Assembly: GCF_044704955.1 (NCBI RefSeq)
Contig: NW_027250770.1
Coordinates: forward strand, 1 to 64,000
DNA length: 64,000 nt
From: Pristiophorus japonicus
Lineage: Eukaryota
Reading direction: 5' to 3'
The translations under genes and the position numbers were made by a program. Positions 1-64,000 of the stretch are shown here, in pieces (position 1 is the stretch's first letter; each line of letters begins with the position of its first letter). Under the pieces are notes generated by a model. It worked only from the letters and a program-made list of their open reading frames with translations. It made no database searches and was not told where the DNA came from.

Positions 1-974
1 GAGCAATGCAAAGCATTTGGTGCATCAATTAATGAAGGACAAATCTTCTCTGGATTGTTCTATTACAATCCAGCAGACGGCAATTGAAGCCTGTGCTGGT
101 ATCACATACACATATAGAGGTACAGATATAAAGATCGCAATAATCCATATCACAATTCCTGGTTCCTTTGATAATTTATACTTGACCCCATGAGCTGCAG
201 TCTGCCGCGTTACAGTCCCATTGATGGAGCCTCCGACTGGGAATTCTAGTTACTCAAGTTTTGATCTAATTGTTATTGATAACCTTTATATTTTTAAATA
301 AAACACCCTCTGGTACAACTGTGAGAGACATACACTTGGCATCACAACAGCTGGCCATAACTGGGTTAAGGTCAGCACCGAATCAAACTGCACAATGGCG
401 ACACTCAATTAAAGCATTTATTATAATGATTTCCCTTTCCAGGTGCAAATTAAAAATGTTACCTCAAACCAATAATATCCCAAAGCTACGGATAATCGGT
501 TCTCACTGATCGACACCGTTTAATCTTTAGTGTTGAGGACATTTCCATGGTCGGTGGGACAGTAATGTAATTTCGATTAGAGAGCGAGGCAGTGTGATTT
601 AATTCTCACCCAGATAGCTTTGGGCGGACTGTGCGAACTCCTCACAATTATACAGATAGGTGTAGATCTTCACTTTTAACAGTTAGAATTGCTCAGCGTG
701 AAATTAAGTAACAGTCTTCACACGGGTGGACTGAGATCCAGTGCCCGATTTGGGTCAGGAACGATTGTATTAAGTGTGGAGCTGCACAGGCGCGATGGAT
801 GCTATCTGATAAAATGTAATGTTGTTCCCTAACTTAGCTTTCCCTGCTGGATAACCGGGAAGCATATCCATCCCAGAAGCAGTTGCCGATCACAAAAATA
901 AAGACTTCCATTTATATAGCTGCTTTCTCGAAAACAGGATGCTCTTTCGAGACAATTAACTACGTTTTGGAGTG

Positions 975-1170
975 TTATCGCTGTTGTAATGGAGGGAAAC
1001 ACGGCAGCCAATTTGTGCACAGCAAGATCCAACTAACAGCAACGTGATACATGACTAAATGATATTTTAGTGCAGTTTCTTGAGAGATAAATATTGAACA
1101 AACACAGGGAAGAACTCCCCTGCTCTTGTTCGAAATAATGCCATGGGATATTTTACATCCACCTGAGAGG
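975..1170 (-). mobile_element. SINE-like fragment (shark DeuSINE/SacSINE-like)
   Basis: Contains 'gggagaactcccctgctctt...atgccatggga..tttacatccacctgagag', which I recognise from recall as a common shark SINE segment; not aligned. Confidence 0.45.
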
Positions 1171-1436
1171 AATTGGACACGGAGTCAATGTGGGCTGTTT
1201 GTGGAGAATGTAAATCCTGACACTGATTCAGTGTTCTACTGAAAATCTTTTGGATATTCGGTATATAATCCCCAGCAGTATATCGGCAATCAAAGTCAAG
1301 GTAATTTTGGGTAATGTACAGAAAACATGGATTATTAATGATGTATTATATTTTACAGAGTTGGACTCAGACAGGAAAATAGGGGAGGAGTCAGTCTGCT
1401 GCTGGGGGAGGCGTGTGACTCCCAGTCCCCATCCCC

Positions 1437-1477
<41 letters not shown>

Positions 1478-1500
1478 AGGGGACCGGACAGTTTAAATAG
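1437..1500 (+). promoter_or_regulatory. IgH V promoter region: (CT)n(CA)n microsatellite followed by TATA-like TTTAAATA
   Basis: TTTAAATA at ~1492-1499, about 90 bp upstream of the leader ATG; no ATGCAAAT octamer seen upstream, consistent with octamer-less shark IgH promoters. Confidence 0.5.
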
Positions 1501-1587
1501 CGGGACCCAGCTCCAGGTTCACAGTCAGGAGGCGGTGTTGCGGCGCCGAGACACCTTCCCGAGTCAGTTACACCGAGAGACCCGACG

Positions 1588-1633
1588 ATGGGACTTGCCC
1601 CCTGTCTCTGTTTGTTTCTGGCCTGCTTCACCT
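1588..1633 (+). CDS. Ig heavy-chain leader exon (MGLAPCLCLFLACFT)
   Basis: ATG at 1588, hydrophobic signal peptide, 46-nt exon with phase-1 donor T|GTGAGT, in frame with the V exon. Confidence 0.92.
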
Positions 1634-1755
1634 GTGAGTATTCCTCGCTGCTTCCGTGACACAATACAAGGCGGCTTCAGATATTGTGTTTTTATTGCTA
1701 TTCATTGATGTGAATGTTCTCGAAAGTAATTGCAATTTATTTCATTCACTGACAG

Positions 1756-2058
1756 ATGTCCATTCCGAAATCGTGCTGACCCAGTCGGCTTCTGTGTCGA
1801 TGAAGCCCGGAGAATCTCACAAACTATCCTGTTCAGTGAGCGGGTTCGATCCGGACAGCTACTACATGTCCTGGGTTAAACAAGTTCCCGGGAAGGGGCT
1901 GGAGTGGCTGCTTGCTTACTATAAAGCTGGCAGTACCACATATTACGCGCCTGGAGTAGAAGGTCGGATCATCCCTTCAAGTAGATCTTCCACAACCTAC
2001 ATCGAGATCAAGAATCTGAGAACCGAAGACACCGCCATGTATTACTGTGCAAGCCACC
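1756..2058 (+). CDS. Ig heavy-chain V segment, unrearranged, IgW(omega)-like framework
   Basis: Acceptor GACAG| at 1755; (Y)VHS-EIVLTQS...LSC...WVKQVPGKGLEWLL...EDTAMYYCAS with the canonical Cys/Trp/Cys; open frame; directly followed by an RSS. Confidence 0.95.
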
Positions 2059-2096
2059 CACAGCGACCCGACCCGTGTTGGGTTCGTACAGAAACT
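2059..2096 (+). other. V 3' recombination signal sequence (22-bp spacer)
   Basis: CACAGCG (2059-2065) + 22 bp + ACAGAAACT (2088-2096). Confidence 0.92.
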
Positions 2097-2446
2097 GAAT
2101 GAGAGCAATTGCAACAACTTCCATCGAATTCTAGGTCAGTAACGGTGTAAAGTATATCAAGAGATGTGTTTAACCTAGATTGCAAGAATGTATTTGCTAC
2201 AGCAATAAACTGTTTAAGAATAAAATGCACATTAACTAACTTTGTATAGATGAAGATGGTTTATCGTTACTGTGTCCAGGATTAACAACGAGGATTCAAT
2301 GAAAGGTTTAATATTGTAACTATGGGTAGGATTTTGGTCCATTTCTGCGCTCTCAGAAAGAATCATCATTAGACAATCAAAATCTGATAAATCTTTCTGT
2401 TGATTGAGCAATTTATTTCTGCCAGCGTTAATCAGAGAATGAGTCG

Positions 2447-2474
2447 AGTATTTGTGCGGGTCCCTGCCACTGTG
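2447..2474 (-). other. D 5' RSS (12-bp spacer)
   Basis: AGTATTTGT (2447-2455) + 12 bp + CACTGTG (2468-2474). Confidence 0.88.
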
Positions 2475-2497
2475 GTACTACAGCGTACAGTGGGTGG
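2475..2497 (+). CDS. Ig heavy-chain D segment, single, 23 nt (GTACTACAGCGTACAGTGGGTGG)
   Basis: Flanked by two 12-RSSs; all three forward frames open (VLQRTVG / YYSVQWV / TTAYSGW). Confidence 0.88.
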
Positions 2498-2525
2498 CAC
2501 AGCAATTACTGTCAGTACAAAAACC
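2498..2525 (+). other. D 3' RSS (12-bp spacer)
   Basis: CACAGCA + ATTACTGTCAGT (12 bp) + consensus nonamer ACAAAAACC. Confidence 0.92.
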
Positions 2526-2849
2526 CCTCAGCACTAATTGAGTAAGTCTGGGTCAGTGCTCGCTTTCACAATCCACTGTATCTGCAGTGAAGTCCTATTT
2601 ATGTCCAGCACTGTCCTACCAGCACAGTTTAATATGGATAAACTGATCATTATTCATTGATCAGTTGGTAATTTCATGAACTGTTCACGGGTTGCTCTGT
2701 GAAATATATAACACCAGTGCATTTATAAAGAGTGAACAATATCCATTAATACATTTATCATTTTATGAAGATCCATTGTGGTTCTACTTTGTCTCTGGGA
2801 TGTGAATATTTAAACTAATGTTGGATTGCTGTCTGTTTTACGCAGTGCC

Positions 2850-2888
2850 GGTTATTGTGTGACCCAGCCCCGGGAATGTAACACTGTG
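2850..2888 (-). other. J 5' RSS (23-bp spacer)
   Basis: GGTTATTGT (2850-2858) + 23 bp + CACTGTG (2882-2888). Confidence 0.9.
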
Positions 2889-2936
2889 ACGGCATGGGCT
2901 ACTGGGGACAAGGCACCATGGTGACAGTGACAGCAG
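2889..2936 (+). CDS. Ig heavy-chain J segment (GMGYWGQGTMVTVTA), mu-type
   Basis: WGxG motif, phase-1 donor G|GTAAGA. Confidence 0.95.
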
Positions 2937-3009
2937 GTAAGAAACATTCACTCTTTCAGCAACTGTGGAATTTGTGTCTTTATTGTATATTTCTGTGTAT
3001 TTCAATAAT

Positions 3010-4300
3010 TCACTGAATCGCTGGGTTCTGTACTGAGATTTGTTGCTATGTTTCATTTGATTCGGCTGCAATGCTTTTATGGAAAGAAACTGCTTCTCCA
3101 CAGAACATGTTGTTGAGGGATTGATCCCCAGATTGGTGTGATTTGGTGTTTATTTGCTGATGGGACTCTGTGCCTGGGTTACTTCAAACACCCAATGGTT
3201 GTTAAATCCTTTGGTGTTTCTGCAATGCTTAGTCTCTGCAAGATCTAATTGCTGCATGTTTTCTGATCAAATGCAAATATTACATTTAAATGTGTTTGAA
3301 AGATGGTTTTAGGCAGAAACAGAATGCTTTAGATGTTATAAGTAAATGTAAGATATTGTATTGTGTTTTATTTTTTGATAATTGCAATGTCATTTATTGA
3401 TCAAAAGTTGACGAATGCTCATATATGTGAAATGTTACTGTAATGAAGAACTATATAATTAATATATTTGTGATATGAATCAGATTGAACTTAATACAAA
3501 TTAATAGAAATAGCACGCAATAGCACAACAATATCCTATATCAATATTAATTGATTAACCTGATCCGTCTAATCACAATTCTGCTCTCATTATTTTATAT
3601 TTCTATTTATTTCAATAATTAATTCGTTCAGTGATAGACGGGTTCGCTTAATTCTGCATTGACATGTTTTGGCAATGTTACATTTGATTCCGCTGAAACC
3701 GTTTATAGAATTAAGCTGCTTCTCCACAAAACATTGTGTTGTTGGGTCCAGCCGCTCAGTGCTGTGGTTTGCTGTTTATCTGCTGAGCAGAGAGTTTGCC
3801 TGGGTTACTTTGAATAACAAAACTTTTGTGAAACTGTTTGGCTTTTGTGCGATGTTTATCTGAATGACATCAAACTGCTGCAAGTTTTTATGATCCGTTT
3901 AAAACTGTTTTAAAGATAATTGTAGGCAGACAAAAAGTAGGTTTCATAAATCAAAAATCTTTACTAAATAATGTTCTCCATCTTATTATTAAAGTGAGAA
4001 TTACAGGTTCAACTATTAACCTATGCTTTATGGTGCACACATTTAATACATGAAATATTACTGTAATTTCGAAATTTACGATTCAAAATTTGCAGGTTGA
4101 AAGGCAGTTAAATAAATATAACTCAAACAATTATAATGCGGTAATATTGCGCAATATCACTAAATATGCTTTGCAATTAATATTCTTGTATTAACCATTA
4201 TTCGCATCCCACAATTCTGCTGCGCACTGGTCCCAGTTAACGTGAGCAGAAAATTTTAGAGGCTGGCGACAATTTCTGATTAGGTCTGAAATGATTTTAA
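3010..4300. repeat. Degenerate ~630-bp tandem duplication in the J-proximal intron (third partial copy ~5480-5760)
   Basis: 'ctgcttctccacagaaca...tgcctgggttactt' at ~3080-3184 recurs at ~3716-3810; 'tgaaatgttactgtaat' ~3428 vs ~4051; 'cacaattctgc' ~3574 vs ~4210. Confidence 0.7.
3271..3278 (+). promoter_or_regulatory. Perfect octamer ATGCAAAT in the J-C intron
   Basis: Exact motif ~335 bp 3' of J; function inferred only. Confidence 0.35.
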
Positions 4301-6377
4301 TAACAGCATACTGATTCCACCGCAGTTCAAGGAGGGTCTGAAATTAATTATCTCCCTGTTTTACACAGATCCACAACAGATTGTATTCAATTATCAATTA
4401 AATGCGAGTTGTAAATTACAGTTTGTAAATGTCATAAATCTGACCGGTTATTAAATTCTAAAATTATGTAATTTCTTCAATTAAATATTTTGTTTCATAG
4501 CGAGACAATTATCACTAAACTAATCTGTACCATTTGTAAGATGATAGCCTGAGCGTTAGACGTCGCTGCCAGTCAGAGTATTGTTCATACGATTCTATTT
4601 AAATTCAAGGAAAGTTCAGACTGACAGACACACAACCCACTCAAAGTCAAGCTGATTAATTTAATTACCATAAGGTCAATGTTATTTTTGAATTGAATAA
4701 CAACATCCAGTCTCCCATAGCTGTGCGGCATATGGGGTAGAATTATAAAGAGTGAACACATTACATTTAAGAGTTATGTTTAACTGTGGTTCATGTTAAA
4801 TTGATCACCAAAATCTCTCCTCCATTTGCTCATTAAATGTCAGTGTCGCAGATGGCCTGAATGAATTCTTCCCCGCCAATATTACGTTGATCATTCTGGA
4901 AAGTAGTTTCAATAAATAGCTTAATAATTGATTAACGGGCATTTTGTGAATTACAGGAGTAAAATATAAAAAAGATTATGTTATTCAATAGCGGAGTCTA
5001 TGTTGCCGACTGCACACTAGTCTGTTGCCTGTTACTTCATAAAATATATTTTACAGTTAAGAATGAGGATAATGTTTAAACTGGAGGGTCCTGATTTAGA
5101 AAACATACAACGTTACAGCCCAGCGATAGTTAGTGAGATGTAACAACGGCCAGACATTGAACTATTTAAAATAGTCCACTCCTAAATCCATCATGTGAAA
5201 TCCACTCTGAGAAAAGAGGGAGTTTATGTTGTATCAGAGAGTTCAGAAACATGCAGAGTTTACATGTGTCGCTAGAGAGCGGGAATATATTGGAAGCTCC
5301 TGATCATTTTAACTTATTCAAATGTGATTTGAATCAAGTAAACATAATATATTAGTCTGAATGTCTTCATCTTTTAATATGATTCTTAATATGTTAAAAT
5401 TGATAAGTGCCATATTAACGTAACTGAAACGCTAATATGTCACATGTTACGAAGCAGGAACAGGATTAAAATGAATATTAACTAATTTTATTATAATGCA
5501 GTATTAGATCAGCAAACATCAATATTACTTTAGAGTATAATATCAGTGTGAACTGATTAACCATTAATGACCTCCCACAATTGCACTGTATACTGGACAG
5601 GATTACAGTTACTGCAACATCTCTAGGGTTGGCGAGAATTTTAAATTATGTCTCATATTAACTTAGTAAACAATACTTGTCTTACTCAGTTTTGTTCAGA
5701 TGGATAAGGTGTCGCTGCAGATTTTAATGAATTAACTTCGTGTTTTGCCTCGATGATTTTACAGGTTATATTTAATTATGAAATTATATTGAACCAGTGG
5801 CTAATCGGTTTTCAATGTAACTGTTTCTTGGTTTGTTAAATTCCTACTCTGAAAGGGAGTCCCGATAAAATGCAGCAAATTATCATGGAATGTAGATTAT
5901 TTCGATATAATTGTTTTCAGGATTTGTACGATTGTAGAGATGGAGGGAGACATGATTGGAAGTCGAAGAATGTTTTCCAAATTAATATCAGTTTAATTTT
6001 TTTTAAAACGTGCACTTTGAGATGATCGGAAATTGACAAGAGACCAATTGTAAATCAGCTTTATTGAAACTGACAGATGGAACCGATCTATCTGCTGAGA
6101 GCAAGATTGTGCCTGTTCTATTTCTGTGCGCCTGCTCACTGTGTGAGAATCAGGAGCCCTCCTGATTGGCTGTAAACCTTCCGCTTTGTCCTCTTGTATT
6201 TCGTTGAGTACAATTCGACTCATTTATTTGAGAAGCTTGTATCTCTGAAAAATGTGACAGTTTCAGGTTAAGTTTGAGGAGGCACCTCACAAATGGGGCC
6301 AATAACGCAATTTGTGGCATTCAGAAGCAGAAGTTCAAAAACACTTCTGTTAAACTGTTGAAGGTGCTTTAATCAGT

Positions 6378-7295
6378 TTCTAACCCATGCTATACCTGTC
6401 CCGAGAGTCCTGATGGGACAGTGTAGAGAGAGCTATACTCTGTATTTAACCCCTGCTGTACCTGCCCCGGTACTGTTTCGTGCGACAGTGTAGAGGGAGC
6501 TTTACTCTGTATCTAACCGGAGAGACTTGCCCTCGGAGTGTTTGATGGGACAGTGTAGAGAGAGATTTACTCTGTATTTAACGCATGCTGTACCTGCCGT
6601 CGGAGTGTTTGATGAGACAGTGCAGAGGGAGCTGTACTCAGTATCTATCCCATGCCCTGGGAGTGTTTGATGAGACAGTGTAGAGGGAGCTTTACTCTGT
6701 ATCTATCCCATGCTGTACCTGCCCTGGGAGCGTTTGATGCGGCAGTGTAGAGGGAGCTTTACTCTGTATTTAACCCCCTGTACCTGCCCTGGGAGTGTTT
6801 GATGAGACAGTGTAGAGGGAGCTGCACTCAGTATCTATCCCATGCTGTACCTGCCCTGGGAGTGTTTGATGCGGCAGTGTAGAGGGAGCTTTACTCTGTA
6901 TTTAACCATTGCTGTATCTGCCCTGGGACACTGGGAGTGTTGGATGGGATCGTGCAAAGGGAGAATTTATTCTTTATCTAACCCGTGTTGTAGCTGCCCT
7001 GGGTCAGTCTGATTGTGCAATGTATAAGGAGCTTAATTCTGTATTTAACCCGTGCTGTAACTGTCCCGTGACTCTTTGATAGGACAGTGTAGAGGCAACA
7101 TTTACTCTTTATCTAACTCGTGTTCTGTCTGCCGTGGTAGTGTTTGGTGGGACAGAGTAGATGGAGCTCTGCTCTCTATTTAACTAGTGCGCTACCTTAT
7201 CTGGACTGTTTGACAGTGCAGTATTGGCATGGCTTTTCTCGAAATCAATCCCTTGATACAGCTGAGCATAGAGTGCAGAGGGAGCTTTACTCTAT
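6378..7295 (+). repeat. 65-68-bp shark tandem repeat (G-rich strand on +), degenerate, in the J-C intron
   Basis: Unit tgtacctgccctgggagtgtttgatgggacagtgtagagggagctttactctgtatctaacccc, ~13 copies. Confidence 0.9.
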
Positions 7296-8029
7296 ATTAT
7301 TTGTAATATAACAGACCTGAAAATGCTTTATCCAGGGGCATTCAAGCAGCCTTAATTTGTATCCAACTAATAAAGTTCGAGTTAGCAAGGCAGATATGTT
7401 CAAATAAATATTTCCATTGCTCCAATGAAACAACAATGCCTTAATTGAGTTTAACCTTATTGCAAAATAACTGCTTCATTTTTGATTAATTGATAAACGT
7501 TAAACATTTTGAGTATCAGATAATGATTGAATGAGATTGGCCTGATCTTGAGTTCAATTTCAGAACAAACAGTTTCTGGAAAAGATTGAAATGGTCCAGA
7601 AAGCAGCGCCTGTTCTGATCTGATGGTAGGCTGGAAGTTAATTTGACAATTTAACTGGTGAATGTCGAACTCCTGCTTCAAATAACCATCATGGGAACGT
7701 TATGTTTGAAATCAGCATTTCGTTCAATTGTTTTTTTTTAATGCACCAGGTAGGGACAGACGCAGGTCAGATGCAGCTTTTGGACTGGGTCACAACACAA
7801 GGCACACAGTAACTGAACTGCATTTCTGTGAAGCATTTAAAGAAATACATTCAGCCTGCGATGAATTGCCATTCACAATAATCTTTCAGACTCTGCAACG
7901 GTATCCAATTGAATCGTTTGAGCCAAATTTCTCAGTCCCTTTATTTTAACTGTCCCATTTCACTATAACAGACAATAAACATAGATCTGATAGAGGTGTT
8001 CAACATGATGAAGCTTTTCTAGAACTTAA

Positions 8030-8990
8030 CCCTCTCTTTTAAAAAAAAATCCCCTCATTTTCCCTCTAGTTCTTTTGCCAATTATTTTAAATCTGTGACC
8101 TTTGGTTAACGACGTAATCACCAGTGGAAATCGTTTCTCCTGACTTGCTTTGACAAAACCTCTCTCAATTTTGAATACCTCTATTCGGCCTCCAATTAAT
8201 TTTCACTGCTTTAATACACAACCCCAGCTTTTCTAATCTTTCCACCTAACTGAAGTCTCTGGTCCTTGGTATCATTCTGGGGCCTTGTCATCCTTTCTAA
8301 ATTGTGGAGGTCAGAATTGTATACACGACTGCATCCGATGTCTAACCAGTGATTTGTAAAGGTTTAGCATGACACCCGTGATTCTGTATTCAAGGCCCCT
8401 TTTACAATGGCAATAACGCATACAATTTAGTAAACTTCTTATCAACTGGCCCGGTCACCTTCAAAAAGATGTGAATATGTACTCCCAGGACCCTCTGCTC
8501 TGGCACCTCCCTCAAATTAATGCCTGTTAGATTATATTGCCTCTACATGTTGTTCCTCCAAAATGCATTGAATTGTATCTGCCACGTGCCTGCCCATTTC
8601 ACCAATCTGTCGATGCACTCCTGAAGTCCGCTGCTATCCTGCTCACACATTCCCACGTTGCCAAGTTTGCATCATCCGTGAACTTGTAAACTGTATTCCC
8701 GATAACAAGTCCAGGTAATTTATATATATAACAGGAAAAGCAATGTTCTTCATACCGATCAATGGGCGACCCCACTAGTCTTCTGTCAGAAAAAACATCT
8801 GTTCACCACTGCTCACTGCCTCCTCTCCCGCAGCCAATTAAATACCCAAGTTACCTCCATCCCTTTAATCACATGTGCTTCTATTTTCCGAATCATTCTT
8901 TTATGAGATACTTTATAAAATGCCATTTGAACATCTAGAAATAACATATCTATTGCAACAGCATCATCGACCCTCTCTGTAACTTCACGG
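8030..8990 (-). mobile_element. Degenerate CR1 LINE 3'/RT fragment
   Basis: Reverse-strand similarity to the CR1 ORF2 C-terminus seen in better-preserved copies in this window. Confidence 0.6.
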
Positions 8991-9599
8991 TGTAGACCGA
9001 GATTTCAGTATCTGACCAATAAACCGCAGGTGTTTCAGTAATCCGCACAAACCAGAATCGAGAGATACCCATATCAGCAATAACCAGGTTCTTTATCCTT
9101 CCTAGCATAGACCCGGCTGATAACCAATCGATTTATAATGTTTAAGTTTTGCCAATATTAGGTATTTAGAGAAGAAAACCTGTCCTGATGTTTAGATTAT
9201 GTTCGGTTCGAACAACAACAAGATGTGACTGCAACGACCCAGAAAGCAGTGCATGTTCTCACTGGCGGGAGGCTGGAAAATAATTTGTAAATTTAAATGG
9301 AGCTTTTAAAGAGCATCGTTCCATATAACCGGCTTTGGGAACCGTACATCATTCGGATTATTTCATGGAGTGATTGGGAAGAGGATGGTCAGGAGACATC
9401 CAATCAGTAACAGGGGACAGATCACAACTCATACTGCATCGCTCTTCCTCCAATTCGGAGCAGGAAAGAGAAAAGCCCGAATCAATCCCGATTGAGATCA
9501 AACTTGAATCCGAGATATCAGGCTGTGCAAAAGTTCCCGGTTCAAATCAGAGCGCTGAAGTAATCAATTCACATTTTAAAGGAGACTTCAACCATTTAT

Positions 9600-9960
9600 T
9601 TTCCTGGGAACAAAGAAGATTTAGATGAGGTCTGATAGAGGGGTTTTGGAACTATGAAGGGTTTTATGAAGGGATTCGGGAAACATATTTCCCCAGGTCG
9701 GTGAGTTGGTGAGTAAATGGCACTGATTGAATATCAGCAGCAAAGGAATGAAGGGAGAGGGTATTATTGTACTATTCTACACAGGTGCTGTTGGGACATG
9801 GGTTGTCCTATCAGAAAGAGGGCTGCATGCAGAATCCATAACAGCTTAATAAAATTGAACGTTTGAGAAGAAGATTGGGAATTGGAAGGTGAACGGGATT
9901 TGTGGAGAGATCGTTCAGAGGCGTGATGGGCCGAATAGCCTCCTTCCGTGCTTTAAAGTT
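9600..9960 (+). mobile_element. Degenerate CR1 3' end
   Basis: 'gaggtctgatagag...' through 'gatgggccgaatagcctccttccgtgc', a CR1 3'-terminal motif. Confidence 0.55.
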
Positions 9961-10730
9961 GTATTATTTTATCACTCTCGGTCATGCTTATAAACATGCC
10001 GGGATTAAAAAAAAGTTAATACAACTAGTAGATCTTGCTGTGGAAGTTGTGTGATTAGGATAATTCACCCCACCGCTATTCAACCAAGTGTATCCCCTGA
10101 AAACAATACTTGTAATTATATAGCGCGTTTAATGTAGTGAAACGTCCCAAGACGATTCATACGAGCTTAAGGAGGTAAAATTTGATATCAGGCCACATCA
10201 GCAGTTTTCTTTAGTATGGTCAGCAGTGATTCTGGCAATTGACCAAAATCTTGGTCCAAGAGGTTAGTTCAAACAGCATCTTAAAATGGAGAGTTGACTC
10301 CACTTTAATATCATGGAATGGCCTGATTCCGTGCTGCTAATAAGATTATGAGAGCAAAAGGATGCAGGAAGGAACTCAGAATATATAATGTGAAATAATT
10401 TACTGTGAAAGTGATTGGAGATTGAGGGGAGAGTTCCATAATAGCAGGAAGAAATCCACGATACAATATCCCACCATTCACTCCGTAAAAAGGGGCCTGC
10501 TGGACAGAATGCCCCTTTAAGTCTCGTGACTATCCTGATGTGCAGGACTGGAGTTACGTGGAGGCGTTTCACGTCGGATCTCATAACTCCTTGTAATTCA
10601 AATGTTGACGTCGGGTTTGATCGGTAAATGATGGATTTAGTTTACCCCGTAGTGAAACGTTTAGTTGTTTGGTTATTTTATAAGCACTGATTACAGAGTC
10701 TAACTTGTCCACTTGGCCAATCTTTCCCAG

Positions 10731-11030
10731 CGACACCATCTGCTCCCAAACTCTATGCCCTGCTCTCCTCCTGTGAACAACCCCACACTGGCGGCCCCGT
10801 CACCTATGGCTGCTTAGCGATGGACTACTCCCCGGAAATCACCAGCCTTTCCTGGAGGACAGAAGAAGCGCCGATCACCACTGGATTGAAGACCTACCCG
10901 TCAGTCCTCAACAAGAAGGGAGCCTACACACTGAGCAGCCAGTTAACCATCAGCAAGTCATTGGTGGGGAGTCGCCCAATCTACTGCGAGGTTCGACGAG
11001 GTGGCTCGGTCTGGGACGTAAAAATGCCAG
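10731..11030 (+). CDS. IGHM: IgM heavy-chain CH1 exon
   Basis: TTCCCAG| acceptor, 300 nt, (A)[16 protein letters not shown]...[17 protein letters not shown]...[25 protein letters not shown]...IYCEVRRG, G|GTGAGT donor; matches recalled shark Cmu1. Confidence 0.95.
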
Positions 11031-11034
11031 GTGA

Positions 11035-11945
11035 GTGCTGTGGGATACAAGGAAGGCAAATTGTGAAAAGCAGAGATGATATGTTCAACTTCTATACAAC
11101 CTTGGTTAGACCAGACTTTGAGTAATGTGCACAGTTCTGGTCTCCATCTTACACTTCGAGTCATTGCACAGCTCTGGTCTTCATATCACACAGTGAGTGC
11201 TGCGTACAGGTCTGGTTTCCACATCATATTTAGAGTATTGTACACAGATAAGGTCTCCATAACATATTAAGAGTGCTGCATACAGGTCTGGTCTCCATAA
11301 CAGATCTCAGTGTGCATTACGATCTCCAAATCAAAATTCGAGCATAGTTCTGGTTTCCATCTCACACTCAGAGTACTACGCACATGTCTGGTCTCCATAT
11401 CACATATAGAGTACTGTACACTGCTCTAATCTCCGGATCATATCAACTGTAATGTGCATAGTGCTGGTTTCCATATTATAAGAATGATACAGAGGCACAA
11501 GGACGACACCAGAACTGAAAAATTGCAACTGTCAATAATTGCTAAACGGAGTGGGATTCGTTTCTCCAGAAAAGGGAAGGCTGAGTGGTGATCAAATGGT
11601 GGTCTGTAAAATTATGAAGCGATTTAAAGGTTAAACGTAGATAAAATATTTTGCTTGAACAGGAGCCCGATATTGGGGCCATAAATACAAGATATTCACT
11701 AATAAATCCAATAGGGAGTCCAGGAGAAAGTTCTTCACCCAAGGAATTGGTAAAATATGGAACTCCCTGCCGCATGGAATACGAGGCGAATATCATAGAT
11801 GCGTTTCAGGGGAATCTAGATAAGTACACGAGGGAGAAAGGCATCTAAGGTTATGTTGATAGCGGGTAGGCAATAGGGAGAGAGGAAGCCCATGTGGAAC
11901 ATAAACATAGGCCTGTTGGGCCTAATGGCCTGTTTCGGTGATGTA
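11035..11945 (+). mobile_element. Degenerate CR1 3' fragment containing a ~45-50-bp tandem amplification (11120-11480)
   Basis: CR1 motif 'LYTTLVRP..EY..QFWSP' followed by repeated 'gagtactgtacacagttctggtctccat' variants. Confidence 0.65.
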
Positions 11946-12027
11946 GATTATATGGTAAAAACCACTTTAAAGTTCTTAATTGTTTGGATTGTAACAAATA
12001 ATCGCCATAAAATGTATTTTCTTGCAG

Positions 12028-12339
12028 GTCGTGTGGTACATCATCCAGCTGTTATCCTTACCTTGAGTTCCAAGGAAGAAATCACCAGCAGCAGATCTGC
12101 AACCGCCGTGTGTTCAATCATCGATTTCCGGCCAAAGTCACTGACCGTGAATTGGCTGAAGAATGGACAAATTATGAAATCGGGCTTCATCACCTCTCCC
12201 GTATGTGAGGTGAATGGGAACTTCTCGGCGAGCAGTCGCCTGACATTCTCTGCCGCGGAGTGGTTCGCCCACTCAGTCTATACCTGCCAGGTCTCTCATC
12301 AAGGAATCACCCAAAACCGAACTATCACCAGACCTCCGG
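12028..12339 (+). CDS. IGHM: IgM CH2 exon
   Basis: TTGCAG| acceptor, 312 nt, [42 protein letters not shown]...[10 protein letters not shown]|GTAAGA donor. Confidence 0.95.
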
Positions 12340-12639
12340 GTAAGAGACATCGCCCCGGGAAGTTCCGGATCACTCTGAGCGCTGATCTCAGTCAGGGCTT
12401 TAATCGTAATGAGTAAAAAAGCACAGAACTATTTCTCATTTCTAATCATACAGTTTGTTTTTCCTTTCGGTGTAAGCCCTGACTGAGGATTCCTCATGGT
12501 TCATGATTCCGTCACTTTGCTAAAGGTTGTCCTCTGCTTGCCCTTCGGCTCAGCTTTATCCTGAGTTGCCTGAGCATATTGGGATCGACAGTCGGTGTCT
12601 CCAGGCCTTTACTCTGTAAGGGCCACTGCTAGAAATTGC

Positions 12640-13365
12640 TAGAAAGGGTGTAGACAAATAAAGTGACCTTGGAGTGCATGTCCACAGATCCCTAAAGTTA
12701 GCACGCCATCTAAATAAGTGGGTTAAGAAGGCAGACGGAATATTTACCTTTATTAGTCGAGGCATGGAATAAAATAGCAAGGAGCTTATGCTTGAACTGT
12801 ATAAAACACTGGTTAGGCCCCAGCTGGAGTAGCACGTGCATTTCTGGTCACCAGGTTACAGGAAAGATGCGATTGTACTGGAACGGGTGCAGAGGAGATT
12901 TACCAGGAAGTTGTCTGGACTGGAGAATTTTGGCTATGAGGAAAGATTGGATAGGCTGGGTCTATTTTGTTTCGAACAGAGGAGACTGAGGGGAGACCTG
13001 ATTGAGATGTATAAGATTATGAGGGGCCTTGATAGAGTGGATAGGAAGGACCTGTTCCCCTTGGCAGATGAGTCAACAACCAGGGGACACAGATTTAAAG
13101 TAATTGGGGCGAGGTTTAGAGGAGATATGAGAGGAAATGTCTTCATCCAGAACGTAGTGTGGGTCTCGAAATCACTACCTGAAAGGGTGGTAGAGGCTGA
13201 AACCATCAGCACATTAAACAAATATATTGGATATGCAATGAACCTACAGGGCTACGGACCAAGAGCTGGAAAGTGGGATTAGGCTGGATTGCTCTTGTTT
13301 GGCCGGCGCGGACACGATGGGCCAAAATTGCCTCTTTCCATGCTGAAAATGTCTATGATTTTATG
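12640..13365 (+). mobile_element. CR1 LINE 3' fragment
   Basis: ORF 12836-13282 FWSP...LERVQRRFTR...YEERLDRLGLF...RRLRGDLIEMYKI...TRGH...QGYGPRAGKWD*. Confidence 0.9.
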
Positions 13366-13374
13366 ATCTGCCTT

Positions 13375-13927
13375 TTTAGAACACAGCATTCAGTTCTGGG
13401 CACCGCACCGCAGGATGGATAAACTGGCTTTAGAGCGGGTGCAACGCAAATTCACCCGAATGATACCGGGCTAAAACGGCTAAATGATGAGGACGGGTTA
13501 GGCTTGTATTCCTTTGTGTAGAATGTGAAGAGGCGATGTAATTGAGGTGTTTACGTTGATAAATGGAACTGATGTGGTAGATAGCGAGAAAATATTTCCT
13601 CTGGTGCGGTACTTCAGAACCAGGGACAGAACTTTAAAAGTAGATCTACACCATTCAGGGGTAATGTCAGGAAGGATAATTTCACACAAAGTCTCGTGTA
13701 CATCTGGAACTCTCTCCCCCCCACCCGACCCCCGGCCTCCCAAAGCTGTTGAGGGTAGGGGTCAATTGAACATGTCAAAACTGAGATTGATAGATCTTTG
13801 TTAGGCAAGGGTGTAAAGGGTTGTACAACCAAAGCGGGTAGATGGTGTTGAGGTAGATATCAGCCATGATCTGATTGAATGGCAGAACAGGATGGATGGG
13901 CTGAATGGACTTCTCCTGTTCCTATGA
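13375..13927 (+). mobile_element. Degenerate CR1 3' fragment
   Basis: 'cagttctgggcaccg...gggtgcaacgcaaattcacccgaatgatacc' to 'gggctgaatggacttctcctgttcctatg'. Confidence 0.75.
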
Positions 13928-14633
13928 CACTATTACTGTCCTGCGGTTATATTCCCTCCTTACTCTCTCTCACTAGACATGATAAAAGCTCACTAATGAC
14001 AGAAATTTAAAAAAAAACTACTTCACATCAGTATTGCAATTTATTCCCCATGGCAAAAGACCCCTTGAAATTCCCTCCCCAAGACCTTTTACTTCTGCTC
14101 TGCCGAGGGCTGCTACTGGTTCCTGCACATTTTCATCAACCCCAAAATCACAAGACACCAGAAAATTAACTTTGTTTCCTGTTGCAACTATAATCCTGGA
14201 TTTAACTTGACACTCGTTTTGAACCAGTGTAATTTCCATGTAGAGCTCTTCATCCTGGGGGTGGAGCCATTATACTGAGCGCAAATGCGTTCGGGCAGAA
14301 GGATCGATAGACGGGCGTAAAGGAGCAAGGATTTTCGGGACGAGCGCTATTCAGTGCATAACACAATTGCACCCAACTTTATTCAATGTTTTATGCCGGG
14401 TCTTTGCCTCACAGCCGATCACAGGTGGCTCTGGGTGCAAATACACAGGAAATGTTAAAGCGTCTCCCGGGATGGTTGCCAATTCGTTGTCCTTCCAATA
14501 ATGATGGTTGTTAAGCAACAACGAGAGGTTAATATCTCAAAGGTGATTTATTCTCCTTTTGGGAGTTAAGCAGAATGCTGCTATCCTGACTCTGGAGATG
14601 AAGCTTTGCTTGACTTTCATTTCTGCTTCACAG

Positions 14634-14939
14634 AAGATTCCTCGTGCAACGATCCAAAAATCACTCTTTTGCCGCCCTCACTCGAGCAGGTCTTAATGGA
14701 GGCGACAGTGACCTTAACCTGCATCGTGTCGAATGCTCCTTTTGGAGTCACCGTGTCCTGGGAGCGGAAAAAGGACATTTTGAAACCAGGGAATCACGGT
14801 GAACCGGGAGAGGGCGACAGTGTGATCAGCAAGTTAGACATCTCGACACAAGACTGGCTGAGTGGGGATGTGTTTGACTGCGTGGCGAGCCATCGGGATA
14901 TGCACACTCCGATCAGAGGTTCCATCCACAAGGAAATGG
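14634..14939 (+). CDS. IGHM: IgM CH3 exon
   Basis: CACAG|AAG acceptor (NAGNAG), 306 nt, [29 protein letters not shown]...[14 protein letters not shown]|GTGAGC donor. Confidence 0.95.
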
Positions 14940-15455
14940 GTGAGCGGCGTGATTGTAGTAACACGTGAGAGGCTCTGACTATTCCCGGTGCTTGTGCATG
15001 GGCCAATTCGTTCAAATAAGTATATTAATAGATTACTTTGATAATTCAAATGGTAATCCCACGGACTAAATACTCTGGGATATGGGATGATGCATTTAAG
15101 GGGAAGTTAGATAATTGCAGGAGGGAGAAAGCAATAGAAGGACATGTTACGTGGTTTAGATGGTGAGCTGGGAGAAGGTTCGTGTGGAGCATAAAAGTTG
15201 GTATAAATCAGTTGGCCGAATGGCCTGGTTCCTAGCAGTGATTCCTGTGTAATTTTCCAGTACAACTCTTCAAGCTCCCAGAGAGAAGGATTTTATTCCA
15301 TTCTGTTCTGGGCTGAAAAACTGGACAGGCCACAGAGGCGAAAAAGGGAATCCTTTAAAATTCAGCGCAAACCACGTATCTCGCACATTTAACCACCGGT
15401 GTCATTGTCTCTGGAAGTCTCCAGTTTATTGATGTTTATTGTAATTGATCTGCAG

Positions 15456-15847
15456 CTAACGATCCGCGGGAACCGGCCGTGTCTGTCCTCCTGCCCTCGG
15501 CAGAAGAAATCTCCGCTCAGAGGTTGGTCAGCCTCACCTGCTTAGTGAGAGCTTTCTCCCCGCGAGAGATCTTCGTCAAGTGGACCGTCAATGACAAGCC
15601 GGTGAATTCGGGCAACTACACGAACACCGAGGTGAAGACGGAGAACAGCAGCAGCTCTTTCTTCACGTACAGCCTGTTATCCATTGCAGCCGAGGAGTGG
15701 GCCAGCGGTGCTTCTTACTCCTGTGTGGTAGGACATGAAGCCATCCCCTTGAAGACCATCATCAGAACAGTCAATAAATCCAGCGGTAAACCCAGTTTTG
15801 TGAACATTTCTCTTGGTCTGATGGACACCGTCAATGCTTGTCAATGA
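15456..15847 (+). CDS. IGHM: IgM CH4 exon plus secretory tailpiece
   Basis: TGCAG| acceptor; [27 protein letters not shown]...[13 protein letters not shown]; internal donor G|GTAAA after 15785 for the membrane form; tail [20 protein letters not shown] with an NIS sequon and penultimate Cys. Confidence 0.96.
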
Positions 15848-15875
15848 GAATCTCTCGATTGCATTTCAGTTCTTA

Positions 15876-15891
15876 AATAAAAACCAATAAA
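15876..15891 (+). terminator. Secretory-form polyadenylation signals (2x AATAAA)
   Basis: AATAAA at 15876 and 15886, 30-45 bp after the stop codon. Confidence 0.85.
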
Positions 15892-16281
15892 GGCCTTTTC
15901 TTCCAATCGTGAGTTACACACACAGCCGCTCAATTAATTTTGTTTCCCATTTTTGCCAAGGGGCGGGCTGCTAATGTGAAGCAGAATATTTGTCGGACTT
16001 GGGCACAAAGCTTGTACAGCCAGCGCTCCCAGCTCAGATACACCACAGTTTGGAGACAGAGTGAAGCTCTTTGATGACAGGATTCCTCAAAGTAATTTCA
16101 GCAACTTTCTTCCCACTGGCAGAACCTGCAAAGTTCCATTTTCCGACAAACAAATGCAGCACATTTAGATCTATGTGTCATTGTTTCTCGTGTTGTCCAT
16201 CCCTTCAGATTTGGGGCCGGTTTTAATTGGCAGCATCGCACCCTCTTGGATCTGAAATGAGGGCGACACGGGAACAGGAAC

Positions 16282-18500
16282 TGTACCTCCCACTGCCCCA
16301 CCAGAGAGAGAGAACACGTCAATTGTTAAACCCCTGTACCCCCCACTGACCCAACAGAGAGAGAGAACAAGTCAATTGTTAACCCCCTGTACCTCCCACT
16401 GACCCACCAGAGAGAGAGAACAAGTCAATTGTTAACCCCCTGTACCCCCCACTGACCCACCAGAGGGGAAAGGTCAATTGTTAACACCCTGTAACCCCCA
16501 CTGCCCCAACAGAGAGAGAGAACACGTCAATTGTTAACCCCCCGTACCCCCCCACTGACCCACCAGAGAGAGAGAACAAGTCAATTGTTAACCCCCTGTA
16601 CCCCCCACTGACCCACCAGAGGGGAAAGGTCAATTGTTAACCCCCTGTACCCCCCACTGTCCCACCAGAGAGAGAGAACAAGTCAATTGTTAACCCCCTG
16701 TACCTCCCACTGCCCCACCAGAGAGAGAGAACAAGTCAATTGTTAACCCCCTGTACCTCCCACTGCCCCACCAGAGAGAGAGAACAAGTCAATTGTTAAC
16801 CCCCTGTACCCCCCACTGACCCAACAGAGAGAGAGAACAAGTCAATTGTTAACCCCCTGTACCTCCCACTGCCCCACCAGAGGGGAAAGGTCAATTGTTA
16901 ACCCCCTGTACCCTCCACTGACCCACCAGAGAGAGAGAACAAGTCAATTGTTAACCCCCTGTACCCCCCACTGACCCAACAGAGAGAGAGAACAAGTCAA
17001 TTGTTAACCCCCTGTACCCACCACTGACCCACCAGAGGGGAAAGGTCAATTGTTAACCCCCTGTACCCCCCACTGACCCACCCGGGGGAGGGGAAATGTC
17101 AATTGTTAACCCACGGTACTCCCACTGCCTCAACAGAGCGAGAGGAAAGGTCAATTGCTAACCCCCTGTACCCCCCACTGCCCCACCAGAGGGGAAAGGT
17201 CAATTGTTAACCCCCTGTACCCTCCACTGCCCCACCAGAGGGGAAAGGTCAATTGTTAACCCCCTGTACCCTCCACTGCCCCACCAGGGGGAGGGGAAAG
17301 TTCAATTGTTAACCCAATGTACTCCCACTACCGCACTAGAGAGAGGGGAAAGGTCAACTGTTAATTCATTGTAAGACCACTGCCCCAACAGAGGGAGGGG
17401 AAAGGTCAATTGTTAACCCCCTGTACCCCCCACTGCCCCACCAGAGAGAGGGGAAAGGTCAATTGTTAACCCCCTGTACCCCCCACTGCCCCACCAGAGA
17501 GAGGGGAAAGGTCAATTGTTAACCCCCTGTACCCACCACTGACCCACCAGAGGGGAAAGGTCAATTCTTAATCTCCTGCACCTCCCACTGCCCCACCAGA
17601 GAGAAGGGAAAGGTCAATTGTCAAACCCCTGTACCTCACACTGCCCCACCAGAGAGAAGGGAAAGGTCAATTGTCAACCCCCTGTACCTCACACTGCCCC
17701 ACCAGAGAGAGGGGAAAGGTCAATTGTTAACCCCCTGTACCTCCCACTGCCCCGCCAGAGAGAGAGTGGAAAGGTCAATTGTTAACCCCCTGTACCTCCC
17801 ACTGCCCCGCCAGAGAGAGAGTGGAAAGGGCAATTGTTAACCATCTGTACCTCACACTGCCCCACCAGAGAGAGCAAAGGTCAATTGTTAATCCCCTGTA
17901 ACTCCCATTGCCCCACCAGAGGGAGGGAAAAGTGCAATTGTTAACCCCCTGTACCCCCCACCACCCCACCAGAGAGGAAAGTCAATTGTTAACACCCTGT
18001 ACCCGCCACTGACCCACCAGAGATAAAGCAAAGGTTAATTGATAATCTCCTCTACCTCTCACTGCCCCACCAGAGATAGAGCAAAGGTTAATTGATAATC
18101 TCCTCTACCTCTCACTGCCCCACCAGAGATAGAGCAAAGGTTAATTGATAATCTCCTCTACCTCTCACTGCCCCACCAGAGATAGAGCAAAGGTTAATTG
18201 ATAATCTCCTCTACCTCCCACTGCCCCACCAGGGGGAGGGGAGAGGTCAATTGTTAACCCCCTGTACCCCCCACTGCCCCATCAGGGGGAGGGGAAAGGG
18301 CAATTGTTTACCACTGTACCTCCCACTGCCCCACCAGAGAGAGCAAAGGTCAATTGTTAACTACTGTACCTCCACTGCCCCATCAGTGAGAGGGGAAAGG
18401 TCAATTGTTAACTCATTGTGTCTCCGATTCTCCAACACAGTGAGGGGAAACGGCAATTGTGAAGCCACTGTACCCCTCAATTCCCACCAGGGAGAGATGC
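16282..18500. repeat. 48/53-bp C-rich minisatellite in the CH4-TM1 intron (~40 copies)
   Basis: Unit caattgttaaccccctgtacctcccactgccccaccagagagagagaacaagt (53 bp) or ...cagaggggaaaggt (48 bp). Confidence 0.93.
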
Positions 18501-18629
18501 CCATCGTTGAATTGTTGCATTCCGTCGCCTGACGTCACCTGGCGTCTCACGCTGAAAACATTTACACAGAGCGGGGAAGAATGCGTGCAAAAGTGAGTGC
18601 GTGTGTTTTTGTGAAAGTTCACGCTTACA

Positions 18630-19290
18630 CATAAACACACAGAGACTTACACATAAACACGCACATAGGCACACTTACACAGGATATTACACATGCCCAG
18701 AATATAATACACACCGTCATTGTCTGAACCAGTTATTAGTACTCTCTGAAAGTTGAAATGACAGCAAAAATACACACACACACCCTTACACTAAACAGAC
18801 AAAAACACACGCATTAACACACATACACACATACACACACACACATGCACTTACACTCGCATAAACACACACATCAACACAATCCCACTAACGCATAACA
18901 CACACACACACACACATTTACATGCGAACACACACATTTACACATAAGCGCACACATGCTTACCCCTAAACCTACACAACACTTACACATAACCATACAC
19001 ACACACATGAAAAACACACACATGAACGTACTTATACAAAACACACACATTTAAACATAAATACACAAAATTTCATAGAAACACACAAAGACCGACAAGT
19101 AAACGTACACAAGCGTACGAAAATAAACACACACTTACACTTAAATATAGATGCATAGAATCGCACATTAACACCCGTAAACTTGCATAGCAACATTACA
19201 TTAACACACATCAACACACAAACACAGACTAAACCAGAACAAGTGATCGTCATGCACATATATGTAAACACTAAAGTGCACAAAATACAT
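18630..19290. repeat. Degenerate (CA)n-rich low-complexity tract
   Basis: Interrupted acacac runs. Confidence 0.85.
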
Positions 19291-19910
19291 CAGGCTATCG
19301 ATGAATATAGAATTAAAATACACTCTTGGAACAGTCTCCCAACCATTATATTAAATACATCATTTCTGATGTCATAATATCTCACATTCCTCTATTCTGG
19401 TCCTGCACACACACTGAATTAACGTTCTTAGTTGGAAACTGATGCAAGTTAATTATGTTCAGAACACTGACCGTCACAAACTAATCAACATTATAACTCA
19501 CATCCGACGTCTTACCCTGCCCCCTTGACAGTCTCCAAATAATTAGGTCGCTAAAACTATTGTTAAAATAATCGGTATCGCTCAGTAAAGCTCCCTCGAT
19601 ATTACATCATACTATTCCCGAACGGTAAATCCTATGAAATTGATACAAAATCAATGAGCGTGTGACATTGAAGGAAAACTGTCAAATTTTCCAACACGGA
19701 CTGTAGGAGGATCAGAAAGGAGGAGCGACTGTGGAATTAGGAACACAGATAGATTGTTGGGAGTGATTAACTTAACACAGGGCATACATTCAACATCAAG
19801 TTAGAGAACAAACTAATACCTTAAGGCAATAAAATAGAATATATAACAATAATACGATATTTTGGATTAGCAAACGATCTGAATATTTTTCCTCCTCTAC
19901 CTCCCCGCAG

Positions 19911-20038
19911 ATTGCTCAGATCACATCTGGGATGAAGACTACGAGGGCCAGAGCGGCAACATCTGGACAACCGCCTCCACATTCATCATCCTGTTCTTCC
20001 TGAGCATGTTCTATAGCGCTGCCGTCACTCTGGTGAAG
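19911..20038 (+). CDS. IGHM: IgM transmembrane exon TM1
   Basis: CCCGCAG| acceptor; (D)CSDHIWDEDYEGQSGNIWTTASTFIILFFLSMFYSAAVTLVK with the conserved antigen-receptor TM motif; AAG|GTGAGA donor. Confidence 0.95.
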
Positions 20039-20178
20039 GTGAGAAGATTCAGTGCATTCGCTTCGAGCTGACTGAAGCGGTTTGCCAAATCTCTGAATCG
20101 TTTCATTGATACAAACCCCTGAGATAAATGCCCCAAAGCACTAAATCCCTGCTTCAATCTTTTGTCCCTCTTTTACAG

Positions 20179-20187
20179 GTCAAGTGA
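20179..20187 (+). CDS. IGHM: IgM TM2 exon (VK*), completing the KVK cytoplasmic tail
   Basis: TTTTACAG|GTC AAG TGA. Confidence 0.92.
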   Translation, partial: VK

Positions 20188-20250
20188 TCGGCTGGATCTC
20201 GGCCGCCGTGGAGTTTCCCCATCTGGTTATTAACATCACTGTGTCCTGAA

Positions 20251-20597
20251 AATAAACTAGGTCCTCTTGGTGATTCCCCGAGTCAATTGACTTCAGTTTT
20301 TTCGTCTCTGTGTTTGAGAAGTGAGATAATCGTGGCTATAATGTAAATGTATCTCTGAGTTTCATAATTGTTTGAATATCTCGTGTATAACGAAGTCACT
20401 TTTCTCATTCATGATCCACAATTATGCCCTTCCCTTTATGTTGAACTGTTTCTCTCTCCCTGGTGTCTGTTACAGTTGTACAGATAGCTGGCAGCTCAGA
20501 CCTCGTGTGTTCCAGGCTCAATGTGACTCTCAGTTCAATTTGTGTTAACATTTTATAAACGTCTCTGTAAATTGTTCTTTGTGAAATTGTTAATAAA
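20251..20597 (+). terminator. Candidate membrane-form polyA signals (AATAAA at 20251 and 20592)
   Basis: Exact hexamers downstream of TM2; which one is used is unknown. Confidence 0.55.
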
Positions 20598-20765
20598 TCA
20601 TGAATGATAAATGGAATGTATTGGACTTTGTTGAGTTCCTTTCTCCAAGGCTCATTCACATCGTTCCCTTTCCCTATCACACTTAGTTTTATTCCCCTGA
20701 GAGTTGTTCATCACCCGTCCTGTCTGGGTTGTGTTTGAATCCAAGTCCCTTCGGTGAAGGAGCCG

Positions 20766-20783
20766 CTGCGCCACCTAGTGTCC
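20766..20783 (-). promoter_or_regulatory. CTCF-binding motif 3' of the Ig cluster
   Basis: Minus strand reads GGACACTAGGTGGCGCAG versus consensus CCACYAGRKGGCRC. Confidence 0.65.
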
Positions 20784-20982
20784 GATCATTGTAACGACAC
20801 AATTCCCCCAGCCTTGTTACTTCATGCTGCACAGGCGATATGACTGCACAGCGAACAGGCGGATCATGCAGTCTCTTTTAATATTATGGTCCTTCACGTG
20901 CCAGGTTATGTTAAAGAGAAATACTCTGATGCATCAACGTCTGATAGATTATAGAACGTGTCAGAGTAAATCGCCTTTGAAG

Positions 20983-22145
20983 CTGTCCCATCGAACACTC
21001 CCAGGGCAGGTACATGGGGTTAGATACAGAGTAAAGCTCCCTCTACACTGTCCCATCAAACACTCCCAGGGCAGGTACATGGGGTTAGATACAGAGTAAA
21101 GCTCCCTCTACACTGTCCCATCAAACACTCCCAGGGCAGGTACAGGGGGTTAGATACAGAGTAAAGCTCCCTCTACACTGTCCCATCAAACACTCCCAGG
21201 GCAGGTACAGGGGGTTAGATACAGAGTAAAGCTCCCTCTACACTGTCCCATCAAACACTCCCAGGGCAGGTACAGGGGGTTAGATACAGAGTAAAGCTCC
21301 CTCTACACTGTCCCATCAAACACTCCCAGGGCAGGTACATGGGGTTAGATACAGAGTAAAGCTCCCTCTACACTGTCCCATCAAACACTCCCAGGGCAGG
21401 TACAGCACGGGGTTAGATACAGAGTAAAGCTCCCTCTACACTGTCCCATCAAACACTCCCAGGGCAGGTACAGGGGGTTAGATACAGAGTAAAGCTCCCA
21501 CTACACTGTCCCATCAAACACTCCCAGGGCAGGTACAGGGGGTTAGATACAGAGTAAAGCTCCCTCTACACTGTCCCATCAAACACTCCCAGGGCCGGTA
21601 CAACACGGGTTAGATACAGAGTAAAGCTCCCTCTACACTGTCCCATCAAACACTCCCAGGGCAGGTACAGGGGGTTAGATATAGAGTAAAGCTCTCTCTA
21701 CACTGTCCCATCAAACACTCCCAGGGCAGGTACAGGGGGTTAGATATAGAGTAAAGCTCTCTCTACACTGTCCCATCAAACACTCCCAGGGCAGGTACAG
21801 GGGGTTAGATACAGAGTAAAGCTCCCTCTACACTGTCCCATCAAACACTCCCAGGGCAGGTACAGCACGGGGTTAGATACAGAGTAAAGCTCCCTCTACA
21901 CTGTCCCATCAAACACTCCCAGGGCAGGTACAGGGGGTTAGATACAGAGTAAAGCTCCCTCAACACTGTCCCGTCAAACACTCCCGGAGCATGTACAGCA
22001 CGGGGTTAGATACAGAGAGTACAGTCCCATCTGCAATGTACCAACACACTCCCAGGGCAGGTCCAGCACGGGTTAGATACAGAGCAAAACACCATCTACA
22101 CAGTTCCACCACACAATGCAAGGGCAGCGACAGCACGGATTAGAT
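20983..22145 (-). repeat. 65-bp tandem repeat array (homogeneous, inverted relative to the 6.4-kb array)
   Basis: ccagggcagg recurs at 21001, 21066 and onward; ~17 copies. Confidence 0.95.
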
Positions 22146-22403
22146 ATGGCACAGAAAGTCCAGGGAGCTCAAACTCTGGGAGTGACACCTAAAGCCTGGG
22201 GCCTATGTGACAAACAGACAGTCGTTCCGTTTTTACTGTACACACACAGAAAGCAAAGAAAGAAACTAAAGTTGGAGAGACTTTTTTGAGAGAGAGGTTC
22301 GGGATCACACAGCGTCTGCAGGTACATTTGCAGCCTTCTGCCCAGTGAGCACCGCAAGATACAGGCAATGAGATAGGCGGGAAAATTGAAATTGTGATGT
22401 AAG

Positions 22404-22615
22404 ACTAATGTATGGAGAAAGAGTCAGACTGAACACTGTGAGTTCAAAGTAAAGTGTGACCTTAGTCTTCTATTGCAGGTCTCCAGAGTGCCTCTCCAAC
22501 CTGTGAAGCCTTCTGAAATATCTGTGCTCCCAAGAGATTATGGGATCCCTTGGCATTCCGGGGAATGCGCCTACTGGTGGCTGCACAGTGTAACTACAAG
22601 CCCACATATATAACA
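22404..22615 (-). repeat. 3' LTR (~210 bp)
   Basis: Direct repeat of 26783-26994 (tgtatggagaaag.gtcagactgaacactgtgag...taaca). Confidence 0.88.
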
Positions 22616-25600
22616 ACATTCACGCAAATAGTATAACTATTGACAATGGGAGTCGATCTGGGGCCCTTATTGTCCTGGTTGATCATCTCGGTGTGAAAGC
22701 TGGTGTAGTTGAATCATTTGTTGGGCCCTCGCTGGGCTGCTGTGCAGCTGGCCTTGCTGGGCTGCCTGGTGTGTTGTCCCCTGCAGGGCTGCTGTGGGTG
22801 ATGGGTTCTGCTTCATGATCAACGTGGTGTCAGTTCCCACTAGTGTGTGTGTTGGTGCATCAAAAAAGGTAGGGTCCAATGTGGGTTGCTCAGGATAGTC
22901 CGTGAATCCGAGTTTGATTTGGTCCAAGTGTTTCCGGTGAATGATTGCATTTGAAAGTTTGACCCGACACACCCTGCTCCCCTCTTTGGCCACGATAGTG
23001 CCGGGAAGCCACTTGGGACCTGGTCCATAATTTAATACAAATACAGGATCATTGAATTCAATCTCGCGTGACACATTTGTGCTGTCATGGTGCGCACTTT
23101 GTTGAAGCCGCCTGCTCTCTACCTGTTCATGTATTTCAGTGTGTACTAACAAGAGCCTTATCTTAAGTGCTCTTTTCATGAGCAGTTCAGCAGGTGGGAT
23201 CCCAGTGAGCGAGCAGGGTCTCGTGCGATAGCTGAGCAGGACTCGGGATAAGCGAGTCTGGGGTGAGCCTTCAGTGACCCTCTTCAAGACTTGCTTGATG
23301 GTTTGCATTGTTCTCTCTGCCTGACCATTGGACGCTGGTTGACACGGCGCAGATTTGACATTCTTGATCCCGTTATGGTTCATGAATTCTTTGAACTCAG
23401 CATTGGGAAAACATGGCCCGTTGTCGTTCAACAGAACATCGGGTAAGCTGTGTGTGGCAAACATGTCCTGCAGGCTTTCAGTGGTGACAGCAGACTTGCT
23501 AGCCGACATTATCTCACATTCAATCCACTTGGAGTATGCGTCTACAACCACAAGGAACATTTTACCAAGCATGGGCCGGCATAGTCGACGTATACCCTAG
23601 ACCACGGTTTGGAGGGCCAAGACCTTAAACATAGAGGCGCCTCCCTGGGTACATTGCTTAACTGCGAGCATGCGTTACATCTGTGAATGCAGGACTCTAA
23701 GTCCGCATCGATACTGTGCCACCACACGTGGGATCTGCCTATCACTTTCATCAGTATGATGCCTGTGCGGGTACTTGGAGGTAATTGATGAAGGTGCCTC
23801 TGCCCTTCTTGGGGACCACTACTCGATTGCCTCACAGCAGGCAGTCTGCCGATATAGACATTTCATCTTTGCGCCACTGGAATGGCTTTATATCTTCCTG
23901 CATTTCCACTGGGACACTGGAACAACTCTCGTGAAGCACACAGCTTTTGACTAAGGATATAAGAGGTCCTGCTTGTCCTGTGATGGGTGATTGCTCACTC
24001 TCAAATGCTTCCATAACCTTGGCTATATCTGCAGGCTGCCCATTTCCACCCCCGTGGTGGGCAATGGCAGCCTACTGAGAGCATCGGCGCAGTTTTCTGT
24101 GCCTGGCCTGTGGCGGATGGCATGGTTGGATGCGGACAACATGAACGGCCATCTCTGGATGCGGGCTGATGCGTTTGTATTTATCCCTTTACTCTCGGAA
24201 AACAGGGGTATAAGTGGCTTATGTTCAGTTTCTAATTCGAATTTTAGCCCAAACAGATATTGATCCATTTTCTTTACCCCACAGACACGCGCTAACACTG
24301 CGTTTCCAGTCATGCTGCAGACAGACTCCGTAGACAGACTCCTGGATGCATAAACCACCGGTTGCAGTTTCCTGAAATCATTAGCTTGTTGCAATACACA
24401 CCCGACACCGTATGACAACGCATCACATGCTCGCACCAAACGTTTACATGGATCATACAACACAGGCAATTTGTTCGAGCATCACAAGTTTCTCGCTTTT
24501 ATAAAGGCACTTTTTTGGATTTTGCCCCAAACCCATTCGCCCCTTTTCTCGTGAGACATGGAGTGCTTCTAGCAGGGTGCTGAGACCCGGTAAGAAGTTA
24601 CCAAAGTAATTCAAGAGTCCCAGGAATGACCGCAGCTCTGCCACGTTCTGTAGTCTCGGTGCGTTCTCGATTGCCTCCGTCTTCGCTTTGATGGGTCTGA
24701 TGTGGTCCGCCGTATTCCTCCTTCCCAAGTAGTCCACTTCAGGCGGCAGGAAAACGCACTTTGAGCATTTTAAGGTGAGCCCCATGCGGTTGAGTCGACT
24801 AAGAACCTCCTCCAGATTCTGCAGCTGCTCGTCTGTGTTCCGACCTGTGTACAAGTTGTCGTCCTGGAAGACCACGGTGTGCGGGACCGACTTCAGTAAA
24901 CTTTGTATGTTTCTCTGGAATATCGTCGCCACCGATCGAATTCCAAACGGGCATCTGTTACAAACAAAAATACTTTTGTGCGTGTTGATGCCGGTGAGAG
25001 CCTTCAATGATTTCTCCAGTTCCTACCTCAAGTAGGCTGAGGTCAGATCCAGCTTCGTGAACGCCTTTCCTCACGCCAGCGCTGCAAAGAGGTCGTCGGC
25101 TTTTGGAAGTGGGTATTGATCCTGCAGGGAGAAACGATTGATAGTTACTTTGTAATCGCCACAGATTCTGACATTGTTGTCTCCCTTGAGGACTGGAACT
25201 CTCTCGCCTTCTATCTCACTCTCGCCTTCTCTCTCTCTCTCTCTGTTTCTCTCTCTCTCTCACTCTCTTGATCGGTGAGATGAGGCCCTCGCTTTGTAGC
25301 TGGTCGAGCTCGATTTCTACCCTTTTCTCTCATCATGTGCAGTACTGCTTTCACCTTGTGATGGATGGGCCGTGCCCCCGGAATTAGGTGGATCTGCACT
25401 TTTGCTCCTTGGTATTTCCCAATGCCTGATTCGAACAGCGAAGGAAATTTGTTTAAGACCTGTGCCCATGGAGTGTCGTCAGCGGGCGATAGCTCTCGGA
25501 TGTCGTCCAAGTTCCAGCGTATCTTTCCCAGCCAGCTCCTGCCGAGCAGCATGGGACCATCGCCCGGTAACAAGCAGAGTGGTAGCTTGTGCACCGCTCC

Positions 25601-26782
25601 ATCGTAGGAGAACTTTATGGTAGCACTGCCTATTACAGGAATCAGTTCTTTCGTGTAAGTTCTTAGTTTCGTGCGAACTGGAGTTTTGACTGGGCTTGAG
25701 GCCTTGTTGCACCACAAAATTTCGAAAGTCTTTTCGCCCATGATGGACTGGCTCACCCATGTGTCCAGCTCCATTGACACCGGGAGTCCATTTAGTTCAA
25801 CAAGTTCAACATTCAGCATTATCGGTGGACAATTCGTGGTGAATGTTTGCACTGCATGTATCTCTGCCTCCTCGGTCTGAGGCTCTGGTTCATCGTGATC
25901 CTCTGTGGATATGTTCTCCTCTGCAACATGGTGGTTTGCAGGTTGAAGAAGTTTTGCAGCTTGCCTGCACACTCGTTGGACATGTCCCATTGTTGCACAG
26001 CCCTTGTAAACGTACTCTTTGAATCGGCATCAATGGAATCGATGACTACCACGTCAGCGCCAACAAGATGTTAATGGCCTTGCCTTCATCATCTTTGATG
26101 ATGGACTTTGAGTCATCTGCGGACGTGCAGCTGCAGGTATGTTTGACCTGCCCTGTACATTATGATTCAAAAACAGCATCAATTTGTTCACAGTACTTGG
26201 AGCAGCACTTGTGTGTTGAGAGATTTGCTTCGTATTGTCACTGATGGCAATGTACGCCTGGGTTATCGCTGTGGCCTTACTCAAGGTTGGGGTCTCTACA
26301 GTCAAAAGTTTGCGAAGTATAGTCTCGTGGCCAATGCCAATTATGTATAAGTCTCCGAGCATATGCTCCAAATGTCCTTCAAATTCGCAATGTCCAGCAA
26401 GGCTTCTTAGCTCGGCGAAATAACACGGCACTTCCTGGCCTTCAGACCTTTTGTAGTTATAGAACCAGTACCTCGCCATCAGAACGCTTTCCTTCGCGTT
26501 CAAATGCTCTCGGACCAGTGTGCACAAATCGTCATACGATTTCTCTGTGGGTTTCGCTGGAGAAAGCAGATTCTTGATGAGGCCATACGTTGGTGCCCCA
26601 CAGACGGTGAGGAGGATCGCCCTTCATTTGGCAGTGCTCTCTTCCCCATTCAGCTCGTTGGCCACGAAGTATTGATCGAGTCGCTCCACAAATGTTTACT
26701 AAACTTCTCCCTCCGAGAATTTCTCCAGGATGCTCACTGTTCTCTGCATCTTTGGGTTCGCTGTTTGTATCTTGCGGCCGGT

Positions 26783-26994
26783 TGGTGTGTATGGAGAAAG
26801 CGTCAGACTGAACACTGTGAGCTCAAAGTAAAGTGTGACCTTAGTCTTTTATTGCAGGTCTCCAGAGTGCCTATCAAACCTGTGAAGCCTCCTTAAATAC
26901 GTGTGACCCCAAGGGATTATGGGATCCCTTGGAACCCCAGGGGATGAGCCCTCTGGTGGCTGTACAGAGTAAATACAAGCACACCTCTTTAACA
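26783..26994 (-). repeat. 5' LTR (~210 bp)
   Basis: Direct repeat of 22404-22615; minus-strand AATAAA and TATTTAA; degenerate PBS-like sequence adjacent at ~26771-26781. Confidence 0.88.
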
Positions 26995-27529
26995 CTCTCG
27001 ATATTCAGTAAGACAAGGAATTAGCTAGAAGCTTACAACCATAAATCTCTTTGTTCCCATGCTCCATTGAAAGTTTTACCATTTATTGTACATTTCCTCC
27101 CTTTACTTTCCACCCAAAATCTATCACAGCACATTTCTCTGCATTAAATTTCATTTCACATCTACCTGCCCCAATTACTAACCTGTGTATTGACAATGAA
27201 AGCACTTAACCTCCACTTCACAATTGGCCATGGGACCTTTCTGGCGTTCCCTAGAGATTTCAATCACGTGTCCCATATACCCAAGCCCAGATCATTTCTC
27301 TGTGATGGGCGGCACTGTGAGCAGTGGTGCTGTGAGGGGCGGCCCTGTGAGAGAATAGCCGAACTCTCAGGCCTGAGCCCAAACCTGAAGCAAATCCTAG
27401 TTCCCAGACTGTAACAATAAACCCTAAATAATCCCAAACATGAACAGAGCATCCGATAACAAAAAAGAAGTAACCAGAACAGAAAGAATCATACTCTTAA
27501 TTCAAATAATTTAAAATAATGAAAATAAC

Positions 27530-28070
27530 TGACCCGAACTCCAGACCCTATCCCTCATAAACCTATAGGTAAAACTTGTAAACACAGACCCCAGCCCCAA
27601 AACCAAATCCTAACCCAGGACCATAAAATTAACTCGAGCCCCAAGAATTCATTTTTCCAGACTCCAGCCCCAAAACCGAGTTCGGCCCCAACTCCCTAAG
27701 AACGAACCCTAAGCAGAAGTTTAAAATCTAGCCCCCAGCCCCAAATCCTAACCCTAAAACTAAATCCTAACCCTCAGAAACCTAAACCCAAAACTTGTAA
27801 ACACAGACTCCTACCCCAAAACCAAACCCTAACCCAGGACCCGAACCCCCCTAAAATCTAACCCTAACATAAAACATAACAGTGCAGACCACAACCCAAA
27901 AACCCCAACCCTAACTCTGGATCCTAATCCCTTGAAACCGAACCCTAACCTAATGCTGCACGGCCCACACCACAGCTTCCAAACTCAGTCCTAACCCCAG
28001 ACACTAGATCCCCAAGACTGAACCCTAACCTAAAATATATTAATGCAGACCCTAACCCCAAGTCCTTTCT
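27530..28070. repeat. Degenerate telomere-like (CCCTAA)-rich tract with ~220-bp higher-order duplication
   Basis: Numerous aaccctaac / cctaaccc motifs; 27571-27622 recurs at 27790-27842. Confidence 0.6.
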
Positions 28071-28389
28071 CTAAATGCCCCTAACTTTACACCCACCCCT
28101 TGCCTCCGCCTCATGGAAGCAGGAGTTAAACAGAAATGTGTGTAAAACAGAGTGCCAAGCCGCCCTGCCCCGAGTAGACCAGGAACCAGAAGGGCCCACA
28201 ACAATCGGGTACAATAGATGACACAGCGAACCAAATCAGGAATAAAACAAAAGACTGGACTGAACGAAGACAGTAATAACAAAAACAGAACAGAACTAAC
28301 CCGCAAACTATAACAAAACCAAAAAAAGTACAAAACAAAAATAAATTTACAAATGTTTTAAAAATGATTTACTAAAATCAAAAAAACAT

Positions 28390-28875
28390 TTTTACAGGAA
28401 GTAAGGGGAAAATGGGATAGAAAAAACTTAAAAGAGAGAAGCAAACTGTCAAAAATCAAAACATTAGACCCCCCACAAAAAATCCCAACCCTGAACCACG
28501 GGCATTCAACCAGGTGACGCATCACACACTACACACAAACATGAACAAAAAGGGGGAGGAACTCCACATTTGTACCTAACAAACAGGGAGGACCACTGAT
28601 CACACAGACTCAACAGAAAAACAAGAACCATAACTCCAGACAAAGCTCAGGATTAACACCTTATCACTGCGAGGGAGGAGGTTTAAATCGTTTATTTCCC
28701 ACCTCCCAAACCTTCTCGTTCCGACTGACCTGGTGGAAGGTGGAGCTCTAAACTCTCCATAACCTCTCACTGTAAGTTTCTCGATCTGATACCCTCTGAC
28801 CCTTGAGCCCCACAACCCGCTTGCTTTTCCTGGTCTCTGATGAAGCCCCAGTAAGGGCGAAACATTTGGCCTCTC
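28390..28875 (+). mobile_element. Putative Penelope-like element 3' remnant
   Basis: Decayed peptides 'RKNLKER' and 'KLRINTL../EGGGLN' resemble GIY-YIG endonuclease motifs and are followed by a hammerhead motif; weak, by eye. Confidence 0.4.
28831..28871 (+). ncRNA. Minimal type I hammerhead ribozyme-like motif (probably decayed)
   Basis: GGUC-U-CUGAUGA-A-GCCC-CAGUAA-GGGC-GAAAC-AUUU-GGCC: core boxes at 28837-28843 and 28859-28862, 4-bp stem II, stem I GGUC/GGCC. Confidence 0.6.
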
Positions 28876-29051
28876 GACTATAATTAGCCATCAAGACGAT
28901 GGATCATGAAGTGAGGATAAACCCCACCCCATCCCCACCAAAAACCCCAACTTACTTTTCTCCCCCAACCCTTGGGAAACTTCTCCCTCACTCTCCCCAC
29001 ACTTCCAACCCACCGTGTCAGTCTTTTTCTTGAAAAAAAAGCCTCTCTCTC

Positions 29052-29307
29052 ATTTGAGAAGGAATTTTTTCTCCCAGTGGTTCTGAATCTGTGGAATTCT
29101 CTGCCCAAGGAAGCAGTAGAGGCTAGCTTATTGAATATATTCAAGTCACAGATAGATGTTTAACCAATAAGGGAATTAAAGATTATGGGGAGAGGGCGGG
29201 TAATTGGAGCTGAGTCCACGGCCAGATCAGCCATGATCTTATTGAATGGCGGAGCAGGCTCGAGGGGCTAGATGGCCTACTCCTGTTCCTAATTCTTATG
29301 TTCTTAT
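29052..29307 (+). mobile_element. CR1 3' end with (TTCTTATG)n tail
   Basis: FFLPVVLNLWNSLPKEAVEASLLNIFK, 3' UTR and tail. Confidence 0.85.
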
Positions 29308-29429
29308 TTCCCTTCTTAACAAAAGATGTTCTGCATACCAGCTCTAATTGTACTGCTATTTAGAACTAGTAGGATAAGCGTTTGGTGCGGGACTGATATT
29401 TCTCTGCTCCCCGTCCCCCGCTGCCCAAC

Positions 29430-30241
29430 AGAAAACTATTGCCATCGAACCACTACGTACACGCACACCTCGAGGGTCACCTCGAGTCTCGTCGCCGAGA
29501 GCATGCAGAAATCTAGCGCAGGCAGCGGAAGGAGCACGCGGCAAACCAGCCCCACACTCCCGTACAATCACCGACTGTCTGACCCATCCGTGACAGGGAC
29601 TGTGATTCTCGTATTGGACTGTTCCTCATAGGCAGTCCCTCGGAATGGAGAAAAACTTGCATTCATTCGTAAAATGAGTTCTTAGGTGGCTGCACAGTCC
29701 AATCCGAGAACCACAGTCCTTGTCACAGGTGGAACAGACAGTGGTTGAGGGAAAGGATGGGTGGAACGGGTTTGCCGCACGCTCCTTCCTCTGCCTGCGT
29801 TTGATTTCAGCATGCTCTCGGCGACGAGACTCGAGCTGCTCAGTGCCCTCCCCGATACACTTCCTGCCCTGAGGGCGGTCTTTGGCCAGGGACTCCCAGG
29901 TGTCAGTGGAGATATTGCACTTTATCACGGAGGCTTTGAGGGTGCACTTGCAACGTTTATTCTGCCCAACTTTGGCTCGTTTGCTGTGAAGAAGTTCAGA
30001 GTAGAGCGCTTGCTTTGGGAGTCTCGTGTCGGGCAGGCCAACACTGTGGCCTGCCCAGCGGAGCTGATCGAGTGTGGTTAGTGCTTCAACCCTGGGGATG
30101 TTGGTCTGGTCGAGTTAGTGCCACTGTCCTCCCAGGGGATTTGCAGGATCTTGCGGATCCTCGACTGTTCAGTCACCTGAGAATTCACTTTTAGAATGGA
30201 AGCAAGTCTTCCTCGATTCCCAGAACTGCCTGTGATGATGA
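29430..30241. mobile_element. RTE/BovB-type LINE 3' fragments: + copy (29430-29625, tail 30160-30241) interrupted by a - copy (29626-30150)
   Basis: TWESLAKDR...RREHAEIKRRQRKER...CSTCDKDCGSRIGLCSHLRTH zinc finger; (GAT)n tail; 'gactgttc' occurs at both junctions. Confidence 0.8.
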
Positions 30242-30744
30242 CACACACATGATTTCAGAAAATAAATTTTAAAACAATCAAAGGAAAAAGTGCTTCCTAA
30301 GTTCTCCCTCCCCTCCCCCCACGTGGTGCTCCAACGTGGCATGGACTCTGATCAACCCGCTCAGACTATTAACAATTAAAATAATCCCACCTTCCCCATC
30401 CTACAACCGAATTAATCATTAAAACAATCCTCACCCAAATACAGACATTGTTAAAATAAATACAAAAATAACAAAAAACAACTAATAACATTTAAAATCT
30501 TCAAAATACAAATCAGCACATCAACGTACATCAATCAATCTTCCCGAAAGAAGGTAATAGCAATTTAAAATCAACCACCTTCAAAATCCGGAGACAAATC
30601 CCTTCGCCGGGAACAACACTGCACCCTCGGCCCAACCTTAATTCCAGCCTGAGGCTTTTAATCGGCACTAGGCCCGAAAATAACCAACAACGAAGTGGCC
30701 CGACTATTCGATCCATAAAAGCCACAAAAATTAAAGAGCCCACC

Positions 30745-31735
30745 CCCCACACACAACATAACCGAAACCCCCACACACACACAACCGAACCGAGACACCC
30801 CCACACACACACACAACCGAACCGAGACACCCCCCACACACACACAACCGAACCGAGACACCCCACACACACACACAACATAACAGAGACACCCCACACA
30901 CAACCGAACCGAAACCCCACACACACAACCGAACCGAGACACCCCCCACAAACACACAACATAACAGAGACCACACACACAACCTAACCGAGACCCCCCC
31001 CACACACACAACCTAACCGAGACCCCCCCCACACACAACCTAACCGAGACCCCCCCCACACACACAACCTAACCGAGACCCCCCCCACACACAACCTAAC
31101 CGAGACCCCCCACACACACACAACCGAACCGAGACACCCCCCACAAACACACAACATAACAGAGACCACACACACAACCTAACCGAGACACCCCACACAC
31201 ACACAACCTAACCGAGACACCCCACACACAACCTAACCGAGACCCCCCCCACACACAACCTAACCGAGACCCCCCCCACACACAACCTAACCGAGACCCC
31301 CCCCACACACAACCTAACCGAGACCCCCCCCACACACAACCTAACCGAGACCCCCCCCACACACAACCTAACCGAGACCCCCCCCACACACAACCTAACC
31401 GAGACTCCCCACACACACAACCTAACCGAGACACCCCACACACAACCTAACCGAGACACCCCACACACAACCTAACCGAGACACCCCACACACAACCTAA
31501 CCGAGACACCCCACACACACAACCTAACCGAGACACCCCCCACACACAACCTAACCGAGACACCCCACACACACAACCTAACCGTGACACCCCACACACA
31601 ACCTAACCGAGACCCCCCACACACACAACCTAACCGAGACACCCCACACACACAACCTAACCGAGACACCCCACACACACAACCTAACCGAGACACCCCA
31701 CACACACAACCTAACCGAAACCCCCCACACACAAG
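30745..31735. repeat. ~25-30-bp minisatellite (cacacacaacctaaccgagacacccc)n
   Basis: More than 30 tandem copies. Confidence 0.92.
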
Positions 31736-31877
31736 CTATCCCAGAGCCCTCCTTCCCGCACACAACCTATCCGAAATCCCACAGCAAGGTCCATTTGCAC
31801 AAAATCAAAAATACATTTCGTTTTCAAAAAAATAAAATCGGCGTTCCCAGCAAAACAAAAGGCCCCAACAAACGGAG

Positions 31878-32930
31878 GTCATCATCGTCATAGACAGTCC
31901 CTCGGAATCGAGGAAGACTTGCTTCCACTCTAAAAATGAGTTCTCAGGTGACTGTACAGTCCAATACGAGAATTACAGTCTCTGTCACCGGTGGGACAGA
32001 CAGTGGTTGAGGGAAGGGGTGGGGAGTCTGGTTTGCTGCATGCTCCTTCCACTGTCTGCACATGATTACTGCATGTTCTCTGTGATGAGTCTAGAGGTGC
32101 TCAGCACCCTCCAGGATGCACTTCCACTTAGGGCGGACTTTGGCCAGGGACTCCCAGGTGTCAGTGGGGATGTTGCATATTATCAGGGGGGATTTGAGGG
32201 TGTCCCTGTAACGTTTCCTCTGCCCACCTTTGGCTCGTTTGCCGGGAAGGAGTGCTGAGTAGAGCGCTTGCTTTGGGAGTCTTGTGTCTGACGTGCGGAC
32301 AATGTGGCCTACCCAGCGGAGCTGATCAAGTGTGGTCGGTGCTACAGTGCTGGGGATGTTGGCCTGGTCGAGGACACTGATGTTGGTGCATCTGACTCCC
32401 AGGGGATTTGTAGGATCTTGCGGAGTCATCATTGGTAGTATTTCGCCAGCGATTTGAGGTGCCTACTGTACATGGTCCATGTCTCTGAGACATACAGGAG
32501 GGTGGGTATCACTACAGCCCTGTAGACCATGAGCTGGGGGTGAGATACCTACTGTACATGGTCCATGTCTCTGAGACATACAGGAGGGTGGGTATCACTG
32601 CAGCCCTGTAGACCATGAGCTGGGGGTGAGATACCTACTGTACATGGTCCATGTCTCTGAGACATACAGGAGGGCGGGTATCACTACAGCCCTGTAGACC
32701 ATGAGCTGGGGGTGAGGTGCCTACTGTACATGGTCCATGTCTCTGGGCCATACAGGAGGGTGGGTATCACTACAGCCCTGTAGACCATGAGCTGGGGGTG
32801 AGATACCTACTGTACATGGTCCATGTCTCTGAGACATACAGGAGGGCGGGTATCACTGCAGCCCTGTCGACCATGAGCTTGCTGGCAGATTTGAGGAACT
32901 GATTTTCGAACACTCTTTCACTCAGCCACC
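31878..32930 (-). mobile_element. RTE/BovB-type LINE 3' fragment with internal 5 x 86-bp tandem repeat (32462-32880)
   Basis: LLYVSETWT, QLRWVGHIVR..DTRLPKQALYS, GGQRKRYRDTLK; unit starts at 32462, 32548, 32634, 32720, 32806. Confidence 0.88.
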
Positions 32931-33520
32931 GCTCTCTCCAACCCAGACAAATAATCAACGGACCCACTCTCCACAACCTAAAGAATTAGCAAGCCCATCA
33001 AATCCCACCTCCCCCCTCCCGCCCCCATGTAACTGAAACTTAATCCACAAATGTTTAAATGAATAAAATGGGAAGACACAGACTCAGGAACACACGGCTC
33101 CACGCTGTGACCAATCAACATTCAGCCAAACAACAGCAACAGCCTCCGTTTCCAACAGGCAGATTCCACAGGATCCTTCAACGGCTTAAACAATAACAAT
33201 AACTCCCCAATTAACATCCATAACTTAGAACACCGGGAATAATATTATTAATAAATCCAAAACATACTATTGACTTACTTACAATTAATACGTTCCCTAA
33301 CTTACAGACACCAATTGGATAAAGAGTAAGGAACTAACAACCCACATAAAAACCAATTTTAAACGACAAACACAAACAGACCCCCACCCCAAAAATAATA
33401 ACCCTGCCGAAACCAACAACATCATAAGAGGGACTGCATATAAACACAACCCAATCTCCATCAACTTAATCTCTTGGCACAATTCAATTTACCATCAATT
33501 TAATTATTAATAAAACACTT

Positions 33521-36460
33521 AAGAACATAAGAACATAAGAATTAGGAACAGGATTAGGCCATCTAGCCCCTCGAGCCTGCTCCGCCATTCAACAAGATCA
33601 TGGCTGATCTGGCCGTGGACTCAGCTCCAATTACCTGCCCTCGCCCCGTAACCCTTAATTCCCTTATTGGTTAAAAATCTATCTCTCTTTGACTTGGAAA
33701 CATTCAATGAGCTAGCCTCAACTGCTTCCATGGGCAGAGAATTCCACAGATTCACAATCCTCTTGGAGAAGAAATTCCTTCTCAACTCGGTTTTAAATTA
33801 GCTCCTCCGTATTTTGAGGCTGTGCCCCCGAGTTCTAGTCTCCCCCAACAATGGAAACAACCTCTCTGTCTCGATCTTGTCTGTCCATTTCCTGATTTTA
33901 AATATGTCTATAAGATCACCCCTCATCCTTCTGAACTCCAAGGAGTAAAGACTCAGTCTACTCAATCTATCATCATAAGGTAACCCCCTCATCTCCGGAA
34001 TCAGCCTAGTGAATCGTCTCTGTACCCCTCCAAAGCCAGTATATCCTTCCTTAAGTAAGGTGACCAAAACTGCACGCAGTACTCCAGATGCGGCCTCACC
34101 AATACCCTGTACAGTTGCAGCAGGACCTCCCTGCTTTTGTACTCCATCCCTCTCGCAATGAAGGCCAACATTCCATTTGCCTTCCTGATTACCTGCTGCA
34201 CCTGCAAACTAAACTTTTGGGACGGGGCCCGGCGCCTCCCAACTTGAGCCGCCTCGGGGAAATCCCCTCCGTGCCTTTCAGTTCCGCGCGGAGGGGTTTC
34301 CTGTACGGGCTGCTCCTGCACACTCTCAACTTTGCCATCCTCGCCTGCCGTCCGGACACGACATGGCGTACCATCTTGCCGTCCGAAGGAGGCGGGGGTC
34401 CCCGATGGAGGGCACTCTACGCAGGGGTCCTCCCACTATTCATCGGGGACTTGGCCTGGAGGGTGGTGCACGGAGCAGTGCCATGCAACAAATTTTTAAG
34501 CCGGTTCACGGACTCCCAGGCCGCCTGCAATTTCTGCGGTCTGGAGGAGTCCGTGTTCCATGTTTTTATGGAATGCACAAGGTTGCAGCCCCTGTTCCAT
34601 TATTTGAAGGGGCTGCTCCTGAAATTCTGGCTGCACTTCAGTCCCACTCTCCTGATCTTTGGGCACCCTGTGCGGAGGGGAGCGGGTAGGTCCGAGGGCC
34701 TCCTCGTAGGACTGCTCCTGGGCACGGCCAAGGGAGCCATCAGCCGGTCCAGGCAGCGGGCGGTCGAGGGGGTCGTTCAACCTGACTGCCTGCCTCTCTT
34801 CCGCTCTTACATCCGGTCCAGGGTGTCCTTGGAGATGGAGCACGCGGTGTCCACCGGTACGCTCGCGGCCTTCCGCGAGAGGTGGGCACCGGAGGGACTG
34901 GAGTGCATCATCACGCCCAGCAACCAAATTTTAATTTGATTTTACGTTTTAAAGTTTAATTTGTTTTAATTGTCGGTGCTTTTAGTGTCCCCCTCCCCTT
35001 TTATAGGGGGCACTGGAAAAAGGAAAATTTTATTGTAGCGCACAAAAAAAAAACCCAAAAAAAGGAAAAAAAAAAAAAGAGGGCCTTGTCAATGTCTGGT
35101 GTGTCATCCAGGGCAGGTGGCACCGATTAATGTTTTTGTTTTACAGGTAAACTCCAAAAAGAGTTTCATGCACAAGGACCCCCAGGTCCCTCTGCACCAT
35201 AGCATGTTGTAATTTCTCCCCATTCAAATAATATTCCCTTTTACTGTTTTTTTTCCCAAGGTGGATGACCTCATACTTTCCGACATTGTATTCCATCTGC
35301 GAAACCTTAGCCCATTCGCTTAACCGATCCAAATCTCCTTGAAGCCTCTCTGAGTCCTCTACACAACCCGCTTTCCCACTAAGCTTAGTGTCATCTGCAA
35401 ATTTTGTTGCACTGCACTCTGCCCCCTCTTCTAGGTCATCTACGTATATTGTAAACAGTTGTGGTCCCAGCACTGATCCCTGTGGCACACCACTAACCAC
35501 TGATTTCCAACCGGAAAAGGACCCATTTATCCCGACTCTCTGCTTTCTGTTCGCCAACCAATTCTCTATCCATGCTAATACATTTCCTCTGACTCCACGT
35601 ACCTCTATCTCCTGCAGTAACCTTTTGTGTGGCACCTTATCGAATGCCTTTTGGAAATCCAAATACACCACATCCATCGGTACATCTCTATCCACCATGC
35701 TCATTATATCCTCAAAGAATTCCAGTAAATTAGTTAAACATGATTTCCCTTTCATGAATCCATGCTGCGTCTGCTTGATTGCACTATTCCTATCCAGATG
35801 TCCCGCTATTTCTTCCTTAATGATAGTTTCAAGCATTTTCCCCACTACAGATGTTAAACTAAACGGCCTACAATTACCTGTCTTTTGCCTGCCCCCTTTT
35901 TTAAACAGAGGCGTTACATTAGCTGCTCTCCAATCTGCTGGTACCTCCCCAGAGTCCAGAGAATTTTGGTGGATTATAACAAATGCATCTGCTATATCTT
36001 CCACCATCACTTTTAATACCCTGGGATGCATTTCATCAGGACTAGGGGACTTGTCTAACTTGAGTCCCATTAGTCTGCCCAGCACTACCTCCCTCGTGAT
36101 AGTGATCATCTCAAGGTCCTCCCTTCCCAAATTCCTATGACCAGCAATTTTTGGCATGGTTTTTGTGTCTTCCACTGTGAAGACGGAAGCAAAATAATTG
36201 TTTAAGATCTCAGGCATTTCCACATTTCCCATTATTAAATCCCGCTTTTCATCTTCTAAGGGACCAACATTTACTTTAGTCACTCTTTTCAGTTTTACAT
36301 ATCTGTAAAAGCTTTTACTATCTGTTTTTATGTTTTGCGCAAGTTTCCCTTCATAATATATCTTCCCTTTCTTTATTACTTTTTTAGTCATTCTTTGCTT
36401 TTGCTTAAAATTTTCCCAATTCTCTAGTTTCCCACTAACCTTGGCCACCTTATACGCATT
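33521..36460 (-). mobile_element. CR1 LINE (RT domain to 3' tail), interrupted at ~34216-35155
   Basis: ORF 35141-36448 with QHGFMKGKSCLTNLLEFFE, YLDFQKAFDKVPH, SGVPQGSVLGP, KFADDTK; resumes at ~34215 (SLQVQQVIRKANGMLAFI); (AAGAACAT)n tail at 33521. Confidence 0.95.
34216..35160 (+). mobile_element. Tx1-clade (L1 group) LINE 3' end inserted in CR1
   Basis: ORF to 34939 with DLAWRVVHGA and CNFCGLEESVFHVFMEC (RT-associated zinc finger); 3' UTR hairpin and A-rich tracts. Confidence 0.85.
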
Positions 36461-36469
36461 TATATTGTG

Positions 36470-36600
36470 CGGAGGGTTGCTCAGACCCGGGATGATCAGG
36501 ACCTGATTGTGAGGAGCCCCGGTCAGACCCGGGATGATCAGGACCTTATTGTTGGGAGCGTTGCTCAGACCCGGTGTGACCAGGACACAATTGTGGGAGA
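36470..36600. repeat. 3 x ~42-bp tandem repeat
   Basis: tcagacccgggatgatcaggacc recurs at 36481, 36523 and ~36565. Confidence 0.75.
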
Positions 36601-36689
36601 TATGAGGATGTTCCCGATATTCTTGCTAGAATTGTCGCCTGTGGATCTCCCGGCATCGCTGTAAGTCTGGGTATTTTCCAACCTTCGCG

Positions 36690-37870
36690 TCCTGGGTTTG
36701 TTGCTGGGCGGAATACAACATTTGTAAAGCATTTGTAATAAAATAGATGAGTTGACTGCAAAAATAGATGAAAATGGGTATGATCTGATAGCCATTACAG
36801 AGAAGTGGTTGCAAGGCGACCAGGACTGGGAATTAAATATTCAGGGGTACTTGACAATCCTGAAGGACAGACAGAAAGGAAACGGAGGTGGGGTAGCTCT
36901 ATTGATAAAGGATGGAATCACTGCAATAGTAAGAAACGATACTGGCTCAAACGATCAGGATGTTGAAAGAGTTTGGCTGGAGATAAGGAACAATAAGGGG
37001 AAAAAGTCACAGGTGGGCATAGTCTATAGGCCCCCCAACAGTAGCAACTCTGTTGGTCGGAACATAAAGCAGGAAATAGTGGGGGCTTTTAAAATGGGAA
37101 CAACAATAATCATGTGTGATTTTAACCTCCATATTCTTTGGACAAATGAAATTGATCAGGTTGCCTTGAGGAGGAGTTCACAGAGTGTATATGGGAAGGG
37201 TGCCTTGAGCAGTATAGAACGGAACCAACCAGGGGGCAGGTTATCTTAGATCTGGATCAACAAACAATCTCCTAGTAAAGGATCCCCTTGGAATGAGTGA
37301 TCATCACATGATTGAAATTCTAATTCAGATAGAGGGTGAGAAAGTTGGATCTCAAGCCAGCGTACTAAGATTAAATAAAATAGACTATGAAGATATGAGA
37401 ACAAAATTGGGCAAAGTGGACTGGGAATATAGTTAAATTCTAGGACGATTGATGAACAGTGGTCTATATTTAAGGAGATATTTCACAACTCCAAGAAAAA
37501 TATATTCCAGTGAGGAGGAAAAGGTTTAAGAGAAAGGATAGCGATCCGTGGCTAACGAAAGAAATAAAGGATGGTATCCTGTTAAAAACAGGGGCATACA
37601 AAGTGGCCAAAACTAGTGGGAGGACAGAAGCCTGGGAATCTTTGAAAAGCCAGCAAAGAACGACTGAAAATGATGAAGAAAGGGAAGTTAGACTGTGAAA
37701 GTAAACTAGCACGAAATATAAAACTCAGATAGCAAGAGTTTTCAATATGTATATGAAAAGGAAAAGAATGGCTAAAGTAAATGTTGGTGCCTAAGAGGAC
37801 AAGCCGGTGAATTAGTAATGGGGAATATGGAGATTGCAAAAACACTGAACAAATATTTTGTATCAGTCTG
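36690..37870 (+). mobile_element. CR1 ORF2 N-terminal part (APE endonuclease), decayed
   Basis: YDLIAITEKWL, DRQKGNGGGVALLI, VYRPPNS, IMCDFN, SDHHMI. Confidence 0.9.
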
Positions 37871-37871
37871 T

Positions 37872-39061
37872 ACACCTTTCCTAGGAATGTTTGATTGGAT
37901 ATTGTGCAGGAGATTACCTTTGTATCTAACCCGCTGTACCTGACCTGGGAGTGTTTGATGGGACAGTGTAGAGGGAGCTTTAATCTTTATCTAACCCCGT
38001 GCTGTACCTGCCCTGGGAGTGTTTGATGGGACAGTGCAGAGGGAGCTTTAATCTGTATCTAACCTGTGCTGTACCTGCCCTGGGAGTGTTTGATGGGACA
38101 GTGCAGAGGGAGCTTTAATCTGTATCTAACCCCCTGTACCTGCCCTGGGAGTGTTTGATGGAACGGTGTAGAAGGAACTTTACTCTGTATCTAATCCCGT
38201 GCTTTTCCTGGCCTGGGCGTGTTTGATGTGCCAGTGTAGAGAGAAATTTACTCTGTGTCCAACCCCCTGTACCTGCCCTGGGAGTGTTTGATGGGACAGT
38301 GTAGAGGGAGCTTTACTCTGTATCTAACCCCCTGTACCTGCCCTGGGAGTGTTTGATGGGACAGTGTAGAGGGAGCTTTACTCTGTATCTAACCCCCTGT
38401 ACCTGCCCTGGGTGTGTTTGATGGGACGGTGCAGAGAGAAATTTACTGTGTATCTAACCCCCTGTACCTGCCTGGCTGTGTTTGATGGGACGGTGCAGAG
38501 AGAAATTTACTGTGTATCTAACCCCCTGTACCTGCCCTGGCTGTGTTTGATGGGACGGTGTAGAGAGAAATTTACTGTGTATCTAACCCCCTGTACCTGT
38601 CCTGGGTGTGTTTGATGGGACGGTGCAGAGAGAAATTTACTGTGTATATAACCCCCTGTACCTGCCCTGGGTGTGTTTGATCGGACAGTGTAGAGGGAGC
38701 TTTACTCTGTATCTAACCCCCTGTACCTGCCCTGGGAGTGTTTGATGGGACAGTGTAGAGGGAGCTTTACTCTGTATCTAACCCCCTGTACCTGCCCTGG
38801 GAGTGTTTGATGGGATAGTGCAGAGGGAGCTTTACTCTGTATCTAACCCCCTGTACCTGCCCTGGGAGTGTTTGATGGGATAGTGCAGAGGGAGCTTTAC
38901 TCTGTATCTAACCCCCTGTACCTGCCCTGGGAGTGTTTGATGGGACAGTGTAGAGGGAGCTTTACTCTGTATCTAACCCCGTGCTGTACCTGCCCTGGGA
39001 GTGTTTGATGGGACGGTGTGGAGAGAAATTTACTGTGTATCTAACCCCGTCATGTACCTGC
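37872..39061 (+). repeat. 65-bp tandem repeat array
   Basis: Same unit as the 6.4-kb and 21-kb arrays, ~17 copies. Confidence 0.95.
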
Positions 39062-40147
39062 CGGTGGAACAATTTAAACTGAACGTGTTGTCATTCTCCA
39101 CGCCTCAGATTGCTGAGCATTTAACACAGATGCAGCATTTTTGTTGGTCAGTCGTATTATTACAAAACTCATTCTGTTCACCCTGGTAGTTTCTGTCTCT
39201 GGCTGGGTTTCGGGTTCCTCAGGCAATTCCTTCACTCCTCTGCGCTGAGTGTTGGGATTGAAACATCGGTGGCATCATATTCTGTCTCCATCGTGATTTG
39301 CACCATTCATAACTTTGACTGTCTGCCCTCCTGCCCGAGCTTCTCTTCTGCTGCAACCTTCATCTGTGATTTAGTTACATTTATCCCTGATATACTTAGA
39401 GGAAATAGATACAAATAATGTAATAGGAATCAGAGCAATGATTTATAATGCGTGGATTGAATCTCGGCGCGGGATGTGATCAGAGCGGGGCTCATGCTCC
39501 GCTCAGCAAATGATATATCACGTCCAGCACACAAAGCAGACATTCGGACCGACTGCTCCATGCTGGCGTTTATGCAGCACACACACCACCACCCTTCCCC
39601 CACACAATCCCCACAACTCTGCATCTTACCCTATTAGCAGAAGCTTCTAATGTTTTCTGCCTGATTTGTTTATCTCGCTTCCCATCAAATGGTTCTGTAC
39701 TAATCGCATCAACCACTGCCTCTGGTGGTGGGTTCCCCATTCTCACCTCTCTGGGCACAGAGGCTTCTCCTGAAATCCTCATTGGATTTATTGGTGGCGA
39801 ATTTATCATCATGGCCCTATTTTTGGTCTCATAATTATTTCATGATTTCAGTTTTTTTAAACTCTTTTTTAAACTGTGCTTGCTTTTCCGCTATTGCATT
39901 TATCAGAGCACAAGTAACGATTAGAAGCAGGCTCAAAAAGAGCACAGCCTCGATTCCACACACGAGACAAAGAGTCAATGGCTTCTGTTAACACAGGACC
40001 ACAGAATCATACAGCACAGAAGAGACCATTCGATTCATCATGCTGCTCCAGGCTCTGTGATCGAGCTATTCAATCAGCCCCACAGGCCTATTATGTTCCC
40101 AGATCCCTTCAAATGCCGGAATTCCAGTATTGATTCCAATTACAGTT

Positions 40148-41085
40148 GAACATAAGAACATAAGAATTAGGAACAGGAGTACGCCATCTAGCCCCTCGAG
40201 CCTGCTCCACCAATCAACAAGATCATGGCTGATCTGACTGTGGACTCAGCTCCACTTACCCGTCCTCTCCCCATAACCCTTAATTCCTTGAATGGTTAAA
40301 AATCTATCTATCTGTGATTTGATTTCATTCAATAAGCTAGCCTCAACTGCTTCCTTGGGCAGAGAATTCCACAGATTCACAAACCTCTGGGAGAAGAAAT
40401 TCCTTCTCAACTCCGTTTAAATTGCACCCCCCGTATTTTGAGGCTGTGCCCCCTAGTTCTAGTCTCCCCGACCAGTGGAAACAACATCTCTGCCTCTATC
40501 TTGTCTATCCTTTTCATTATTTTACATTTTTCCATAAGATCACCCCTCATCCTTCCGAACTCCAACGAGTAAAGACATCGTCTACTCAATCTATCATCAT
40601 AAGGTAACCCCCTCATCTCCGGGATCAGCCTAGTGAATCGTCTCTTCCCTTCCAAAGCTAGTATATCCTACCTTAAGTAAGGTGACCAGAATTGTACGCA
40701 GTACTCCTGGTGCGGCCTCGCTAATACCCTGTACAGTTGCAGCAGGACCTCCCTGCTTTTGTATTCCATCCCTCTCGCAATGAAGGCCAACATCCCATTC
40801 ACCTTCCTGATTACCTGCTGCACCTGCAAACTAACTTTTTGAGAATCATGCACAAGGACCCCCAGGTCCCTCTGTACTGCAGCATGTAATAATTTCTTCC
40901 CATTCAAATAATATTCCCTTTTACTGTTTTTTTTTCCAAGGTGGATGACCCCACATTTTCCGACATTGTATTCCATTTGCCAAACCTTAGCCCATTCGCT
41001 GAACTTATCGAAATCTCTTTGTAGCCTCTCTGTGTCCTCTCCACAAACCGATTTCCCACTAATCTTTATATCATCTGAAAATTTT
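40148..41085 (-). mobile_element. CR1 3' fragment
   Basis: MEYNVGKCGVIHLG...EYCVQFWSP; (AAGAACAT)n tail. Confidence 0.92.
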
Positions 41086-41369
41086 AAAAGTTATTGTTAA
41101 ATCTGCTTCCATCCCATTTTCAGCGAGAACAATCCAGGTCATGCAAACTCGCAGTGTAAGACAAATTCTCCTCATCTACCCTCTGCTAATTTTCGTAAAA
41201 CTCTTCCCTCTGGTTAGCAACTCTTTTACCACTGGCAGAGTTTCTCTTCAGTTACTTTATCCAAAGCCCTCATAGTCTTGAAAACCTCTATTAAATCTCA
41301 CGTTAATATTCTCTGATCGAACGGGAAAAATCACAGTTGCTTATGTCTCCTTATAAGTCTCTCTGCGGG

Positions 41370-42085
41370 TACCAGTGCACCAGCGCAGCCTTCGGTCACC
41401 TGAGGAAGAGAGTGTTGGAAGATCACCCCATAAAATCTGGCACCAAGCACATGGTCTGCGGGAATGTAGACATAGCCAGCCTACTTTACGGATCACAAAC
41501 GTGGATAGTATGAAGTAGTTACCACAAATTACTGGATAAATACCTATGGCTCCTCAAGATCCTGCAGATCCCTTGGGATGTCAGACGTTAGCGCCCTTGA
41601 TCAGGCCAGCATCCCCACAGCGAAGCACTGAGCACAATTGATCAGCTCTGCTGGGCGGGCCACATTGTCCGCCTGCCTGAAACGAGACTCGCAAAGCAAG
41701 CGCTCTACTTGGAACTCCTACAAGACAAACAGGCGCCACGTGGGCACAGCAAACGTTGCAAGGATACCCTCAAAGCCTCCTTGAAAAAGAGCAACATTCC
41801 CACTCACAGCTGGGAGTCCCTGGCCAAAGACTGCACTAATGGAGGAAGAGCATCCGGGAGGTCGCTGAGCACCTCGAGTCTCATCGCCAAGAGCATGCAG
41901 CAAACCAGCGCAGAGAGCGGAAGGAGTGTGCGGCAAACCAGTCCCACCCATCCTTTCCCTCTACCATTATCTACCAGACCTGCTACAGAGACCGTAATTC
42001 CCATATATGTTCAATCACCTAAGAACTCACTTTTAGAGTTGAAGCAAGCAATCCCCGATTTCGAGGTACTGCCTATGATGGTGAT
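41370..42085 (+). mobile_element. RTE/BovB-type LINE 3' fragment
   Basis: LLYGSQTW, KRCKDTLKASLKK..IPTHSWESLAKD; gcctatgatg tail. Confidence 0.85.
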
Positions 42086-42559
42086 TAAAATCCCTTCCAC
42101 ACCTTCTCCAAGGCTTTCCTAATGTGTGCTGCCGAATCGTCATGCAGAGATAAACCGATGTTTAACAGATTTTTATTGTACCTTCATTATGTGTGAATGG
42201 GTGGTGTGGGCAGCATTTATTGTCCATCCCAAATTCCACCTTAACGCTGCTGGTGAATGCATCGATACATCGAGAGGGCTATTTAGAGTTAACCATATTG
42301 CTGTGGGACTGGGGTGATATATATGCCAGTCTACGTAAGGGCGGGTGATTTCCATCCCGAAAACACGTTTTTGAACTACATGTGTAATGACAATCGAGAT
42401 CCACACGGTCACCATTGCTGACACAATATTTTAATTCGAGATTTATTTAATTCACCTTAAATTGCAAAGCTGGTGGGATCTGAACTCATGCCATTGGATC
42501 TTTAGTCCAGGTCTCTGGATCATTAGTACAGTAGCACAATCACTTTGCTACCATACGCG

Positions 42560-43415
42560 ATGATTCATAAAGTCAAAGATTCTTCCTGCGTTTTTAACAG
42601 TTTTATTAACTTGCCCTGGCACCTTCAAAGATTTGTGCACATCGACTCTGCACCAACACACCATTTAAAACATTTATTTTTTAACTTATATTGCCTCTTG
42701 TCATGTTCCTTCCCAAAATGTATCACTTCACACATGTTTAATTTTACCTGCCATGTGTCTCCCATTTAACCAGACTATCGCTGTGCTCCTGAAGTCTGCT
42801 ATGCTCCCCACTGCTTACTGCATTTCTGAGTTTCGTGACATCTGCAAATTTGAAATTATGCCTTTAGACTTAGGTCCTGGCTATTAATCTCTATCAGAAA
42901 GAGCACTGCTACTAATATAGAACTCTAGGTTTCAACACTGTATACTTCCCTTCTGTCTGAACGCCAACTTTTCACCACTACTCTCTGTTATTTGTTCCGG
43001 TGCCAATGTTGTATCCACACAGCTACTGTCCCTTTAATTCCATGAGGTTCAGTTTCCCTATCAAGTCGATGAAGTGACATTTTATCAAACGCCTTTGGAA
43101 AGTCGTTATTCACAACATCAGCTGCACTCCGCTCATCAAACCGTTAGGTTATTACATCAAAAAACTGAATCAGGTTTTTCAGATACACTTCAACATTAAC
43201 ACAATTTGTGCCGGTTGTCATTTATTAATCCAGTTTTTTCCAACTGACAGATAATTTCATACCGGATTATGGCCTCTAGAAGTTTCCCCACCACAGACGT
43301 TAGTCTGACTGGCCTGTAGCTACAGGTGTTATCCCGCTTTCCTTTTTTGAACAGGGTGCACCATTTGCGAACCTCCAGTCCTCTGTCACCACTGACATAT
43401 CCAAGGAGGATTAAT
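42560..43415 (-). mobile_element. Highly degenerate CR1 RT fragment
   Basis: Reverse-strand remnants of the FQKAFDK and FADD regions. Confidence 0.55.
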
Positions 43416-43569
43416 GATTCTGGCCTGAGCTATTTCCATCATTCCTTCACTCAGCAACACTCATACATCCCATTCGGACTAGTAATAGGGAAACATAGAA
43501 ACATAGAAATTTACAGCACAGGAGGCCATTTCCGGCCCATCGTGTCCGCAACGGCCGACAAAGACTGAC

Positions 43570-44272
43570 ATAGAAACATAGAAGATACGTGCAGGAGTAG
43601 GCCATTCGGCCCTTCTAGCCTGCACCACCATTCAATGAGTTCATGGCTGAACATGCAACTTCAGTACCCCATTCCTGCTTTCTCACCATACCCCTTGATT
43701 CCCCTCGTAGTAAGGATTCATCTAACTCCTTTTTGAATATATTTAGTGAATTGGCCTCAACAACTTTCTGTGGTACAACATTCCACAGGTTCACCACCCT
43801 CTGGGTGAAGAATTTCCTCCTCATCTCGGTCCTAAATGGCTTAACCCTTATCCTTAGACTGTGTCCCCTGGTTCTGGACTTCCCCAACATTGGGAACATT
43901 CTTCCTGCATCTAACCTGTCTAACCCCGTCAGAATTTTAAACATTTCTCTGAGGTCCCCTCTCATTCTTCTGAACTCCAGTGAATACAAGCCCAGTTGAT
44001 CCAGTCTTTCTTGATAGGTCAGTCCTGCCATCCAGGCAATCAGTCTGGTGAACCTTCGTTGCACGCCCTCAATAGCAAGAATGTCCTTCCTCAGGTTAGG
44101 AGACCAAAACTGTACACAGTACTCCAGGTGTGGCCTCACCAAGGCCCTGTATAACTGCAGAAACACCTCCCTGCCCCTGTACTCAAATCCCCTCGCTATG
44201 AAGGCCAACATGCCATTTGCTTTCTTAACCGCCTGCTGTACCTGCATGCCAACCTTCAATGACTGATGTCCC
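43570..44272 (-). mobile_element. CR1 3' fragment
   Basis: ORF 43615-44274, CR1 ORF2 C-terminus; (CATAGAAA)n tail. Confidence 0.93.
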
Positions 44273-44846
44273 ATCGGTCAGCAGCCCTGAAGCTTACATG
44301 TAATCTTTTGAACCATTAACAATGGAGGAAAAGTAAAGATCACCAAGCACAAGCAGACTGCCCCACACAACTGTGACACACCTTAAACTGAAATATTCTA
44401 CACTCCAAACCAACCGGAGCCATGTGATCTCCCGGCAGAGGCAAAAACTATTTAAAATCCAGGACAATTTCGGGAAAAGTATCTGGCAACATTCCGGCCC
44501 GACTTATCTAGGTGATCAAAACTACTCCAGGAGATCTACCTTATTGTGGTACATAAAGTGTTGGATTGAAGGGGTTAATTAAAAATGTTTGTTCAGGGAC
44601 TGTAATTAATATCAGTCTCCACGGGTTTACAGAAGCTGGTTGTTCAGTGACTGTAATTAATATAATTCTCTATTTACAGAATTGTGTCACTGGAGTGATT
44701 CTCGCTCATATTAATAAGGCACTCCTTTCAATGTGTTGCCCCATAGTCACAGTGAGAGCATCACCTCTGGCACTAACAGCGATCATCGCACTGCTCCACA
44801 GAGAGCGAGTCGGAATCTGAGAACAGTCGATTCGAATGTTACAACA

Positions 44847-45027
44847 ATGGATCAGAATCTGAAAAAAATGGATTGGAATGTTACAACAAATGGCAAGAGT
44901 TTCATCTTGTATTTTAACTTTCTTGTTGCACATTATGAGGAACTACCATTCGTATTGCGAATGCGTTATGTATTTCGTCTTATTCAATACATTTACTATC
45001 CTGTCCTTGCTGTTGTTGGTTTTACTG
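44847..45027 (+). CDS. GPR139-like class A GPCR, exon 1 (N-terminus and most of TM1)
   Basis: MDQNLKKMDWNVTTNG...IQYIYYPVLAVVGFT, 181 nt, phase-1 donor G|GTAAGT compatible with exon 2. Confidence 0.8.
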
Positions 45028-46458
45028 GTAAGTCTATCTCGTTATTCCAGTAACCATGGTTCAATGTATTACTTATCTCATATTTTACTCCCACCTCCTT
45101 GCTGCATTTGTTTTTCCTGGTAGTCTCTGTATCCAACTATTAACTCTGCAAACCATGTTTCACTGTATTATTAGACTTGTAAATTGCTTTCTCATCTTTG
45201 CTTCAGTTGTTGTTCCTGGGACATCTCTGCATCCAGCTATTAACTGTGCATACGTTGTTAATTGTACGAGTGTTCTTTTAATTTATTCCACACTCTTTGG
45301 TGTTGTTGGTGTTCCTCGTAAGTCTCAATATCCAGCAATTATAACTCTAATCTATATTTCACTGTATTACTGAGTATGTCACTTAAATCTTTGGATGTTT
45401 TCGTCACATTGTATATCTAGTGACTTAGTCCCCTCTGTGGCCAATGTCTGAGGCTGATCGAGATTGCTCGCAAATTCGGCATTCTGTTTTACCCTGTGTT
45501 CAGTGCTGACCTCTTCTCCTTTGAATCACTGGTCCTGCCCACTATCATCTCCATAATACTGCCCAACTCATTCCTTCGCCTCAATAGCCCAGTGACTTTG
45601 TTGAACAGGAATTGACCATTGCAATGCTTTCCTTGCCCACCTCGCAGTTACTGTCCATTATAAATTAGAGCTCAGTTAAATAATTTGCTGATCATATCCT
45701 AACTCCACTAAGTCCTGTTCACCCATTAACAATCTGCTCTTCGACCAAAATTGGATCCCGATTAAATAATGCCTCATTTTTATTATTCTCATCCATGTGT
45801 TCAGCTCCCACCATGGTTTCACCCCCTCCAATTAGTCCCATTCCCCTGCTCTATTCCCATAGTCCAGCAATTTTTTCCCCTTCAAGTATTTATCCAATTG
45901 CCCAATAAATGTTAATTTACTTCCCTCTATTCGTCCTCCAGCCATACTCTCTCTATTCTCTTTTACTCATTCATTCTGGCACTTTGTAAGTTTCTCACTT
46001 CCTCTCTGTCTCTCTGTCAGTTTCATTCTGTCTCTCTACATTTCACTCTCTCTGTCTCTTGCTCATAGAATGTTAGATTAATACAGCAAAGAAAGAGGCC
46101 ACTCGGTCCATCGTGTCCATGCCATCACTTGGACAGAAGTATCTCAGATGTCCAAATCATTAGCCAGAAAAATGTAAATATATCTCCTTCCATGAATAAA
46201 GCAATTCCCTTTCGAAAATAACGATTGAATCTACTTCCACCGTGTTCTCACAAATTGCATTCCTGATCGCAACAGCTCACTGCATAAATAACACTCTTCC
46301 CATCTCTCCTGTGGTTCTTTTGTCAATTACCTTAAACCTGTCTCCTCTGGTTCTGCACCATTGTGCAACTGGAAACATTTGTGACTTACTCGCTCTCTTA
46401 AAACCCATCATAATTTTGAAAATCTAAATTAAATGTTAAATCTTTGCTGATGATACAA

Positions 46459-46910
46459 CATCATCATCGTAGACAGTCACTTTAAATAGAGGAAGGCTTG
46501 CTCCCTCTAAAATGAGTTCTTAAGTAACTGAACAGTCCAATACGGAAATACAATCTCTGTCACACGTGGGACAGAGAGTGGTTGAAGGAAAAGGTGGATG
46601 GGGCTCGTTTGCTACACGCTCATTCTTACTCCTGCGCTTGGTCTCTGCATGCTCTCGGCGACGAGACTCGAGGTGCTCAATGCTCTCCTGGATGCTCTTC
46701 CTCCACTTCAGGCAGTTATGGGCCAGGGACTTCCAGCTGTTGGTTGGAATGTTGCATTTTATCAAGGAGGCTTTGATCGTTTCATTCAAAAGTTTTCTCT
46801 GCCCACCTGGGGCTCGCTTATTGTGTAGGAGTTCCGAGTAGTGCGCTTGCTTGAGAGTCTTGTGTCAGGCATCCGGAAGATGTGGCCCGCCCAATGGAAC
46901 TGTCCAGGAG
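46459..46910 (-). mobile_element. RTE/BovB-type LINE 3' fragment
   Basis: WAGHIFRMPDTRL, IKASLIKCNIP..WKSLA, CPTCDRDC. Confidence 0.85.
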
Positions 46911-46929
46911 TACCAGCATCGAAGCACTG

Positions 46930-47765
46930 ATAATACAAAGATAAGTGTGAAAGCATGTTGTGCGGAGGACGCAAAAATATGCAAAGGCATATAGATAGGC
47001 TAAATGGGTGGGCCACAACAATGGCAGATGGGGTATGATGTGGAAAATGTGACGTTATCTTCTTTGTTATGAAAAATAAATAAGCAAATTATTATTAAAT
47101 GGGGAGGGATTCCAAATTGCTGTTGTCCAGATTGGTCAATGGTTGTTGTACATAAAACACAGAAGGTTAGCATGTAGGCACAGCTAGCAATTAGAAAAGG
47201 CAGCAGAATGTCTGGCTTTATTTCAAGTGGGACAGAATATAGACGTCCTGCTACAACAATGCAGGTTGTCGATAAGACTACAGCTGGAGTATTGTGTACA
47301 GTTTTGGTCACTTTAGTTAAGGAAGGATTTACTTTCATTGGAGGCAGTTCAGAGAAGGTTCACAACGTTGATTACTCGGATGAAAATGTTGTCATAAGAA
47401 TAAAGGTTGAGCAGGATGGGTGTGTGTACATTGGAGTTTAGAAAACTATGAGGTGATCTTATTTAAATGTGTAAGATTCTATAGGGGCTTGATGGGGTAG
47501 ACGCAGAGATGATGTTTCATCTAGTGGGGGAAATCTAGAACCAGGGGACATAGGTTCAGAAAAACGGATCGCCCATTTAAATCACAAATGAGAAGCAATT
47601 TATTCTCTCAGGGGGGCGTGAATCTTTCGAATTCTCTTCGACAGAGAGCTGTGGAGGCAGCCTCCATGAATCTTATTAAATGGAGATAGACTGATTTTTA
47701 AACGAGGAGGGAGTTCAGGGTTATGTGGAGTGGGCACGGAAGTGGAGTTGTGGCCAAGATCAGAC
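46930..47765 (+). mobile_element. Degenerate CR1 3' fragment
   Basis: 'ctggagtattgtgtacagttttggtc', 'gaggtgatcttatt', 'agaaccaggggacatag'. Confidence 0.8.
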
Positions 47766-48519
47766 GTTCTTTCCAAAGACTCACGTCCAATCACAGAGGC
47801 GTGAGCGGAGTAAAATATTTGGCTCTTGGAATGAAATCCCTGGACCGACGTGAGAGCACTGGAAGTTAGGCGAACCTGCGAATTAAATTTCTCGACAGAG
47901 GTGGGTGTAGTGTAATGTAGGCGAACCTGGTCCTTAAATATCGAGACTGAGGGAGGGAGCAGTGTAATCTAGGGAGATGTTGGTGTGAACTCCTGAAGCG
48001 AGATGGGAGTCCTATCTGGGAAGTCCCATCATCGCATCACTGGAATCATCTCAGAGATCCTGAAGTTCATGAATATTTATTTATTGTGAATGCTTTACCG
48101 TTATTTTCTGTGATGCAATAATTCAGAAATCATAAAAGATTCCGTCCATTTTTAATTATTTTATTCCTTCCTTTTATCAGCCAATTTCTCCTCTTTTGTT
48201 CTCACTTGGAGTTGAATAGAGGAAGCGAAACTCTGTTCGCTCTGTTCTGTCCACGCTATGTTATAGCCGGGTAAATATCCGCTGATCATTTAGTTCCAGT
48301 CAGTGTCTCCTTTGTCACCATCTCAAGTTCTGCATTAATGGCAGTGCTTCTGATGGGTGGAACAGGATTTCAAGCATCATTAACATTCACAAATAAAATG
48401 TTCGTTCAGCCAGATTTCTTGAATTTATTTCCAATCTTTAATTTGAATTTGCAATTTGGTCCCATGCCGATCTGTCTCAGTTCAGTGCGTCTCTCAGCGA
48501 GAAACAGAGTGGAAAAATC

Positions 48520-48870
48520 TGTTGCCTCCGGCTGTACACTCCTGATCTTTGGGCCCCTCGTGCGGAGCGGAGCGGGAGGTCAGAATCCTCATCGTCGGAC
48601 TGCTCCGGGACATGGCCAAGTGGACCATCAGCTGGTCCAGGCAGCGGACGGTCGAGAGGATCGTTCAGCCCGGCTGCCTCCCTCTCTTCCGCGGAAACGT
48701 TCAAGCCAAGGTTTCCCTGGAGATGGAGCACGCGGTGTCCACCGGAACGTACTCGGCCTTCCATGAGAGGTGGGTGCCGGAGGGACTGAAGTGCATCAAC
48801 AACACCGGCAAACATATTTAATTTGATTCTTCAATGGTAAAAGTGTAATTTGATTAGAGTTATCGGTTTT
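48520..48870 (+). mobile_element. Short Tx1-clade LINE 3' fragment (same family as 34216-35160)
   Basis: VQPGCLPLFRG.V.AKVSLEMEHAVSTGT..AF.ERW.PEGL.CI. Confidence 0.85.
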
Positions 48871-48887
48871 ATTGCACATATATGTCA

Positions 48888-50220
48888 TCGCAGCGCATTT
48901 GGAATGAGGTGACATGATAGGTCCAAGTCAGCATGGATTTGTGAAAGGGAAATCATGCTTGACAAATCTTTTGGAATTTTTTGAGGATGTTTCCAGTAGA
49001 GTGGACAAGGGAGAACCAGTTGATGTGGTATATTTGGACTTTCAGAAGGCTTTCGACAAGGTCCCGCACAAGAGATTAATGTGCAAAGTTAAAGCAGATG
49101 GGATTGGGGGTAGTGTGCTGACATGGATTGAGAACTGGTTGTCAGACAGGAAGCAAAGAGTAGGAGTAAATGGCTACTTTTCAGAATGGCAGGCAGCGAC
49201 TAGTGGATCTGTGCTGTCGTCCCAGCTGTTTACATTGTACATTAATGATTTAGACGAGGGGATTAAATGTAGTATCTCCAAATTTGCGGATGACACTAAG
49301 TTGGGTGGCAGTGTGAACTGCGAGGAGGATGCTATGAGGCTGCAGAGTGACTTGGATAGGTTCGGTGAGCGGGCAAATGCATGGCAGATGAAGTATAATG
49401 TGGATAAATGTGAGGTTATCCACTTTGGTGGTAAAAACAGAGAGACAGACTATTATCTGAATGGTGACAGATTAGGAAAAGGGGAGGTGCAACGAGACCT
49501 GGGTGTCATGGGACATCAGTCATTGAAGGTTGGCATGCAGGTACAGCAGGCGGTTAAGAAAGCAAATGGCATGTTGGCCTTCATTGCAAGGAGATTTGAG
49601 TAAAGGGGCAGGGAGGTATTGCTACAATTGTGCAGGGCCTTGGTGAGGCCACACCTGGAGTATTGTGTACAGTTTTGGTCTCCTAACTTGAGGAAGGACA
49701 TTCTTGCTATTGAGGGAGTGCAGCAAAGGATCACTAGACTGATTCCCGGGATGGCGGGACTGACATATCAAGAAAGACTGGATCAACAGGGCTTGTATTC
49801 AATGGAGTCAGAAGAAAGAGAGGGGATCTCATAGAAATGTTTAACATTCTGACGGGTTTAGACAGGTTAGATGCAGGAAGAATGTTCCCAATGTTGGGGA
49901 AGTCCAGAACCAGGGGTGACAGTCTAAGGATAAGGGGTAAGCCATTTAGGACTGAGATGAGGAGAAACTTCTTCATCCAGAGAGTGGTGAACCTGTGGAA
50001 TTCTCTACCACAGAAAGTTGTTGAGGCCAATTCACTAAATATATTCAAAAAGGAGTTAAATATAGACCTTACTACTAGGGGGATCAAGGGGTATGGCGAG
50101 AAAGCAGGAATGGGGTACTGAAGGTGTATGTTCAACCATGAACTCATTGAATGGCGGTGCAGGCTAGAAGGGCCGAATGGCCTACTCCTGCACCTATTTT
50201 CTATATTTTCTATGTTTCTA
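48888..50220 (+). mobile_element. CR1 LINE RT domain to 3' tail
   Basis: SQHGFVKGKSCLTNLLEFFE, KFADDTK; (TTTCTATG)-type tail. Confidence 0.95.
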
Positions 50221-50429
50221 TAATGAGGGAGCAATTCATATATAATTTAAATCAAAAATCGTTGTATTTCATGATAAACACCCCCAGCTGATTGTAACTT
50301 ATGTACTTAGAATATGAACAAACTTTCATATTTGCTCGTCTAATATTCTCTGTACAAGTGGAAACCAAAAGGTGAAAAGCTGCAGCAATTAATCTCTTCC
50401 ATTTGTGTTCAAAAATTATAAATATTCAT

Positions 50430-50764
50430 TTCAAGGACACCCTCAAAGCCTCCATATTAAAATGCAACCTCCCCACCGACACATGGTAGTTCCTAGCCAA
50501 AGACACCCTAAGTGGAGAAAGTGCATGCGGAAGGGCGCTGATCACCTCGAGTCGTCGCCGAGAACATGTAGAAACCAAGCGCAGGCTGCGGAATGAGCGT
50601 GCAGCAAAGCAGAGTCCCCACCCATCCTTTTCTTCAACCACTCTCTGTCCCGCCTGTGACAGAGACTGTAATTACCATGTTGGACTGTTCAGTCACCTGA
50701 TAACTCACTTTTAACGTGGAAGCAAGTCTTTCTCGATTTCGAGGGGCTGCCGATGATGATGATG
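50430..50764 (+). mobile_element. RTE/BovB-type LINE 3' end
   Basis: 'ttcaaggacaccctcaaagcctcc' through the (GAT)n tail. Confidence 0.85.
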
Positions 50765-50937
50765 TTACATAAGCATTTGGCGGCTCATTGACTGAGGGAT
50801 GGGTCGTCTGATTTAATGCTGATAAATGAATTTAGTTGGTGATTACCTTGTCAATGATTGCTAATTATTTTAGTTTGGAGTCTATTCTTTTCTCGAAATT
50901 AATGTTTAACTTACCTGTTTATTTCCCTGCCTGACAG

Positions 50938-51839
50938 TTAACATCCTGACGATTGTGATCCTGCCTCGTGGAAAGTGCGGTCTCTCCAGATGTGTCACTC
51001 GCTATCTGGTGGCCATGGCAGCGACGGATCTCCTGGTCATTATCCTCGACCTGATACTGAGGCACATTCCCATTCTTTATCAGAAAGAGTTCCATTTCGT
51101 GTATTCCTTCCCCGTGTGTAATATTCACGCCGTCTTACTTCACGCAGCCACAGACTGTTCTGTCTGGTTCACTGTCAGTTTCACCTTTGATCGCTTTGTG
51201 GCCATTTGTTGCCAGAAGCTGAAAACTAAATATTGCACCGAGAGAACGGCGGCTGTGGTTCTGGGAACCGTGACTTTGCTGAGCGGGTTGAAGAACATTT
51301 TCTGGTATTTTATGTTGACAAGTTTCTATAATCTTTCAAACATGCCCTGGTTTTGCTATATAACAATTGATGTTCTGAATTCACCGGTCTGGACAGCAAT
51401 CACATTCCTTCATTATATTCTCACCCCATGTGTCCCATTTGCTCTGATTCTGCTGCTCAATGCTGTCACCGCCAGACATATTATATTGGCCAGCAGAGCC
51501 CGCAGGCAACTCCGGGGTGCCAGCAGTGGGGAGTGTCCCAGTGACCCTGAGATGGACAGCCGCAGGAATTCCATCATTTTACTGTTTGTTATCTCCGGCA
51601 ATTTCATCCTGTTGTGGGCGGTGTTTATGGTGCATTCTATATGGATCCAGATGTACTATTTGGGCTATGATTCTGTATATATACCTTTTTATTTAATGGA
51701 CATTGGATTCATGCTGCAGCTGCTGAGTTGCTGCACAAACATGGCAATTTATGCCGTGACCCAGACTAAGTTCAGACAACAGTTGAAGAATGTAGGGAAA
51801 TATCCCTTCACACTGATTCTGAAATTAATTAAACGATGA
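50938..51839 (+). CDS. GPR139-like class A GPCR, exon 2 (end of TM1 to TM7 and stop); spliced product 360 aa
   Basis: GACAG| acceptor, (V)NILTIVILPRGKCGLSRCVTRYLVAMAATDLLV, TFDRFVAIC (DRY variant), CCTNMAIY (NPxxY variant); six further hydrophobic helices; intact ORF. Matches my recollection of a GPR139-like family expanded in sharks; probably not the true GPR139 ortholog. Confidence 0.9.
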
Positions 51840-52029
51840 GAAGACGCAGAAACGTTCCTGCATCAGACTCCCTGTGTCCTGATATTGTGGGCGAGCTGCT
51901 CTCCCCCGCGTGACCAGTGATTCGCGTGAATAATAACACTCTCACTCACACACTGTCTGCAACGGGCGCCCTGTGAGGGGCCTGCAGTCCGGGTGAATCA
52001 CCATCAGCATCATAGGCAGTCCCACGAAA

Positions 52030-52720
52030 TATAGAAACATAGAATCATGGAACATAGGTGCAGGAGTAGGCCATCCAGGCTTCCGAGACTGCACCACCGT
52101 TCAATCAGAACATGGCTGGTCATTCACCTCAGTACCCCGTTCCTGTTTTATCTCCATACCCCTTGATCCATCCGTAAGGGCCATATTTTGAATATATTTA
52201 ACGAATTGGCATCAACAACTCTCTGTGGTAGTGAATTCCACAGGTTAACAACTCTCTGAGTGAAAAGGTCTCTCCTCGTCTCGGTCCTAAATGGCTTACG
52301 CATTATCCTTAGACTGTGACCAGTAGTTTTGGACTTCCCCAACGTCAGAAACATTCTTTTTGCATCTAAACTGTCCAGTCCCGTCAGAATTGTATATGTT
52401 TCTAAGAGGTTCCATCTCATTCATTTAAACTCCAGTGAATGCAGGCTCAGTGGATCCAATCTCTTCTCATTGGCCAGCCATGGCATCCCGGGAATCAGTC
52501 TGGTGAACCTTCGCTGCACTCTCTCAATAGCAAGATCGTCCTTCCTCAGATTAGGACACCAAAACTGATCATAATAATCCAGGTGATGCCTCACCAAGGC
52601 CCTGTACAACTGCAGTAATACCTCCCTGCTCCAATACTCAAATGCCCGAGATATGAAGGCCAACATGCCATTTGTCTTGTTCACCACTTGCCAACTTTCA
52701 ATGACAAATGCACCATGACT
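52030..52720 (-). mobile_element. CR1 3' fragment
   Basis: NGMLAFISRAFEY..EVLLQLYRALVR..; FTQRVVNLWNSLPQ. Confidence 0.9.
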
Positions 52721-52724
52721 CCCA

Positions 52725-54940
52725 GGTCTCGCTCTCTCGCTCTCTGGCTCTCTCTCTTTGTCTGTATCTCTTTCCCTCTCGATATATCTCCATCTCTCTC
52801 GATCTGTTTCTAGCTCTCCCTCTCTCTCTCTGTGCCTGTCTCTCGCTCTCTCTCTCTCTCTGTCTTTCTCTGTCTTTCTCCCTGTCGCTCTCTCTCTCCG
52901 TCTTTGTTTCTCTCTCGTTCTATCTTTCCCTTTCTCTCTGTCTCCCTCTCCCTCTGTCTCTGTCTCTCTCTCTCTGTATCTCTCCCTGTCTTTATCTCTG
53001 TCTTTCCCTCTCTCTCTATCAATCTCTGTCTCTCTCTGACTATCTTTCTCTGTCACTCTGTGTTTCTCTCTCTGTCTTTATTTCTGTGTGTCTCTCTCTC
53101 TGTANNNNNNNNNNNNNNNNNNNNNNNNNNNNNNNNNNNNNNNNNNNNNNNNNNNNNNNNNNNNNNNNNNNNNNNNNNNNNNNNNNNNNNNNNNNNNNNN
53201 NNNNNNNNNNNNNNNNNNNNNNNNNNNNNNNNNNNNNNNNNNNNNNNNNNNNNNNNNNNNNNNNNNNNNNNNNNNNNNNNNNNNNNNNNNNNNNNNNNNN
53301 NNNNNNNNNNNNNNNNNNNNNNNNNNNNNNNNNNNNNNNNNNNNNNNNNNNNNNNNNNNNNNNNNNNNNNNNNNNNNNNNNNNNNNNNNNNNNNNNNNNN
53401 NNNNNNNNNNNNNNNNNNNNNNNNNNNNNNNNNNNNNNNNNNNNNNNNNNNNNNNNNNNNNNNNNNNNNNNNNNNNNNNNNNNNNNNNNNNNNNNNNNNT
53501 CTCTCTGTGTCTCTGAGTTTCTCTCTCTGTCTCTCTGTGTCTCTCTCCTGTCTCTTTTCATCTCTTTCTCTCTCTCTGTACTTCCCTCTATGCCCCTCTC
53601 TCACTTTATCTCTCTCTCACTAACATTATCTCTCTCTCTGTCTCCCTCTCTCTCTGTATTTCTCTGTATCACTCTCTTTCTCCCGATCTCTCTCTATCCC
53701 TCTCTCTCTCTTTGACTGTCTCTCCCTCTCTCTGACACTCTCTGCCATTCTCTCTCTGTCACACTCACTCTCTCTGTCTCTCTCTCTCTGTCTCGTTCAC
53801 TCGCTCTGTCTTTCTGTCTCGTTCTCCCTGTCGCTCTCTCTCTGTCTCTCTGTCTCTCTCTCTCTGTGTGTCTCTCTCTCTGTGTCTCTCTCTCAGTCTC
53901 TCTCTCTGTGTCTCTGCCTCTATGTCTCTCTGTGTCTCTCTCTCTATGTCTCTTTCTCTGTCTCTCCCTGTCTGTCAATCCATTGACTATCTCTGTCTCT
54001 CGCTAACTCTCTGACTCTTTCTATATCTCTCTCTCTCTGTCTGACTCTCTGTCTCGCTCTCTCTCTCTCTCTTTCGCTGACTCTGTCCCACTCTCTCTCT
54101 CCCTGTCTANNNNNNNNNNNNNNNNNNNNNNNNNNNNNNNNNNNNNNNNNNNNNNNNNNNNNNNNNNNNNNNNNNNNNNNNNNNNNNNNNNNNNNNNNNN
54201 NNNNNNNNNNNNNNNNNNNNNNNNNNNNNNNNNNNNNNNNNNNNNNNNNNNNNNNNNNNNNNNACTCTTTCTCCATATCTTTCCCCATCCCTCTCTCTCT
54301 TTGACTGTCTCTCCCTCTCTCTGACACTCTCTGCCACTCTCACTCTGTCAATTTCACTCTGTCTCTCTCTCTCTCTCCGTCTTGTTCACTCGCTCTGTCT
54401 CTCTGTCTCGTTCTCCCTGTCGCTCTCTCTCTCTCTCTGTCTCTCTGTCTCTCTGTCTGTCTCTCTCTCTCAGTCTCTCTCTCTCTGTCGCTCTCTCTAT
54501 GTCTCTCAGTCTCNNNNNNNNNNNNNNNNNNNNNNNNNNNNNNNNNNNNNNNNNNNNNNNNNNNNNNNNNNNNNNNNNNNNNNNNNNNNNNNNNNNNNNN
54601 NNNNNNNNNNNNNNNNNNNNNNNNNNNNNNNNNNNNNNNNNNNNNNNNNNNNNNNNNNNNNNNNNNNNNNNNNNNNNNNNNNNNNNNNNNNNNNNNNNNN
54701 NNNNNNNNNNNNNNNNNNNNNNNNNNNNNNNNNNNNNNNNNNNNNNNNNNNNCTGTCTGTCTCTCTCTGTCTGGATGTCTGTCTCACTCTCTGTCTCTCT
54801 CCCACTTGCTATCTCTCTCTCTCACTCTCCCTTTCTGTCTCTCTCTCCCTGTCTCTGTGTCTCTCCCTCTCTGTCTCTCTATCTGTATGTCTGTCTCTTT
54901 CTCTGTATATCTCTCCCTCTCTCTCTCTTTGTCTTTCTGA
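52725..54940. repeat. (CT)-rich complex low-complexity tract with three N runs
   Basis: Polypyrimidine + strand; N blocks at ~53105-53499, 54110-54263, 54514-54752. Confidence 0.9.
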
Positions 54941-55086
54941 AGCTCTCCCAGAACCACAGTGACAATGCACACACCGATCTTCAGTCATCCATTTTACATT
55001 TGTTAATGGTCACCATTTTATGTTAACACTGGGAGATTGATAACAGAGACCGACTACTCTCTAATTTAACGTTAGCTGCTTAAAGG

Positions 55087-55585
55087 TGTACCTGCCCTGG
55101 GAGTGTTTGATGGGACAGTGTAGAGGGAGCTGTACTCTGTATCTAACCCCCTGTACCTGACCTGGGAGTGTTTGATGGGACAGTGTAAAGGGAGCTTTAC
55201 TCTGTATGTAACCCCCTGTACCTGCCCTGGGAGTGTTTGATGGGACAGTGTAGAGGGAGCTTTACTCTTTATCTAACCCAATGCTGTACCTGCCCTGGGA
55301 GTGTTTGATGGGATAGTGTAGAGGGAGCTTTACTCCGTATCTAACCCCCTGTACCTGCCCTGGGAGTATTTGATAGGACAGTGTAGAGGGAGCTTTACTC
55401 TGTATCTAACCCCCTGTACCTGACCTGAGAGTGTTTGATGGGACAGTGTAGAGGGAGCTTTACTCTGTATCTAACCCCCTGTACCTGACCTGAGAGTGTT
55501 TGATGGGACAGTGTAGAGGGAGCTTTACTCTGTATCTAACCCCCTGTACCTGCCCTGGGAGTGTTTGATGGGACAGTGTAGAGTG
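55087..55585 (+). repeat. 65-bp tandem repeat array
   Basis: ~7.5 copies of the same unit. Confidence 0.93.
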
Positions 55586-56614
55586 AGATTATCTAACAGA
55601 CTGTTCCCTGAGCAGAATGTCGAACACCTTTGACAGAATGTCACATCGCCAGGGGATGGAATCAGACCCCCCTCGGCCTGTACTTGTTAATCTGCTTGTA
55701 TACATCGAGCCCCATGTACTGAAACACACCTGTGTTGTGTCATGTATAATGTCAGTTTCTGCACTGTTTAGTAACTTGTAAAGACATCTCAATGTATTCT
55801 CATCCGTTGCGTGTCCTGCTTCCATCGACACAGTGCTACCTGTAACGTGATTGGTGATGGGGATTGAAATGTATCCTGGAATGTAATGTAAACCTGTCCT
55901 TACCTGCTCCATGTAATACCCTTATTTACACAGTGCTACATGGAACAGCATTTACAGATTGGACTAAACTCCACCTTGAAATGAAATGTACGCTCGTATA
56001 TTGTATGGAAATGCTGTCAGCATCCAAATGAATTGTATGGAATTGCTGAACGCAATTTACTGAACTATTTTCCAATGTATTGTGAACATTTTCGAGGAAT
56101 AAAGTATATTTTTGAAATCTAAACCAAAATGGGATCTGTGAACAAACCTGGTTTGCCTGCCTGGGCTCGGGGCTTTGTGTATTGGTCCCAGTCTCCGGGT
56201 CCTTCATGTGTTTGAAGAGTTTGAAGTCAGTCACACCTTGTTGAACCATTTCATTCTTTCAGGGCATTGATGGTAAACAGCTTCAATCCTGTGTATCTGT
56301 GAGGGGGCGACACAATCGTATTTACACCTTATTCAAACCAACAAAACTTGGTTCCCCATGTCCTGCCCTGCGAAGATATCACACCGTTCCACAAAGCAGC
56401 ATTGTCTGAATCAGCCTTTGATCCCATATACTGCTCAATCTGAAACACTCACAGTTTTCAGATGGAGAAACGAGATTTAACCCACACATTCCAAGCCACA
56501 ATTGGATGGTTAGCAAATCAAAAATGTCCCAGAAATGTGATTTTTGCTGTGGGTTTAAACAGTCAGGCTGCAATATGTCAGGGTACTTTTCAATCAAGGA
56601 CACATCAGAATGGG

Positions 56615-57030
56615 AATGAGAGACAGGGAGAGAGAAAAAGAGAGGTGGACAGGAAGAAGCAGTGAGAGAATTAGGGATAGAGAGAGCGCGTTGGGAGAAA
56701 AGGGAAAGAAATAGAGAGATCAGAAATGGACAGCAGCAGAGACAGAGGAAAAAGTGAAAGAGAGATAGATGGATAGAAATTGGGAGCGAGGGAGAGAGTG
56801 AGGGAGCAAGACGGAGAGAGGGAGACAGAGAGACAGACAGAGAGCGAGAGAGAGAAAGGGACAGAGAGGGAGAGACACAGGGAGACTGAAAGAGAGAGCG
56901 AGAGAGAGAAAGGGACAGAGATACAAAGAGGGAGAGAGACAGTGACCCTGAAAGAGAGAGCGAGAGAGACAGAGGAACGGACAGATTGAGAGAGACTGAT
57001 AGAGAGAAACTGAGAGGGACAGAGAGAGTT
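56615..57030. repeat. (GA)-rich low-complexity tract
   Basis: Polypurine + strand. Confidence 0.85.
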
Positions 57031-57052
57031 GGGCATTTAATCTCCCACCACA

Positions 57053-57522
57053 CAGTCCCATCAAACCTCCCCAGGCAGGTACAGGGGGCTAGATACAGAG
57101 TCCCTCACTCTCGCTCTCTCTTTCAGTCTCCCTGTCTCTCTGTCAGTCTCTCTCTCTTTCTGTTCCTCTCTCACTCTCGCTCTCTACACTGTCCCATCAA
57201 ACACTCCCAGGGCAGGTACAGGGGGTTAGATACAGAGTAAAGCTCCCTCTACACTGTCCCATCAAACACTCCCAGGGCAGGTACAGGGGGTTAGATACAG
57301 AGTAAAGCTCCCTCTACACTGTCACATCAAACACTCCCAGGACAGGTACAGGGGGTTAGATACAGAGTAAAGCTCCCTCTACACTGTCCCATCAAACACT
57401 CCCAGGGCAGGTACAGGGGGTTAGATACAGAGTAAAGCTCCCTCTACACTGTCCCATCAAACACTCCCAGGGCAGGTACAGGGGGTTAGATACAGAGTAA
57501 AGCTCCCTCTACACTGTCCCAT
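57053..57522 (-). repeat. 65-bp tandem repeat array
   Basis: ~5-6 copies, C-rich on +. Confidence 0.92.
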
Positions 57523-58720
57523 ACAGAGAGGGAGAGACGGAATGAGATAGAGAGAGACTCAGAGAGAAGGTGAGAGAGCAACAGAAAGAGAGAGACAGAG
57601 AGACAGAGACAGAGAGAAAGACAGAGAGAAAGACAGAGAGAGAGAAAGACAGTGAGAGAGAGAGGGAAAGACAGATAGAGAGACAGAGAGAGACACAGAG
57701 AGAGATTGATAGGAGAGAGGGAAAGACAGAGATAAAGACACGGAGAGATACAGAGAGAGAGAGAGCGAGAGTGAGAGAGAGACAGAGAGCAAGGGAAAGA
57801 TGGAGAGAAACAGAGATGGAAAGAGAGAGAGGGAGAGAGAGAGTGGGAAAGATAGAGAAAGACAGTGAGGTAGAGAGAGACTGCGACAGAGACAGAGCGA
57901 GACAGAGAGCGAGAGAGACAGAGACAGAGACAGAGAGAGAGAGTGACAGAGAGAGAGATAAAGACAGATTGAGAAAGATAGAGAGAGACAGAGATATATA
58001 GAGAGATAGAGAGATACAGAGAGAGAGAGGGAGACCGACAGACACCGANNNNNNNNNNNNNNNNNNNNNNNNNNNNNNNNNNNNNNNNNNNNNNNNNNNN
58101 NNNNNNNNNNNNNNNNNNNNNNNNNNNNNNNNNNNNNNNNNNNNNNNNNNNNNNNNNNNNNNNNNNNNNNNNNNNNNNNNNNNNNNNNNNNNNNNNNNNN
58201 NNNNNNNNNNNNNNNNNNNNNNNNNNNNNNNNNNNNNNNNNNNNNNNNNNNNNNNNNNNNNNNNNNNNNNNCAGAAAAATACAGATACATGAAGAGGGAA
58301 AGAAATACAGACATAGAGAGCGATAGAGAGAGATACAGAGAGAAAGAGTGAGAGGGAGAAAGAGGGAGAACGCGAGCGAGAGAGTGACAGAGAGATAGAG
58401 AGGGAAAGATAGAGAGAGAGAGAAACAGAGATGGAGAGAGAGAGAGAGGGGGAGAAAGACANNNNNNNNNNNNNNNNNNNNNNNNNNNNNNNNNNNNNNN
58501 NNNNNNNNNNNNNNNNNNNNNNNNNNNNNNNNNNNNNNNNNNNNNNNNNNNNNNNNNNNNNNNNNNNNNNNNNNNNNNNNNNNNNNNNNNNNNNNNNNNN
58601 NNNNAGAACGAGGAAGAGACAGAGAGAGAGAGACACAGGGAGTGCGAGAGAGAGAAAGAGACGGAGAGAGAGAGCGAGAGGGAGACAGAGACAGAGAGCG
58701 AGAGAGAGACAGAGAGAGAG
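57523..58720. repeat. (GA)-rich complex tract with N runs (duplicated at 63034-64000)
   Basis: 'catacagagagggagagacggaatgagatagagagagactc' starts both copies. Confidence 0.88.
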
Positions 58721-58728
58721 CTAGATTG

Positions 58729-61700
58729 GAGATTGATACAGGGCTATGGGGAGAGAGCGGGGCAGTGGGATTAGTTTGGGGATTGATACAGGGCTATGGG
58801 GAGAGAGCGGGGCAGTGGGATTAGTTTGGGGATTGATACAGGGCTATGGGGAGAGAGCGGGGCAGTGGGATTAGTTTGGGGATTGATACAGGACTATGGG
58901 GAGAGAGCGGGGCAGTGGGATTAGTTTGGGGATTGATACAGGACTATGGGGAGAGAGCTGGGCAGTGGGATTAGTTTGGGGATTGATACAGGACTATGGG
59001 GAGAGAGCGGGGCAGTGGGATTAGTTTTGGGATTGATACAGGACTATGGAGAGAGAGCGGTGCAGTGGGATTAGTTTGGGGATTGATACAGGACTATGGG
59101 GAAATAGCGGGGCAGTGGGATTAGTTTGGGGATTATTACAGGGCTATGGGGAGAGAGCGAGGCAGTGGGATTAGTTTGGGGATTGATACAGGACTATGGG
59201 GAGAGAGCGGGGCAGTGGGATTAGTTTGGGGATTGATACAGGACTATGGGGAGAGAGCGGGGCAGTGGGATTAGTTTGGAGATTGATACAGAACTATGGG
59301 GAGAGAGCGGGGCAGTGGGATTAGTTTGGAGATTGATACAGGGCTATGGGGAGAGAGTGCGGCAGTGGGATTAGTTTGGGGATTGATACAGGGCTATGGG
59401 GAGAGAGCGGGGCAGTGGGATTAGTTTGGGGATTGTTACAGGACTATGGGGAGAGAGCGAGGCAGTGGGATTAGTTTGGGGATTGATACAGGACTATGGG
59501 GAGAGAGCGGGGCAGTGGGATTAGTTTGGGGATTGATACAGGACTATGGGGAGAGAGCGGGGCAGTGGGATGAGTTTGGGGATTGATACAGGGCTATGGG
59601 GAGAGAGCGGGGCAGTGGGATTAGTTTGGGGATTGATTCAGGGCTTTGGGGAGAGAGCTGGGCAGTGGGATTAGTTTGGGGATTGATACAGGACTATGGG
59701 GAGAGAGTGGGGCAGTGGGATTAGTTTGGGGATTGCTACAGGACTATGGGGAGAGAGCGGGGCAGTGGGATTAGTTTGAGGATTGATACAGGACTATGGG
59801 GAGAGAGCGGGGTAGTGGGCTTAGTTTGGGGATTGATACAGGACTATGGGGAGAGAGCGGGGCAGTGGGATTAGTTTGGGGATTGATACAGGATTATGGG
59901 GAGAGAGCGGGGCAGTGGGATTAGTTTGGAGATTGATACAGGACTATGGGGAGAGAGCGGGGCAGTGGGATTAGTTTGGAGATTGATACAGGACGATGGG
60001 GGGAGAGCGGGACAGTGGGATTAGTTTGGGGATTGATACAGGGGTATGGGGAGAGAGCGGGGCAGTGGGATTAGTTTGGAGATTGATACAGGACTATGGG
60101 GAGAGAGCGGGGCAGTGGGATTAGTTTGGAGATTGATACAGGACTATGGCGGGAGAGCGGGGCAGTGGGATTAGTTTGGGGATTGTTATAGGGCTATGGG
60201 GAGAGAGCGGGGCAGTGGGATTAGTTTGGGGATTGTTACAGGACTATGGGGAGAGAGCGGGGCAGTGGGATTGGTTTGGTGATTGATACAGGACAATGGG
60301 GAGAGAGTGGGGCAGTGGGATTAGTTTGGGTATTGTTACAGGACTATGGGGAGAGAGCGGGGCAGTGGGATTAGTTTGGGGATTGATACAGGACTATGGG
60401 GAGAAAGCGAGGCAGTGGGATTAGTTTGGGGATTGATACAGGACTATGGGGAGTGAGCGGGGCAGTGGGATTAGTTTGGGGATTGATACAGGACTATGGG
60501 GAGAGAGTGGGGCAGTGGGATTAGTTTGGGGATTGATACAGGACTATGGGGAGAGAGCGGGGCAGTGGGATTAGTTTGGGGATTGATATAGGACTATGGG
60601 GAGAGAGCGGGGCAGTGGGATTAGTTTTGGGATTGATACAGGACTATGGAGAGGGAGCGGGGCAGTGGGATTAGTTTGGAGATTGATACAGGGCTATGGG
60701 GAGAGAGTGCGGCAGTGGGATTAGTTTGGGGATTGATACAGGGCTATGGGGAGAGAGCGGGGCAGTGGGATGAGTTTGGGGATTGATACAGGGCTATGGG
60801 GAGAGAGCGGGGCAGTGAGATTAGTTTGGGGATTGATACAGGGCTTTGGGGAGAGAGCTGGGCAGTGGGATTAGTTTGGGGATTGATACAGGACTATGGG
60901 GAGAGAGTGGGGCAGTGGGATTAGTTTGGGGATTGCTACAGGACTATGGGGAGAGAGCGGGGCAGTGGGATTAGTTTGGGGATTGATACAGGACTATGGG
61001 GAGAGAGCGGGGCAGTGGGATTAGTTTGGAGATTGATACAGGACTATGGGGAGAGAGCGGGGCAGTGGGATTAGTTTGGGGATTGATACAGGATTATGGT
61101 GAGAGAGCGGGGCAGTGCGATTAGTTTGGAGATTGATACAGGACTATGGGGAGAGAGTGGGGCAGTGGGATTAGTTTGGGGATTGATACAGGACTATGGG
61201 GAGAGAGCGGGGCAGTAGGATTAGTTTGGGGATTGATACAGGACTATGGGGAGAGAGCGGGGCAGTAGGATTAGTTTGGGGATTGATACAGGACTATGGG
61301 GAGAGAGCGGGGCAGTGGGATTAGTTTGGGGATTGATACAGGACGATGGGGAGAGAGCGGGGCAGTGGGATTAGTTTGGAGATTGATACAGGACCATGGG
61401 GGGAGAGCGGGACAGTGGGATTAGTTTGGGGATTGATACAGGGGTATGGGGAGATAGCGGGGCAGTGGGATTAGTTTGGAGATTGATACAGGACTATGGC
61501 GGGAGAGCGGGGCAGTGTGATTAGTTTGGAGATTGATACAGGACTATGGGGAGAGAGCGGGGCAGTGGGATTAGTTTGGGGATTGTTATAGGGCTATGGG
61601 GAGAGAGCGGAGCAGTGGGATTAATTTGGGGATTGATACAGGACTATGGGGAGAGAGCGGGACAGTGGGATTAGTTTGGGGATTGATACAGGGCTATGGG

Positions 61701-61730
61701 GAGAGAGCGGGACAGTGGGATTAGTTTGGG
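58729..61730 (+). repeat. 50-bp G-rich satellite, ~60 copies
   Basis: Unit gattgatacaggactatggggagagagcggggcagtgggattagtttggg. Confidence 0.96.
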
Positions 61731-62037
61731 TGAAATTGAGCACCCATTTTACATGAGATGCGTGGTGACCATTTTACATCAGGACATGTGTCTGGGTGAT
61801 CTGTGAACAAACCTGGTTTACCTGCCTGGGTTCGGGGCTTTGTGTATTGGTCCCAGTCTCTGGGTCCTTCATGTGTTTGAAGAGTTTGAAGTTGGTCACA
61901 TCATTTCATTCTTTCAGGGCATTGATGGTAAACAGCTTCAATCCTGTGTATCTGTGAGGGGGCGACACAATCGTATTTACACCTTCTTCAAACCAACAAA
62001 ACTTGCTTCTCCATTTCCTGCCCTGCGAAGATATCCT

Positions 62038-63033
62038 CCCATCAAACACTCCCAGGGCAGGTACCGGGGGTTAGATACAGAGAAAAGCTCCCTCTACACT
62101 GTCCCATCAAACACTCCCAGGGCAGGTGCAGCACGGGGTTAGATACAGAGTAAAGCTCCCTCTACACTGCCCCATCAGACATTCCCAGGGCAGGTACAGC
62201 ACGGGGTTAGATACAGAGTAAAGCTCCCTCTACACTGCCCCATCAAACACTCCCAGGGCAGGTACAGCACGGGGTTAGATACAGAGTAAAGCTCACTCTA
62301 CACTGTCCCATCAAACACTCCCAGGGCAGGTACAGCACGGGGTTAGATACAGAGTAAAGCTCACTCTACACTGTCCCATCAAACACTCCCAGGGCAGATA
62401 CAGCATGGGTTAGATACAGAGTAAAGCTCCCTCTGCACTGTCCCATCAAATACTCCCAGGGCAGGTACAGGGCGTTTGATACAGAGTAAAGCTCCCACTA
62501 CACTGTCACATCAAACACTCCCAGGGCAGGTACAGGGGGTTAGATACAGAGTAAAGCTCCCTCTACACTGTCCCATCAAACACTCCCAGGGCAGGTACAG
62601 CACGGGGTTAGATACAGAGTAAAGCTCACTCTACACTGTCCCATCAAACACTCCCAGGGCAGGTACAGGGGGTTAGATACAGAGTAAAGCTCCCTCTACA
62701 CTATCCCATCAAACACTCCCAGGGCAGGTACAGGGGGTTAGATACAGAGTAAAGCTCCCTCTACACTGTCCCATCAAACACTCCCAGGGCAGGTACAGAG
62801 GGTTAGATACAGAGTAAAGCTCCCGCTACACTGTCCCATCAAACACTTCCAGGGCAGGTACAGGGAGTTAGATACAGAGTAAAGCTCACTCTACATTGTC
62901 CCATCAAACACTCCCAGGGCAGGTACAGGGGGTTAGATACAGAGTAAAGCTCCCTCTACACTGTCCCATCAAACACTCCCAGGGCAGGTACAGGGGGTTA
63001 GATACAGAGTAAAGCTCCCTCTACACTGTCCCA
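62038..63033 (-). repeat. 65-68-bp tandem repeat array
   Basis: ~15 copies. Confidence 0.95.
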
Positions 63034-64000
63034 TACAGAGAGGGAGAGACGGAATGAGATAGAGAGAGACTCAGAGAGAAGGTGAGAGAGCAACAGAAAG
63101 AGAGACAGAGAGAAAGACAGAGAGAGAGAAAGACAGAGAGAGAGAGAGGGAAAGACAGATAGAGAGACAGAGAGAGACACAGAGAGAGATTGATAGGAGA
63201 GAGGGAAAGACAGAGATAAAGACACGGAGAGATACAGAGAGAGAGACAGAGCGAGAGTGAGAGAGAGACAGAGTGCAAGGGAAAGATGGAGAGAGAAACA
63301 GAGATGGAAAGAGAGAGAGGGAGAGAGAGAGTGGGAAAGATAGAGAAAGACAGTGAGGTAGAGAGAGACGGCGACAGAGACAGAGCGAGACAGAGAGCGA
63401 TAGAGACAGAGACAGAGACAGAGAGAGAGATAAAGACAGATTGAGAAAGATAGAGAGAGACAGAGATATATAGAGAGATAGAGAGATACAGAGAGAGAGA
63501 GAGGGAGACCGACAGACACCGANNNNNNNNNNNNNNNNNNNNNNNNNNNNNNNNNNNNNNNNNNNNNNNNNNNNNNNNNNNNNNNNNNNNNNNNNNNNNN
63601 NNNNNNNNNNNNNNNNNNNNNNNNNNNNNNNNNNNNNNNNNNNNNNNNNNNNNNNNNNNNNNNNNNNNNNNNNNNNNNNNNNNNNNNNNNNNNNNNNNNN
63701 NNNNNNNNNNNNNNNNNNNNNNNNNNNNNNNNNNNNNNNNNNNNNNNNNNNNNNNNNAATACAGATACATGAAGAGGGAAAGAAATACAGACAGAGAGAG
63801 CGATAGAGAGAGATACAGAGAGATAGAGAGAGAGGGAGAAAGAGGGAGAACGCGAGCGAGAGAGTGACAGAGAGATAGAGAGGGAAAGATAGAGAGAGAG
63901 AGAAACAGAGATGGAGAGAGAGAGAGAGGGGGAGAAAGACAGAGAGAGACAGAATGAGAGACAGACAGAGAGACAGAAAGCGAGAGAGAGAGACAGAGAT
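63034..64000. repeat. (GA)-rich complex tract with N run
   Basis: Near-identical to 57523-58460. Confidence 0.88.

What the first reader, a model, noticed from the sequence alone, without database searches (positions are those of the whole stretch)
2447..2525. Single long 12/12 D may be a germline D-D join and the chimera breakpoint
Seen: I find only one D between V and J (V-D and D-J spacings ~350 and ~325 bp). It is 23 nt, flanked by 12-RSS on both sides, and reads GTAC-TACAGCG-TACAGTG-GGTGG with an internal 7-bp near-duplication. Established: typical shark IgM clusters have D1 (12/22-23) plus D2 (12/12), each shorter, and germline-joined segments occur in sharks. Inference: this D is the 5' part of a D1 fused to the 3' part of a D2 by RAG in the germline. 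If the D1 side came from an IgW cluster and the D2 side from an IgM cluster, one RAG-mediated inter-cluster join would explain both the single D and the omega-V/mu-C chimera, while leaving a gene that still obeys the 12/23 rule (V22-12D12-23J).
Basis: partly seen in the sequence, partly recalled or inferred. Interest (0 to 1): 0.8.

Follow-up and report, generated by a model that had tools for sequence, protein, structure and literature searches.

The report
Pre-joined D-D segment in shark IgM cluster
One copy of a multi-copy shark antibody (IgM) gene cluster has its two D pieces already fused into one, most likely cut and joined in inherited DNA by the antibody recombinase; this is a further form of a habit long known in sharks, and the fusion is not where the cluster's unusual V gene was attached.

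Summary
Between V (22-spacer signal) and J (23-spacer signal) there is one 23-nt D (2475-2497) with 12-spacer signals on both sides and no other credible signal.

The first half of the reading, a D1-D2 join, is supported. In DNA contigs of the same species, high-depth contigs match the window at about 99% on each side of position 2485 and diverge exactly there. One runs on from 2485 into GGGT plus a heptamer, an unfused D1. The other has its own 12-spacer signal directly before 2485-2497, an unfused D2. The window's D therefore equals D1 minus 4-5 nt plus D2 minus 0-1 nt, with no added bases. Both inner signals are gone from the whole window. This is the signature of a RAG coding joint.

The second half, that the join is the IgW-V/IgM-C chimera breakpoint, is not supported. 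The unfused copies already carry the same V-type flank and the same D2-J flank at equal depth, and RNA links that V flank to this J flank.

I could not confirm the window's own junction in independent reads, so germline status is inferred. Earlier notes of this scan record the same hybrid cluster type, and one other single 12/12 D, elsewhere in this genome. Verdict: a modest new variant of a known kind.

The parts
1588..1633 (+). Leader exon 1 (ATG at 1588)
   Evidence: Sequence. The leader intron 1634-1755 is spliced out GT..AG in run X5 (table 5).
1756..2058 (+). V exon, IgW-family (omega-type) VH
   Evidence: Pfam V-set, E 8e-15. Best hits are a Scyliorhinus torazame V at 85% and horn shark IgW V region W26 at 68%. 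Conventional IgM V contigs of the same species diverge from it upstream of 2010 (table 7).
2059..2096 (+). V recombination signal, 22-nt spacer
   Evidence: The catshark relative P0001 reads through the same number of codons to the same nonamer region.
2447..2474 (-). 5' signal of D, 12-nt spacer (the D1 signal)
   Evidence: Its spacer differs from that of the D2 5' signal seen in the unfused contigs.
2475..2485 (+). D1-derived part of the fused D (the G at 2485 could come from either parent)
   Evidence: A contig matches the window up to 2485, then continues GGGT plus heptamer CACGGTG (table 7, '2485 behind').
2485..2497 (+). D2-derived part of the fused D
   Evidence: X2 record 15 (667 nt, depth 135) matches 2485-2932 with 4 mismatches. 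It is preceded by 219 unlike letters that end in nonamer, 12-nt spacer, CACTGTG (tables 7 and 8).
2498..2525 (+). 3' signal of D, 12-nt spacer (the D2 signal)
   Evidence: It is contiguous with D2 in the unfused contig.
2850..2888 (-). J recombination signal, 23-nt spacer
2889..2936 (+). J segment (GMGYWGQGTMVTVTA), mu-type
   Evidence: Translation. It is spliced at 2936 to C-mu1 in X5.
10731..11030 (+). C-mu1 exon
   Evidence: Pfam C1-set. The RNA loose end equals 10731-10760. Splice sites checked.
12028..12339 (+). C-mu2 exon
14634..14939 (+). C-mu3 exon
15456..15847 (+). C-mu4 exon with secretory tailpiece and stop codon
   Evidence: It aligns end to end with solved IgM C-mu4 plus tailpiece.

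Best explanation
The window holds an intact, unrearranged shark IgM heavy-chain cluster of a multi-copy family. Members of this family carry an IgW-family V, two D segments (D1 and D2), a mu-type J with a 23-spacer signal, and C-mu1-4.

In this copy, D1 and D2 have been joined by a V(D)J-type (RAG) reaction. The 3' signal of D1, the 5' 12-spacer signal of D2 and the DNA between them were excised. Five nucleotides in all were trimmed from the two coding ends and nothing was added. What remains is one 23-nt D that keeps D1's 5' 12-signal and D2's 3' 12-signal.

The result is a V-DD-J cluster. It still obeys the 12/23 rule but needs two joins instead of three, and it has a fixed D-D core in CDR3.

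Shown: the layout, and the existence of unfused D1 and D2 with near-identical flanks.
Inferred: that RAG did it, and that it happened in the germline rather than in a lymphocyte.

The join occurred inside the already hybrid cluster family and did not create the hybrid.
For: - Layout and signals.
- one contig matches the window up to 2485, then reads GGGT, CACGGTG and onward. This is unfused D1 with its heptamer.
- X2 record 15 (depth 135) has 219 unlike letters ending in AGTATTTGG, a 12-nt spacer and CACTGTG. It then matches 2485-2932 with 4 mismatches. This is unfused D2 with its 12-signal.
- Both breaks fall at the same base, within 5 nt of one heptamer border and 0-1 nt of the other, as expected of trimmed coding ends.
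- The excised flank motifs are absent from the whole 64 kb.
- The absence of N bases matches the germline joins of nurse shark NS4 light-chain genes, which show little sign of TdT, whereas somatic joins carry N regions (PMC2193156).
- The V/signal variant specific to this copy (2024-2134, 0 mismatches) is present unrearranged in a second sample, X5 record 29. The locus is therefore a real paralog.
- V, J and the C-mu exons are intact.
- Earlier scan notes report VDJ, V-DJ and VD-DJ germline joins, and several two-D copies of this hybrid cluster type, in the same genome. These are leads and were not checked here.
Against: - No contig shown carries the window's own junction.
- At 2515 all three X1 contigs read A where the window reads G. 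The fused copy is therefore not independently confirmed in runs X1-X3. Logan contigs drop rare variants next to deep paralogs, so this does not show that it is absent.
- The tissue used for the assembly is unknown to me, and V-DD-J is a known somatic intermediate in shark lymphocytes and thymocytes (PMC2435157).
- Only the heptamer and 19 nt of the D1 3' signal are visible, so its 22/23 spacer is not shown.
- Contigs are short and the family has many copies, so linkage of V, D1, D2 and J in the unfused copies rests on equal depth and overlaps, not on one spanning record.
Confidence: 0.72

Rival explanations
1. The D-D join is somatic or an assembly artefact. A partial V-DD-J rearrangement from a lymphocyte or thymocyte, or a mis-collapse among about 10 near-identical clusters, entered the consensus, while the inherited locus has D1 and D2 apart.
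For: V-DD-J is a frequent one-step intermediate in nurse shark thymocytes and occurs in B cells (PMC2435157). No independent contig with the window's junction or its G at 2515 was seen in X1-X3. The family has many copies, with depth about 116-178 against about 8-18 for apparently unique contigs.
Against: - A consensus assembly needs a majority of reads at a locus, and one lymphocyte clone cannot supply that.
- The junction has no N bases, unlike typical somatic shark joins.
- A mis-collapse would break at shared sequence such as CACTGTGGTAC. It would not leave D1 letters followed by a full D2.
- The scan noted another single 12/12 D cluster on another piece of this genome (unchecked).
- A contig of single-copy depth spans the D region in one piece in X1 and X3 (record 2).
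Confidence: 0.12
2. The single D arose without RAG. Either an ordinary deletion (end joining or slippage) removed the D1-D2 interval, or a 16-nt single D gained a 7-bp tandem duplication (TACAGCG/TACAGTG).
For: The two 7-mers differ at one base, and there is 1 nt of overlap (G at 2485) at the junction. The diverged contig record 2 has about 7 unexplained gap letters near the D.
Against: - A random deletion of a few hundred bp would rarely have both ends within 5 nt of the two heptamer borders and remove exactly both inner signals.
- The duplication idea does not explain why two deep contigs leave the window at the very same base with a heptamer next to it on each side.
Confidence: 0.06
3. One reading: one RAG join between the D1 of an IgW cluster and the D2 of an IgM cluster produced both the single D and the IgW-V/IgM-C chimera.
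For: - V is IgW-family, while J and C are mu-type.
- The fused D sits between them.
- My own data link V and J of the unfused copies only through equal depth and a 13-nt splice overhang.
Against: - The V-D1 flank (depth 116-124) and the D2-J flank (depth 117-151) occur at equal multi-copy depth.
- All the laid depth at 2491-2539 in X2 is the unfused contig.
- The main-family V-flank variant (X5 record 30) splices to this J flank.
- Depth and unitig breaks change at 2345-2391, not in D.
- Earlier follow-up reports of this scan describe several copies with IgW-type V, D-D-J and C-mu (not checked here).
- Rearrangement between clusters is reported as exceptional (PMC2435157; PMC5192425).
Confidence: 0.04

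Closest known systems
Nurse shark IgNAR type III cluster (germline-fused D1-D2)
   Same: Two neighbouring D segments are fused in inherited DNA while V and J stay separate. One rearrangement step fewer is needed and CDR3 diversity is restricted (PMC4622739).
   Different: A different isotype (IgNAR, three Ds) and species. Here it is an IgM cluster with two Ds, and the fused copy sits among many unfused, about 99% identical copies. Nothing is known about its stage of expression.
Partly or fully germline-joined IgM clusters of horn shark and skates (VD-J, VD-DJ, VDJ)
   Same: The same phenomenon: V(D)J-type joins fixed in the germline of cartilaginous fish IgH miniclusters (PMC5192425, PMC4279169, PMC2193156).
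   Different: The reviews I read list VD-J, VD-DJ and VDJ, not V-DD-J. For the classical H-chain cases the joins could not be dissected, because joined and split genes were too different (PMC2193156). Here the parental ends can be read.
Nurse shark NS4 light-chain genes, joined and split copies up to 99% identical
   Same: A recent germline join with close split relatives, complete removal of the signals, trimmed ends and little or no N addition (PMC2193156).
   Different: That case is a V-J join of a light chain.
Somatic V-DD-J intermediates in nurse shark lymphocytes and thymocytes
   Same: An identical configuration, produced by a legitimate 12/23 join of D1 to D2 (PMC2435157).
   Different: Those occur in single cells and usually carry N or P bases. 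This one is in a genome assembly and has none.

Membership tests
Cartilaginous-fish IgM heavy-chain minicluster | One V, D segment(s) and one J within about 1.5 kb, same orientation, followed by C-mu1-4 with a secretory tailpiece | tested here: met
   Spacings of about 400 bp match those of nurse shark clusters (PMC2435157).
Cartilaginous-fish IgM heavy-chain minicluster | V gene of the conventional IgM VH family | tested here: not met
   V is closest to the catshark V P0001 (85%) and horn shark IgW V W26 (68%). Conventional V contigs of this species diverge in FR3 (table 7).
Germline-joined (RAG-made) Ig gene segments of cartilaginous fish | Close relatives exist in which the joined segments are separate, each with its own signal | tested here: met
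   unfused D1 (GGGT plus CACGGTG after 2485) and unfused D2 (12-signal before 2485), with flanks about 99% identical to the window.
Germline-joined (RAG-made) Ig gene segments of cartilaginous fish | Both inner signals and the intervening DNA removed exactly; junction made of trimmed coding ends | tested here: met
   Junction at 2484/2485: 5 nt lost in total, no added bases. The flank motifs are absent from the window.
Germline-joined (RAG-made) Ig gene segments of cartilaginous fish | The two signals used form a 12/23 pair | tested here: inconclusive
   The D2 5' signal has a 12-nt spacer. Only the heptamer and 19 nt of the D1 3' signal are visible. A 22-nt spacer is expected from scan notes on other clusters, but I did not see it.
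Germline-joined (RAG-made) Ig gene segments of cartilaginous fish | Present in non-lymphoid or germ-cell DNA and inherited | not testable with these tools
Inter-cluster (IgW x IgM) recombination junction | Sequence left of the junction is otherwise found only in IgW clusters, and sequence right of it only in IgM clusters with a mu V | tested here: not met
   Both flanks occur at equal depth in the unfused multi-copy form, and RNA links the main-family V flank to this J flank. The test is indirect, because no spanning record exists.

The most novel reading that the evidence does not exclude
This is a recent germline RAG event in a heavy-chain cluster, caught next to its unfused parents. The flanks are about 99% identical, the join follows the 12/23 rule, 5 nt were trimmed and no N bases were added. 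It would be the first IgM V-DD-J germline form whose junction can be read base by base. It may still be polymorphic in the species, since it was not seen in the contigs of sample S1. That would make germline RAG activity in a living shark lineage directly testable.
Probability: 0.45. Interest if true: 0.45.

Novelty: new variant of a known kind. Interest (0 to 1): 0.33.

Why it matters
Germline joining of antibody gene segments is a peculiarity of cartilaginous fish. It is taken as evidence that the RAG recombinase acts in germ cells and reshapes antigen-receptor loci.

For heavy chains the joins have been hard to dissect, because joined and split genes were too diverged (PMC2193156). Here the fused D can be compared with near-identical unfused copies, so the ends, the trimming and the lack of added bases are readable.

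The finding also adds the V-DD-J form to the VDJ, V-DJ and VD-DJ forms already noted in this genome. Functionally it gives a cluster that needs two joins and has a longer, partly fixed CDR3 core.

It does not explain how the IgW-family V came to sit on an IgM cluster.

Tried and rejected
- The search of earlier findings by sequence gave nothing.
- I looked for a hidden second D with a relaxed signal scan and found none.
- I looked for the excised D1 3' and D2 5' flank motifs elsewhere in the window, as a sign of reinsertion, and found none.
- Literature searches for a germline V-DD-J IgM cluster found only the somatic intermediate.
- Unequal crossing-over between the two similar D 5' signals was considered and rejected. 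It would leave a plain D2, not D1 letters followed by D2.
- The bacterial, viral and metagenome collections were not scanned, because they cannot hold shark clusters.

Full report
**What is there**

The first 16 kb of the window is a complete, unrearranged shark-type immunoglobulin heavy-chain cluster on the + strand.
- Leader exon 1588-1633.
- V exon 1756-2058, followed by CACAGCG, a 22-nt spacer and ACAGAAACT (2059-2096).
- One D at 2475-2497 (23 nt). Before it lie AGTATTTGT, a 12-nt spacer and CACTGTG (2447-2474). After it lie CACAGCA, a 12-nt spacer and ACAAAAACC (2498-2525).
- J signal: GGTTATTGT, a 23-nt spacer and CACTGTG (2850-2888). J is 2889-2936 and reads GMGYWGQGTMVTVTA.
- Four C1-set exons with good splice sites follow at 10731-11030, 12028-12339, 14634-14939 and 15456-15847.
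- The last exon, with its tailpiece, aligns end to end with solved IgM C-mu4 chains.

D is open in its three forward frames.

**V type**

The V exon is 85% identical to a Scyliorhinus torazame V and 68% identical to horn shark IgW V region W26. No conventional shark IgM V appeared among the hits.

In the laid contigs, conventional V genes of the same species leave the window upstream of 2010 with a different FR3 (table 7). The V is therefore of the IgW family, while J and C are mu-type. By contrast, the IgW W26 entry ends in a different J.

The catshark protein reads through the same number of codons to the same nonamer region. The 22-spacer V signal is therefore conserved.

**The key test**

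One call each of the look-up of sequencing runs and read laying was allowed. Runs X1-X3 are DNA contigs of one sample of the same species. X5 belongs to another sample and study and behaves as RNA: the leader intron is spliced, and J is spliced to C-mu1, its loose end being window 10731-10760 exactly.

At 80% likeness, the deep contigs (depth about 116-178, against 8-18 for apparently unique contigs) follow the window closely.
- 1560-2391: 28 mismatches, mostly in V.
- 2127-2391: 2 mismatches.
- 2485-2932: 4 mismatches.

They leave the window at one and the same base, 2485.
- One contig matches up to 2485 and continues GGGT, CACGGTG, CTGTACACGGCGAGCGCCT. That is the rest of a D1 followed by a heptamer.
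- X2 record 15 (667 nt, depth 135) begins with 219 letters unlike the window. These end in AGTATTTGG, a 12-nt spacer (CACGGCGTGTCT) and CACTGTG. The record then matches 2485-2932. That is a D2 of 13 nt with its own 5' 12-signal, followed by the window's 3' 12-signal, D-J spacer and J.

The window's 5' signal has a different spacer from this D2 signal, so it is the D1 signal.

The window's D therefore equals D1 without its last 4-5 nt plus D2 without 0-1 nt; the G at 2485 could come from either. Nothing was added. The near-repeat TACAGCG/TACAGTG exists because D1 and D2 resemble each other. The two excised flank motifs occur nowhere in the 64 kb.

**Mechanism**

Four features point to a RAG-type coding joint and not an ordinary deletion:
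- Both ends of the missing interval lie within 5 nt of a heptamer border.
- Both inner signals are removed entirely.
- The outer signals are intact.
- The product still obeys the 12/23 rule.

The same criteria were used for the germline-joined NS4 light-chain genes of the nurse shark. Those joins also show trimming and little sign of TdT, while somatic joins carry N stretches (PMC2193156).

The 12-nt spacer of the D2 signal is shown. The 22/23 spacer of the D1 3' signal is not visible in the 30 letters returned.

**Germline or somatic**

This step is inferred. V-DD-J is a common somatic intermediate in nurse shark thymocytes and also occurs in B cells (PMC2435157). I also saw no contig with the window's own junction: at 2515 all X1 contigs read A where the window reads G. 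Logan contigs drop rare variants beside deep paralogs, so this is not evidence that the junction is absent.

In favour of an inherited join:
- A consensus assembly cannot be built from one lymphocyte clone.
- The join has no N bases.
- This copy's private V/signal variant (2024-2134, 0 mismatches) is present, unrearranged, in the second sample (X5 record 29).
- A contig of single-copy depth spans 2166-2539 in one piece (X1 record 2).
- The scan noted another single 12/12 D on another piece of the genome (unchecked).

**The chimera-breakpoint idea**

The unfused form already has the omega-type V and V-D1 flank and the same D2-J flank at equal multi-copy depth. In X2, all the laid depth at 2491-2539 is the unfused contig.

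In RNA, the main-family V-flank variant (record 30) is spliced to this J flank. A J contig (record 32) joins 15 nt of V flank, the J signal plus J, and 128 nt of C-mu1. Earlier follow-up reports of this scan describe several copies with IgW-type V, D-D-J and C-mu in the same genome and say the type also occurs in catsharks. I used these as leads only.

The D-D join therefore happened inside a standing hybrid cluster family. All V contigs end at 2391, and depth roughly triples in 2392-2441. The last 100 bp or so before D1 is thus shared with other cluster families. If there is a family boundary, it lies there, not in D. This is suggestive only.

**Comparison with what is known**

- Germline fusion of D1 and D2 is known for the nurse shark IgNAR type III cluster (PMC4622739).
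- Germline IgM forms are listed as VD-J, VD-DJ and VDJ (PMC5192425, PMC4279169).
- I found no paper describing a germline V-DD-J IgM cluster. The searchable library misses most subscription journals.

This is therefore a further configuration of a known process, with the useful property that its parental ends can be read.

**Limits**

- The proposed spacer alignments against IgW and IgM clusters could not be done.
- Linkage within the unfused copies rests on depth and overlaps of short contigs.

Noticed in passing
window 2134/2135 and 2845/2846: RNA contigs of X5 join 2134 to 2846. They use a cryptic donor (AG|GTCAGT) just after the V signal and an acceptor (TTTTACGCAG|) just before the J nonamer, then splice J to C-mu1. 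This is a sterile transcript of the unrearranged cluster that removes the whole D region. It is seen for both the window-type and the main-family V-flank variants (records 29, 30, 32).
   Followed up: partly
window 2053 to 2903 (joint in run X2): A DNA-run contig (depth 6.45) joins the V end to J with 28 other letters between. It is either a germline-joined VDJ copy of this V family or a lymphocyte clone in the sequenced tissue. It is seen in X2 only (tables 5 and 5c).
   Followed up: no
window 2166-2539: A contig of single-copy depth (X1/X3 record 2, 375 nt, 37 mismatches, 15 gap letters; part of it also in X5) covers the V-D spacer, D and both signals in one piece. It may be a second, roughly 10% diverged single-D cluster. 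Its D letters were not shown.
   Followed up: no
window 2345-2441: All V-side contigs end at 2391 in three runs, and summed depth rises from about 120 to about 370. The 100 bp upstream of the D1 signal is therefore shared with other cluster families, which makes it a candidate boundary of the IgW-like part.
   Followed up: no
window 1602-2114: This copy differs from the deep family consensus at 28 places between 1560 and 2391, against 2 in 2127-2391 and 4 in 2485-2932. Many are adjacent pairs or triplets in CDR1 and CDR2 (1848-1852, 1869-1870, 1928-1930). This fits germline V diversification or gene conversion among the copies.
   Followed up: no
window 2935/2936 (loose ends in X5): J-like contigs splice to two different C-mu1 starts. 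One is identical to this window; the other starts differently and presumably belongs to the conventional IgM clusters.
   Followed up: no
window 50910-51836 (+): An intron-less open frame of 309 codons with a rhodopsin-family 7TM match (Pfam 7tm_1, E 1e-15). This is a GPCR gene or pseudogene about 35 kb downstream of the cluster.
   Followed up: partly
window 22670-26623 (-), 35144-36625 (-), 48908-49600 (+): Retroelement remains: integrase core and reverse transcriptase domains. Beyond them lie long simple-repeat tracts with masked N runs at 53-58 kb and 63.5 kb.
   Followed up: partly
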